NCBI RefSeq assembly: GCF_011745625.1
Contig: NW_027191453.1
Location: forward strand, 62,001-126,000
DNA from: Cladosporium halotolerans
Taxonomy: Eukaryota
Length of the DNA stretch: 64,000 nt
Direction of reading: 5' to 3'
The translations under genes and the position numbers were made by a program. Below, piece by piece: positions 1 through 64,000 of this stretch (within the stretch, counting starts at the first letter, position 1; the number at the start of each line of letters is the position of its first letter). A model generated the notes under the pieces. The model saw nothing but the letters and a program-made list of their open reading frames with translations, did no database searches and had not been told where the DNA came from.

Positions 1-572
1 GGCTGCTCCGTAGCGATGAAGTCCTCGGCGTGCTTCAGCGCGTGGATCTTCGACGCGTTGTATGCGATTTGCGCGTTGTTCATGTACGGTGAAGGAAGAG
101 GCTCGCCGCGAGAGTCGGGGCCGACGACCTCGTCTGTCGTGCCGGTGAAAGCTGACATGGGAACGAGAGCAGCTCCAGAGGAAGTCACGACGATACGTTG
201 GACGCCACCAGCTTTTTGTGCAGACTTGAAGATCCCGACGGTGCCCTGGATTGCGGGCTGCACGATTTCGGCGTCGAGGTCATCGTAGCCGGTCAGGTCC
301 AGTCTGGGAACGGGCGAGGCGACGTGGAGGATGAACTTGACGCCTTTAACGGCTTCGTCGAAAGCGCCGTCTGCGAGGATGTCGGGCACGATGACGAAGC
401 TGAGCTGGTCCTCGCTGATGCCTTTCAAGGTTGGGTTAGAGCGGATGATCTCGGCCTTTTGCTCGCTGCGAACTGCGGCGCGGAGCCTGTAGCCATGTTC
501 GAGAGCGGCGCGAAGGACGCCGAAGCCGACAAGGCCGGTGGCGCCGGTGATGAGGACGAGGTCGCCAGACAT
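1..572 (-). CDS. NAD(P)-dependent epimerase/dehydratase-family (extended SDR) reductase, GRE2/aldehyde reductase II-like; 3' end runs off the window
   Basis: Not in ORF track (no stop in window). Manual translation from ATG at 572: MSGDLVLITGATGLVGFGVL (TGxxGxxG Rossmann motif), ...VPDILADGAFDEAVKGVKFILHVASP..., and catalytic YxxxK (YNASK) near 48-62. Confidence 0.88.
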   Translation of the reverse strand, partial: MSGDLVLITGATGLVGFGVLRAALEHGYRLRAAVRSEQKAEIIRSNPTLKGISEDQLSFVIVPDILADGAFDEAVKGVKFILHVASPVPRLDLTGYDDLDAEIVQPAIQGTVGIFKSAQKAGGVQRIVVTSSGAALVPMSAFTGTTDEVVGPDSRGEPLPSPYMNNAQIAYNASKIHALKHAEDFIATEQ

Positions 573-1405
573 GATAAACCACTACTGAGCAGTCGATGTA
601 TATGGGGGATGAGAGCCTATACCCTATAGATAGACGTGACGATGGTGTAAAGATTGATCGTTGCGCAGACCTTTGGCTGGGGCCCGCTGCTTATATACTG
701 TAGTGTATAATCATATTGCACAATAATGTATGATAGCACGATTGTGCATACCTGATCATTATTCAGCCAGCTGACAACAAAGGATGCTGCAGCATCCTTC
801 ACAGCACCTTAAATCCGCGCAGTGACAGCTTAATCTGACCGAATTCGCTTTGCTTTCCTGTCGAGAGAGGGGAGGAATGCAGTATCCAGACCCTCGATCT
901 GTGATCTCGATATATAGCAAAATAGTGTGCTATTAGTTTTTTGAGGTTCTTCGGCTCTGGACACGGTCAACGAAACCCCAAGAAGCAAGAAATCGACGAC
1001 GTAACAACACTGAGTTGGGAACGGAGGGCGCGTATGCTGTAGGTGGAGCTTGTCAGCCCGAGTTTGTCAGCCCTGGCGGATGAACTTCACTCCGGCGAGG
1101 AACGACAACCGCCTCTCAGTCATCACATGCAACGAAGGAGTCTCAGCCCCACCGGATGAGTGAGACTCGTTGCCAGATTTTTGGCTGGTCAAGGCTGGGA
1201 CTCCATGCCTGGGAGGAATCCTGCGCTGACAAAGCCAAGGGTCGTGGAGATCTGGGTCGAGAGTCCGCGGAGTATGGAAAAGCCATGGATATAGCGAAGC
1301 GACGTCTCGGCGTCAGCCTTCGATGCAAATTGCCCACAGGCTTTTGTAGACCGTGTATCTATGCCAATAGAGATATTTTACCTAATAACCAGCGTGCGAC
1401 CCGAG

Positions 1406-3007
1406 TCAACTCGCCAGCTCAACCTCCGGCTTGTCCTCCTCCTTCTTATGCAAATGCTTCCCGATGAACGTCTCCCATCTTTCCCCACCTTCCTGCTCTC
1501 TCGCTCGCCGTTGCCGGACCAGCTTCTCCGCAGCCTGCTGAAGCATAGTACTCGGCGGACCGTAGCTGTCAAAGATCCCATCGAAATCCCGAGCAAGATA
1601 CGCCTCCGTCACCTTCTCCATGCGCGTCAGGCTCGCGCCGCCAGGCACGTCTTTCTCCCCGTGCCAGTCGCCCTTGACCCAGTCGTCCAAGGACATATCT
1701 TGCAGGCCGTCTGTGACGTTGAGGCGCTTGTACCAGGTATGCTCGCCGCGGGCGTGCTCGCGCATCTGAGCGTGCTGCTTCTCGCCTTCGGTGTACTTGA
1801 TCAGCAGGTTTTGAAGAACGGCGCGCTTCTCGAGCGCAGTGCGGATGAAAGGTATGTTGCCGAAAGGCCCAGGCCAGGCGGCGGCGAAGCCGTCGTGCGT
1901 GTGGTCTGGGCGGCCGGTGCCGACGCTGAGGAGCAGGGCTGGGTTCTCGGCGCGGCCTTCGTAGAGGGAGTGGAATTCGCTGAGCGCGGCGCCGGAAGGG
2001 TTGTTCTCGCGGATGCCGCCGTCCTTGAACGACCGATACTGTCCGTCGATCTCGACCTCGAGCATTTTGAAGTAGAATGGGGCGGCGGATGTGGCGCGGG
2101 TCACTTCCCAAATCTTGAGGGGCTCGGCGCCTTCGTTATACCGCGTGATCCAGTTGGGGGCGTTTTCGGAGTAGTAATGGGGGTAGGTCCTCAAGAGGTA
2201 AGCTTCTGACAGATTCTGGTCGTGTGTGGCCGTGAGACAGCAGGACTGGCAGACACGAGGCTTATCGACGTCGAATGGAGTTAGGCCCATCGCCGCGCTT
2301 TCTTCAATATCGAATGGATGCATGTCCTCTTTGCCATCGCAGTTCTCGTGTTCGTGACAGCGGCTTCCGACAATATCCTGGACTGCTTTCTCGAGAGGCT
2401 CGTGGTAGTATTTGGTGACGAGAGGGATGTTGCTTTTCCTCCTTCCGAAAAGCTCGTTGCCTACTGTGCGATAGACCTCGAGGCATTCCGTGGTCGTCAT
2501 GCGCAGCCGACCAAGCATCGTTGCAATGAGCCCGCCAGTCGATGTCCCGTACATGAAGTCGAAGTAATGGCAAGGGAGAAGCTCCTCCTCGACGAAGGCT
2601 TTGCGTTTTGTGTCTGATGTTGTCATTTCGTCTTCCTCGAGCGCTCCAGGTGCAACAACTTCGCCCTCGCGCCTCCGACCTTCCCTCAGATGGCTGCCTG
2701 AATCTTTTCTTGACGCGCGTGCTTCAGAATCATCGCATTCCTCCTTTTCCAATCGTTCCTCCCATATCCAAATCTCATGCATCAAAGCTTTCAGAATCAT
2801 CAAACTGCTGTATCCTCTGATTCCACCACCATCCAAAGTCAAGATGCAAGCATCCCAGGGATCGTCAACCTCGCGCGCCCATGTTCTCCCAGCCTTGTCA
2901 GAGTCGCTCGTCTCTGCTCTCCGGATCCTACTAGAACTCCGGGAAGAGTGTAGATTTGCAGCTGTTAAAGGTGCCGGCGGGGCAAGGGAGGATGTGCTGT
3001 GCTCCAT
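1406..3007 (-). CDS. Patatin-like phospholipase (iPLA2-type)
   Basis: 533-aa ORF with DGGGIRG oxyanion loop, GTSTG nucleophile elbow, ATSAAP and DGG catalytic Asp motifs. Confidence 0.92.
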   Translation of the reverse strand: MEHSTSSLAPPAPLTAANLHSSRSSSRIRRAETSDSDKAGRTWAREVDDPWDACILTLDGGGIRGYSSLMILKALMHEIWIWEERLEKEECDDSEARASRKDSGSHLREGRRREGEVVAPGALEEDEMTTSDTKRKAFVEEELLPCHYFDFMYGTSTGGLIATMLGRLRMTTTECLEVYRTVGNELFGRRKSNIPLVTKYYHEPLEKAVQDIVGSRCHEHENCDGKEDMHPFDIEESAAMGLTPFDVDKPRVCQSCCLTATHDQNLSEAYLLRTYPHYYSENAPNWITRYNEGAEPLKIWEVTRATSAAPFYFKMLEVEIDGQYRSFKDGGIRENNPSGAALSEFHSLYEGRAENPALLLSVGTGRPDHTHDGFAAAWPGPFGNIPFIRTALEKRAVLQNLLIKYTEGEKQHAQMREHARGEHTWYKRLNVTDGLQDMSLDDWVKGDWHGEKDVPGGASLTRMEKVTEAYLARDFDGIFDSYGPPSTMLQQAAEKLVRQRRAREQEGGERWETFIGKHLHKKEEDKPEVELAS

Positions 3008-4525
3008 CGGGGTGTTGCTCTCGGAGGAGCGTAAGAACGCCCAAGGCGTTGCCGGTAGCGAATCCAGAATGCCAGAGTGAAACGTTCTAGTTGCGGTAAG
3101 AAGTGTTTGCGGACTACTCGACTCCTCAGAGCCCGTCTGTATGCAAGGTGCAGATCCGCAGGAGTTGATTCGTGCCCTCAGCCGAGGGCTCTATGTCGGG
3201 GTATATCTTAAATATGTGTGATACGATGCTTTCGAAATGGGACAATAGCGATGGCGGGTGACGAAGCGCGTGTTTCGCTGACGTACAAAACACAGCAGAC
3301 AGGCAGTAGTGGAGGGTACCGTGACGGTGCAATATGTGGATCCGGGACAGTCGTACAGAGACAACGGATGGATATTGGTGAACGCTATGAATTGTTGGGA
3401 GTGATTGATTTCTTTGTGATGAGAATGGCGTCTGTTGGGTGTGATTGTAAGATGCTAGAACAGAGGTACAGGTGAGGATGTATTGTGAAGGGCAAGAGTG
3501 AAACGCGTGACTGCGCGCGCGCGCTCTAAGGAGCTCAGACAGAGGCTCATCATGTGGACGCCCTCCGCAGCCTGCATCGTAGTCTGCCGGCCCCACTGCG
3601 TGCCGAGGAGCACCCGCAGGAGGAACGCCACATCTGCAAGGGCTGAGAGTATAGTGTGTAGTATAGTGAGGTGGTGTAATGGTAGTTTGGAAAACCAACC
3701 ACTGGCATGGGCTGTGAGCGCAACGTCAGGTGATGAGCGATATTGGGAGCCCAGTCCGGCCGGCGTGATGAATCTCGCCCAATTGCCTAGCCGCCCTCTG
3801 TTTGCCACAAGGCCCGTTGCATTGGGGAGTGTTGATGCTCCTGACCAAGCGGCAGTCGTTGGATCCGAGTGACTCACAACCACGGCGGAGCCGTGATGTC
3901 GCCTGGCGGCAGTGTAGTTTTGACGCAGCTGTTGTGCGACGCAATGATCTATACTTATTATTTTCCAGGGTCGTTCTTTGTCTGGTACGGATGGCGCGGG
4001 ATGGATCGCCTGCGGCTGAAGACGGGAGCTAGAGACGGCCGTGGCGAGCTCAGCCACATCCATCGACGCCGGCTGCTTGCGTAGCGCAAAAAGGTAAAGT
4101 CGGCCGAGCGAATGACGACGCCGGCCGGCGACGCGGTCACATGCAGAGGGACCGCTGCTGCGCCCACCGGTCAAGCATTTCCAACCGCTCACGCCTCTGT
4201 CTGACACCCAAGAAGCGCCAGACACCTGGTCAGGCCAGCTCCGAGCCACTCATCGCGCAAACCCGCCTGTAACCTTGCCTAGCCCGGTGTGCTCCAGTGC
4301 CTGATCCACGCCATTCATACGTCCGCCTCCGCCTGATCTTTCCACCCTCCGTCACACGATTCACAATCCGCTCTGCGCCTTGTCTCAGGCACCGACCAAA
4401 CGCGCACACGGACAGCATACGCCATCATCACATATCCTCTCTACCGCCCTCCAAACAAGCCGCCTCAATCTAGTGACTCAATAGCGTCGGCACTAGAGCT
4501 TTCCATTCCGACAGTGTTGCCTGCC

Positions 4526-5152
4526 ATGGCCAACCCGCCCGGCATAGACACCGCGTCGCTCGAGCGCAGTGACAAGACCGGTTTGACGGACTCTACCCAC
4601 ACTTCGAGCAGCAGTGCTTCCGAGAAATATCGACTGGACGAGCAGGACGAAGCGCCCATCTTGCTGTACAAATACCGTGGTGGCCTGCAGACGTCTTCTC
4701 AAAAGGATCTCTGTGCCTGGCTTGACAAAGGTCAGTCTTTGCGCTCTTCCACCTCACCAACGCAGCGCGGTATACTGACTCGACGTCCAGACGAGAACTT
4801 CGAAAAGCATCGTGTCACGCGCAAGCCCATACCACGATATACCTCGTACGTCGATGTCAAGCGTCACGATCTCTACATGCCCGAGGAGAAAGCCAGCTAC
4901 GAAAAGTTCCCCAACTACGACTCCTCTCTCGCTTCCATCAAGATTCCCTCCATACCCTACTGGAGCCGCATGTTCCTCGGTCGCTATCCGGAGCTGTACA
5001 TTGTCTCTCCAGAAAGCAGCCCGAACTCTAGCATAGCAAGCGGCAGCACTCGCGACATCAGCCCGACGAGCACGTTCGCTCATGACAGCCCCACAAATAC
5101 ACACGCTGGTGCCTCGAGGGAAGGAGAAGAGACTGGGTTGTCGTACTCTTAG
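4526..5152 (+). CDS. Hypothetical Ser/Pro-rich protein (~208 aa)
   Basis: Open frame from gccATGg at 4526, preceded by a C/T-rich leader and followed by an AT-richer 3' region; no recognisable domain. Confidence 0.45.
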   Translation: MANPPGIDTASLERSDKTGLTDSTHTSSSSASEKYRLDEQDEAPILLYKYRGGLQTSSQKDLCAWLDKGQSLRSSTSPTQRGILTRRPDENFEKHRVTRKPIPRYTSYVDVKRHDLYMPEEKASYEKFPNYDSSLASIKIPSIPYWSRMFLGRYPELYIVSPESSPNSSIASGSTRDISPTSTFAHDSPTNTHAGASREGEETGLSYS

Positions 5153-5457
5153 GAAAGGTCTGTCGGAAGGATGAAAAGTGCATTCATTAGCATCGGTCGT
5201 TTAGGGCGCATTGGTCAGGAGGATACCCTTTTCTTTTTTGAGCTTTTGTTATGTGACACATTCAGATACGAACGTAATACGATGATCATGGATACTCCCA
5301 AGACCCCATAGAAATTTGGATACAGTTACGTCCCAGGGACCACGCTCTTGTCGTTCTGGAGAAAACAGTTCCTCTGCCGATAACACAGGTATCCTTCATC
5401 AAGCCAGTGTCTGTTACGAATAGCCCGTCTACACTGCACCCGCGCAATCATCTCTCC

Positions 5458-6060
5458 TCAGTGACACGCCTTTCCAAGAAACTTCAAGCGCCAGTAGTTG
5501 TACGGCAGCGGTGCGAGAAACCCAGCCAACATTGACACCCCGGTCACCGCCCAGAATCGAGCATCAGCAAGTCCCATAGAACCGTCTGAAAGGCCCAGCG
5601 TCACTAAATTTTCGGTAAACTCCATCGCCAACATCGACACAAGGCTCATACCGCATGCGGTGCGAGCAGCAGCTTTCCACGCCAACCGATCTTTGCCCAG
5701 ATGTAGGAGCGCCGTCTCGAGCAAGATAGAGGTGGTGATTCCGGCCGTCATTGAGAGACCCATCGAGGACGCGGTACTCATCGACGGATGGTATGTCATC
5801 AGATACCACATTGTCGAGAGGTCACCGAGTGAGCAGCCTATCAGGCAGCGGGACGTGTTGACGAGAGCGCGTTTCCACGTGTGGCGACATCTCCAGAATG
5901 AAATGCTTTGTAATGGCAGATGTCGCGACGTTGTCTGGAGCTGGCGGCGGTATGTGACTCCCAGAGCTGTAATGTGTGGCCGGATGGGACCTTTGGAGGA
6001 AAATAAGCTTCTCGCAAGGAATGCATTCCGAGCATGACATGTGATGGAGGTCATGGGCAT
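5458..6060 (-). CDS. DUF4396-domain membrane protein with a possible mitochondrial presequence
   Basis: WKRALVNTSRCLIGCSLGD, SMLAMEFTEN and GFLAPLPYNYWRLK...ACH resemble DUF4396; several hydrophobic helices. First in-frame ATG at 6060 (ORF track starts at a GTG). Confidence 0.78.
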   Translation of the reverse strand: MPMTSITCHARNAFLARSLFSSKGPIRPHITALGVTYRRQLQTTSRHLPLQSISFWRCRHTWKRALVNTSRCLIGCSLGDLSTMWYLMTYHPSMSTASSMGLSMTAGITTSILLETALLHLGKDRLAWKAAARTACGMSLVSMLAMEFTENLVTLGLSDGSMGLADARFWAVTGVSMLAGFLAPLPYNYWRLKFLGKACH

Positions 6061-6438
6061 GGTTCCGGCTTGTATGACAGAAAAGTGACGGTGATGAACG
6101 CCTGTGTTTCGGTGACCGCAAAAGATCGCGCTGCCAGTCACGCCATATGTTTCACAAGTATACGAGACTCATCATTAATAATATTCTGGAAGGCTTTGGC
6201 TACTTCCCAAATATTCTTCGGTGCGATTGCAGTGTCTGACATCCCTGGCCCGTGCACTTGCCCTTGAGGCTTTTGTGCTTTCGCAACCCCATTGGTGTTG
6301 AGCGTATTTGCGCGCTTTGTGCGTGTGGCAACCGGCAGTACAAGGGCGCTTCGTACAGCAAGCTTGCAATAAAGAAGTTCAAGCCAGCCGGCTGCTCCTG
6401 TTACGCCGGTATTCACAAACTGAATCTACGAACAAAAG

Positions 6439-9400
6439 ATGGCGTCGTTCTCATCAGCCTCAGGGCCGACGCCCATCTGCACGTCTTTCCTCATCCCGAA
6501 TCTGCATTGCCCGACATGCGTTAGCCACGTAACTTCTGTGGTTAATGGCCTCAACACAAACGCTGTCGTCTCGGACTGTTCGATTGTCAATCACATCGTC
6601 ACCATCGCACACGGGAGGAATGTGTCGGTGCAGCTTCTCGGTGAAACACTGACATCGGCCGGCTATGAAATCTTCGACACTATATGGGATCCCACGCTCG
6701 ACGAGAAAACCTCGCGTCCGGCCGTTCAAGATGCCCGGTTGGAAGAAGCAGTGCAGCGATGGGATCCCCGGCGACATTCTCAAGTGGACGAAGCCACACG
6801 TCTGCTCCATGACGCCAATTGCGAAATGTGCGCGTCCAGTGGGCACGCGAACTTGGAGTCTGTGACCAGCACAGATACAGGTGCGACTCGACCTGAATTT
6901 ATTGCCACGCTGTCTGTTGAGGGAATGACCTGCAGCTCCTGTGTGGGCAATGTCACCAAAGCGCTTCAAGCGATCGAGAATGTCCAGCAGGCCAACGTTT
7001 CTTTGATCGGACATAGCGCAGATGTACGATTCTCAGCGGAAGACCCCGACATATACGCCAAACAGTTCGTTGAAGCGATCGAAGACGTCGGATATGACGC
7101 GCAACTGATCGAAGTGAGGCCAGCGAATGTCAAGGACAGCACGAAGACAGACTCGAAGGAAGGATCAGAAGTCGCTGCTCAAAGGACGATATCACTTCGG
7201 ATTGAAGGCATGCATTGCTCGCGGTGTCCAGTGCGTGTACTTGACGCAGTGCGTGGTATGGACGTCGACATCAAGGATCATCCGACCCTGGACTCGCCAA
7301 TTCTGACACTCTCGTATGTGCCCGTTACACCCAAATTGACGATCAGGCGCATCATCGACGAGATTGGCGCACTCGACCCATCCTTCACGATTACGATTCA
7401 CAAGCCGAAATCAGTGGAGCAGCGCTCCCGAGAAATGCTTGCAAAGGAGCGAAGAGCAATCTTCTTGCGCGCGCTGTTCTCAACAATCACTGCCATTCCG
7501 ACTCTTATTATCGGCGTCATATACATGAATTTGGTACCAAAACACGATCCTGGGTATATGTTCATGATGCACCGTTTGCACGGTGTCAGCCGAGCAGAAT
7601 GGGCAACCTTTGCGATGGCGACTCCGGTCTATTTCTTCGCTACCGATCACTTCCACAGACGCACACTCAAGGAATTGTATGCGCTTTGGGGGCCACGCAG
7701 CCCAGCACCAATTTTCAAGCGGTTCTACCGCTTCGGCAGCATGAACATGCTTGTCAGCTTGGGCACGACAATCGCTTTCTGCTCGTCGCTAGTTGAATTG
7801 ATCGTCACTGCGTCGCATCCTTCTGAGGACCTGATCGGAAGCTCGAAGAAGTCGTATTTCGACTCTGTCGTTTTCCTCACGATGTTTCTGCTCCTGGGAC
7901 GGCTGGCCGAAGCCCAAATGAAGGCCAAGTCTGGTGATGCGATCTCGGCTTTGGGCAACCTGCGGCCCACTGAGGCTAGCTTGGTCACATTGAAAGATGG
8001 AGATGTCTCAAACATCGAGACGATGAATGTGGACTTTATCGAGACTGGTGATTTGATCAGGATCCCTCACGGCTCGAGTCCGCCCTGCGATGGTGTCGTG
8101 CTGGATGAGAAGGCCAGCTTTGACGAGTCGAGTCTGACGGGAGAGTCTCGTCTGGTCACCAAACAGAAAGACGACTCGGTCTATTCCGGTACTATCAACA
8201 AAGGTGCGGCCATAACGATCCGTGTCACTGGTCCCGCCGGTGCATCTATGCTGGACTCGATCATCAGCGTGGTCCGTGAAGGCCAATCCAAGCGCGCACC
8301 GATGGAGCGCATCGCGGACTTGCTTACGGCCTATTTCGTACCTGTCATCGTACTGATTGCCATCATAACATGGATGGTCTGGCTTTCACTCGGTCTATCC
8401 GGAGCGCTTCCACATAGCTACCTTGATAATGACGTCGGAGGCTGGCCATTCTGGTCACTGCAATTCGCCATTGCAGTCTTTGTCATAGCGTGCCCTTGCG
8501 GACTAGGTCTGGCTGCCCCGACTGCATTGTTTGTGGGAGGTGGGTTGGCGGCAAAGCGCGGCATCCTCGTCAAAGGCGGAGGTGAAGCTTTCCAGGAAGC
8601 AAGCACAATGGACGCCGTCGTCTTCGACAAGACCGGCACCTTGACGGAAGGGCTCGAGCCGAAGATCGCAGAGCACCAAGTCGTCGATAGCGGGTCTGGG
8701 CTGGACCGTGCAATCGTCCTGGGCGTGCTTAGGAGCGTCGAGCAAAACAGCAGTCACCCACTCGCCAAAGCGGCCGTCAACTTTGTGAATGCTGAAGGAG
8801 ATGCTGCAACGGTCAGTGTGTCCGCTGCTGATGAGATTGCGGGCAGAGGTCTGAAAGCAAGCTTTGATCTGGCTGGCAGCGGTGGGAAAACCCAGTACGA
8901 GGCTCTGGTCGGCAACGAAGGCTTAATGCGAGACTACGGCGTCGAAGTCTCTTCGACAACGGCCGAGCTACTGAGTTCTTGGAAGTCAAGTGGCTACTCG
9001 GTGATACTCCTGGCCTGCCGTGAAACTGGTAACCAATGGCGAATGGAGGCAGCCTTCGCCGCGTCAGACCCGCTCCGTCCTGAAGCAGCAGAAGTAGTCA
9101 GATCTTTACGGGCCCAAGGTGTCGAAGTTTGGATGCTCTCCGGCGACAACCCTGGTACTGCGATTGCGGTGGGTAAGCAAGTTGGAATTCCGCCTGACAA
9201 CATCATCGCAGGCGTCCTCCCTGCTCAGAAGGCCGACAAGGTCAAGTACCTGATGCAATCGCTCAAGCCGAGGCGCGGGATCGGGTTCCAGAGCATTCTG
9301 AGCAATAAGCGGAACAGAGCCACGGTCGCGATGGTCGGCGACGGCATCAACGATGCCCCAGCTCTGGCAGCAGCAGACATCGGCATCGCCGTAGCTTCCG

Positions 9401-9723
9401 GCTCGGACGTCGCGGTACAATCCGCGTCTTTCGTACTGGTCCACTCCGATCTGAGAGCTGTGCTCACGCTGGTGTCGTTGAGCCGCGTTGTCTTCCGGCG
9501 AGTCATCCTCAACTTCTTTTGGGCTGCCCTCTACAACATGATCGCCCTCCCCGTGGCGGCCGGCGTGCTCTATCCGGTGAAGACGTCGTCGGGCAACCAT
9601 ATCCGCCTGGATCCGGCTTGGGCGGCGCTCGCGATGGCGTTGAGCAGCATCTCGGTTGTGGCAAGTAGTTTGCTGCTGAGGACAAGAGTGTTTGGGCTGG
9701 GTTTCCGGGAGGAGTCGGGATGA
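6439..9723 (+). CDS. Copper-transporting P1B-type ATPase (intronless)
   Basis: HMA CxxC motifs (LHCPTC, GMTCSSC, GMHCSRC), TGES actuator, CPC in TM6, DKTGT phosphorylation site, SSHP, GDGIND hinge, YN and MxxSS Cu(+) ligands. Confidence 0.96.
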   Translation: MASFSSASGPTPICTSFLIPNLHCPTCVSHVTSVVNGLNTNAVVSDCSIVNHIVTIAHGRNVSVQLLGETLTSAGYEIFDTIWDPTLDEKTSRPAVQDARLEEAVQRWDPRRHSQVDEATRLLHDANCEMCASSGHANLESVTSTDTGATRPEFIATLSVEGMTCSSCVGNVTKALQAIENVQQANVSLIGHSADVRFSAEDPDIYAKQFVEAIEDVGYDAQLIEVRPANVKDSTKTDSKEGSEVAAQRTISLRIEGMHCSRCPVRVLDAVRGMDVDIKDHPTLDSPILTLSYVPVTPKLTIRRIIDEIGALDPSFTITIHKPKSVEQRSREMLAKERRAIFLRALFSTITAIPTLIIGVIYMNLVPKHDPGYMFMMHRLHGVSRAEWATFAMATPVYFFATDHFHRRTLKELYALWGPRSPAPIFKRFYRFGSMNMLVSLGTTIAFCSSLVELIVTASHPSEDLIGSSKKSYFDSVVFLTMFLLLGRLAEAQMKAKSGDAISALGNLRPTEASLVTLKDGDVSNIETMNVDFIETGDLIRIPHGSSPPCDGVVLDEKASFDESSLTGESRLVTKQKDDSVYSGTINKGAAITIRVTGPAGASMLDSIISVVREGQSKRAPMERIADLLTAYFVPVIVLIAIITWMVWLSLGLSGALPHSYLDNDVGGWPFWSLQFAIAVFVIACPCGLGLAAPTALFVGGGLAAKRGILVKGGGEAFQEASTMDAVVFDKTGTLTEGLEPKIAEHQVVDSGSGLDRAIVLGVLRSVEQNSSHPLAKAAVNFVNAEGDAATVSVSAADEIAGRGLKASFDLAGSGGKTQYEALVGNEGLMRDYGVEVSSTTAELLSSWKSSGYSVILLACRETGNQWRMEAAFAASDPLRPEAAEVVRSLRAQGVEVWMLSGDNPGTAIAVGKQVGIPPDNIIAGVLPAQKADKVKYLMQSLKPRRGIGFQSILSNKRNRATVAMVGDGINDAPALAAADIGIAVASGSDVAVQSASFVLVHSDLRAVLTLVSLSRVVFRRVILNFFWAALYNMIALPVAAGVLYPVKTSSGNHIRLDPAWAALAMALSSISVVASSLLLRTRVFGLGFREESG

Positions 9724-10235
9724 AGGAAATGGCTGTATGATTATTTCGCGGCGGTTTTGACCGGAGTATATCAAGTTTGCTGGATTGTCTTAGGGGGTTG
9801 AATGCTCCATGTCCTTCTAAAAGACCTTTAGAATATGTGAACATAATGAATCGCATTGAATGCATGGTTCTGTCGTGAAATGGTTGGTAGGACCCCTCAG
9901 GACACGCCAGGCAGGAGGAAGAATCGATTGACGGAGTAGCTCAGTTGATTTCCCGATCAAGAGGGCGTCGTTGTTTGATTGCTCGGGAGAGAAACATGCT
10001 TAATCTCTTGCCTTTGTGGTTGACCAGAGGGACGACCTGGCTGGAGGCGTGAAGACTCAACCACGAACGAAACATCCACCACGGTATTGCCATGATTCGA
10101 ACCCCAATTAGCGGGGACGTTGTTGTCTGAGTGCTAAAAGCAATGGCCTAGGTCCTGCCTTGATGCGTGATAGACCAGGGAGTTTGTCTGAGCATCGTAG
10201 GAGGCGTATATCGAAAAAAAATTGAATCATGGCTC

Positions 10236-10332
10236 TGGCTCTGCCGTGAATCGAACACGGGTCTGCACGGATGTTGTATGCTCCAGAGGGAGCTTCCACA
10301 ACGTGCCGTACTAGCCACTATACTACAGAACC
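10236..10332 (-). tRNA. tRNA-His(GUG) with 25-nt intron (10271-10295)
   Basis: Minus strand folds as a cloverleaf: acceptor GGTTCTG/CAGAGCC + discriminator A, D arm with TAGTGG, anticodon stem GCACG/CGTGC with TT-GTG-G loop (anticodon 10299-10297), T arm CCGTG-TTCGATT-CACGG. Intron after position 37; T8 Pol III terminator at 10214-10221; TATA-like stretch ~35 bp upstream. Confidence 0.95.
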
Positions 10333-11589
10333 TCTGATTCATGTCAAATTTTGATCTTTTTGGAATATATATAACCAAAAACCTTTGCTCGGCGTTTCCC
10401 GAGACACGACACCATGTTGCCTCATCCGCAGGTCAGGAGGACCGTCCAGATATTCCAATCACACAGGGCCGTCGCTGGTTGCATCGAATACACGTTCATG
10501 TCTCGCAGGAATGCGACTGAGAGCGGAAACGAATGCTGTGGGACTCGCACCATTATACGGTGCTCACCGCATTTCAGAACCTTCGAAACCGGCCACCATC
10601 GTTCGTTACTCAAGCTAGATGATTTCTTTTTGTTCTTGGGCCTTAAGCTTTGTATCCTTAACTATATTGCTCGTGACAAGCTTGCACTGCATCGAGAAGG
10701 ACTGACTATAGCTACACATGATCATTGGGGTTTCTACGTCCGTGATAATCCTAACGTCCGTTACATCCCCTGCAATTTCTGCATTCTCAATTTACTTTAA
10801 AGAGGTTAGAGTGCTACTAAGCGAGGGCTCCTCGGATCACGCTAGCCGCTGGTAGTAAGCGAGAGTGAAGTCAAGATCCCTGAAGTCCCCGCTTCGAAGC
10901 CAGGATCACGTGAACCGCCTTCCAAAAAAAAAACGCGAAACGTCACGGAAATAATCACAATTGCACTGTAGGCGCTCGGAAGAACCACGGGCTTTTCGCA
11001 CCATTAATATGAGCGCTGCAATGCGACGCGAGCACTAGGCCCGTCAAGTCATGGACGTTGGTCAGTTTTATTAGAAGTGTTCGATACCGCTCGACGGGCA
11101 GTGGCTGAACTTAAGCTTCAAACGGCTTAGATACGGCCTCCACTCGTGCAGATGCTGCGGCGGTCGGAACTGACATCGAGGGCGGTGTCCAAATTGTCTC
11201 GTCGACAGAGCATGCTAGACTTCTATCAAGCACTTACCAAGCATCTCACGCTGCGTAGCAGAACATAGCTACCCTCGGCGTTCATGGCATCGAAACCCAG
11301 TTTTTGGCCCGAGAGAGTCGCCGGCGGCATTCCGCAAGCTTTTGCAAGATCGGTGGGGCTGGTGCACCAGTAGTGTCGACACAGCGGTCCGAGCAGAGTC
11401 CCGCGACATGCACGTGCGAACTCTGGGACCGGGCTCGTTGACGGCCTTGGCGATCAGATCCATGCGATGCGGGTTGTCCCCCCGCGGCGGTAGATCCGCC
11501 CAGATTGCCATGTGCACCCGTGCACGTCGCGCTCCCAAATCGTGCCCTGACCTCTTGGAGTACAGCACTCGTGGGGAGCAGGACACGAC

Positions 11590-14500
11590 ATGTCTGGGGA
11601 CTATATCGCGCCATCCGCCGTCGCGGGCAGAAGCTCGTTCCGTTACAGGACCGAGGGCAGCAGAGAGCGAGAGGCTCTTCGGTGCGCCTGCTGCGGTCCG
11701 CGATGTTGGCCAGATTCGCTAACCAGGCCACAGCTATCTGCACTCGTGGATCGAGCTCTACAAACCGCCCTACATCCGCCGCAATGCATTTCCCACCGCC
11801 CACTCTATGCCAGTGCCGTCAGCATGCCACGATACTGCCCTCGCCGCATTTGCGCAATTAGCCACCCTCCGCCTTGGCGCTCGCAGAGCATTCATCACGA
11901 TCCTTTCCACGCACACAGAACACGTCTTAGTCGAATCTACGCGATCGATGTCTTTGCAATCCGACTTTGTCGCAGACTCCAAAGATGAAAGCTGGCTGGG
12001 AACATGTTGTTTCCCAAGGACAGATGGAATAAACGACATGACTCTGGACTCGTGGCGCAAAGCACGTTCTCCAAGGCAAGCGCCCGAGGACCAAGATTTC
12101 TACTATACTGAGGGTGTTTCAGAGCATTGGCATATAGTCAGCGATTTGAGACTTCACTCAAATGCGGCGCAGCGTGCGTTCGTTCAACGGGCGCCTTCAC
12201 CGCGGTTCTACTTCTCAATACCTTTGCGCGATCAAGAGGGAACTGTCATCGGTAGTTTGTCCATCCTAGACGACAGACCCAGGTATGGAATTAGTGCAAC
12301 AGAAATGTCATACTGCGAAGACTTAAGCGACACCATAACACAGCACCTTCAAAGTTCTATTTTCAGGTCTCAGAGACAGCGTAGCGAACGACTCATCCAA
12401 GCTCTGGGCGTTTTCAACAACGGTGGAACTTCACTCCGAGACTGGTGGATCGGTCAAGACAGCTCGAGCATGAGCAGGGGCGGTCGTCAGGAGAGAGACA
12501 GGACGGAGGGAGAAAAGGACTCCAGGTTCGATTCTGAGTTCGGAAAGGAAGAGAGCCCACCTTCCCACGAAACAGCGTCGAGGTATGGGGCATCGCGTAC
12601 CCCCGATCAGCACCACAAATCGGCTCGATCAGCTGGCGAGGAAAACAAGCAAGCAGAGAACGAGCGCATGGTGAATGGCGTTGCTGGTGAGGACTTCAGT
12701 CGTCCTACTAATACTGCATCAAACGCGGCTCCCACAAATGATGATGGTGGAGCATCGTCAGATGATGCTGACACCATGTCTTCACGTTCTGGAAAGAGCG
12801 AGAAGGGCGCGCGGGCCTTTGACTTGACCAGCCAAATAGACCAAGCGTACAGCCGCGCAAGCAAACTCCTGCGTGAATCATTAGGTGCTTCAGGGGTGGC
12901 ATTCGTCGATGCAAATACCCTCTCATCGAATCGATTGAACGATCAGCTCACCTCATCGGGATCATCTGATGACAATCGAGCGCTCCCAAGTAGTGACACG
13001 GATCACTCCGATAGCTCGAATTCGCTATACAAAAAATGCAAGCTTGCCGCAATTACAACGCAAGCCCGATCTGACGGAGGACGTTCCGCCTCATTCGAGC
13101 TTTCCGAGAAAGACTTGGCCAGAATGATCAAGTCTGGAGCCAAAGTGTTTTCGTTCATGGAAGATGGAAGCGCTTATTCTGGATCAGAAGGGAGTGCAGG
13201 CTCAGGTGCTTCGAGTGAGGCTATCTCTGCGGATGACGGATCTAAGCCGCGAATTCAGGCAAAACGTAACCGGAACGCTCGCAAGCTCAGGAAGGCGGTG
13301 GGCGATGCTGGTTCCATTGCTTTTTATCCTATTTGGGATGTAGGTCTCATTTCATCACGCATTAATTGGCCGCACAGACTCTAACCACTCTCAAGGACAA
13401 TCGGGGACGCTGGAGGGCCGCCCTCGTTGTATGGACCACATCCAACGGTCGATTTTTCCATCCGGAAGAAGACATCACCTACTTGTCAGCATTCAGTCAC
13501 AGTTTACGAGCAGAACTTGCACGAATTGAAACAATGGCGTCGGACATCGCTAAAGGGAAGTTTATATCATCCGTCAGCCATGAGCTTCGTAGCCCTCTTC
13601 ACGGCATCCTGGCTGGGATTGAACTCATCCAGGATTCCCAATTGACTGCTTTCCAATCAGAGATGGCTTCTTCGGTGGCGCTTGCCGGGAGAACTCTCCT
13701 CGACACGTAAAATTTTCTCATCATTCTCAATTGGCATAGCTAATTCTCGTTAGGGTTGATCACATCCTGGACTACAGCAAGATTAGCAATCTATCTCGTG
13801 GGCAGAAGAAGGATCGGGCAAGAATTGATGCAATGAGGCATAAGTCCACCGAAAGCATAACTGGCAGCGGCTTGATCAACGTCGACCTTGCATGCCTTAC
13901 GGAAGAGTATGGTTCCACGAATTTACGATGAATGCATTTGCATCAATCTAACTTCGCACAGAGTGACTGAGAGTACCGTCTCCAGTTTTCGTCATCTGAA
14001 AAGGCTTGCGAGAGACGCAGAGTCTCCTGATGAGTCTGACGACCACGCCGTGTCGGTGGCACTTGAGATTCAAAACCGCGAGACTTGGAAGACTCCAATG
14101 ACGCCTGGCATCATGACAAGGCTTATCTCTAACATCCTAGGTGAGAACAGACCTTGTGAAAAGCCTTTTCCGCCCGCTGACCACCCTCTCCATCTCAACA
14201 GGAAACGCACTGAAATACACCCAAAAGGGTGTCGTGTTGGTCAAGCTCTTCACCGATAATGAGATGAGTGAAGGCCAAAGTCCCGATCAGGGTGTCTTCG
14301 TGAATCTTCAGATTCAAGACACTGGAATTGGCATGTCAAGGCACTTCTTGGATTCTGATCTGTTTACGGCTTTCAGACAAGCAAATCCTCATGCCCCAGG
14401 GAGTGGTCTTGGCTTGAGCATCGTGAAAGAAGTGGCGAAAGAGCTGAATGCTTCGGTCACTACGAAAAGCGAGCTTGGAAAAGGCACCAGTATACTCGTC

Positions 14501-16020
14501 AGATTCCTGGCACACTTCAACAAGCAAGACACCCCTGAGTTCGATGCGAGAAGCCATCATGTGACGCAAACGACTTCGATCTCGCAAACTCACTTCCGCA
14601 TGCTGAACATGCGTACGCAGACACCGGACGTGCAGGCAACAGGTGCCAGCACTTTCGCTGAAAGCGTCCTCCGAACAGCATCACAATGGCTCCATTGCGA
14701 GATTTCTTTCTCGGACGACGTCTCGTCCTGCCCTCCAGGCACGGTCTGCGCGATTTCAGAGAAAGATCTCCTCATGATGTACGAGACAGACTCAACTGCT
14801 GTCGAGAGATTGATGTCAGATCTAGCTTCTGCAGGCGCTCAGATACTGGTGCTGTCACAGTCTGTAAATTCTGTGAAGCCAGCTTTCGACTTCGAGCGCT
14901 TTCCACTCAGACCTCTATACATCTACCAGCCGTAAGTTCACTCGACGCATTGCCTTGTGGTCCAGTTGCCACGACTTCGACAAAACACTTCGCTAACTAG
15001 TGTGCAGTATTGGCCCGCAGAAGCTGCTTCGTGTGATCAACAATGTCCAGGACTCCATTATGACGCGACAGCCGAACGATTATGCGACTCGAGCACTCAA
15101 TACGCCTCACATGATCAGAGGTGACTTAGGCCGACGTACGAGCGACGAAGATATCCTATCTCCTCTCAGCCCCAGATTTGCGCATCAGCCGGATACGTCA
15201 TCGAAGTCGCGCTCTGGTCGAACAAAATCAATGCCGGTCATCAATGAACCACTCGACAATTTTGAACAAAGCTCCGACGCAACAGACACTTCCGCTGTGA
15301 TGCCCTTGCGGACCCGACCCAAGTCGCCCATGAGGCCAGGACAAGTCGTGCTTTTAGTTGAAGACAACGATATCAACATGAGAGTAAGTCGAGGCTCCCG
15401 TCACCGAACCTTTCTTGGAACATTGTAGCGACTGGTACTACCATGACCAAGCTACTTGAGCCATTCTCATGCTTCTAACGCTGACTGTCATTCTTCCTTA
15501 GCTGCTATTGGCTCTCATGAAGAAGCTCAAGCTACCCTGTGAAAGCGCCGTCAACGGCCTCGAAGCACTCGAGAAATATCAAGCAGCACCGATGCAGTAT
15601 TTCCTGATTCTCATGGATATGGGTACGACTCCATTAGATTGCTCCCCTCACAGACTGTTCACTGACTCATGCCGCAGTATGCAATCCCTTTGGAAACGAT
15701 CATCCGGGCTCACTGGAATTGTGGCGGATGCTACATCCAGCTGGGTCGAGACTTCCTTTTTGTCGCCCCAAAATAAATGTTATATTGAAGCTGACTCACC
15801 ACACTAGAACATGCCGGTAATGGACGGGTTCGAAGCCACAAATAAAATTCGAGAACTAGAGCGCAAAGAGAAACTTCGCAAGGTCTATATCGCCGCCGTC
15901 ACCGGCGTCACGAACATGGAGTCGAAGCAAAGCGCCAAGAGCGCTGGCGTGGACAGATATGTCACAAAACCCATACGGATGAAGGACCTCACATCTTTGA
16001 TCGATGAGGTCAAGGAGTAA
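11590..16020 (+). CDS. Hybrid sensor histidine kinase (GAF-like - HisKA - HATPase - receiver), multi-exon
   Basis: H-box SVSHELRSPLHGI, N-box GNALKYT, G1 DTGIGM, G2 GSGLGLSIV, receiver LLVEDNDIN...LILMDMNMPVMDG...TKP. Introns approx. 11682-11733, 13340-13395, 13707-13753, 13907-13961, 14141-14201, 14932-15007, 15384-15501, 15622-15807 (nested); splicing gives one continuous frame. Confidence 0.93.
15622..15807 (+). other. Putative [D1,2] spliceosomal twin intron (stwintron) in the histidine kinase gene
   Basis: Internal intron 15623-15677 (GTACGA...ACTGAC...CAG); its removal joins G15622 to TATGC to create donor GTATGC of an external intron ending GCTGAC...TAG at 15807. Confidence 0.8.
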
Positions 16021-16627
16021 TGCTGGGGCGAAGCGATTGCTAGCGCACGACTGGATTACGCATGACAGTACACATGCCCCGGTGGCATCTGGTAGTAGTA
16101 CAGAAGATTTTCCGAACAACAGTTGGCTTGTAATGGCATTCGCCGCGTGTATTACGACCTTGTAACGATTATTTCACGGCGCAATGCTTCTCATAACAAG
16201 ACAATTTCAGATATCTAGCGGAGAAGGCGCTTCCCAACTTTTCTGAGAGAAGCGTGTTGATGGATAGAGTAGAGAGCTCTCTCTGCTCCCATGTGTACAC
16301 TATACACCAAATCGAATCGCGATCGAGTGGCAGTCGGTGTGTTGTAACGTCGGCTCGTTTGCCAAAAGATTCGATACTCAGAGGCTTAGGCTTGACTTCC
16401 TCTCGAAACATGGATCACATGAAATTTCGAAGAATAAGGAGTAAATTTTTGATTAACGTTATGCAAGTCTAATAGGTTGTACCTGGGTAGTATCAAAAAG
16501 CGGCCATCTTGTCCACATATACATAGCTTCTCCCTCCGCGCATCGAACTACCATTAGTGTTTCATGTTTGCCTTTACCACAAGCAGTCATTAGTCGTCAG
16601 CCAAGCGATCCGTGTGGGTTGCGCTCA

Positions 16628-18848
16628 TCACAACCCAGAATCGATTTGCTCGACCACATTGTCGCCGGTCCAAGCCGCCCAGTCACGGCAGGTCTGCGCA
16701 ACGGTCGACGGGAGCTTGATCTTCCGGATTTCTTCAGGGTACGAGAGGGCGTTCACGTAGAGGCCACCTGACATGTGCCATGCAACGTGACAATGGAAAG
16801 CTATGCACACGTTAGCATCATGACGTGTCTGTACCATTAGAATGCGTCGATGAAACTTACGCCAGACGCCAGGGTTGTCAGCCTCGATCTGCAGGACCAT
16901 ATACGCAGGTGTGCCATCGGGTTTGGCGCTGTGCAGAATGTGGACGTCACGGCGCTGAGGATTCTGGGGGTTGACGACATTGCCATCCCAAGTGCCATAG
17001 CCCTCTGCAAGCACATGCATGTTGTGACCGTGGTAGTGCATACTGCTACCGAGTCAGCTTTGATATGATGAGCCGGAGAGAAGGCTGAAACTTACGGGTG
17101 CGTGCCTGCATTGGCATGGTTGTACACGACAAGTCGAACGCTCGTTGCAGAGCCGAAGTTGAGGACGTTGTACTCGGGCTTGAAATCATCAAGGCGGCCG
17201 AGATTCGCTTCGAGCAGGATGGGATCGTTGTAGTTGGCGCGGAAGGTGCTGTTGTTCATGAACCAAAGCTTGTGCGTTCCGTTCGACTGGAAGGTAATAT
17301 CGATCTGCTTGGTCACGGCTGGGCTCGGGTCGGGAGTAATTCTGTAGTAAGGCACCGCCGCCGTGAGAGGATCGTTACTGCAGCTGTTGATCGCGGCGTC
17401 TGAGACAGCAGACTTCGTAGTTGGTATCGCAGACGTGTTCGCGTTCTGGTAGTAGATTGCTGCAACGGCCTCGGGAGAAATGCCGTCTAACAAATTGCAA
17501 CCACCTATAAAAGCGCTCTTACCAAGAGTAGATCGCATCCATACAGCGTCCGTCGGCTTGCCGGTAGCTTCGACGATGATGTCTGTTCGCTGGCCAATTC
17601 CAAGAGTGACGACGTCGACCTGATACGGAACAACGGGCACAAAGTCATTGGCAATGACCGTCATGACATGGTTGTCGATGCTGAACTTCTGCATTCCTTC
17701 CGCACCAGAGTTGATTAATCGGAGACGGTAGGTCTTGCCTGACTCGAACGAGAATTTGGAAACTCCCGCGTTGGGAGTGCAACTAGTGTCGTTGCTCTGG
17801 CATGGGTAGTTCATCTTGCCGTTGATTAGATTGTTCTGACTCATAGGTGGCGGCTTCTTTTCAGACTCGGGAGACATGACGTCCTTCACCAAGTCGTAAT
17901 AGTCGGCGTGGTACCAATCAGCCATCATGACAGGTCCGAGGTCGACGTCGTACTGGGCGTTGTCATGAGGGCCATGGATGATCATCGGGCCGAAGAGACC
18001 ACCAGCTGCTTGGGCGCTGTAGTGTGAGTGGTACCAAGATGTGCCGTAAAGGTCAGCACGGAATCTGTAGGTGAAGCTGCTTCCAGGTGCTATCGGACAC
18101 TGCATCACGGAAGGAACTCCATCAAGCCACTGTGTTTCTTTCTGCAGAAGCCCATGCCAATGAAGCGCAGTACCTTCTTGCATGGCGTTGTGCACAGTTA
18201 CTGAGATCCAGTCGCCCCAATTTGCTGTATCAAGTCAACGATGGTTCTGTCACATTGGAACATCGCCTCTCACCTTCGATTGTAGGCCCTGGGAAAGCAC
18301 CATTCACAACAATCGCGCTGCGATTGACACCGTCCGGTGATATGATCTTCTTGCTAATGGTGAAGTCGTATGAGCGCGTCATGCCGGTATGTGGAGGGTC
18401 TTTGTACGGATCGGTGTTCTCGCAAGTCCGAGGCCCCCATGGCCTGCCTTGAGGCAGAGGAGTACCATCGCCGCCGATCCATGGAGGCAATTTGTGTGCG
18501 CGAAAGGTACCCAGCTGTGACTCGCCATTTGTCTCATGCTGTGATAACTTCGGTCGCATGTCTGAGCCCCAAGGGAGCCATGCAGATCCATGACGGTACG
18601 CAGATGCACGTGGGCCACCATATGGTTCGGGAGGAGTCTCGATTTGGGTCGCTAGTCGATGTCAGTGACATCGTGGTGCATTTCGTGTGGTATTGCTTAC
18701 CATATGTATCTGTCGCAGGTGTGTTGCTGACCTTGTCTGTGGCATCGTAGGTGAAGTTCGATGCGGTTGAATTTGTTGTCGCGTAGACTGAGGAAGATGC
18801 AAATGTAGCGGCGAAAAGGGTAGCCGCTGTGAAGAAACGTCCAGCCAT
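16628..18848 (-). CDS. Secreted multicopper oxidase (ascomycete laccase), 5 exons
   Basis: Signal peptide MAGRFFTAATLFAATFASS; Cu motifs HWHG, WYHSH, HPMHYHGH, HCHVAWHMSGGL; C-terminal DSGL. Introns approx. 18652-18700, 18226-18273, 17043-17095, 16802-16860. Confidence 0.94.
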
Positions 18849-21468
18849 CGCGAAACCGATCGAGCGATAGGAAACACTCTAAGCTGATCGGACCCGGATC
18901 AATCTTTCAAAATGCCTGGCCGATTCGATCCAAGAAGACTAAGGGGTGTGGAGAGATTGCGAATGAGGAGACCATCGTTGGCGCGACATGATCAAGCCCT
19001 TATAGTCAGTCGTTCCGGTGCCTGATAGCGTCTGAACGATAAGGCTGACCAGCAACGGATCCAATCTGTTGATCGGCATAGCCGACATACGAGACGCAAA
19101 GACCGCCCAAGTCGCTCGCGCCGCATCAGGCGCCAGACAGGGACAAAATTGGAATATATCTTGCTGTCATACAAGCGAGTAGGATCGCTAAGCTCCTACG
19201 CTAGCGAAACGGCCAAACGGGGATTTAAAGGCTGTGCAACGAAAACGAGGCACGCCTGAATTGCATCCTGAGCGAGGAGTCCATGAGCTATGACTATGTT
19301 GGATCGACGGAGTCCATCCCATGGTGTCTTGAGCTTGCAGGAGCGACGACATTAGCGTTCCTTGGGTTCCGTAAAGGCGGGAGGTTTGTTTCCAAGCCAC
19401 GGTTCTTAAACCCAGAATGAATGGATGGGTCGTGCCATGAGGCGGCAGGTGGGTCTCATATGGGTAAGGCTGTGAAGGACATACTAAGCGCCCTGTCAGC
19501 AAGATTGCAATTGGCCATCTCCATATATCTCCGCTGAGCGGCTGCACCGCCCATGTTGGGCGCGTGAGATGAAGTCGGCGCAGCTGCATGCAAAATGCGT
19601 CAAAAAACTCTCCGACTGCAGCCCAGGCGCAAAGCTCGATTGATGACAGGGCTGTTGCACGGCATATCTCCGACACCATGCTTCTCGATCCAAGTGCAAC
19701 GTCGTACATGTGTATCCGAGGGCCCGGGAATGTGGTCTTCAAGCGAGCCATGATGCGCGAAATGTGGCGACGCTTGACGTCACGTGCGCTGGGGAGTCTG
19801 GGGAAGGGCAAGCGACCAGCGGCTTCCTCCTTGGACGTCAAGTTATTTTTAGCCCCATGGCTGATCAGCCCTCGACCACTATCCTGGCCGTCCTTCGCGG
19901 GATCTGCGCCGCCACCGCGCTGTTCCGTCTGCAGCCACAACGCTATTCCCTCTAGAGATCTTGCTATCACCGCTACTGGACCAGACAGCAGGTCACAAGC
20001 GCAGACAAGCGCGAACAAGCGAGACTATGGACCAGCGGTGTCCAGTCCCCGGGCGGATGCCCTGATTTTCTGATTTCTTCGGAACGCTGCCATCCCACCT
20101 GCAGCTCGTGCTTTTTTCATCGATGAGAGATCATCGCCAGGCGAACAAAGAACTGCAATCGATCTCTGCATTACTGTCTACTGTCACCACGCAAACGCTC
20201 TCTGGGCCTTGAGCACCACTTCAAAAACCATGACGCGCTTCTAGATATTGGCCAAACTGAACGTCGGTCTGCGGCTGATGTAGCCACCAGCATTCAAACA
20301 GCCTCCCGTTTTCGCCAGCTGCCGTGCGCATGGAGATTTTGGCAGTGGTTTCAGCGCTCGTATCCGCTCGCCCTGTCTGACGGATGAGGCTATCGCCAAA
20401 AAAGAGATTGGATGCGAATCCTCGCGCGATCACTCTGACCCTATAGCCAAGCCTCGTATTCCCATCGCGGTAGGAGTGGCACGTTTTCGTATTTGGCCGC
20501 CTTAAAGTAACTATCGGTCCTCGTTGCCTCCCAGCTTTGAAGCTGAATCAATGTCGTCATGGTCCTCGGGGGTGTGCCATCCAGTATATTGTCATGCTAA
20601 GCTGCCACTCGTGGCGGTGGCACTCTACTTGAACCCAATGGCAAGGCTGATACCAGCCCTCGTCTTCACGCGACGCGTGGAAGTCGACAAGTGCATCGTA
20701 CCAAACCTGAAAGCTCTGCAACTAATTCGTACATAGCATGCCTTAGCCCGACTCGCCTGGCTTTGCTCTGCGTGCGCCCAGCAACCTTTGGCAAACCGCA
20801 GGCCGATCTTGGCATAACGAAATCACGCGCTCTCAGGACACACAGTCAGCGTTTTGCTCGACATCATCGGACATTGCTCCAGATTCTGTTGGCAAAGAAG
20901 TAAGCAAGCCAAATTGAGGACGGACTGGTCGCCCAGGGCGAGATACATACAGTCTGTGGCTCGCGGCACACCAGTAAAAGCGTCACTGTCCAGACACGAG
21001 ATCATTGAATACGCCTCGCAGACTTTGCCTCGCAGACTTTTTCTACGCACCAAAGCATCCACGGAGGCGACCTGCTATCGGGGCTTCACCTAAGATCGAT
21101 GGTATCACGTTGTCGGTTTCCACGAGCCTTCGGAATGCGGGCTCTCTGAACAACAATTTGCTATCAAAACCCTAGGGCCGAGGGTAGTACGTTATTGTCT
21201 TCGAAATACTCCGGGAACGTGGGCTCTCCGAGTGAAAAAACTGATTATCAAAACTCAGAGTCGGAAGTAGCACATGACGATTCCTCCTTTAACCCCAGCG
21301 CGGTGGTCTTCCCAAGCTGCCATTTGTTTTCAAAAGCCGAAGATGAATGATCGCACGCCACTATTCCTCGCCGAATTCGAGAGCGTTGAGGCTACTTCAG
21401 CTATTGGTGCTGCCAACCCGCTCTTAACACAGCTCCCTCCTCTCATGTGCTCACACCTTGGCAGCCGT

Positions 21469-21825
21469 TCACATAACATGGCAACACAAAGATGCCGTTC
21501 CGTTGCCTCCGCGAGAATGGCGACAAGTGCAATACAGCTGGTTATCGGCGCACCGCGGACAAAGGGTGACGAAATCAGAAGGTGGAAAAGGCGGCCCTAT
21601 CGGTGCGTAAAGATCAGGGATTGTGGCTGGCCCACACCCGAGCGGATGTGCTGGGTGATTGGAAACTCTTGGTAAGCCTCTGAATCCGGCTGGTACAGCG
21701 GTTTTAGCTGGAGTCTTGGGATCGACGGTGGAGATCTTGATGTTCGACAATTTATCATTCGACTTTGTCTTTTTAGTATCAGTGGGATCGCTTGCAATCA
21801 ATGATTGAGCCAGGTGTAGATCCAT
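21469..21825 (-). CDS. Small hypothetical protein (118 aa) with Cys cluster and C-terminal CaaX-like CCHVM
   Basis: accATGg start at 21825; CPRC-x5-CTC motif; ends SLCCHVM-stop. Confidence 0.4.
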   Translation of the reverse strand: MDLHLAQSLIASDPTDTKKTKSNDKLSNIKISTVDPKTPAKTAVPAGFRGLPRVSNHPAHPLGCGPATIPDLYAPIGPPFPPSDFVTLCPRCADNQLYCTCRHSRGGNGTASLCCHVM

Positions 21826-22743
21826 GGTAATGAAGCGTTCAGAAGGCTGGTTGGCGATACACAAGGGCAACAATTTCGATGGAGTTAGACATGCGACCTT
21901 CGGGTACCACGAAAGCTATCGGAAATACTGATGTCGTGCAGGATATGAGCAGCTTGAGTCAATTGGTATGTATCATTCAATGGGGATAACGTCGTGTCAT
22001 GCTAAGTTTGACCCAGTGTTGACCGACGCGTCTCAGCACCGAGCCGTATCGTCATTAGGCAACCGCTTGAGGAGTATTCGGCAATCTCGCGATGCCCAAT
22101 GACCATGAAGCAGCTATCAGCAGTGACACACTCACAGTAGGGTGATAGCCAGTGAGACACTACTGCATATTGCAAACACAGCTAACTGACGAGAGCGCGT
22201 CTCAAGGTGCCATTCACAACAATGTGCTTAGGAAAAGTCAACATGTTGGTCAAACGACGCCTGAATAGAGTAAAAACGAAGTAATTTGTTTTTATCTCTT
22301 CACCTGTGAAGCTACTACCGGTCGTGTCACACTCATAATACGCGACATGCCATTGAGATACTGGCGTAGAATTGCCGATATAGCTGCTATGCATCTCACT
22401 GATGAGAGAGCGTGTTGAGCTGCTACCAGCGGCTATCACCATGCAAATTTCAAGTCTCGTGGCATGCTAGTGGCAGTCAGGAAGGGAGTATTTATACAAT
22501 GGCCAAAGCCTATACTACAGAAAATATGATGCTCGAACGCCGGCAGCCCATGCATATCATGCTTGTAAAACTCGTAAGCTTTACCGTGTATCACCTCTTT
22601 ATTAATCCATTCCAGACAGTCCTAGACACAACGAAGCTCCATCCATTCCAAGTCCACGTCCAATTGCAGCCGAGGAGTCTTTGTACCTTCATTTCGTATG
22701 CTCTTTGGTCACGGCGGGACTCATATCTCCGGAGATCTCTGAA

Positions 22744-25700
22744 TCACTCAGCGGATCGCTTTTTGTACATCCAGTCCATGTAGTCCTGGACGCCATGAAC
22801 GTCGGACTCTTCAAAGACTTCAGACTCGGTCGCAGCAGAATCCTTGAGCATCCACTTCATGTAATCATGCACGCCATTGATGTGCAGCTCCTCAGAGTCT
22901 TCAGACGCCGTAGTGGGAGAATCCGTATCCTCACTGCTCTTTCCCCACACAACCTTTTGTTTGCCTTGCTCTGCGGCGTCCATCTTTTTGCGATACTCCC
23001 TGCCACGTTCCGCCAACTGCCTGAGCTTTTCCAAGTACGGGGTCTCGAACGTCCGAATGGTGCCATCCTCCTCGTGAATTTCGTAGTTCGGCTCGGCGCC
23101 TTCACCATCCTCGGTGGCGTATTCGTCGCCGCTGGGGCTGACGTTCGCGAGGGCCACTTTGCGCCTTTGTTTGCACTGCGCGTATGTCGCCCATGCCTGA
23201 GCAGGGTCCTCCATTTCTTTGAACAGGTATTCAACCGTCCAAGAATCGGAAGGCTTGAGCCTTTCGGGGCGATTCACTGACCGACCATTGACTCGAGAGG
23301 CAACGAGTATCGTGGCGGCATAGAGTGGAGCCGCGTTGTCGGTGGCAGAGTTAGATGGGCTCGGAGAGGGTTCATCCTCTGGCTCAGCCGGCGTGTCCAT
23401 CTGTTCGGCTTGAGCCTCGATTCCCATCATTGTCCGCTCGAATTTGGCAATCCTCTCTTTGGAACTTGCTTGGATTTCGTCGATCTGATCTTCTTCCATT
23501 GGCTCGGCAAAGATGTACATAGCGGTCACCGGAGTGGCGCGAGTCTCGAAGTGGAAGCGCAAGCTTTTCTGTGGGAATTTTGCGGTGGCCTGCTCGAGCA
23601 CCTTGTTCAAAAGATCCAAACTGATTTTGAACTCTTGATCCCCTAGGCAGCGGTTGATTTGACCATGGATAGCGCGGTCGATCTCCGCTATGGGCATGTA
23701 CTGAAAGCCGAAAATGCGCTCAACGTTATGGTAGGAAAGGAAGATACCGTCCATACGACCCATGCGAGCTTGCAGCATGTATTTTAGCATAGTCGAGCGC
23801 ATCATGTCGTAGTACTCGCGCTCGTATGACTCCCAAGCACCTTGCTCGGTGTGAATTTCGTAGCCAAGCATGGGCTTGTAGTCTCCCGTGCTCATCCGAA
23901 TGCTAGCAATGGCGCGAGTCTTGATGTCGAACATGCCTGTGCCTGGAAGGCGGGAGTCATATGCATCAAGCTGCGATCGCATGAGGAAGTCACCCATTGT
24001 CGTGTATTGATACGCTTCAGGCATGTTGCGCTCCTCTTCGGTGATCTCGCGTGGGTCACTCTTACGATACCTCTCGTATTCCGACTGGTCCATAGTAAGC
24101 AATTTCTCCATGGACTTTCCTAACATCATGAGAATGTTGCCACTGTCATGCTCTTTGTCTGCGTCGATTGCGTATGTTCCGTTTTTCCATCGTAGGAAAA
24201 TCGCCGTTGGTGCACGATTGAGTTTCGTAAATGTCGACAGAGTTTCCGGAAATTGGCGGGAAAGCATAGCAAGGTTGAGGTCTCTCCAGTCAGAAAGAAG
24301 GTAGTGGAAGTGGCTCAATGTGCTGGTCATGCTCGAAGTTGAGCCTACGTACTTCTTCCCGTGGCTTTTCGCCAGCTCTGACAGCGTCGCGTCCTGGGAG
24401 GAAGTCTTATATTGCTGCAATGCATTGAAATCGAATTCTTGCACGGGCATGATGTGCTGCAAATAAGGGTCGAAATTGTAGACACGCGAGTGATGATCCT
24501 GAAGCGATGTGACACCAGGGGTGAACAATACCTTGTCAAGTCCGAATGACAGATTTGGAACTGGTGGCTGGTCGAGATCGAGCGCAGTGACGTGCAAGTC
24601 TTTGGCTTTAATCAATGGTAGTCGCCCATCATCATCGTCCCCAACGTCGTTTTGAACGACAGAATGTTGTGAAGGATCTTCCGAACGATGGCCAGAGCCC
24701 ATGGCATCTGCGAGATGTTGGCCCTGCAGGACTTCGGCTAAAGGTCTACCTTCGATTTCGGGTGCTGGTACCGGAGAATCTTCTTTGGGTTGATGCTGAC
24801 CACTGGCGTCGACGTTGGTTGTCTCCGTTCGGCTGTCGGTGGCTTGATTCTCTCGCTCCAAACGCCTGCGCTCCTTTCTACGCATGCGCGCACGCCTTCT
24901 CTTCTGTTTTTGATCGGATGGGGCATTCTCATCAGTCGGTACGGGCGAAGAGCTTTGCGTGCTCGGTAGCGCATCATTTGACTGGCCAACTCGATCACTG
25001 GATGGGCTATCAGACTGTTCATGACCTCCATGTACAAATTGCTGCGGTAAACTTGCGTCAACTGCCCCATACTGCGCGGGCTCTGTCGGCGGATCATTCC
25101 CGCTAGTCGCATCTTTTACTTGAGTTTGTACTTGCTGAGGTTGACCGGAAAGCATCTGTCTAAGCCTTTTGAACCCCATCATACCCGCAAACGAGCCATT
25201 CTCCGATGGGACAGGTTTTTCACTGGTCGACGCGATACCTGAATCTTGTGTCATTTGCCTGGTAACAATATCACCAGAGGAATCGCCGCGTTGGTTATCA
25301 ACGCGGCTCCCATCAAAGCCCCACGGCTTCTCAGAAGACGCCGTCGGTGGGCGCTCAGGATGAGGCGTAACCTTGTCGCCTCGACGCAGGGTATCGTATG
25401 TAGCTCGGAAGGTCTTTTTCGAGCTTGGCGGCGTGGTCGAACCTCCCCACTTGGGCCTCTCCATGGTCATTCTTGTAAGTTGGGCGGCGCTCTTTGGCTT
25501 GCGTAAATGCCCGTTCGCCAAATCTGCTGGCGTAGTAGAAGAGCCTGCACCAGGAGAAACTATGCCACTCGTGATTCTGACATCGTCAGCGGCTGTCGCA
25601 GGCTTTCCACGACTTCCATTGTGATCTTCTGCGCCACGTGATTTTTGCCCATCTCTTTCCGGGGCATTGGCGTCCGTATCCTTTGACGTGACTTGAGAAA

Positions 25701-26034
25701 CGTTGCCATCAGATGCAGCCCTCAAATTGCGCGAGTTGTCTCTGTGAGATCTGATAGCAGTCTCCAAATCATCCTCGGTGCTGGAATTGAGAAGCTGTGC
25801 TTCTAGCTGGTCGTAAGCGGTTCCCTTTGCCCCATCAGCCCCCTGCGTTCCGTTTGTATTGTCATTTCGTGCATCTTCCGTAACACCCGACTTTTCAAAG
25901 GAAGAGATCCCGTAGTCCGATACTTTCCCCTCCTCTTTCGGCCGGTTTGGAGATGCAGTCAAGTGGCGGCGACATGGAGCGCGGACGTGATTCCAAGGCC
26001 TCCGTGATGGCGCACGGGAGAAGTGTCTGTACAT
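22744..26034 (-). CDS. PET127: Mitochondrial RNA 5'-processing exoribonuclease Pet127
   Basis: GLDKVLFTPGV, RVYNFDPYL, GSTSSMTS, DFLMRSQLDAYD, FDIKTRA, ARMGRMDGIF motifs. First ATG at 26034 gives an Arg-rich presequence MYRHFSRAPSRR. Confidence 0.9.
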   Translation of the reverse strand: MYRHFSRAPSRRPWNHVRAPCRRHLTASPNRPKEEGKVSDYGISSFEKSGVTEDARNDNTNGTQGADGAKGTAYDQLEAQLLNSSTEDDLETAIRSHRDNSRNLRAASDGNVSQVTSKDTDANAPERDGQKSRGAEDHNGSRGKPATAADDVRITSGIVSPGAGSSTTPADLANGHLRKPKSAAQLTRMTMERPKWGGSTTPPSSKKTFRATYDTLRRGDKVTPHPERPPTASSEKPWGFDGSRVDNQRGDSSGDIVTRQMTQDSGIASTSEKPVPSENGSFAGMMGFKRLRQMLSGQPQQVQTQVKDATSGNDPPTEPAQYGAVDASLPQQFVHGGHEQSDSPSSDRVGQSNDALPSTQSSSPVPTDENAPSDQKQKRRRARMRRKERRRLERENQATDSRTETTNVDASGQHQPKEDSPVPAPEIEGRPLAEVLQGQHLADAMGSGHRSEDPSQHSVVQNDVGDDDDGRLPLIKAKDLHVTALDLDQPPVPNLSFGLDKVLFTPGVTSLQDHHSRVYNFDPYLQHIMPVQEFDFNALQQYKTSSQDATLSELAKSHGKKYVGSTSSMTSTLSHFHYLLSDWRDLNLAMLSRQFPETLSTFTKLNRAPTAIFLRWKNGTYAIDADKEHDSGNILMMLGKSMEKLLTMDQSEYERYRKSDPREITEEERNMPEAYQYTTMGDFLMRSQLDAYDSRLPGTGMFDIKTRAIASIRMSTGDYKPMLGYEIHTEQGAWESYEREYYDMMRSTMLKYMLQARMGRMDGIFLSYHNVERIFGFQYMPIAEIDRAIHGQINRCLGDQEFKISLDLLNKVLEQATAKFPQKSLRFHFETRATPVTAMYIFAEPMEEDQIDEIQASSKERIAKFERTMMGIEAQAEQMDTPAEPEDEPSPSPSNSATDNAAPLYAATILVASRVNGRSVNRPERLKPSDSWTVEYLFKEMEDPAQAWATYAQCKQRRKVALANVSPSGDEYATEDGEGAEPNYEIHEEDGTIRTFETPYLEKLRQLAERGREYRKKMDAAEQGKQKVVWGKSSEDTDSPTTASEDSEELHINGVHDYMKWMLKDSAATESEVFEESDVHGVQDYMDWMYKKRSAE

Positions 26035-26473
26035 CGAGCGACGCAAGCGAGCTGCGCAGACACGGCGCGTGGTAAAAGCGCGGTCTCGCCGTCGAACTGT
26101 ACGGCTCGGGAGTTTCGCTTCAGCACCACGGTGACGTTCTGGACTTTTGCGCGCTAGCGAGCCCATCTCCGCAAGCCTCTGGCGTCCGCGCGTAGATCCG
26201 TCCTTAGTCTTATCGATAAAGGCGACGGCCAGTAGCCGCCAGGAGCTACGTCGTTGCACCAAACACCACGACGCAGCTCCCCGCTACAACACGGGCAGGC
26301 ACACACGCTCTGTGCCCGCAGAGCTTCCTACTTGCACTCTCCGACATCCCGCTGTACCACCGCACCTTTTACATACCTTAGTCGGCTGCGGAGCGTTCTT
26401 GCACCCAACTACTGGCATGCGAGTGCGGCGACAGTCCCGTCTTCCACAAGCCTTCCGATCATAGGCCGCAGCC

Positions 26474-28405
26474 ATGGACATTTTTCAGGCCGTTTCCGGC
26501 TACATCACCAAGATGGTGTCAGCCGGCGACGTTGCACAGGCTCAAGCAGCTGCTAAGATGAAAGTGCTCTTGCTCGACAATGAGACTGTACGTAGTCGTT
26601 GATACAGCCGCGTTGCGATACCGCTGACAGTTGCAGGTGCCGATTGTCTCCTCCGCAACCACGCAATCTGCTCTTTTAAATCACAACGTCTACCTCACCG
26701 ATCGTCTCGATAATCAAGAACGCGAAAAAATGCGACACCTGCGATGCCTAGCCTTCCTTCGCCCATCGTCCGACAGCATACAGTTTCTCATTGACGAGCT
26801 GCGGGAGCCGAAATACGGAGAATACCAGATTTGTATGTCTGAAATCTACACATCTATTTTGCCAGGCTGGATTTCTGACTGACACAGACTTCAGCAACAT
26901 CATCAAGAAGAGCGCGCTCGAGCGGCTGGCGGAGGCTGACGATCATGAAGTGGTCAAGGGCGTCATGGAGTACTTTGCTGACTTCTTGGTGATTAATCCC
27001 GACTTATGCTCAATACGTCTGCCTGCGCGACTCTTCTCATCTTCGCCAGAACTCTGGAATCAGGACAGTCTATCTCGCACAACAGAAGGCGTGATTGCAC
27101 TTTTACTGTCGCTAAAAAAGAAACCACTGATTCGATACGAAAAGAACAGCCTTCTCTGCAAGAAATTGGCTACAGAAGTCCGCTACAATATGACGCAAGA
27201 AGAGCAGCTGTTCGAGTTTCGAAAGACAGACACGCAACCGATCTTGCTGATTCTTGATCGACGAGAAGACCCAATCACTCCTTTGTTGACCCAATGGACT
27301 TACCAAGCTATGGTTCATGAGCTGCTTGGCATTGACAATGGCCGGGTCAATTTGAGTGACGTACCCGACATCCGACCAGAGTTCAAGGTGGGTCTTAGAA
27401 AACCTGCACTACAAGCCTGTGCTAATGAGCGTGTAGGACATCGTGATCAGCCAAGACCAAGATCCCTTCTTCTCCAAGAACATGTATCTCAACTTTGGCG
27501 ATCTCGGTCAGAACGCCAAAGACTACGTCGAGCAATTTGCTTCGAAGCAAGCTTCGGGTCAGAAGCTGGAGAGCATAGAGGACATGAAGCGATTCGTGGA
27601 AGAATTTCCTGAGTTCCGTCGCTTGTCTGGAAATGTCACGAAGCATGTCACTTTAGTTGGCGAGCTATCTCGTCGCGTTGGCACTGACAACTTGCTTGAC
27701 GTATCTGAGCTTGAGCAGAGCCTCGCCTGTAACGACAATCATTCCCAAGACGTCAAGACCCTCCAGGCACTTATTCAGAATCCTTCCGTCCAGCCCGACA
27801 ACAAGCTGCGCCTCGTCGCGATCTACGCGTTGCGTTACAACACGCACTCATCAAACGCCACTCCTGCTTTGTGCGACCTACTCTCTGTCGCCGCTGGCAT
27901 TCCGAAATACCGAGTCAATCTCATCCCTCGCCTTCTGGCGTATGCATCCTCTCTTCAAACGGCTTCAGGTAACACCGGCGGCCTTCCCGATCTGTTCAGC
28001 CAACCAACCGGTCTATTTGATTCAGCCCGTGCTCGGTTCAACCGCGGTCTGCGTGGTGTTGAAAATGTATATACCCAGCATTCCCCGCTCCTCGAAACCA
28101 CCCTACAAGATTTGATCAAGGGCCGCTTGAGCACAGCAGCATATCCTTTCGTGGAGGGAGGTGGCCAAACGCGCGACAAGCCGCAAGACATCATCGTTTT
28201 CATGGTTGGCGGCACGACGTACGAGGAAGCGAAGATGGTGGCTCAGGTCAATGCTAGCAGCCCTGGCATCAGGGTGGTTTTGGGAGGTACGGGGGTACTC
28301 AACTCGGCCGAATTCCTGGGTCAGGTCGAGGAGGCTGCTGAATCTTGGCCCGAACCAAGAGAGACAACGGCAGCTGGAAGATTGAGGAGAGAAGTAGGCA
28401 GATGA
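26474..28405 (+). CDS. VPS45: Vacuolar protein sorting Sec1/Munc18-family protein Vps45
   Basis: MDIFQAVSGYITKM, MKVLLLD, KMRHLRCL, DPITPLLTQWTYQAMVHEL, ENVYTQHSP, GGTTYEEA. Introns approx. 26588-26636, 26833-26887, 27388-27436. Confidence 0.95.
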
Positions 28406-28870
28406 GTTAGTGCTCAGAACTACAAGAATTGCTCATAAAGTGGACATGGAAGCATAAATAGTCCTCCCAGCGACGCCACCATCGTGTAGTCGCCGTGATC
28501 GAGCGGAAACTGTTCATGTGTAATAAGCCGCGTAGGCGGACAAGCATAATCCTCAGGCACTGCTTTTCAGGAGAGGGTCACGAACGATTTACCAGTGTAA
28601 CCAGCACACCGTCTTCATGGCCATGAACTCATTTAAGAATGGATACAAAAACATGCGGTCGCTTATCGATATGTATTGCCAATAGAGGTAGCTTCGGGTG
28701 TTGCCGCGGAGCCTTGCTTGCAGTTCTCTCTTATCTACACTTCCAAAAAAGGCAAGTCTCTTATCTGGACAACAAGATTGTCTGCATTTTAACCTCACTC
28801 CTCCATTTTACTTCACTTCATTTCTCTCTGCCCTCGAACTCCTTCTACAATCTTTCAACTCATCTGCAAC

Positions 28871-29223
28871 ATGTTTCGACATTTGGGTCACGCTCAAATG
28901 GACGCCCCAGGGGACCCTCGCTTTGACTCGGGCATTACGTACTGCTTTCGGCAATAAGCTTTTAGTCTCAAGCGGAGGCGAAAGCACGCGTGCCACCCGG
29001 TCACTTTGACAGCATTCGCGATGAATCAAGATCGAGGAAATACCGCGACGATGGCGATCGATTATCCCCTGGCGAAGTGTCCTCTGGTTCTCAGGGAGCG
29101 GAATTCGCATCCTCAGGGCGCACCCGTGTGCCTTTCGAGAACAGGTCCAATCTCGACTGCTTTCGCCCCTTGTTCCCGAACACAGCAGGCAGGCGAGACA
29201 GGTCAGCCGGCTGTGCGGAGTGA
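28871..29223 (+). CDS. Possible two-exon orphan gene (~92 aa)
   Basis: CT-rich leader ending caacATG at 28871; a GT..AG intron 28939-29012 would join it in frame to ORF 28990-29223. Branch site is weak and no domain is recognisable. Confidence 0.25.
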
Positions 29224-29540
29224 GCGGATGTGGTGCCGAGGAGTTGTTCAAAAATGACGGAAGATTCGTTACGCGTGAGCTGCTGCCACTGCAGCCATCC
29301 GTGCCATCATCGACATTTGGAAATGCATTGCGGCGCTAGAGCGGACCCCAGTGGCATCTCTGTAGCGACTACTATTGCGAGTCTCGGTAATATGGAGAAG
29401 GTCTGTGAACGCTTCCTTTATGACCCAGTTTCCGACTTCCATCTATTCATCCCGTCTCGTACAACATACATCCCTGCATCGCTCCTCGCTTTCTCTCCTG
29501 TCATACCCATCAGAGTCGAGGTGACAAAGCGGTGGCAATC

Positions 29541-30506
29541 ATGCCTTCCAAAGTCGTCTCGGAGCTGGTGGACTTTGACATAGACCGCTACCTTAACCCT
29601 TTTGTGCCACACAACCGCGTCAGTCGGCTCCCAACGCCCATAGCTCGATTCCTCGGCCACAGAAATGGATCCTTCACGGAGCCTCCAGCCCTCGTGCAGT
29701 GGTTTTCCGCTTTCTTCGGCGCCTTCATCGGCATTCTCTTGGTGGGCGCCATTTTCAAATACGCGCCAGGAATCACCAACCATAACCCACCCGTCATTGT
29801 CGGCTCCCTGGGCGCAAGTGCCATTCTGGACTACAGCGCCATCCGTACGCCGCTCGCACAGCCGCGAAACTCGGTCCTCGGTCAAGGGCTCAGTGCAATC
29901 GTCGGTGTGGCGATAGCGAAAGCGTTTCAACTCAACTCAAACTTCCAGGACCTACAATGGATCGCCGGAGCTGTGGCTTGCGCGTGCGCCGCGCTCGTCA
30001 TGTGTGTTACGAACACCGTGCACCCACCCGGAGGCGCCACCGCCGTTATTGCTACGACCCAGCCGATAGTCATCACTATGGGCTGGTGGTATGTCCCAGT
30101 CACTACTCTGGGAGCAGTGGTCATGCTTGTCGTGGCGTGTCTGTGGAACAACATCCTTCGTCAATTTCCGGTTTACTGGTGGACACCGTCAGATGTCGGC
30201 AGCAAATTGCGTGACGCTCGTTCAGCGGATGAGAAGGACGAGGAGAAAGGTGGAAGGAAAGATTCGGACACGAGCAGGTACGCAAGGCCAGGATCCCACG
30301 ATCTAGATGAGGGTTCGCTAACAAAGGTTGACAGCCAAAATACGCTTCGACAGGAGTCCACCAACGCCTCTACTGTGGCACCACAAGCCAGCCCAGACCA
30401 CATATCGATATCCGCGGATGCAATTAATGTTCCTAGTCACGTAAGGTTGTCGCACGATGAGAGGGCGGTACTGCTTCAGTTTCAAGAGCGGTTGCACAAG
30501 TCGTGA
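29541..30506 (+). CDS. HPP-family integral membrane protein
   Basis: SLGASAIL, PLAQPRN and TVHPPGGATA motifs with several hydrophobic helices; probable in-frame 57-nt intron 30278-30334. Confidence 0.9.
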   Translation: MPSKVVSELVDFDIDRYLNPFVPHNRVSRLPTPIARFLGHRNGSFTEPPALVQWFSAFFGAFIGILLVGAIFKYAPGITNHNPPVIVGSLGASAILDYSAIRTPLAQPRNSVLGQGLSAIVGVAIAKAFQLNSNFQDLQWIAGAVACACAALVMCVTNTVHPPGGATAVIATTQPIVITMGWWYVPVTTLGAVVMLVVACLWNNILRQFPVYWWTPSDVGSKLRDARSADEKDEEKGGRKDSDTSRYARPGSHDLDEGSLTKVDSQNTLRQESTNASTVAPQASPDHISISADAINVPSHVRLSHDERAVLLQFQERLHKS

Positions 30507-30689
30507 GGACTTTCATTGGGAGGACGAAGTCGCAACGGTCCTGGTTCTAGATACTACATTGTGCATAGCTCTGCGGTTCAGCATGTTGATATGAAGTGAA
30601 TAATATTCTGATCTACTTGCTTTCGTAATCGTGAGTTTTGCGAACCGTGTTTTTCATTTTCCAGATAGCACGCCATCAGAGACATACAC

Positions 30690-31333
30690 CTAGGCAGCCT
30701 GTGGGGTCTGCGTGCTCAGATAATCTTTGCGGAACGGGTTGGCGTCCGTCTCCTCGCCACGCTTCAGCGGCGTCCATTTCGGGTCCTCCTTGAACAATCG
30801 CAGAGCCTTCGTGTACTAAAATCGGTTTGTCAGCCTACGCCACTCAGTATTCCGCACCACCTCAGCATAACTCACGTTCTGGTCGTCGGTCGTAAAGCGG
30901 TGGTAGATGCCGGCGGGCATGATCATCAGATCGCCCTTCTCCAGCCTGATGCGCACCCAATCATCCTCCTTGCCTCTGACGTCGAAGTATCCACCGCCAC
31001 CAAGGATGTACCTGATCTCTTCGTCCTCGTGCAGGTGCTCGTGGAAGAAGTTCTTCACCTTCTCTTCGTAGCCGGGCAGCAGCGTCGGCGAGATCTCGAT
31101 CTGGTCGCGGTTCTTGTAGGAGCGCTCGGCGGCGATCTTGTCTACCGATTCGAGGTCGTCGGGCAGGTAGTAGTGTGTTACACCGAGCGCGGCCAGGTAT
31201 TCGGGGTCGACCGGGCGGCCGGAGTCATGAGGGAGGCGCTGGTCGCCCTGGGTTGGTGTTAGCCAGGCGGGGTGTGGTGACTTGGAGGGACGCTTGGATG
31301 TACCGGCAGGTTGTCGAACCAGTAAGCTTTCAT
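30690..31333 (-). CDS. ADI1: Acireductone dioxygenase (methionine salvage), 3 exons
   Basis: Spliced [20 protein letters not shown]; cupin [29 protein letters not shown]. Introns approx. 31248-31303 and 30816-30875. Confidence 0.94.
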
Positions 31334-31779
31334 CGTGAGTTATGGACTTGCAGTGTTGGTTTGAAGGTATTGGTATATTAGAGAAGCCGTCGCAAAAGAA
31401 ACAGTGTTGAAGAGATGGAAGTCGGAAAGTTGCTGACCCAAGCACGTCATTTTCACATGCGACGCTCGCTTTTTGGCCACGTTCGAGCACGTGGGGGCTT
31501 CACAAACCATCCATACGTAGGTAAAGAAGGCACAAGTCCTACTTCTATATCCAATCAAAACGTACACCCCAAAAAACAAATATAGCAATCTAGCACATAA
31601 AAAGCATAATGCGCGGACGAATTTTTCATTCGGATGGGGATATGTAGTGGCCTCCAGCTGTACTCTAAATGGTCTTATCGCCTGACAACAACATGATCTT
31701 TTCTAGTCCGCTTCTTCAACATATAATGACTTTTAGTATTTATTCTCCGTACCTCATAAACGGCTGCCGTGGGTAGCCT

Positions 31780-33903
31780 TTAGTTCCAGCCCATAGTGTT
31801 CTTGAGCACAACCTCTTCATCGCCCTTGGAGATCAGTTTACCGACCTGGTAAACCTTCTCGCCGGCCTTCTCGAGAACTTCCGTGGCCTCTTTGACCTTG
31901 CTCTCCTCAACGACGATTACCATACCAAGACCAGTGTTCCACGTCCTGGCAAATTCACGTTCACTAACACCTCCAGCCTTCTTCATCCATTTCAGCATTG
32001 GAGGCACTGGCCAGGAGCTGCAATCGATCTCCGCACCGAGATGCTTGGGCAGCATGCGCGGAATGTTGTCTTCGAGGCCACCGCCAGTGATGTGCGACAT
32101 ACCCAGAAGCAGGTCCTTGTCCACAGCGGCGAGCAGCGGCTTCACGTAAATCCTGGTCGGCGTGAGGAGCGATGCACCGACGGTCTTTGAGCTGTCCCAA
32201 GGTGCTTGGTCGCCGTACGAGAGGCCAGCTCTCTCGACGATCTTGCGCACAAGCGAGTAACCGTTCGAGTGTGCGCCGTTGCTGCCCAGACCCAGGAGGA
32301 TGTCGCCTGCCTTCATTGACTTGGTCAAGGGAAGAACTTTGCGGCCCTTCTTGAGCGCGCCAGTGGCGGCACCCGCCGCGTCGAATTCCTTGCCCTGGTA
32401 CATGCCAGGCATTTCGGCGGTCTCGCCGCCTACAAGCGCGCAACCGGCGTCGATGCAACCCCTGGCGACACCCTCAACGAAGCGGACAGCGTCAGGTACA
32501 GAAAGCTGAGAGCAGGCGTAGTAGTCCATGAAGGTGAGGGGTTCCGCTCCCTGAACGACGAGATCGTTGACGTTCATGGCAACGAGATCGATACCGACAG
32601 TGCTGAAGTCATCCATCTCGAAGGCGATTTTGAGCTTGGTGCCGACACCATCGATGGCCTGGATGAGAGTCGGGGCTTCTGCGTAGCCGGCGGCGGTGAA
32701 GTCAAAGGCACCACCGAAACCGCCAATGTCCGCATCTGCACCAGGACGGCGAGTGGACTTGACAGCGGCCTTGATGCTCTTGACGAGCTCGTTACCAGAG
32801 TCAATGGAGACGCCGGCGTCAGCGTAGGTCATGCCGGCGACTGCCTTAGCAGCTGAGTCGTCGGCAATAATAAGGCCTTCATTGGCAGGCTCGAGCAGCT
32901 TCCATTGGCAGGTGATGTTCTCCTTCTTGAACTGGTCGATCAGGTGGTTGGCAATCCCGTCAAAGTTCTCGGTGGCAAGGGCCAGGATGGTCGGTCCAGC
33001 ACCTGAAAGGCAGATACCGAGCAGACCTGGGTGAGATTTAGGGGTGACCGAGTGCAGAATTTCTGTGAGGCCGGGGATAAGGGTCTTGCGGTAGGGTTGG
33101 TGGACTCTATCTTGCATGCCGTCGTAGATCATGTCAGCTTGAGGAGGCGACTGGCCGAGAGCGGTGGTCAGAAGCGCCACTCTTTGCAAGTTGTAAATGA
33201 CATCCTGCTTTTCGTAGCTAGTCGGAAGGACGCCTCTCGCGCTCGCAGTGCTGACCTCGAACTGGGGAATGATGGCGATGCACTTGATCTCCTTGGCCCA
33301 GGGGAAACGGATGTGCCTGCCAATGTCACGAGGAGGGACAGGCGGCTTCAGGCCAGTGTCTTCGCCACCCTGTGGCGCGGGAAGAACTTCAGCGAGAGGA
33401 ATCTCCTTACGCTTCATGTCCTCAGGATCGAGTTCCTTGAGGTAGCTGCCAACAAAGCCACCGTAAAGAGCAGCGGCCACATTGTCAGGGTGTCTCTCGA
33501 TCATCAAGCAGAAATCGAGCATGCGATCCTTGCTTAGTTCAAGCTTGCCGACAGCACTACCAAGTGCGACACCAGCAACAACAGCAGCTCCAGAAGATCC
33601 CAAACCACGACCAAGAGGAATCGGGTTGACGATGTGCACGTGTGTGTTCGCGGGGAAAGCCCTTTGGTCGTGGCATCGAAGCACATACAACGCAGTCTGT
33701 GTGATCAGGTTGCGCTCCGGGTCCAGAGAAACGTCTTCCTTGCCCTCGCCCTCATAAGTGATGCGGCAGTTCAGCGGCGCATCCTTAGAAGAGGCATCGT
33801 CCAGAGTAATCTGCAGCTCCAGCCAGACCGAGAGGGCGAGTCCAATGCAGTCGAAGCCAGGCCCGATGTTGGCCGACGAGCAGGGAACCTTGATAGAGAT
33901 CAT
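31780..33903 (-). CDS. Fusion protein: homoserine kinase (Thr1) + phosphoribosylaminoimidazole (AIR) synthetase (PurM/Ade7)
   Basis: N-half: VPCSSANIGPGFD, PLGRGLGSSGAA, ERHPDN, DRVHQPYR, LSGAGPT. C-half from 32832: MTYADAGV, GGFGG, DGVGTK, GIDLVAMNVNDL, GGETAEMPG, HSNGYS, HITGGG. Single intronless 707-aa frame. Confidence 0.93.
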   Translation of the reverse strand: MISIKVPCSSANIGPGFDCIGLALSVWLELQITLDDASSKDAPLNCRITYEGEGKEDVSLDPERNLITQTALYVLRCHDQRAFPANTHVHIVNPIPLGRGLGSSGAAVVAGVALGSAVGKLELSKDRMLDFCLMIERHPDNVAAALYGGFVGSYLKELDPEDMKRKEIPLAEVLPAPQGGEDTGLKPPVPPRDIGRHIRFPWAKEIKCIAIIPQFEVSTASARGVLPTSYEKQDVIYNLQRVALLTTALGQSPPQADMIYDGMQDRVHQPYRKTLIPGLTEILHSVTPKSHPGLLGICLSGAGPTILALATENFDGIANHLIDQFKKENITCQWKLLEPANEGLIIADDSAAKAVAGMTYADAGVSIDSGNELVKSIKAAVKSTRRPGADADIGGFGGAFDFTAAGYAEAPTLIQAIDGVGTKLKIAFEMDDFSTVGIDLVAMNVNDLVVQGAEPLTFMDYYACSQLSVPDAVRFVEGVARGCIDAGCALVGGETAEMPGMYQGKEFDAAGAATGALKKGRKVLPLTKSMKAGDILLGLGSNGAHSNGYSLVRKIVERAGLSYGDQAPWDSSKTVGASLLTPTRIYVKPLLAAVDKDLLLGMSHITGGGLEDNIPRMLPKHLGAEIDCSSWPVPPMLKWMKKAGGVSEREFARTWNTGLGMVIVVEESKVKEATEVLEKAGEKVYQVGKLISKGDEEVVLKNTMGWN

Positions 33904-34242
33904 GGTGACGAGCCGGAGAGGCGCTGGCCGGAGAAAGTGGACAGAACAGTCGTGATCTCCGAAGCGGAACTATTCTGCTACGTAGTATATCGTCCAGCAA
34001 AGGACTGGAGTCCAATGGCCTCGCATGGTCCCTCATAGCGGCATCGGCCAGTCATATCCCCACAATCTTTTCTGCGCGCAGCGATCTGCAGCCAGGCTCG
34101 GTCCGCCGCAGCCCGCGTCAGAGCAGGGCATGTGAAAGCTTGAACTTTTGTGAATTGCGACACGCGACTCGGCTGGTGATAGTGTCCACAAGCACTCCTG
34201 CTCAGAACGCTAGGCTGCCTCCGAGAGACAAAGGCAGTCATC

Positions 34243-35993
34243 ATGGCGACGAGCAATGGCCGCATCCAACCCAACAGCTGGGTCTTTCTCCGACTTGCCT
34301 CAGACCTATTGAGGGCTGTTGAAATCAAGCCAAACACGTAGGTCCATTTGCGACGGCTACCACGCCTCATTGCATGACTCCTGCGAAGCCAAGCTGAGAA
34401 TGGCGCAGGATCATCGAAATCGGCAAGTACGGCTCAGTTCCCTCCAACCTCCTCCTCGGCCGCCCACTCTATTATACCTACGAAGTCCTCGAAAAGCAAG
34501 AGGGGGAACTGTACAGCCGTCTGCGTGCCGTCCCGCCTAGCGAGCTGAACGCAGACGTGATCGCTGAGGAAGCGACTCCAGACGAGAGCAGAGCAGAGCC
34601 TGGCACCCCTAGTGGCAGCGGCGGTGAAGGGATTGACATCGTGGCTGATGATGGAACCGTGATCATAAAGAACAACCGGCTCACCATCGACGATGCCAGT
34701 CGACAAGCGCTGTCGCATACCGAAATTGAGGAGTTGAAAAAGAGCTCTGGCGGTAAAGAGATTATTGAACAGATCCTGGCGAACCATGCAGGCCTAGATG
34801 AGAAGACCGCGTTTTCGAAGGCCAAATACACCCTGCGCAAAAGTAAGAAATACCTAAAGCGATTCACAGTATTGCCGATGGAGCTAGGCTTCTTGATCGA
34901 CTACATTATGCTGAAGGAGCCGGCACGGACAATGGAGATTAGGGAGGAGACACTTGGATTGGCTATGGCATGGAGCAACGTGCATTTCAGCAAATCAATC
35001 GACGGGGACGATAATCTGGGTGTAACTGCACCTGGTGGGAGATGGCTAGTCCTCGACGATACTGGTGGTCTGGTAACTGCTGCCGTTGCAGAGAGGATGA
35101 ATCTGCTCAGGAAAGATAACACAACCGCTCAAACGCAGGCGAACAATGGCGCACCAGAACCTTCAGAAGTGTCCATGGAAAACGGAGATTCAGACGCGAA
35201 ACCGCACACCCCAGTCGTCCACCACGACTTCCCTATCCCCGCTTCCTCGAACACAATTACCGTCCTGCACGCCGCAGTACAAGCCAACATCAGCCTTCTG
35301 AAATATTTCGATTACGACGGCAACAATCCCGATCCCGATCATCCTTTACACAACCACCTCAAAACGCTCTCATGGCTCCAACTACTCCACCCCGAAGAAG
35401 ACCCCACGTACCGCGAGCCCGAGACTGCGACACCAGAGGTCATGCAGACATGGAAGAGTGGAAAGCGTGGCACTTATTTCAAGAAGCGCAGACGCTGGGA
35501 GCGCTGCAAGGCGATCGTGGACGAGACGCGAGCAGGCGGTTTCGACGGCCTGATCGTCGCCTCACACATTGACCCCTCGACCATTTTCCCTCACGTCATT
35601 CCTCTCATCCGCGGCGGTGGTCATGTCGTCGTCTACTCGCCCACCGTGGAGTCACTCGTCAACTTGTCGGACTTGTACTCCAAGGATCGCAGGACAGCTT
35701 ATCTGAGCGCGCTCGCGCAGGGAAATGAGCCCGACAAGGAGGATTTCCCTGTTGATCCACGGCTTCTCCTCGCCCCGACGCTGCAGACGAGTAGGATCCG
35801 AGAGTATCAGGTTTTGCCTGGGCGGACACATCCGCTCATGACGAGCAAAGGTGGCAGTGAAGGCTTTGTGTTTACTGCGAGGAGAGTCATTCCCCTGGAG
35901 GGAGGCGTTGAGGCGAGGGGAAACTTTGGCAAGAAGAGAAAGGTCGATCAGGCAAACGGCAGCGATGTGGCTGCTGCTGCACCGTCAACATAG
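34243..35993 (+). CDS. GCD10: tRNA m1A58 methyltransferase non-catalytic subunit (Trm6/Gcd10)
   Basis: ATG 34243, intron approx. 34338-34408; IGKYG, KTAFSKAKY, GGFDGLIVAS, YQVLPGRTHPLMT motifs. Confidence 0.9.
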
Positions 35994-36113
35994 ACGAGAA
36001 GGTACATGTACAATATATACACATGAAGCCGAGAGGACGATTTTGGTGAAGGTAATTAGTTATGCTACAAGAGCAGACGCCACTTCTATAGCAATGTACA
36101 CTGAACATCGTGC

Positions 36114-38393
36114 CTACTCCCCGTCCTCATCATCTTCTTCAGCTTCGTCTCCAGAGCTATCCATTGTCAGAGGCGGCATCTCAAAGTCGCTGCCATCATC
36201 GTCCTCGTCATCTTGAGCTGCCGGCGCAGCCTGCGGCGGGAGAGTGACGGTTTGCTGTGATTTTGCGCGGGTGACCACGGTAGTTGGCACAAGGGCTTGC
36301 GCGGTCGCCGGATCGGGACCCGGTAAGTCCTGCGGCAACACTTCCGCCAAAGACTCAGCAACGGGAGAGGCGCGGAGTCGTTTTGCTGAGACCTCAGGCT
36401 CTGTGGTAGGGGGCGCTGCGCGCTTGGAAGATGTGGTGCTATCTTCCACGGGCACTGCCTCACCTTCCGCAGGCACAGCTTCTTGTTCGCTGGGAGCGTT
36501 TCCGAGTTGCTCATCTAGGACACCGAGAAGGTCCGGCTCAGCTTGGCCATCCATCTCGACATCTTCCTGGCCCTCTTCTTCCTCGACCTCATCATCTTCC
36601 TCAATTCCACTACGTCGTCCGGTCCATGTGACGGGCATTCTCGGCCTGATGATAGCCTCGACCTCGGCGTCGCCAGGGAACAGTCTGGCCAGGAATGGCA
36701 GCAGACTAGCCTGTGCACCCGTACCGGCTGGGTTGACAGGAGGGTTCAGGACGCTTGCCACCAAAGTTTGCTTGTGCTTGGTGAGGATGGCGGTGCGATC
36801 AATAGATGCACGGAGTTTCCGCGGGAAAAGTCTGGGGTCGAGTTGCGACAGAGCGATGGGGAGCAAAGCCGTTGCTGCATCATGCAGAGCTGCATTGGCG
36901 ATTGTAGGCTTGCTGTTTTGCGGTGCGGATGCGTTGGCTTGCTGCTGTCCGCCAGAAATTGGTGCCGAAACGGTGGCTCGGTTATCTTCAGGTAGCACGT
37001 CAAAGCAGCATGCCACGAAGAAAGGAGCCAGGTCTGCAATTTCGTCCTTTGCGAGAGAGTGGCCGTTGAAGTTCAAGATCTGTCCGAGCAAGCTGTAAGC
37101 CGAAGCGCGGAATTGCTCATCCCCTCGCTCCGCCTTGAAACCCCAGGTCAGTTGCTCGATCAGGCTTGGGAAGATCGAAAGGAGAGCAGCTCCGAAGCGG
37201 TGGATGATGGAATGGAGTAGCTGAAGGACAGCAACATGGATGCGAGGGAGCACGTTGTACAGTGCCTCTCTCTCGTCTCGCGAAATCTGGTTGTTCGGCT
37301 TGACAAACTCCTGCCTTCCTGAAGCCGGTACTGTGACGCTGAGGAGACGCGTGGTTAGATCAGCGATCAAGCCGATGCGGATAGTCGCTGAATTTGCAGT
37401 GGTATTCTCCATGTGTGTTTGCAGAAGCTCTAGCAGCGTGACCACCCTCTCTGCTCCGCTGTATACGCCTTTCCAAGCACCGAGGCCAACAGCATCTGAG
37501 CTTTCCATCTCAGCATCGCCAGCAACAGCAAGCTGTTGAGCTGGTACGGAAGGTGAAACGCCGGCCGCAGATCTCCAATCCTCGATCACAGACCGGAACA
37601 CGCGGTCGCACGTGGTGTGCGTTGCAGTCACAGTAGACTTGAGCGTGTCGTCCCATTTCTCCGAGGCGCCTTGCTTCGGTGCACAGTTGTGCAAAAGCAC
37701 CAGCACCTTCTGTGCGGTCTTCACATGGCAGTCCACGTAGTGCTGCGCTCCACCAGGAGTGGCAGTTGACGAGATGATCCTGTTCAACAAGCTGCGGAGG
37801 TGGTTTTCATGCGTGCGGAAGACTGTGGGATGCCTGGGTAAAAGTGTGGCCAAAGCTTCAAGGATGGTCTGAAGCTCGCTGGCAGAGCATCTCTTGTTTT
37901 CGATGTTGCTCAGACAAGACGAAATGAAAGCCGGTAGAGCAGGGGTCGTAATCTCTCTGACCAGGTTCGCGTGATCCCAGGTGAGCATAAAAATGCGTAC
38001 AAGCGTGATGACCGACAAAGACCGAGTCGTAGGAGGATCGGGCTTCTTGAGGAATCCTAGAAGAGATTTGACCCAGCCATTGGCTTTGCCGAGAACCTCG
38101 AGACCGCCAGCCTCAATCGCTGCTTTGACCAAGACGACGGCAGACCACCGACCTTCAATTGTGCGGTCTTGGAGGAGCGTGGAGAGTTGTGTCTTGAAGC
38201 GATGAACAATCACGCCGTCATCTGAGTTTTGCTTGGTGGATGGCGCTGTAGATGAGAGAAGATCTCTGCAGGTCCAGAGGGAGCCAGAAACTTGAGCCGC
38301 AATTCGTGGAAGCTGCTCGACAGGTGTTGAAGCAATACGGATCGTGAGCTGCTTTAGGATGGCAGCGCCCGGGAGACTGGGCTTTTGCGCCAT
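36114..38393 (-). CDS. RIX1: Pre-rRNA-processing protein Rix1 (PELP1-like)
   Basis: EGRWSAVVLVKA, REITTPALPAF, RHPTVFR, IRPRMP motifs; helical N-terminus and acidic tail. Confidence 0.87.
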   Translation of the reverse strand: MAQKPSLPGAAILKQLTIRIASTPVEQLPRIAAQVSGSLWTCRDLLSSTAPSTKQNSDDGVIVHRFKTQLSTLLQDRTIEGRWSAVVLVKAAIEAGGLEVLGKANGWVKSLLGFLKKPDPPTTRSLSVITLVRIFMLTWDHANLVREITTPALPAFISSCLSNIENKRCSASELQTILEALATLLPRHPTVFRTHENHLRSLLNRIISSTATPGGAQHYVDCHVKTAQKVLVLLHNCAPKQGASEKWDDTLKSTVTATHTTCDRVFRSVIEDWRSAAGVSPSVPAQQLAVAGDAEMESSDAVGLGAWKGVYSGAERVVTLLELLQTHMENTTANSATIRIGLIADLTTRLLSVTVPASGRQEFVKPNNQISRDEREALYNVLPRIHVAVLQLLHSIIHRFGAALLSIFPSLIEQLTWGFKAERGDEQFRASAYSLLGQILNFNGHSLAKDEIADLAPFFVACCFDVLPEDNRATVSAPISGGQQQANASAPQNSKPTIANAALHDAATALLPIALSQLDPRLFPRKLRASIDRTAILTKHKQTLVASVLNPPVNPAGTGAQASLLPFLARLFPGDAEVEAIIRPRMPVTWTGRRSGIEEDDEVEEEEGQEDVEMDGQAEPDLLGVLDEQLGNAPSEQEAVPAEGEAVPVEDSTTSSKRAAPPTTEPEVSAKRLRASPVAESLAEVLPQDLPGPDPATAQALVPTTVVTRAKSQQTVTLPPQAAPAAQDDEDDDGSDFEMPPLTMDSSGDEAEEDDEDGE

Positions 38394-38467
38394 TTTGAGG
38401 CGTCTCGCAGTGTGTGTGATTAGCTTGTCGGGCGACGAACAAGCAGAGGCTTTCGACTTGGTGTAAA

Positions 38468-38482
38468 AACCCTAACCCTAAC
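38468..38482 (-). promoter_or_regulatory. Tandem telomere-type TTAGGG motif upstream of RIX1
   Basis: GTTAGGGTTAGGGTT on the RIX1 sense strand, ~75-90 bp before the ATG. Confidence 0.45.
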
Positions 38483-39096
38483 GCTCGGTGGCCTCCGCGG
38501 CGGAGCATCTTTCCAGCACAGCCAAGATCGCGCGCCGAACCGAGGCTGCGCACGGTCGCTGCGTGGCTGCTATTGACACCCTAAGTATTTACATCAGCGA
38601 ATCGGAATCAAAGAGGATTTTGGCAGAGGACTGTGGGAGACTCTCCTTCGTGGGCTTTGAGCAGATCCGGCTGGCGCTTCCGTGATGGTCGAAGTGCACA
38701 GGCTCATCTCTAAGCTGGTACGTCTTGGCGACCTTTCTGATTTGCGCGTCGACCTTCGGCTGCAAGGTGAGGACCGACTTGCGGTTTGGCATCAGCACCG
38801 GAGGCTGAGCTGCGGAGGCTGAATTTGCGGCTGGTGTCGCGTCAGAAGCTGGTGCCGTTACAGGAGCAGGTGGCACGTCAGAAGCCGGAGTTGTACCCGA
38901 GGATGCGTTGTTGGCCCCTGCGGTTGGCTGCTGAGGCTCCGTCGAGTTTGCTTGCCGAGTCGTCGTGTGATTATTGGCACCCCGTTACTCGCGATCGACT
39001 TGAGCATCTTCCTCTTCCCAGCCGACTATTTCCTGGTCAGTAACGCTGGCGGAGATCGGTATTTTACCACCTGACACCGCACGAGCAGGCGTGACA

Positions 39097-39900
39097 ACAC
39101 GCTGCTCATGCTGAGGCTCGCCTTTTGGCGAGGAGTCCAAAGACTTGTCCCTGTGGGACGAGTAGACTCTGAGGAGGCAGAAGAAAAAGAAGAAGAAGAA
39201 GAAGAACGACAGTGGTGGCCGCAGATGACAGCCGGATCAGCCCCGAATCTAGGATTCAAGACCGAAAAAAAGGTGGCCCTCTGTATAGTCTTGGTCACTA
39301 CTTTTGCAGTTACAGGACTACACTCTGCTCATGTTGAGGCTCGCCTTGTTGGCGAGGAGTCCGAGCAGTCGTCCCTGTGGGACGATGAGGGGAGGATCAA
39401 GTTCATGGCCGCAGATGACAGCCGGATCAGTCTCGAATCTAGGATCCAAAACCGACCAAAAAAAGGTGCCTCTGCATAGTCTTGATAACCGCTTTTGCAG
39501 TAACAGGACCACACGCTGCTCGTATTGGCGCTCGCCTTGTTGGCGAGGAGTCCGAGCACTCGTCCCTGTGGGACGAGGGGAGGCAGAACAGATTGATGGC
39601 CGTAAGAGAACAGCCGGATCAGTCTCGAATCTAGGATCCAAGACCGACCAAAAAAAGGTCCCTCTGTATAGTCTTGATAACCGCTTTTGCGGTCACAGGA
39701 CTACACGCTGCCCATGCCGGGGCGCGCGCGCCTTATTGGCGAGCAGCCCGAGCATTCGTCCCTGTGGAACGAGGGAAGGAGGAGGAAGAAGTTGTTATGG
39801 CCGCAGATGACAGCCGGATCAGTCTCGAATCTAGGATTGCAGACCGAAAAAAAAAAGCGGCACGATTGTATACTCTTGATAACCACTTTCGCAGTTACCG
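39097..39900. repeat. Degenerate tandem array, ~4 units of 190-200 bp with conserved core and variable purine-rich spacer
   Basis: Anchor GCCGGATCAG at 39231, 39421, 39613, 39813; other blocks (CGAATCTAGGAT, A6-10 tract, CGCC..GGCGAG, GTCCCTGTGG) recur in the same order. Confidence 0.95.
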
Positions 39901-40077
39901 AAGAGTTCCAAAAGGCGAAGAGAAAAAGAAGGAGAGTGTGAGAGGAGCCCGCTTTGTTTTGTGGCAATCGCGCACCGGCGGCGAACACGGATGAGCCCCA
40001 CCTTCCTCGCCACTCGCTGCTGCCTGTTTGAGCAAACGGTGACATGGCAACCCGGGGCGGGGGGTCACATGGTTCGT

Positions 40078-40127
40078 CGGGCACCTGCTTCCACCGGGCA
40101 TCTGCCTTCACCGGGCACCTGCCTTCA
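40078..40127. repeat. 17-bp direct repeat x3 (CGGGCAYCTGCYTYCAC)
   Basis: Copies start at 40078, 40095 and 40112. Confidence 0.85.
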
Positions 40128-41011
40128 TCAGAGATCCAGAGGTGAAAGTAACAATGTTTGTCTACTGAGGCGCTTCACAAATGCCGTGGATTGATTCTTG
40201 TCTGTCACTTCGAGACAGCCGTACGGTTTTCAATTGAAAAGCTAATGTCCCTGGCAAGGGCTTCTCATTGATTGCATCGATCTCCTATTTCAAACTCTAT
40301 CATGCGAGGGGAGACTGCCTCATCGCCGCATGGAGTCGCTTGGATCTACCAACGATGCAGCGTGCGTTCTGGATTGCTTTTATCGATCAGAAATCTTGAT
40401 TCTCAACTTGAAGGTCTCAGATGTTGCACTTTGGACGTTCACGGCTTGCTCGCATCACGTGAACACAAGTCGAGCGCAGGAACAAGCTCAATAAGTGAAA
40501 AACAGCTCGAGGACATAGATGGAAATGGAACATCAATTGCATGAGCATTCACGAGCCTGCAGAAACGAAAGATATGAAGAGTGATCTGCGAACAACGGAT
40601 TTCTCATCGATTAATGTAGCGATATTGGACTTGATTCTGATAGTGTCATATGGCAACCGTCACGCCGACTTGCCGCACAGAAGAGTCTAAACAGCTTGCA
40701 AGCTTTCACATATGTTCTGCGATAGCCTAATGACCTTTTTGCCCTAGAGTGGTCGTGAGGTGAGGTCTGGGTGAGGTGGTAAGCCCCAGCGGGTGGAACG
40801 GACCGTTGACGCAGGCGGCGCTACTCCGCGCCCCACCCAGACACCCGGTGTTTGAGCGACCTCGCCGCAACAGCTGGAACGCAACATTTCTTGTTGCAGC
40901 CGTGGCACCCGACTCCCATTACGACATAATCTGGAACACAGGGCCGGGAGGATGAGGCTGGCATAGGATATCCAAGACCTCTTCAAATCCTACGCTCCCT
41001 GCTCCTCCACA

Positions 41012-44000
41012 ATGAGCGTCGGCGCCCGATCTGCCGCGAACCCTGAGAAAGGCGCGCGTTACTTGGCCCAGCTGGATCAAGCTCTCTGCAACGCATCATG
41101 GTCTGAAGTACCCGAGCTCTCACGTAAGGTAGAGAAGCACGCGCCCACTCGCCAATGCCTCACCCTCGCCGCCAGGTCCGAAGCACAGATAGCTTCTGCG
41201 TCCCATCGACCAACCTCTGCCTCCTCGGACCCCAAAGCCAGCTTGCACGGATTGAGCGACCTGATACCTCGGCTGGAGGAAGCGATCGTGGTGGGAAACA
41301 GCATTGAGGAAGATGCCTTCATCGCAAGTGTCTGCTTGGCGGAAATACATTGGCTGCGCGAGGATCAGGAGACAGCGTTGAAGTTGCTGCCAGACTTCAT
41401 TCCAGAATCGAATCCGCATAGCAGTCTGCCCTCTGCGCTAGGCTGGATGGAAGTTTGCGCAGTCAAGACTGCGTGCATCCGAGCGACTTCTTTGGAACAC
41501 CAAGGCAAAGAGGACGAGGCACGGAAATTGTACCAAGAGACTATCGCGAAGACACCTGGAGCTAGGTCGGCAGAGTTGAGGAAATGGACGGAGAGGCTGC
41601 TCGGTAGAGCTTGTGTACACTTCAATTCCAGGAAATCCTCAGGCTCAGTGCAGACACTCACGGAAGCTCTGAGGGCGTTCACAGCATGGAACGACTTCTG
41701 GCAGCGCTCGCCCCCCACCTCTGTTGGCTCTGGTAGTAGTCCTTCCCGGATTGATGTTCCTCGGCGACATGTGTGGCGAGCCTATTACGATCTTTTGTCA
41801 ACGATCTTGCAACATGGCCTCACATACTACATTGCTTCGGGTTCGCGAATCCATATGGGCACCCTTGATACGGTCCCAGAAGGATACCAGATGTCCGCGA
41901 AGCAAAGACAACGAGCAGACTTGAAGCGCGTAGAGAGCACATACGAGTCTTTGTTGATTCAGGAGACACAATTTCCAAAAGCGAGTCAGACAAATCTTGA
42001 GGTCGAAGAATGGGTCGATCAAGCCATGAAGAATTGGAGGATCATCTGTGGCGTTGGCTGGACCGATGCTGAGCTAGGACAAGGTGGGAAAGAGGCGGTC
42101 AGCCGCGTCCTGCTCGACATCCTGTATCGTGCAGCAACAAAGACTTTCCACTCAACGGCAGTCTTGAGGGAATTGTTCAATGTGCATGCCTCGTTAGGCG
42201 AGTTTGAACTAGCTATGCACGCATTTGACAGCTATGTCGAGATCATCGGCAAGGGAAAGGCTCGATCAGAGAAAACTGGCCAGCATGAAACTGGGTTTGA
42301 CGACGATGACACAGCCGTACTTACTGCCGCGGAAGCCGTCCGGGTTCTTTGCCGGTATGGTGACCGCGCTCAAGCTGAGAAGGCATTGAAGGTCGGCAAA
42401 CTTCTACAAAAGTGGACAGGCCAGCAGAGGCCACAAACGGCAGATTCGCAGCAGACACCTGCGCACACAGGAGCAAACGACTCAGTTGTACCGGCAGGGT
42501 CTCAACTCAAGGCCTCGACCCTTGCCGCCGCTTACAGGGCAATCGGCATCAGCCAGGCGCAGTGGGCTCGACTTACATTTGACACCGACTCTCGCCCTGC
42601 TCTGCAAGATGAAGCATTGAAGCAGCTGCGACGAGCAGAACTCCAGGAACCTAACAATGTAGAGACCAGCTACGCATTGGCTTCATTGCTTGCGGAAACC
42701 GGAGATGTGACATCAGCAATCTCTACTATCAAGCGCGCTCTTGCAACCAAGCCGACGACTGAACAAGCAGACATCGGAAAGGATTACACCAGGGAAAGGA
42801 AAATCGTTTCCCTTTGGCATTTGCTGGCTCTGTGCTTAGGCGCCAAGGATCAGCACGAGGCTGCGTCTAAGATGTGTGAGGCAGCACTCGCGCAGTTTGG
42901 TGACCCTACAGTGCTTTTCGGCCAAACAGTACCGCACGGAGGAGATCCCGAGAAGCAATCAAATTTGACTCGACTTTCGCGAGGACTCGTTGACCAAATG
43001 GAGGGATTCGAAAAGGAAAACATTGTCCAGATCAAGATGACCCAGCTCACTCTAGCCGAACTCATGGATGGACCTGGCGCCGCTGTGGACATGACTGACG
43101 AGCTACTGGGCTTGTACGCTCGAGTCTTTGGAAAACCTGAAGTGACCAAGGTCTCGAAGCCGCCTCAAACGGCGTCTGTTGTCCCGTCCAGGGCTGGAGG
43201 CACTCTGCGGAGCATAGCCGGGAGCATCAGGCCGAAGTCGCACAGGAACAGTATGGACAAGCCTGGCCAGCGCGGCGCACCTCAAGCCTCAACATTGGAA
43301 GCCTCTGTTGTAAATGGACAGACAAATACCGCAGCAGCCGGTGGTCAAGATTTAGGCCCACCCATATCTATCACCGTGACCAACGAGGATGGGGTTGCAG
43401 CAGATGGAGGACGCGGCCGCCAGGAGCACCGCCATCTACCTTTCAGGCTTCGATCAAGCACGAACGAAAACAGGTCACGGTCACGCAGCTTGGGGGGCAA
43501 GTCAAAGCCAGTACCAACGCAGAACGACCAGCCTCCCCTCCCGCCTCCCAAAGATGTTCCTGTCGCGGCCAGTCAACCTCCTGTGGCTCCAGCTGTCAGC
43601 AATAGCGATGAAAAGAGCGCGGGGCAACCACTGGGATCGATGGCTCATAATGCAACTCACGGAGACTGGCCACCTCCTGCTGGTCACGAGTCACAGCCTC
43701 CGCAGCAAGATATCCGTCTTCCTGCGCCACACCCTGCATCTGGTGCATCGCCAGTTCCGAGCTTCTCCCTGGCTCAACAGCAGCGGCACAAGATTAGTCT
43801 GCTCGTCGACGTCTGGCTTTTCATCGCGGAGCTATACATCCGAGCTGAATCTTTTGAAGACGCGGCTGGTGCGATCGAAGAAGCGAACAAGCTAGTCGAA
43901 TCTTTTGAGGCGGAGGTAGCTGCGGAAGATTCCAGCGCGAAGGGCTTTTATGACAAGAGCTGGGGTGGAGGCAAGAGTGTTGATGAGCTATGGGCGAATG

Positions 44001-44607
44001 TATGGTCTGCGGTAAGTTCTGGCAATGCCAATCAGCGGCCTTCTTTTACAGTCCCAGAACACCGTGCTAACAATGCATACAGAGAGGCGACCTCGCGTCT
44101 GCTCGCTCCTTGCCTTTTGAAGCCTCGTCACATTACGAGGTATCCCTCTCTTACTTCCCCGATCATCCTTCTTCTATCGTCGCGCTGTCCACACTGTTGC
44201 TCGACATCTACTCAGAAGTCCTGCCCGCGGAGCCACCTACAACCAGCGGCGCAGCTGCAAACTCGCAATCTCTTCCCATCAAAGTGGTGCCAGTATCTAG
44301 CGTCCCCGTTCTGGAGCCCGCACCGATCCAAGCGCCCAATGCCCGGGCAATCTCCCGAAGAGACCCTGCGCCCGCCGAACTCAACCGCTTGGCTGCGAGG
44401 GAAAGAGCCTACATGCTGCTTTCCACTCTGACAAGATTGGGGTCCGGTTGGGATGACAGTGAGGCTTGGCTGGCTCTTTCGAGGGCGCATGAACTTTCAG
44501 GACAGATTGGGAAGGCGAAGGAGGCGCTGTGGTGGGTTGTTGAGCTGGAAGATAGCAGGGGTTTGAGAGGTTGGCGGGATGCTACAGTTGGAGGGCTGAC
44601 GGTTTGA
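41012..44607 (+). CDS. YPP1: TPR protein Ypp1/TTC7-like (PI4-kinase complex scaffold)
   Basis: ETQFPKASQTN, LYRAATKTFHS, WHLLALCL, GWDDSEAW, LWWVVELED motifs; intron approx. 44012-44082 joins ORFs 41012.. and 44110..44607. Confidence 0.82.
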
Positions 44608-45071
44608 TTCTGGTCTTGACAGCCTTGAAGCGATGATTTGTGCAATAAATGGCGGTACTTTGTTTATGCAATTGATACCCTGTGATCGCGCGTACGCTAT
44701 CGGTTTTCTCTGCACTTTCAATATGTAGATCATGTTCAATTCATCCTATTCGTGCAGATGGGCCGTTCTTGAGCCAGACTCAAGTATTCGACCCATGCTG
44801 CTGATTCCTTCCGAACACAGTGACTGTTCGTCTCCGTTGTTTATTTATCCCCTTCTCTTATACCGCTCGCGTCCAGCGCTTTTCCAGCCATAAGATATCC
44901 AATGCAATGTTCTCTGCTCGCACACGATTCACAAGCTGTACCATCCATTTGCACCTGCATCGGAGCGCAGCTCGCCTTAGCCTGCTACTGGCCCTCTCGT
45001 TCTCTCATTGCACCGATAAAGCGTTGTCCAGAATCATTCTTCAGTCCTAGATGGTCCCGCTCAGCGCTCGT

Positions 45072-45450
45072 CTAAGCCGCCGTGCCCTTCTTCTTCTCCC
45101 ACTCCGCCGGCGTGAAGCACTTGGGCGTCCATGCGTGAATCGCAGCGATCTCTTCCTTCAGCACGCTGTTCACCAGCCTGTGTCTCGCGAGCGTCATCTT
45201 CTTCTCGAACTGAGAGGAGACAATGATCGCCTCAAACATTTGACCGCAGCCGCCTGTATACCCACATTCCATCGTCAGCATGAGGCGTCAGAGAAGCTGA
45301 AGTACAACCGGCGCTAAACCCACCGGACAGATCCTGGATGTCGACATGCGCGGCATCGAGCTTGGATCGCAGCGTTGCGGCCAGCGAGTCGGCTGTGATG
45401 CCGGATGAAAGCTGGTTCTGCGTCGCTTCGGTGTCTGTTTGTGCGCTCAT
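45072..45450 (-). CDS. BolA-family protein, cytosolic Fra2/Bol2 type, 2 exons
   Basis: DLSGGCGQMF (after intron approx. 45254-45323), RHRLVN, IHAW; no presequence. Confidence 0.9.
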
Positions 45451-45710
45451 TATGTGAGGTATGTGTTGGTAGCAATGCAATGAAGTGAGGGCAGCGTTCG
45501 TCAGACTCATCCGCTTATCAGATCACAGATGCATCCCACTTCGGAGGCTGCGCTGCGCTGCGCTTGGCCTGGCAAACCCCCGGTGACGTCGGCAGCTCCA
45601 GCCAACTTCTCTTTCGCGCGCGCGCGCAAAGGGCAAAAGTCAATCAACGAGTAAACACAGAGTCGCGTCTGTTCCCGTCGGTTCCAAAGCCTCTCGTCGC
45701 ATCCCGCTAC

Positions 45711-47139
45711 ATGTTCAAATCTGCAATTCGTTTCGCGTCCAACACAATGAGCTCCCAAGCCAGAGCGGCGCCCTACACCAGGGCCGTCGTCGCCGCGATG
45801 AGACGACTGTGAGTGCCCTGAGACCCCTGGCAAAGATCATCGGCATGGATTCTGACGGCACCGCCTGCTCAGCTACCCTGAAGCTCTGGCAGACAAGAGC
45901 TTCGACAACACTGGCCGTATGTCTGGACCGAACATTCAATAGAAAGCAAGCCAATGCCAGCTATGCGCCGTGTAGCTTACCTCGCCCGCCACAGTCCTTC
46001 TCGAGGCGCCCTTCGACCCTCTCCGTCGACAGATGAACTCTGTCCTTCTGACCGTCGACTTGACCAAAGCCGTCGCCGATGAGGCGATCGAAAGGAAAGA
46101 CTCGATCGTCATTGCCTATCGTCAGCGCAACCACAAAACCCGATCAACAACCCAAAAACCACACTAACCCGGCACAGACCCTATCATATTCAGAGGCCTC
46201 AAGAGCTTGACCTTCAACGACACCCAGCAAACCAGCCTCCTCCGCCTAGCCGCCGCAGGAATCAGCGTAAGCGCTCCACATCACCCTCGCCAGCACCTCG
46301 CCCCTTCTAACCACCCCAACCAGGTCTACTCCCCCCACACCGCCATCGACGCCGCCCGCGGCGGCCTAGGCGACTGGCTCGCCGACATCGTAACCGGCAC
46401 CCCCACAGACCCCGACGACCTCCCACCCCCCACCTCCAGCGCCCCAACCCCCGCAGCCACCGACCTCGAGCCCTCAGACCCCTTCAACGCCGCCCCCTCC
46501 CGCCCCTCCTACATGCTGCAGCACCACCCCTCGCAACTCTCCCTGCAAGAAAACGCCCTCGCGCTCGGCCGCAGCGCGCACAAACGCTACCCCATCACCG
46601 CAACCTCTGTCCCCGGCCACCCGGGCGCGGGCATGGGCCGCATCGTGCGCTTCGACAAACCCCTGCCCCTCACGGCCATCATCGACCGCATCGGGCTCGG
46701 GCTCGGCAACCCGAAAGGCTTCCCCATCGCCGTGCCGCAGGACCGCGACGCGAGCGAGCTGCAGATCCGGAGCGTGGGGATCTGCGCCGGCAGCGGCGGG
46801 TCGCTGTTTTCGCAGCTGGAGAAGGACGGCGAGGACGTCGACCTGTACTTCACGGGCGAGATGTCGCACCACGAGGCGCTGGCGGCGATCGAGAAGGGGA
46901 AGTGCGTGGTTTGCCTGTTCCACAGTAATACGGAGCGGGGGTTTTTGCACGGCGTGCTGAGGGGGCAGCTGGAGGGGGTTCTTGGGGAGGAGTGGGAGAG
47001 GGTGAGGAGGGAGGAGGGGGAGGTGGAGGGGTTGGGCGAGGGGGTTAGGGAGGCGTTGGCGGATGGGCGGGTTGGTGTTGCTGTTAGCGAGGTGGATCGG
47101 GATCCGTTTGGGATTATGATTTCGAAGAGTGAGGTTTGA
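45711..47139 (+). CDS. NIF3: NIF3/YbgI-family dimetal protein, 5 exons
   Basis: YPEALADKSFDNTGLLLE, LTVDLT, AYHPIIFRGLK, YSPHTAID, CAGSG, TGEMSHH, HSNTERG. Introns approx. 45809-45872, 45917-45993, 46121-46177, 46267-46323. Confidence 0.92.
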
Positions 47140-48240
47140 GGGGTTGAGCAGGTGTAGGTGGTGGTTTGAGGGGTTGTTGATACCATAGATCGAGTGTGGC
47201 AGGAATGAGCACAGGAGACAGATAATAGATCGAAGGACAGATGATCCGCTTATGGACGTACTTTCTGGTGCCGACGATTCTGTTGCTCCCTTCCCATCTG
47301 CCGTTCACAGTGGTAACGCCAGCATCTCCCATGGGAATATCTTCCACCACCTGCCAGGAGATCCGCAAGATAAACGCTCTCCGAGTAGAAACCCCGTTTT
47401 CAAAGACTGGAGCGGATGGTATCACGCCACTTCAGTCCGTAGGAACATAGAATAGAGGGATCAGCAGAGGCTCCCCGGAAAGTTCCCATGGCGCTTTCCC
47501 TCTAGAGTCAACGGTAGCAACTCGCGAAAGAGCCTCCTCAGCCCCAAAGCTCGGCTGAACTTTCGGACAAGAGAGGCGGCCGGATAATGCCCTCGTCTGG
47601 GCGACTGCGATCAACAGCAGCCGTGAGAGTTTGACTTCGTGAATGATCTTCACGAGGTGGAAAAGGTCGTGGAGAAACCTCCGCACGCGTGTCCAATCGC
47701 CGGGACCAGAGACCGCAGTTTCGGCGTGGTTGAAATTGTTCGCACGTGGACGAAGATCGGAACGGGGGTGAGAGAACAGGGTCTGTATTTCTCTGTATGT
47801 TGAAACATTCAGAGTGTGTATCGTGGAGCGCTTGACAGCAGAGGTAATCTAGGAGAGATAAGGGAAGAGGAAATGAAAGGAAAGGAAAGGCTGTACAGCT
47901 AAAACGATGGCAGGAAATGGGAAAAAGGAAGGCATGGTCGTGAAATGGCCATCTGCAAATTTGAAACCAACAACACCAGTGACGCCGCGGCTTGCAATAG
48001 TCCTCCTGTTGAAATCCAAGCGCCTGGCAGACGGTCCTTCTTTTTTGGGGCATTAGCCGTCCGCCAAAAAAAATCTCATTCTCGTTGATCACCCAAACGC
48101 CGGGAAAGATGCCGAGCCGGAAGAAACGCTGCACGCTGCATGTGTTCCAAAATCGATGGTCGTGATAGATTTGGGAAAAGCAGATGGTAGGTGACATGGC
48201 AGAGGCGTGGGACAGCTCAGTACTGCCTGATATTACTCTT

Positions 48241-49858
48241 TCAGCCAGACAGCCTGTTCTGACCCCTTTGCTTTTCGCGTTGGACCGCCCACCAGGTAGC
48301 CGCAATGAAAACAGTACTGAGCAGAAGCGTGCCTCCGCAGAATCCTTGGGCGCCTGCCCAGCTCTCCGGGAAGATAGCTCCACCGACTGGGCTGCCGATC
48401 AAGATACCGAGGGCGCCGCAGAACATGTTGATACCGAAACGCGTGCCGATGGTACGCATGTCGGTCGTCATGGAAGCGGCGCAGGGTCCTTGCAGGGATA
48501 CGAAGGCGCCGGCACAGAATCCGTAGAGCAAAGCCCAGATGACAAGACCCCCGTAAGAGTTTTGCACGGCGGCCCAGCAGAAGGCGAGGATGGAAGCTGA
48601 TCCGGTACAGGCACCGAGGACGACTAGAGGAGGGAAGAATTTATCCGCGATGAGAGAAGGAACGATACGTCCAGGGAGAGAGCCGGCATTGAGGACAATG
48701 ATCATCCAGAAGGGTTGACTAATGCCGTGTTCGCCAGCGTACTCGGCGATGAAGAAGAAAGGAATGTACTGGCCGACGAAGCCGAAAAAGGTGGCTACGT
48801 TGAGAAGACCAAAGGGAACTTCGCGCAAGATTGCGGCGTCCAGTATCTTGCGCTTGCTTGTTGGCTTGGGTACACGAGGCTTGATGACCGCGCATGGTAC
48901 GGCGAGCGTGATCAAGGCGAGGAATCCAATTGTTCGCACAGCCCAACCGAATCCGACTTGCGGCTCCAGCTGGTGAAAGACAATAGGGTAGATGATGCCA
49001 CCCATCGATGATCCAGAGGCTGCAAGACCCATGACGAGAGAGCGTTTCTTGGCAAAGTAGGTGGGCAAGATGGAAGTGGCTGTCAAGAAAGTACAGCCAC
49101 CACCAACTCCGACACAGATACCTTGGGCCAAGATTAGTTGGTAATATTCGTGGCAAAGAGAGGTCATCATTAGGCCGAACACAACGGAGCTCGATCCAAG
49201 GAAAACCAAGAGGCGAACGCTGCCGCGGTCAAAAATAGGACCCCACATGATGGGGGAGGCGCAAAGGAAGAATGAAGTGATAGTTCCGATCCAGGAGATG
49301 GATGAATTACTGGTGTCCGGTAGAAGGGTCTCCTTGTAATATGATTGAAAAATGCCTGAAGACTGTTAGCCATTGGATGATTTAGTGCGGACGCAACATC
49401 TAGTCCATACCATATGCGTTGATGACACCCCATGTGTTCATGAAAAGAAAATGACCACCAAGGACTTGGAGCCAGGCAGTCAAACCACCATCCGGTGGCG
49501 GTCCGCCTGGAGGTCCAGGAGGACGAGGAGGCCCTTTAGGTTCATGGCTCTCTTGAGGAAAGCCTGGACTGCCCGGAGGAAATCCAGGACTACCTGGAGG
49601 AAAGCCAGGGCTGTCGGGGGCAGCGAATTTCGGGTTTAGAGCGAGTGTCGAGCCAGCCATGCTTTCCCTACCTAGATCGCGGGGCCAAGCAGGTGAGGAG
49701 GGCCAGACGGGAGAGTTCATGCCGGAGTAGTTGCCAGGTGTATTAGGTCGGGAGTCGAGATAACTTCGCAAGTCCTCGACGGAATAGCTGTGGTGATGGG
49801 GCGATTCGATCATCGCATAACTGGAAGGGTTGGTCGCCATGATAGCGAGAGGCGGCAC
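48241..49858 (-). CDS. MFS transporter, monocarboxylate (MCT/Mch) family, 2 exons
   Basis: PPDGGLTAWLQV, NTWGVINAYG|IFQSYY, SWIG, GLAASGSSMGGIIYP, GFGWAVR; ~12 hydrophobic segments; intron approx. 49356-49409. Confidence 0.92.
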
Positions 49859-50312
49859 ACGCCGAGCTCAGAGATGACTGGAAAATGGAGCTAGGAAGTT
49901 GATGATGTCGCGGTTATCGTGCAGCGGCTGGTGAGCTCCGCTTCGATGTGACTAGCGGTAGAAGGTTGCAAGCTGTACAGTAGTGCTGATGGGTGGTTGG
50001 CGGCGGCCGGTCCGAGAAAATACCCTTCTGCAGAAGAAGATAGGATGGTCCGCTGAAGGAATGAAAGCGGATACGCGAAGGCGAGCCGTCGTGCGTAGGT
50101 TGGCCGAAGCGGCAGGCAAGGGCAAGGCGCTGTGCTGCTTGCGTGCTTGCGGGATGCTACTGACGTGCCAGGCAGCGCTGGAGAGAGAGAGAAGGATTGG
50201 AAGAAGACGAGGAGGCCGAGGAGGGCGGTGCGGTAGGGTGGGAGGATGCGGGTCCGACGCTTACCGGCAGTTGCGTGTGTGAGGCTGGTCAGGCAGCCCT
50301 CGACGCGCGCAG

Positions 50313-50347
50313 CAGCACAGCACAGCACAGCACAGCGCAGCGCAGCG
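50313..50347. repeat. (CAGCA/CAGCG)n pentanucleotide microsatellite
   Basis: cagcacagcacagcacagcacagcgcagcgcagcg visible directly. Confidence 0.8.
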
Positions 50348-52713
50348 AAAGTAGCAGCGCGAGCAGCGTTAGCAACAGCAGCAACGGCGGGGACAGTTAG
50401 TGCAGGGCATGGCAGAGGCCCACGCAGACAAAGACAAGAGGCAGCAGAGCGGGACGGAAGGGCAGCACTACCGCTGCGGGCGGTCACCGGCAGAGAAAGG
50501 CTCCGCCCGAGAAGGCCCACGGAGGCGAGGAGGAGGAGCCATCGAGTGACACGCTCGCTAGCAATGCTAGCCATCGCACCATACCGCGACGGGCGGTGGA
50601 GAGCAGTGGAAGCTCACGAGTCGCGGTCTAGCGGCGGTTGAGGGCGCACAAATTTAGCATCTCCCAGGTTAACAATGGAAGTGCGCGCCCGCCGGCCCAG
50701 CGCCAGCGGTCGATCGGCGCCAACCCCGGTGCCTGCCGGCCTGGGCGCGGATGCACGAAAGCCACTCGCCCCTGAGGCTACGCCTGTTCCTGACCGTGGC
50801 GCCCGCCGCGGCGCCTGTCATCGACGCGGCACGGCGGCACACGAGGGCGATTGCTGGTTGCGAGGGATGATTATTATTGCTGAGATGGCCAGGAAAACAA
50901 GCACCACTCATCACGCGCGCATGCAGCTCGCTTGGCCGGCCAGGCGAGAAGATAAGGCACGCCTACCCGCCGGGCCTGCACGCACTGCACGCACTGCACG
51001 CCGCAGGATTCGGATGGCGCCCTGCACGCACACGTCTGCCCTATCTACCCAGGACAGCAACCACGCCGCGCCGGCCACACGGCTGCTGTCCGAGCGCGAC
51101 GAGCAAAATGCGGGCGCGGACCGATGCCAGCTGGGACTTGGGAGCTGGGAGCCTGGGAGGGAGCGGGCGTTGCGTCCCTGTCGATGATGGTGGAAATAGA
51201 AACGCACCTTGCCTTGCCTTGCCTTACACTTTCGTACAGCAATCAGAAGGTACACACTCTCGCTGCGGCCGTTCAGGGGCAGCGCTGCGAGGATGCGCCA
51301 CATACGATGGGCGCCGGCAGCCTGAATGCTTGGTACCTCAGTCCTCCCACTCCTCCTGCGCTGGCCCGCGGCCGCAGCAGCCACCCGCCCGGCAGCGCCA
51401 TCGCATTGGATGGCCGCAGACGTGAAATTTCATCTGCTCCCGCCCTGCCCGAGTCTATTATCTCGCTTCCTCGCCTGCGCGCCCGCACTCGAAGCATGCG
51501 AAACATCCCGCGCGGGTCCATCTGCTCGCTTGCCGCATGCACATATTGATTTTGTCGCGAAGGGCTGCGTGCCTGCGAGTCAGTAGTGGCGCGCGCTGCA
51601 TCCCACTGCAGCTGCTACAACGCCAGCCGAGCACGCTGTTGCAGACCCCGGGCCCATCTGTGCGCTAACGGCGCGTCTCTGCACCTCCAGTATCGTATCC
51701 CTTCTAGCGCGTCAAGCACGGTAACAATTAGACACAAGTCACCAGGCCTCCCGTTGTGCCTTATCGACCGACCCAGCGAAGGCTCCCTCAACCAGACAAG
51801 CCAAGCTGCTTTCCGCGGCGTGTCTAGCCGCAGAAGCCTATCGAGACGCGCTCATCTCACCTCGTCTCCTCGCCCGCCATTTGAGATGCGCGCGCCAATA
51901 GGGGCCGGCAAAGTCCCCCCGAGTGCGCACCGACTCTCCTCGGCCCTAGGTGGGTTTGCAGGCCGCAGATCACCGCGTAAATCGGCGGCCAAACACGAGA
52001 GCCCTGGCGCTAGCAGCCCGTCAGCCCAGCGGGCCTTCGCAGAGCCCAGCACCCCTGCTCGCCCCGAGACTCAGAAACGGCCGGCTCTGCACGCGGTCGA
52101 AGCCCGGGGTTCCTGGTCCGAAATCGTCTTGCAAAACAATGCGAGGAGTGCCTCCCGGCCTGCGGGACTCGCGGGTTGCGACATCTCGGAGCACAAACTT
52201 AGATCGTGCCAGTGGTGTGTGCCGCGTGCCATGCCTCTAAACAAAGCCCGCCCACGTAGAGGCGGCAACATGCTTTCACCCGCCCGCCGGCCTGAAGACG
52301 CCAGGCTGCTCCCTCGACGGCGCGGGTTTAGTACCTGTCGCGCATGCCACGGAAGTCTGCGCCCCCGTCGATCTAGCAAATGCTGATCTCGTCCAATTAC
52401 GTCCGCCGTGCCCGCGCCAACACCGTATCACAGACACGCGACTTCTCCTCAACGGCCGCCATGCCCTATCCGGAGCGGCCCTGCAATAGTTCATCCATAA
52501 GGATGCCGACCAGAAAGCCTGTCTGTTGCTAATAATGTTCACCCTACTCCTCGTTCTCTCCTTTCCCGCTCGCTTCCCCATTGTGACGTTTCGTCCCCAT
52601 ATCCTACCGTCTTGTACTACTAATACTCGCGACTGAAGATTCCTCCCCTCGTTTTCCCATTGCTTTACGTCGTTCGTTCTACCCGATCCCTTTACACAGA
52701 GAGACCGCCGATC

Positions 52714-55700
52714 ATGCTGCTCTCCGAGGCTGCCGGACGGCCCGTCGACACCAGCAACCTCTCTCACCTTAATGTTTGGCAAAAAGCCGTCGCCGCAAAC
52801 CCCAATGGCACCGCCTTGATTTCATACCACCAGAAAGCTGCCAACTTCCGTTGGGTCAGCAACCAACACTCCGACGACGACTTCGTGCAATGGAGCTTCG
52901 CAGACCTGGACCGCGGAGCACGCAGATTAGCAACCACCCTCAACAGCCTATCACCTATCAACCGCAGACCCATTGCTTGCTTCTGCAACAACCAGGCAGA
53001 ATGGGCCCTCCTCCTGTGGGCAGCCGCCTACCTCCACTCTCCTCTCGTACCAATCAATCCTAAGAGCGCGATTCGCAGTGATGAGGTGTCACACATGCTC
53101 AAGCTCGTCAAGCCGGTCATGATTGCGGCCCCTGACGCGGCAACCGCTAGCCAGTTGGAGGAGAGTCTGCCCAAAGAGCTTTTGGATACTATGCCTGTTA
53201 AGATCCTTCTTGCCAATCCTGATACCACAAAGACCGCCAACGAATGGCGCCTGCTCTCAGAGATCATGTCTGGAGAGCTCACACCTCCGGACACCCCGAC
53301 GGATGCGGATCCTCAGGAGACTTCGGTCATTCTGTTCACCAGCGGCACCACTTCGCTCCCCAAGCCTTGTGCCCTCTCCAGTGCAATCACCGCAAACGCG
53401 GCACTCGCATACACAGAGCCCCGCGACATTACCGCCGGCCACCGCTTCATCCTCCACCTGCCCAACTTCCACTCCTACGGTATCGGCTGGGCTCTTGGTT
53501 TCCTCCTTGTTGGAGGCACGATCATCTACCCTTCGGAGGCTTTCGAAGCGCAGGCTTCGCTGGAGTGCATTGAGAAATTCAAGGCCACTCACATGAGTTT
53601 GGTGCCCACCACCGCGCAGGCTATGATCGTTCACCCCGCTTTCTCGAAGACCGACATCAGCAGTTTGATCAGCATTGACATTAGCGGTGCCGGTGTGCTC
53701 CCCAGCGTTGTCGAGTCCTGCGAGGCTGCGCTCAAGGTTCCCGGAGGTACCAGCTACGGTATGACCGAGAGCCCGTCCACTCTCATCTGGCCGATCAGGG
53801 AAGGCCCCGTCCTGCGCAACGGTGAAGTCCTCTCCGGCAGGCCCAGCAGGGGCGCTCGCGTGAAGATCTGTGAGCCCGGAACCACCACCGTCGTCCCTCG
53901 TGGTGTGGCTGGTGAGCTCCACAACGGTGGTGTGCAGGTCATTGGCGAGTACATGGACCCCAACGTCAAGACCGACAGCTTCTACGTGGACGCAGAGGGC
54001 GCCCAGTGGATCATTACCGGAGATCAGGCTGTCATGGAGGAGGACGGCGCTGTCCGCATTTCTGGCCGTTACAAGGACATCATTATCAGAGGTGGTGAGA
54101 ACATTTCTCCTGCCAGCATCGAGGCGTGCCTCCAGAAGGCTGAGGGCGTCTACATGGCTCAGGTTGTCGGTGCTCCGGATGAGATGGCCGGTGAGGTTCC
54201 TATCGCCGTCATCGAGTCTCGCGGCGAGAAGGTCACTCCCTCAAACATCCTCAAGGACATGGCTTCTCAGGCTCTCGGCCCGGCTTTCGCTCCCAAGACT
54301 GTGATCAACCTCAAGGACGACCTGGGACTCGAGGACTGGCCCAAGACCGCTGCCGGTAAGATTCGCAAGGTTGAGTTGGCAGTCTACGTCCGTGAGTGGA
54401 TCAAGAAGAGCGAGGGTCCCGCCGTCGATGCCAGCGCCCCGACTGTCGACTCCCTCATCAGGATCTGGAAGAAGATTTCTGGTGCTGACGGCCTTCTGCC
54501 CGAGTCTACCATCAACTCTTTCGCCGACTCTCTCATGATGATGCAGCTTTCCGGCACCGTCAAGAAGGACCTCGGCAGGGACATCACCGTCGAGGACTTC
54601 AAGAACTGCGACACCATCCAGAACCAGGCCGATCTTATCGACTCCAGGCCCTCGGTGACAGCTGCCGCCAACAAGCCTCAGAGGGAGGGCCCGCCCACCC
54701 TCAAGGACATGACGTACGTTCAGGGAGATGAGAAGGCCTACGCGAGCGCTAAGGCTCTCGTTTCCGCAGAGCTGGCTGCCCTTGCACTTCCCTGGGATGA
54801 TGTCGAGGATGTTGTTCCCATGCCTGATTGGGATGCTGTTTTCGCGCACAGGTGCCGCCCTACCTCCTGGAACCTGAGATGGAGCTACCACGCGCCGTGC
54901 GGCGCTGGTGAGCTCGAGAAGGCCATGAAGGAGGTTCTGGCCTACCACCCGACTCTGAGATCTCTCGCCGTCGAGCGTGAGGACGACGTTCCTCTCCTTG
55001 TCACTGTCCGCGCGAAGCAGCCTTGGTTCAGAGCAGCTGTTACCTCCGGCCACAAGATTGAGAGCAAGGAAGCCCTTAACGACCTGCTCCTCGACCACCA
55101 GAAATACGACACCGCCTCAATGGGCGGCCCCATGTTCCGCGTTCACATTGCCAGCATCGCTGACGGCACCTCCGGTCTTGTCGTCGTGGCTTCTCACGCC
55201 ATCTGCGACATGTCCATGACCAAGCTTTGGCTCGACGACATTGTCACCATTCTTTCTGGCGAGGGCTCTCCCATCCGCCACGGCTCCTTCGCTGAGTACG
55301 CATCTGCATACAACTCCCACCGTTTCGGCACTGAGGCCACAAACGGCGTCGATTACTGGACCAACAAGCTCCAGGGCATTGGATCCGTCCCCGACAGCAC
55401 GCTCTGGCCGCCGCAGCGCACTCCCGAGTTCTTCAAGGGTAACGATTACGGCTGGCGTCGTCACGATGGTCGCCGTGCTCGCCCTACTGAGCGTCGCGTC
55501 TCGCTCTCTCAGAAAGTTGCCGCTCAGAAGGGTGTTCGCCGCATGGTCAAGTGCGACGACATCCACCGTCTGAAGTCCGAGCACGACATCCCCATCTTCA
55601 TGCTGGTCAAGGCCGCCATAGCGCTGCTCAACATCAAGCACACCGGCGGCAAGGAGGCCATCTTCGGTACTCTCAACGCAGCCCGCAACTGGCCCTTTCA

Positions 55701-56268
55701 GAGCGACTACTCCGTCCTCGAGCGCGAGGCGTACACCAGCAACCCTCTCGACATCTCCGGCTGCACCGTCGAGTACGTGCTCGACCGCATCGCCGTGCCC
55801 TTGCAGAAGAACGCCGTCAGCTTCATGCAGAACGTGAGCAAGGGCGAGGAGACCAACTCAGCGTACGCGCACGCGCCCTTCCTGCGCATCGTCGACCGCA
55901 TGCGCGACCACCTGGGCGAGGACGACCTGCGCTCCTTCGCCGAGCGCGAGGCCGACGCCGACGCCCTGCTGCCGCTCATCCGCCGCCAGTCCTTCAACTG
56001 GCTGCCCACCGCGCCCACCGCTCAGGGCCACCCCAAGGGCCTCAACATGCTGCAGATGCTGACGCGCATGGACAACGGCCTGACCATCACCGGCTTCGTC
56101 GCCGACGACAAGAAGTCCGTCGCACTCAGCTTCACCTGGGACGCCGAGCACATGACTCTCGGCGAGGCCAACATCGCCATCGACAACCTCGCCGGTCTCG
56201 TCAAGGAACTCTGCCGCGCGGAGAACTGGGACAAGAGCGTGAGGGAGATCATGGGTCTCGTCATGTAA
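52714..56268 (+). CDS. NRPS-like enzyme: acyl-CoA-ligase-type adenylation domain - carrier (T) domain - condensation-like domain
   Basis: A: FTSGTTSLPK, YGMTE, TGD, GRYKDIIIRGGENISP, PKTAAGKI. T: ADSLMMM (Ser codon 54529) and ITVEDF..TIQNQA. C: YHPTLRS and SHAICD (HHxxxD variant, ~55192). Intronless, first ATG 52714. Confidence 0.88.
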   Translation: MLLSEAAGRPVDTSNLSHLNVWQKAVAANPNGTALISYHQKAANFRWVSNQHSDDDFVQWSFADLDRGARRLATTLNSLSPINRRPIACFCNNQAEWALLLWAAAYLHSPLVPINPKSAIRSDEVSHMLKLVKPVMIAAPDAATASQLEESLPKELLDTMPVKILLANPDTTKTANEWRLLSEIMSGELTPPDTPTDADPQETSVILFTSGTTSLPKPCALSSAITANAALAYTEPRDITAGHRFILHLPNFHSYGIGWALGFLLVGGTIIYPSEAFEAQASLECIEKFKATHMSLVPTTAQAMIVHPAFSKTDISSLISIDISGAGVLPSVVESCEAALKVPGGTSYGMTESPSTLIWPIREGPVLRNGEVLSGRPSRGARVKICEPGTTTVVPRGVAGELHNGGVQVIGEYMDPNVKTDSFYVDAEGAQWIITGDQAVMEEDGAVRISGRYKDIIIRGGENISPASIEACLQKAEGVYMAQVVGAPDEMAGEVPIAVIESRGEKVTPSNILKDMASQALGPAFAPKTVINLKDDLGLEDWPKTAAGKIRKVELAVYVREWIKKSEGPAVDASAPTVDSLIRIWKKISGADGLLPESTINSFADSLMMMQLSGTVKKDLGRDITVEDFKNCDTIQNQADLIDSRPSVTAAANKPQREGPPTLKDMTYVQGDEKAYASAKALVSAELAALALPWDDVEDVVPMPDWDAVFAHRCRPTSWNLRWSYHAPCGAGELEKAMKEVLAYHPTLRSLAVEREDDVPLLVTVRAKQPWFRAAVTSGHKIESKEALNDLLLDHQKYDTASMGGPMFRVHIASIADGTSGLVVVASHAICDMSMTKLWLDDIVTILSGEGSPIRHGSFAEYASAYNSHRFGTEATNGVDYWTNKLQGIGSVPDSTLWPPQRTPEFFKGNDYGWRRHDGRRARPTERRVSLSQKVAAQKGVRRMVKCDDIHRLKSEHDIPIFMLVKAAIALLNIKHTGGKEAIFGTLNAARNWPFQSDYSVLEREAYTSNPLDISGCTVEYVLDRIAVPLQKNAVSFMQNVSKGEETNSAYAHAPFLRIVDRMRDHLGEDDLRSFAEREADADALLPLIRRQSFNWLPTAPTAQGHPKGLNMLQMLTRMDNGLTITGFVADDKKSVALSFTWDAEHMTLGEANIAIDNLAGLVKELCRAENWDKSVREIMGLVM

Positions 56269-56936
56269 AGTGTAGGAACGTTTGTTTGCAACTGAATATT
56301 GGCGGCTTCCGTTTTTTTGGCTTTTATCTGATAGCATTTGACTGCGAGGGGGGCTTTGCGTTCACACCATCGACCGGCATCGCGATGCCTGGCAGTTTTT
56401 TTGTTCTGTTGGCTGGGGCTGTCGTTTGCGTTTACTGGCCTGCGCGATTGAGGCCTTTCCTTTTTTTTCTTTTCGAAATCTGGGTTGGAGCACTTTTTTC
56501 TGGTTGCGGTCCGACACCTGTGTATATTTTGTAATTATGTCATTGTACAAATATGACTATCATCACATCATTTCGAATTCCATCAGTATGAATTGTGTTG
56601 ATTTTGTGGTTATGTTTTATATCGGCGACTCGTCCGGAGCAGGCGGGGTGACATCTTGTGAGGCGGGCGGGCACAGGGTCAAGCGACGACGTAAGCGGTG
56701 CACGTTCGTCGGCTGTGTACATCACACCCACACCTAAACTACAACTTTAGGTACCTCCATCCCAAGGCAACGACATACTCTTCACAACACCTTTTCTTGG
56801 TCCTGTCGTCGCTCTCTCTTTATCACTTGCTCGCCACATAGCACATCTTGCCAAACCGAGCTACCTTCACCGACTCTCGACAGTGACCACCTAACACAGA
56901 GAGGGGCACACCTCTCTTTGTCCTTCGCTATACACC

Positions 56937-59348
56937 ATGTTCAACCGCGACAATCTCTTCGGCAGCCGAGGCCAACAACCCTCACCTCAGCCTCCTTCAT
57001 CCCGCGGACCCGTGCCTCAGCAGCCCCCTCGAGACTACCGTTCTCCCCAACAACCCGCCTCGTACAGCCAGGAACCCAAAGGATACGGCGGAGGCAGCAT
57101 GCGCGGTGCTCCTCCCCCCAGCGGCGGCCGCAGCATGCAGCTGCGTCCCGCAAAGAGCCCGGACAACAGCTTCACCTTCGGCAACATCTGCGCCGTGTCC
57201 GCGCAGGACATCCCGCCCTCGCACGACGGCCAAGACGTCTACCTCCTCATCAACGGCCACTTCGTCCTGAGCGCGCGGCCCCTCCCCCAGTTCCCGCGCG
57301 GCCACATCAGCCTCAGCGACGCCCAGCGCACCTGGATGCAGGTCGCGCTGACGGACGTCGTGGAAGTGCAGCCCTACGACCCCTTCAGCCAGGGCGCGCA
57401 GAGCTACCTGGGCAGCATGGACGTGGAGGTCGGCTTCGCGGGCAAGAAGAGCACGGAGGCGCCGTACGACCAGGACGAGCTGGGGCGGGCGTTCGCGAAC
57501 AACTTCCGGCACCAGATCTTCGCGCCGGGCCAGCAGCTGCTGATGGACTTCAAGAGCATCCCGCTGCGCATGACGGTGCGCACGGTCGAGCTGGTCGACA
57601 TCTCGTCGCTGAAGTCGGCCAGCGACGCGGCGCAGCACACCAGCCCGCAGGCGCGCGGCATCCTGACGCCCGAGACGGCGCTCAACTACTTCAAGGACGC
57701 GCGCACGCCGATCAACCTCAAGGGCTCCAACCGGCGGCCCGCGGCCAACTCGGTCGTGCGCCCGGACTTCAAGTTCGAGGACATGGGCATCGGAGGCCTG
57801 GACAAGGAGTTCAGCGACATCTTCCGGCGCGCGTTCGCGTCGCGCATTTTCCCGCCGGGCCTCGCGGAGAAGATTGGCATCCAGCACGTCAGGGGTATCC
57901 TGCTGTATGGCCCGCCGGGAACGGGCAAGACGCTTATTGCGAGGCAGATTGGGAAGATGCTCAATGCGAGGGAGCCGAAGGTCATTAATGGACCGGAGGT
58001 GTTGAATAAGTTTGTGGGTCAGTCGGAGGAGAACATCAGGAAGCTGTTCGCGGACGCGGAGCAGGAGCAGAGGGAGAAGGGGGATGAGTCTGGGCTGCAC
58101 ATAATCATCTTCGACGAGCTGGATGCCGTCTGCAAGCAGAGAGGATCTGGCGCGGGTGGTGGAACTGGTGTGGGTGACAGCGTGGTCAACCAGCTGCTCA
58201 CGAAGCTCGACGGTGTGGACCAGCTGAACAACATCCTCCTGATCGGAATGACGAACCGCAAAGACATGATCGACGAAGCGCTGCTGCGTTCCGGCCGTCT
58301 GGAAGTGCACATGGAGATCAGCCTGCCGGACGAGGCCGGGCGAGCGCAGATTATCAAGATTCACACGAACAAGATGCTCGAGAACAACATCATGGGCGGC
58401 GACGTCAATGTGCAAGAACTCGCGAGGCTCACCCGCAACTTCAGCGGTGCTGAGATCAACGGTCTGGTCAAGTCGGCGAGCAGTTTCGCCATGCAGAGAC
58501 ATATCAAGGTCGGCACAGTCGCGGCCATCGACGACAGCATCAAAGACATGAAGGTCGAAATGCAGGACTTCCTCCGCGCCCTGGACGAAGTCAAACCCCT
58601 CTTCGGTGTCAGCGAGGAAGACCTCCAGCGCGCCGTCGAGGGTGGCATCATCCCCTTCAGCCCGCACATCGAGAAGATCCTCGCCATCGGCGGCGACTTC
58701 ATCAAGCAAGTCAAATCCAACACCACGCCCTTGCTCTCCGTGCTCGTGCACGGCCCCCGCGGCGCCGGCAAGACCGCCCTCGCCGCCCGCATCGCCATCA
58801 ACTCCGAGTTCCCCTTCATCAAGCTCGTGCGCCCCGTCGACATGATCGGCATGAACGAGATGCAGAAGATCCAGTACCTGCAGAAAGTCTTCACGGACGC
58901 CTACAAGTCGCCGCTCAACATCCTCGTGCTCGACGACATCGACCTCATCATCGACTGGGTGCCCATCGGCCCGCGCTTCAGCAGCTCCGTGCTCGCCGCC
59001 ATCAAGGGCCTGATGAAGAACAAGCCGCCGTCCGGCCGCCCGCTGCTCATCATCGGCACGACGTCCGAGAAGACCGTGCTGCAGCAGTTGCAGCTCGATT
59101 TCAAGGCGCAGATCGCTGTCCCTAACGTCAACACCCAGCGCGAGCTGGCGAATATCATGGAGCACAGCGGGGAGTTCTCGGAGGCGGATATCCGCTCTGC
59201 CATCGGGGCGATCGAGGAGACGACGGGCGGGAAGGAGATTGGCGTTGGTGTGCAGAGGGTTCTGCTGGGCATTCAGACGGCGATGCAGGACCGCGATCGC
59301 GCGACGCGGTTCGCGGAGGTCATGAGCGATGCTATTGCTGAGGGTTGA
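56937..59348 (+). CDS. SEC18: Vesicle-fusing AAA ATPase NSF/Sec18
   Basis: MGIGGLDKEF, FRRAFASR, GPPGTGKT, IIFDELDA, GDSVVNQLL, second Walker A GPRGAGKT, GPRFS. Confidence 0.97.
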   Translation: MFNRDNLFGSRGQQPSPQPPSSRGPVPQQPPRDYRSPQQPASYSQEPKGYGGGSMRGAPPPSGGRSMQLRPAKSPDNSFTFGNICAVSAQDIPPSHDGQDVYLLINGHFVLSARPLPQFPRGHISLSDAQRTWMQVALTDVVEVQPYDPFSQGAQSYLGSMDVEVGFAGKKSTEAPYDQDELGRAFANNFRHQIFAPGQQLLMDFKSIPLRMTVRTVELVDISSLKSASDAAQHTSPQARGILTPETALNYFKDARTPINLKGSNRRPAANSVVRPDFKFEDMGIGGLDKEFSDIFRRAFASRIFPPGLAEKIGIQHVRGILLYGPPGTGKTLIARQIGKMLNAREPKVINGPEVLNKFVGQSEENIRKLFADAEQEQREKGDESGLHIIIFDELDAVCKQRGSGAGGGTGVGDSVVNQLLTKLDGVDQLNNILLIGMTNRKDMIDEALLRSGRLEVHMEISLPDEAGRAQIIKIHTNKMLENNIMGGDVNVQELARLTRNFSGAEINGLVKSASSFAMQRHIKVGTVAAIDDSIKDMKVEMQDFLRALDEVKPLFGVSEEDLQRAVEGGIIPFSPHIEKILAIGGDFIKQVKSNTTPLLSVLVHGPRGAGKTALAARIAINSEFPFIKLVRPVDMIGMNEMQKIQYLQKVFTDAYKSPLNILVLDDIDLIIDWVPIGPRFSSSVLAAIKGLMKNKPPSGRPLLIIGTTSEKTVLQQLQLDFKAQIAVPNVNTQRELANIMEHSGEFSEADIRSAIGAIEETTGGKEIGVGVQRVLLGIQTAMQDRDRATRFAEVMSDAIAEG

Positions 59349-61648
59349 GATATAGGAAATGGATAGATCTGTGGGAAATATGCCCGTTAGAGGAAGCATA
59401 TGCACTGATGATAAATATGAACCTCTTATTACACGCAGGAGTCGGAAGGAAGCACGCGACGAGCGAAAACGATAGATTTGAGAAGCCTTTCGTCACGAAT
59501 ACCTACCTACCTCTACCTATGTACGTACGTACATGTACCTCTCGTGCGAGCTCCGCAAAAGTCCAACGCCCGACGCGCATGAGAAAAGCGCCCCCCTCCA
59601 TGCCCGCGCGGTCGCAACGTGCGAGGAATAAGCCGGTACGTCCACGCGGTCGCATTGCGTCCGCAGAAAGGCTGCAGCGTTGGGCGCATGGGTTGTCCGT
59701 CACGGGGATGGATGCGCAACGATCCCGCCGACGAGCGAGTCCGGCACCCGCCAAAGAGATAAAGTGAAGTAACCGAGACAAAAGGCAATGACGCACCCAC
59801 AAAATAAGGTACCCCTCCATCCACGCCCTCCCCCCCTTCACCCACCCCTCCACAGCCCAACATTTGCCAAAAAAGCAAATAAAAAGTCAATTCCCATAGC
59901 AATCTAGCCATTATCCCCGCTGACCGCTCCTTGCGTCCCTGCATGCTCCTCTCCGTGGGTGCCACGTCTCATCTGGCCCTTCCCGCGAAAGGGGCGAGGT
60001 GGTGAGCTGTCATGGCGTGGGCTTGGGCGACCGGCCGTTGGTGCCCAAGAGCCAATGCCGCCGTGCCCGATCTCTGCTCTACCCTAATGTACGTACGGCG
60101 GGCGGGTCGGCTTGATGCGCGAGCGAGCGGGCGTGGGGTCAGAAGTCGTGGGGTAGTAGGTATGGGAGGTGAGGTACCTGGGTAGCGTGGATGTTGATGC
60201 TTGGGGCGTGTTTCGGGGGCTGAACCTTGGGGCGGGGAGATGTGGAATCGAGTATATTTTGCGGGTGGTATAGGTGAGATTGGCGGGATGGGTGGAGGGA
60301 GTGATTCTTAGATTTTTTTTCAGAAATGTCGCGTGAGTGTTCCGATTGATGGGAGTTTGATGATTGATCGAATGCTTGTAGGTGCTATCGGCGTTGCCCG
60401 TCTACTAAGGCCACGTCCACGCCATCGACGATGAACGTGACACCCAATCCATGCTGATCAATCAATTGCGTCCTCACCGGCGCCGTGGATCGCAAGCAGG
60501 ATTCGGCGATGACGGGACGGATACGGACGAGAGGGCGAGCTCGCGCAGGCTGCTCGACCGTTCCACGACTTGCGCGGTCGTGTGTGCGGATGCGCTTCTC
60601 GCGGCCAATCGTTGCGCAGGCGGCGGCTAGGCGTCGACCGCGCCCGCCGACGTCGTTCGCGCACCTCAGGCCACGCCACCGGCCTGCACGACCGCCCTCG
60701 CACTGCAGACGCCGGGCAGCGGGTCGATGGCCAGCCTCGCACACGCTCTCGCCCGCCGCTCTGTTGACAGCTGCCATGGCAGGAAACGTGCGGTGGTAGC
60801 ACCGGTGGCTGCAGCCCCCGACCGACGCCGTCCTCTCGTCTGACGAGCCTCCACCTTGTCAGTCCTCCGTCGCTGCAGCTGCAGCCCGGCCGCCGTTGGG
60901 AGTTGGGCGTCGGGCCTGTCCTTGCTGTCGCCATGCACCCTACTCTACCTCACGCTCCTTCGCCAGCACCGCCCTTCCGTGCCACCCAGCACCACCACCA
61001 CCAGCAGCGGCCTCGCGTCTCCCTCTTCCGGCCTCGCAAGCATTGCCCGTCTTCGCCTTAGTCCCGCACGCGCGCGCCTGCATGCGCCGCGCCCAGCGAG
61101 CCCCGAGTAGTATCATCTGAGAATCCTCCTCCTGCCAGCGCTTCCCCCCCTGGCGACGCTCTTTCACATGGCCGGCCGCGCCAATGCTGCTCCCTCACTT
61201 ACTCCGCGCCCCAGCTGCCCACGCTGGAGGGCATGCAGCTAGCTGATTAGCTTTGCGAAGAAACCAATGGCGGCACTGCCGGGCAGAGGTCTGGGTCCGC
61301 CGGACGCGGGCATTGGCGATGGCCGCCTCGATCTTGTGAAAGGTGGTGCATGTGAAGTGATGTCGCCCGCCATTGCCGCTGTCGTCGTCGTCTCACAGGC
61401 CTTCGGCCGCGGGTAGGCGAGCCGACGCAGGCGTCTCGTCGGCTTGGAGACGGGAAGAATGCTCGTCCTTGTCGTCGCCCGTGGGTATAAATTGATGATC
61501 GCGAGGGGGAGTAGGTTTGACTTTCTCTTTCTTCCTTTCTCTCCACTTCATCCAAGCCCACTGCCATTGCCATTGATCACTCTGCATACCATCTACCTTA
61601 TCGTAAACACTCATCGCCCCTTACAATCAATCAATCAATCCATCAATC

Positions 61649-62348
61649 ATGGCCACCGGCTACTACCAGTACCAACCATCCGCCACCCTCCCCGTGCCGG
61701 TTCCCGGCAAGCAGCCTCAACAGCAACCATTCCAACCTCGCCACGCCCGCAACCCTTCCGGCTACAGCCAGCTCTCCGCCTCCCCACCCGAGCGAGCAGA
61801 GAGTATTTCTACCGGCGGCGGCCTGTACTCGTCGGCGTCAAGCAACTATGCCGGCAGCGACTACGACAGCTCCACGGCCGGCGCCACCAGCGTCGACCTG
61901 CTGGACTACATGAATGAGCGCCTTTCGCAAACTTACAACCCTGTCCCGCTCGATCGCAACATGGTGAAGCAGGCGCAGATGTGAGTTTCTCGCGATTCTG
62001 TGAAGTGGCATGCGGCAAAGCGCTGACAGAGCAATTGCGAATAACAGGTCCGGCGAACTGAACGCAAAGAACCGCGAGCTTCTCGCACTGCAAGCTCAGG
62101 CACGCGCGCGGTTGGCTAAGACGCGGGCGAACTTCGCTGACGGCGTGAGAGCTGCGAAGGAGACGCAGAAGGATCTCGAGTGGACGCAGAAGAAAGTCAG
62201 GTCAGTAGCTTGCAGTTCGCGCGCAAGTCACGATTAGCAACAACGACTGATCAGGACCAACAGCGCCATGAACCGCCGCGCAGCAGAACGCTACCCCGAG
62301 CAATACCGCGCCGCGAAAGCCCGGTATCCCGCTCCAGTGGACTGCTGA
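61649..62348 (+). CDS. KXD1: KxDL-motif protein, BLOC-1/BORC subunit Kxd1-like, 3 exons
   Basis: PLDRNMVKQAQ, SGELNAK, TQKDLEWTQKKV, YPEQY; introns approx. 61981-62048 and 62201-62263; stop TGA 62346-62348. Confidence 0.82.
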
Positions 62349-63249
62349 TCGCCCAATTCGCACTCCTGCCTTTGCTTTGTACAAAAAGAAAGAAATTAAC
62401 AAAACGGCGGCAAAACCTCACGACATTTCCGGTTTTCAACGACAAACTCGTATTTCCTCAACGATACCCACGGCCAGGCAAACACCAGCTCCACCAGCGA
62501 GCTCAAATCTCATTACTTCACTTACATACCCACGCAAAAGCCGACGTCCAAACAAGCTTCCCGCCCGCGAGCGCCCCGACTCGCTCCCCTTGCATGCCCG
62601 CTCTGCAGCCGCCGCGCACGTGGGCGTCGCTAGCGCTTGTGGGGCCCTTTTTGCAGGAGGGCACGGGTTGCTGCGAGGCGCGACTCAGGTGCCGGCATGG
62701 CTGGCATGGGCGTTGCTGCGAGTCGCTGGGATGGGCAGATGCGGACGGGTCGGCCCAATGGCCGGGATTTATGTTGGCGTTTAGGGGATTGGATTGGAGG
62801 GATGGGGACGGGGACGGGGGCGGCAATGGGGGTTTATTCTTAGATTGAGCCAATGGGCGGTATCTCAGTTTCGGTGGGCTGAGGAGGGGATTTGGGCGCT
62901 TGGGTGGGGTTGGGTAGGAGGTGGGAGTGGTGTGGTGTGGCGGGTAGAAGATTGTGCGTGACGATTGTATGAGATTTACGGTCTCCTTGTTCCGGGTATA
63001 TTGCGTTGTCCCGTGACCCCAATGGCCAGGATGTGGAGCCCAAACTCGATCGAATGCCTAGTGGTCTCTCACGTGAGCCGAGAGAGGGCAATGCACATGT
63101 ATGCATAGACGATGTTCAACGGAACTCCACTAGAGACTAGCCCTACGCTTCCATACCCCCAAACGCCCGCCTCACCTCAAACACCACGACAACCCCTCCC
63201 TCCAGCAGCACCTACTCCAAACCCCTAAGCACTCCCAAAACCCACTACC

Positions 63250-63598
63250 TCAAAGCTCCTCCTTCCCTTCCCCCTTCGCCTTGCCCCCAAAGCCAAACAT
63301 CCCCATCAACATGCCTCCCAGCGAGCCTGTGCCACATTCAGCCAGCGGCCCAACATCAGCAGTCACACCTCAACTCACCACCCGGCGGATACGCCTTGCC
63401 ATCTCTCTCGACTTTCGGCCCGCAGCTGCAGCGCTCGCTCTCGGGGACGGCGTCGAGGACGGAGGGGATGTGCGAGCCGCAGCCGTACCAGGTTTTGCCG
63501 TCTGGGGTTGTTAGTGATGAGTTGGGTGAGGTGGGAGGGATTTTTTCCCCTTGTGGATGGGGCTTACGGCAGGTGCTGCAGGTTACGCCGTGGCACAT
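63250..63598 (-). CDS. Small Cys/His-rich hypothetical protein, 3 exons
   Basis: Spliced MCHGVTCSTCHGKTWYGCGSHIPSVLDAVPESERCSCGPKVERDGKAYPPGGSLGGMLMGMFGFGGKAKGEGKEEL; introns 63502-63567 (GTAAGC..CTAAC..CAG) and 63327-63378 (GTGAGT..CAG). Confidence 0.78.
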
Positions 63599-64000
63599 TT
63601 TGATCTTGGTGTTGGGGTTGGGTTGGAGGGGTTGAGGGTGAGGGATGGATGGATGGATGGCGGGGTTGAGGGGCGGAGTCGAGCTGCTGAGGTGTGGAAT
63701 TTGGCAAGCGAAGTGCAGGTGGTCTCCTGATTTGCTTCGTGAGGCGGACAGTAATGACGAATAAATTATTGACTCGGATTTGATTCTAGATGCAATATGA
63801 TGATTCGTCCAGTAGCAATTTGGTGGCATCCAAATTTGTTGCACCTGTTATGGCCTTTTATCATTTAGCTTTGTGTTGCTTACGCTGTTTGACCAGAGGT
63901 AGATGAGAAATCCTGCCAACACCATATGAATCGCTCTCAAGACAATGCGCTACATACAAGTCGCTTATCCAACATGCACACCAAAAACAACACCGACCAA

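Follow-up and report, generated by a model that had tools for sequence, protein, structure and literature searches.

The closest described counterparts of the element reported here are the [D1,2] stwintrons of Pezizomycotina, which begin with 5'-G|GT and in which the donor of an external intron is split between its nucleotides 1 and 2. These stwintrons were defined by Fekete et al. (2022; PMC9024468), who print a search pattern for them (model A), give the external donor that arises after the first excision as G1 + U2RWGY, and describe more than 1500 [D1,2] stwintrons in Hypoxylaceae. Uniquely occurring cases are known from Hypoxylon sp. CO27-5 and other Hypoxylaceae, and further Pezizomycotina cases are those of lipS and a DHA1-antiporter gene in Aspergillus nidulans and of the alternative oxidase gene in Helminthosporium solani, whereas the sister stwintrons of Hypoxylaceae and Xylariaceae are multiply occurring and internally symmetrical. 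Some stwintrons can be spliced by an alternative [A2,3] route, which requires a G directly after the last acceptor (PMC9024468; PMC5639578).

We analyzed a 64-kb stretch of fungal DNA (64,000 nt, hereafter the window) and put at about 0.92 the probability that positions 15622-15807 are a functional [D1,2] stwintron that interrupts the receiver-coding part of a fungal hybrid histidine kinase gene. The 5' start and the point at which the external donor is split are the same as in the described Pezizomycotina examples, as are the RNA criteria for such elements, an exon fusion plus a "splinter" intermediate, and the +1 frameshift that results when the distal sites are used in one step (both as set out in PMC9024468). 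The differences lie in the host gene, here a hybrid histidine kinase, and in the host itself, a dothideomycete rather than a member of Hypoxylaceae. Unlike the stwintrons that are alternatively spliced as [D1,2] or [A2,3], this element is followed by an A at position 15808, and therefore the [A2,3] route is impossible and only [D1,2] is available. With the sister stwintrons the element shares the [D1,2] geometry, but it has no terminal inverted repeats (none were found in a repeat search of 15560-15870), no marked fold (minimum free energy -45 kcal/mol, z = -0.61 against 200 shuffles), and no second copy in the window, where the published model A (PMC9024468) finds no other match on either strand. 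The element resembles the uniquely occurring class more closely than the propagating sister class.

A more distant likeness is to recursive splicing at the ratchet points of long metazoan introns, where the first step restores a 5' splice site. There, as proposed here, one intervening sequence is removed by consecutive reactions. In recursive splicing, however, all of the new donor is found 3' of the first acceptor (AG|GT), whereas here its first G lies upstream, and the present element measures 186 nt rather than tens of kilobases.

The kinase gene and its interrupted receiver

Coordinates of the element and of its host gene are collected in Table 1. When the exons are joined at the contig joints found in two transcript sources (X16 and X18, described below), they form one open frame with zero internal stops, and the three domains that identify the product, each lying on a separate exon, come together in this single 1259-aa frame. 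The Pfam matches are to HisKA within 13366-13710 (E 1.3e-9), to HATPase_c within 14141-14935 (E 5.3e-14), and to Response_reg at 15808-16017 (E 7.4e-10). With HisKA, HATPase_c, and a C-terminal receiver in one polypeptide, the predicted product is a hybrid histidine kinase. At the 5' end of the model, both the initiating ATG (11590) and intron 1 (11682-11733) were placed from the frame and from loose X16 and X18 contig ends at 11733.

Table 1. Positions in the window of the proposed stwintron, its parts, and the surrounding kinase gene.
Feature	Position	Strand	Details
Complete [D1,2] stwintron (proposed)	15622..15807	+	186 nt, phase 0, GG..AG ends, begins GGT
G1 of split external donor	15622..15622	+	sequence, X16 intermediate contig, X3 DNA
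Internal intron	15623..15677	+	55 nt; joint in X16
External intron remainder	15678..15807	+	130 nt; 131 nt with G15622
Hybrid histidine kinase gene (predicted)	11590..16020	+	CDS model, 9 exons, 1259 aa
Ordinary GT..AG intron in receiver first half	15384..15501	+	118 nt; joint 15383^15502 in X16 and X18
Exon, receiver segment LLLALMKKL...YFLILMDM	15502..15621	+	joints 15383^15502 and 15621^15808 in X16 and X18
Phospho-acceptor Asp codon GAT	15616-15618	+	aligns with D of D..MP.MDG in 16 homologs
Last exon, NMPVMDGFEAT...IDEVKE and stop, receiver second half	15808..16020	+	X16 record 11, X18 record 15

The element splits the receiver one codon past the phospho-acceptor Asp. The upstream exon ends CTC ATG GAT ATG, with GAT ATG at 15616-15621 and 15621 as its last base, and the downstream exon starts at 15808 with AAC ATG CCG GTA ATG GAC GGG, from which the frame NMPVMDGFEATNKIRELE... 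stays open to the stop codon at 16018-16020. The last exon also holds the sole inverted pair detected in 15560-15870, a 9-nt palindrome at 15826-15837. The Response_reg match occupies profile positions 51-110 of 111, and the 40-aa exon at 15502-15621, which is too short for this purpose, gave no Pfam match when searched by itself.

We compared the receiver with homologs retrieved through the HATPase exon, among which no kinase in the 32 proteins listed is more than 53% identical to the window product. Half of them (16/32), including proteins that read LILMDMSMPIMDG and LILMDMQMPIMDG, carry the pattern D..MP.[ML][DN]G, spaced just as in LILMDMNMPVMDG. Among the 16 motif-less proteins, 13 are ORF-style calls that stop at the QP closing the exon 14202-14931. 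Against a receiver profile of length 132 built from the 16 motif-bearing homologs, the mature product scores 198.9 bits and extends over profile positions 7-129, whereas the products of one-step splicing, of the intermediate, and of the unspliced RNA reach 80-82 bits, their alignments extending no further than positions 61-66.

Splice signals and the two-step model

The interval between the two receiver exons contains two full sets of U2-type signals. Directly after G15622 lies the internal donor GTACGA (15623-15628), followed by the branch element ACTGAC at 15661-15666, with its branch A at 15665, 12 nt from the acceptor, and by the acceptor CAG at 15675-15677. The segment 15623-15677 is accordingly a complete U2 intron in its own right, with donor, branch element, and acceptor, and its 55 nt compare with a requirement of at least 42 nt. 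The sequence then continues with TATGCA from 15678, and an external donor GTATGC, composed of G15622 and TATGC (15678-15682), exists only once the internal intron is gone. A separate branch element, GCTGAC (15790-15795, branch A at 15794), and a separate acceptor, TAG (15805-15807), belong to the external intron, and here the branch A is 13 nt from the acceptor. Both donors are among the 24 hexamers of model A given in PMC9024468, and both belong to the less common ones. The sequence-only reading of this DNA had proposed a nested [D1,2] stwintron at this site; every statement it made about the letters is correct, and the anatomy, the motif search, the RNA joints, and the receiver profile all support its proposal.

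In the model that we favor, the spliceosome would first excise the 55-nt internal intron (GTACGA ... ACTGAC ... CAG), joining G15622 to TATGC and so creating the donor GTATGC. This donor, with GCTGAC and the TAG ending at 15807, would define the 131-nt external intron, and excision of this intron would join 15621 with 15808 (phase 0) to give ...YFLILMDM|NMPVMDG..., an intact receiver. G15622 would thus count as exon during step one and open the intron during step two. Given the anatomy and the intermediate contig described below, we infer that the internal intron is removed first, because the external donor is absent before this step.

Use of 15623-15807 as one GT..AG intron leaves G15622 behind and frameshifts the receiver, as the sequence-only reading had stated; the shift is +1 and the product reads ...LILMDMEHAGNGRVRSHK*. 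We enumerated other single introns by combining every GT and GC donor in 15560-15699 with every AG acceptor as far as 15869. The frame survives in 20 of these pairs, but none of the 20 keeps both LILMD and NMPVMDG, and all of them remove or substitute conserved receiver residues.

A search of both strands of the window with the published model A (PMC9024468) returned one match on the + strand, exactly 15622-15807, and zero on the - strand. The mean chance expectation, from 100 first-order Markov resamples, is 0.08 matches per window over both strands. This figure refers to a match anywhere in 128 kb of strand rather than at the position that the frame requires, and the chance of a match at that single position is far smaller.

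Transcripts and DNA from close relatives

We compared positions 11700-16100 with four of the 23 sequencing runs listed (X3, X15, X16, and X18) at a likeness threshold of 88. The data are Logan contigs rather than raw reads, and such contigs drop rare forms. X16 and X18 come from close relatives, ∼96% and ∼99% identical to the window (69 differences in 1607 nt for X16), so that the RNA sources are organisms other than the window's own strain. None of the listed runs is recorded as RNA; the labels "RNA?" are guesses, and for X16 and X18 the nature of the material is supported by the removal of ordinary introns. The introns 13340-13395, 13907-13961, 14932-15007, and 15384-15501 are removed in both; 13707-13753 is removed in X16 only; and 14141-14201 is removed in X18, the corresponding skip in X16 being 62 nt long with a single G separating its two sides. 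X16 and X18 are thus cDNA-like. The X15 contigs are DNA-like and include several variants. The intron 15384-15501, in the first half of the same receiver, provides a control for normal splicing within the gene itself.

Both of the joints that the sequence-only reading had named as tests were found. The mature junction 15621^15808 occurs in X16 and X18, that is, in relatives from two studies, and is listed as "from 15620 to 15807, skips 186, GG..TA, both=1". It has a depth of 56.9 and a side of 29 in X16 and a depth of 7.53 and a side of 119 in X18, the X18 contig being 1235 nt long and covering 14444-16058. The intermediate 15622^15678 was found in X16 only, listed as "from 15621 to 15677, skips 55, GT..AG (cut +1)", with a depth of 25.6. 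The contig that carries it (X16 record 10, 190 nt) reads ATG-G-TATGC, retains the entire external intron, and enters the next exon, the record spanning 15677-15836. By depth arithmetic no X16 or X18 contig covers 15622-15676, and the four X16 records sum exactly to the binned depths. The one-step 185-nt joint is not listed in the Logan contigs of any of the four runs, from which rare forms would have been dropped. We infer that the same two steps take place in the window's own strain.

The alternative that best survives these data is that the X16 contig is no splicing intermediate and represents unspliced RNA of an ordinary 131-nt intron, the X16 organism having lost the internal intron, in which case two-step splicing would be inferred rather than observed. 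In Sordariomycetes the bioDA stwintron is known to have undergone such a loss (PMC5639578), and X16 is ∼4% diverged from the window and known from cDNA-like contigs. The DNA-like run X15 bears on this point. Its contigs are colinear across the whole element, and the one that shares two X16 variants, 15718 A>T and 15745 G>A, spans from before 15603 to 15833 and runs through the internal intron, which argues that the X16-type genome contains it. Zero 55-nt deletion joints are listed in X15 or in X3, X18 (∼99% identical) still has the 186-nt skip, and the gene in the window needs two steps for an intact receiver. We therefore regard loss of the internal intron in X16 as unlikely. The X15 contigs also carry variant insertions, TCC behind 15753 and TA behind 15780, which lie only inside the external intron and show that it evolves as non-coding sequence.

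If the GGG at 15621-15623 were really GG, the element would be an ordinary 185-nt GT..AG intron. Errors in homopolymer length are common, and with one G spurious the 185-nt intron would restore the frame; the sequence-only reading had itself named an assembly error at G15622 as a way to be wrong. Run X3, with 23 differences across 4401 nt, is DNA of another strain; three of its contigs cover 15604-15633 and one covers 15604-16100, without a gap and with no indel listed. The extra G is therefore real, and GGG is confirmed in an independent strain. Moreover, the exact 55-nt skip and the ATG-G-TATGC of the X16 contig are to be expected only where the additional G and a functioning internal intron are both present, and the chance presence of an internal branch element, an acceptor, and T-ATGC is itself unlikely given the 0.08 matches expected anywhere in a 64-kb window. 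An error of this kind is very improbable.

An equally slight chance attaches to removal of the whole element in a single reaction, as a non-canonical GG..AG, U12-type, or other unusual intron. Taken alone, the mature joint does resemble a GG..AG (or GG..TA) intron. We know of no recognized class of introns with GG donors, and the RNA species that lacks only 15623-15677 exists alongside the mature one. The interval has two full U2-type signal sets with normal fungal spacing (branch A at 12 and 13 nt), and annotation software rejects a 5'-GGU start, as noted in PMC9024468. That the gene is a pseudogene with a frameshifted receiver, its stwintron-like signals coincidental, finds an argument in the premature stop after one-step splicing but is scarcely credible, considering that the other eight exons join into the uninterrupted 1259-aa frame, that two relatives transcribe and fully splice the gene with an in-frame junction, and that the receiver reaches 198.9 bits against the homolog profile. 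The functional [D1,2] stwintron is the reading that we carry forward.

Lineage, intron turnover, and consequences

Judging by its protein similarities, the host is a dothideomycete of the Capnodiales/Mycosphaerellales group. The nearest named homolog of the kinase is from Cladosporium fusiforme (43% identity), and the nearest named homologs of the neighboring gene, Trm6, are from Saxophila, Zasmidium, Hortaea, and Zymoseptoria (60-65% identity). A ThrB-PurM frame gave no usable match in an atlas look-up.

To compare intron positions, as the sequence-only reading had suggested, we relied on a single ortholog, L001, a metagenome contig that was the only full-length case among the 80 loci listed in a metagenome scan, the other 79 being partial with 27-46% identity. 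L001 is 49% identical over the HATPase exon, with all 243 query residues matched. It encodes VLMDMNMPVMDG, with the peptide (V)LMDMNMPVMDG as in the window product, and there the M and N codons follow each other without interruption. Two introns neighboring the stwintron are shared, and the stwintron itself is absent. The shared ones follow ...LRPLYVYQP and ...DNDINMR in L001 and match in position the window introns 14932-15007 and 15384-15501. The window introns at 13340, 13707, and 13907 are absent from L001, and intron positions in the kinase gene are therefore fluid. An alignment showed no convincing similarity between the introns of the window and those of L001.

Around the point equivalent to the stwintron site, L001 has an arrangement of its own. 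That point falls inside a 19-nt micro-exon, 10 nt after the end of a GT..AG intron of 156 nt and 9 nt before the start of a GC..AG intron of 55 nt, in a gene model drawn from sequence only. On this comparison the stwintron looks specific to the lineage of the window. It may be that a single process of intron turnover around the Asp codons links the stwintron site to the micro-exon arrangement of L001, each being one state of that process.

The sequence-only reading had gone further and suggested a regulatory switch, which we treat as speculation. The intermediate would encode a receiver that ends 47 residues after the Asp-Met (VCNPFG...RTCR*). In X16 the depth of the intermediate (25.6) is nearly half that of the mature joint (56.9), the two sum roughly to the depth of the contig over the downstream exon (88.4), and a fully unspliced contig is missing from the assembly (again in Logan contigs, which drop rare forms). 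These depths are a weak hint of a slower, rate-limiting second step, contig depth being a poor measure of abundance and the intermediate being abundant in one run only. Retained introns are common in fungal RNA-seq. A slow or regulated second step, by which the stwintron would gate the phosphorelay, is in our view doubtful. In that case, intermediate transcripts would lead to a receiver-truncated kinase or to degradation, and the conditions of splicing could set the ratio of full to receiver-less kinase.

Stwintrons as such are already known, and the present case, which leaves existing knowledge of splicing unchanged, is a well-supported new example in a kinase gene. We found no stwintron in a histidine kinase gene in the stwintron literature searched, and kinase-related terms are absent from the one supplement of PMC9024468 covered by the search. 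The practical consequence concerns annotation. Gene callers mis-model stwintrons by rejecting a 5'-GGU start (PMC9024468), and because of this an automatic annotation would be expected to truncate or frameshift the receiver of the kinase or to lose the conserved NMPVMDG segment. For the biology of these fungi, the element is an RNA-supported [D1,2] stwintron in a signaling gene of a dothideomycete, and it adds to a literature made up mainly of cases from Hypoxylaceae/Xylariaceae and Aspergillus. With the stwintron present in relatives that are 96-99% identical and a micro-exon in its place in L001, the locus may offer a small natural system in which to follow the gain, loss, or shift of introns.

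Branch regions of the stwintron and the corresponding codons in an ortholog

Both branch regions of the [D1,2] stwintron in the receiver of the hybrid histidine kinase gene contain the 8-mer CTGACTCA, at 15662-15669 in the internal intron and at 15791-15798 in the external intron, a repeat that could be due to chance. In the kinase ortholog on a metagenome contig (L001), the (L)MDMNMP codons lie, according to a gene model built from sequence only, on a 19-nt micro-exon; in that model a GT..AG intron of 156 nt borders it on one side and a GC..AG intron of 55 nt, with the donor GCAAGT, on the other. Neither of these two intron positions is occupied in the window.

Irregularities in individual runs

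Two contigs of a DNA run from a different strain (X3) overlap at 15604-15633, and one of them continues past 15633 with 21 letters that differ from the window and that we take to resemble library adaptor; this loose end is probably a run artefact rather than biology. At the intron at 14141-14201, a cDNA-like run of one relative (X18) shows a 61-nt GT..AG skip; in that of another (X16) the skip is 62 nt long and a single G separates its two sides (region 14138-14201), and the simplest explanation is that the X16 relative carries a junction substitution.

A candidate fusion gene and the kinase neighborhood

Features in the window and on the ortholog contig
Feature	Sequence	Positions	Strand	Basis
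Heavy-metal (HMA-domain) P-type ATPase	window	6424-9723	+	
Multicopper oxidase	window	17092-18234	-	
Stop-to-stop frame, 729 aa	window	31780-33969	-	NCBIfam thrB and purM matches
Long open frame	window	52624-56268	+	AMP-binding, AMP-binding_C and Condensation domains
19-nt micro-exon with flanking introns	L001	5377-5606		sequence

The 729-aa frame may represent a ThrB-PurM fusion gene, with a full-length homoserine kinase match (residues 25-368, E 2.5e-102) and a full AIR synthetase match (residues 380-713, E 2.5e-119) in one common frame, separated by an 11-residue gap. In fungi, a fusion of AIR synthetase with GARS is the usual arrangement; no GARS domain was found in this frame, and its comparison with Atlas gave no usable match. 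The long open frame looks like an NRPS-type enzyme. The kinase gene itself is flanked by the P-type ATPase and the multicopper oxidase, and its neighborhood is copper-related.
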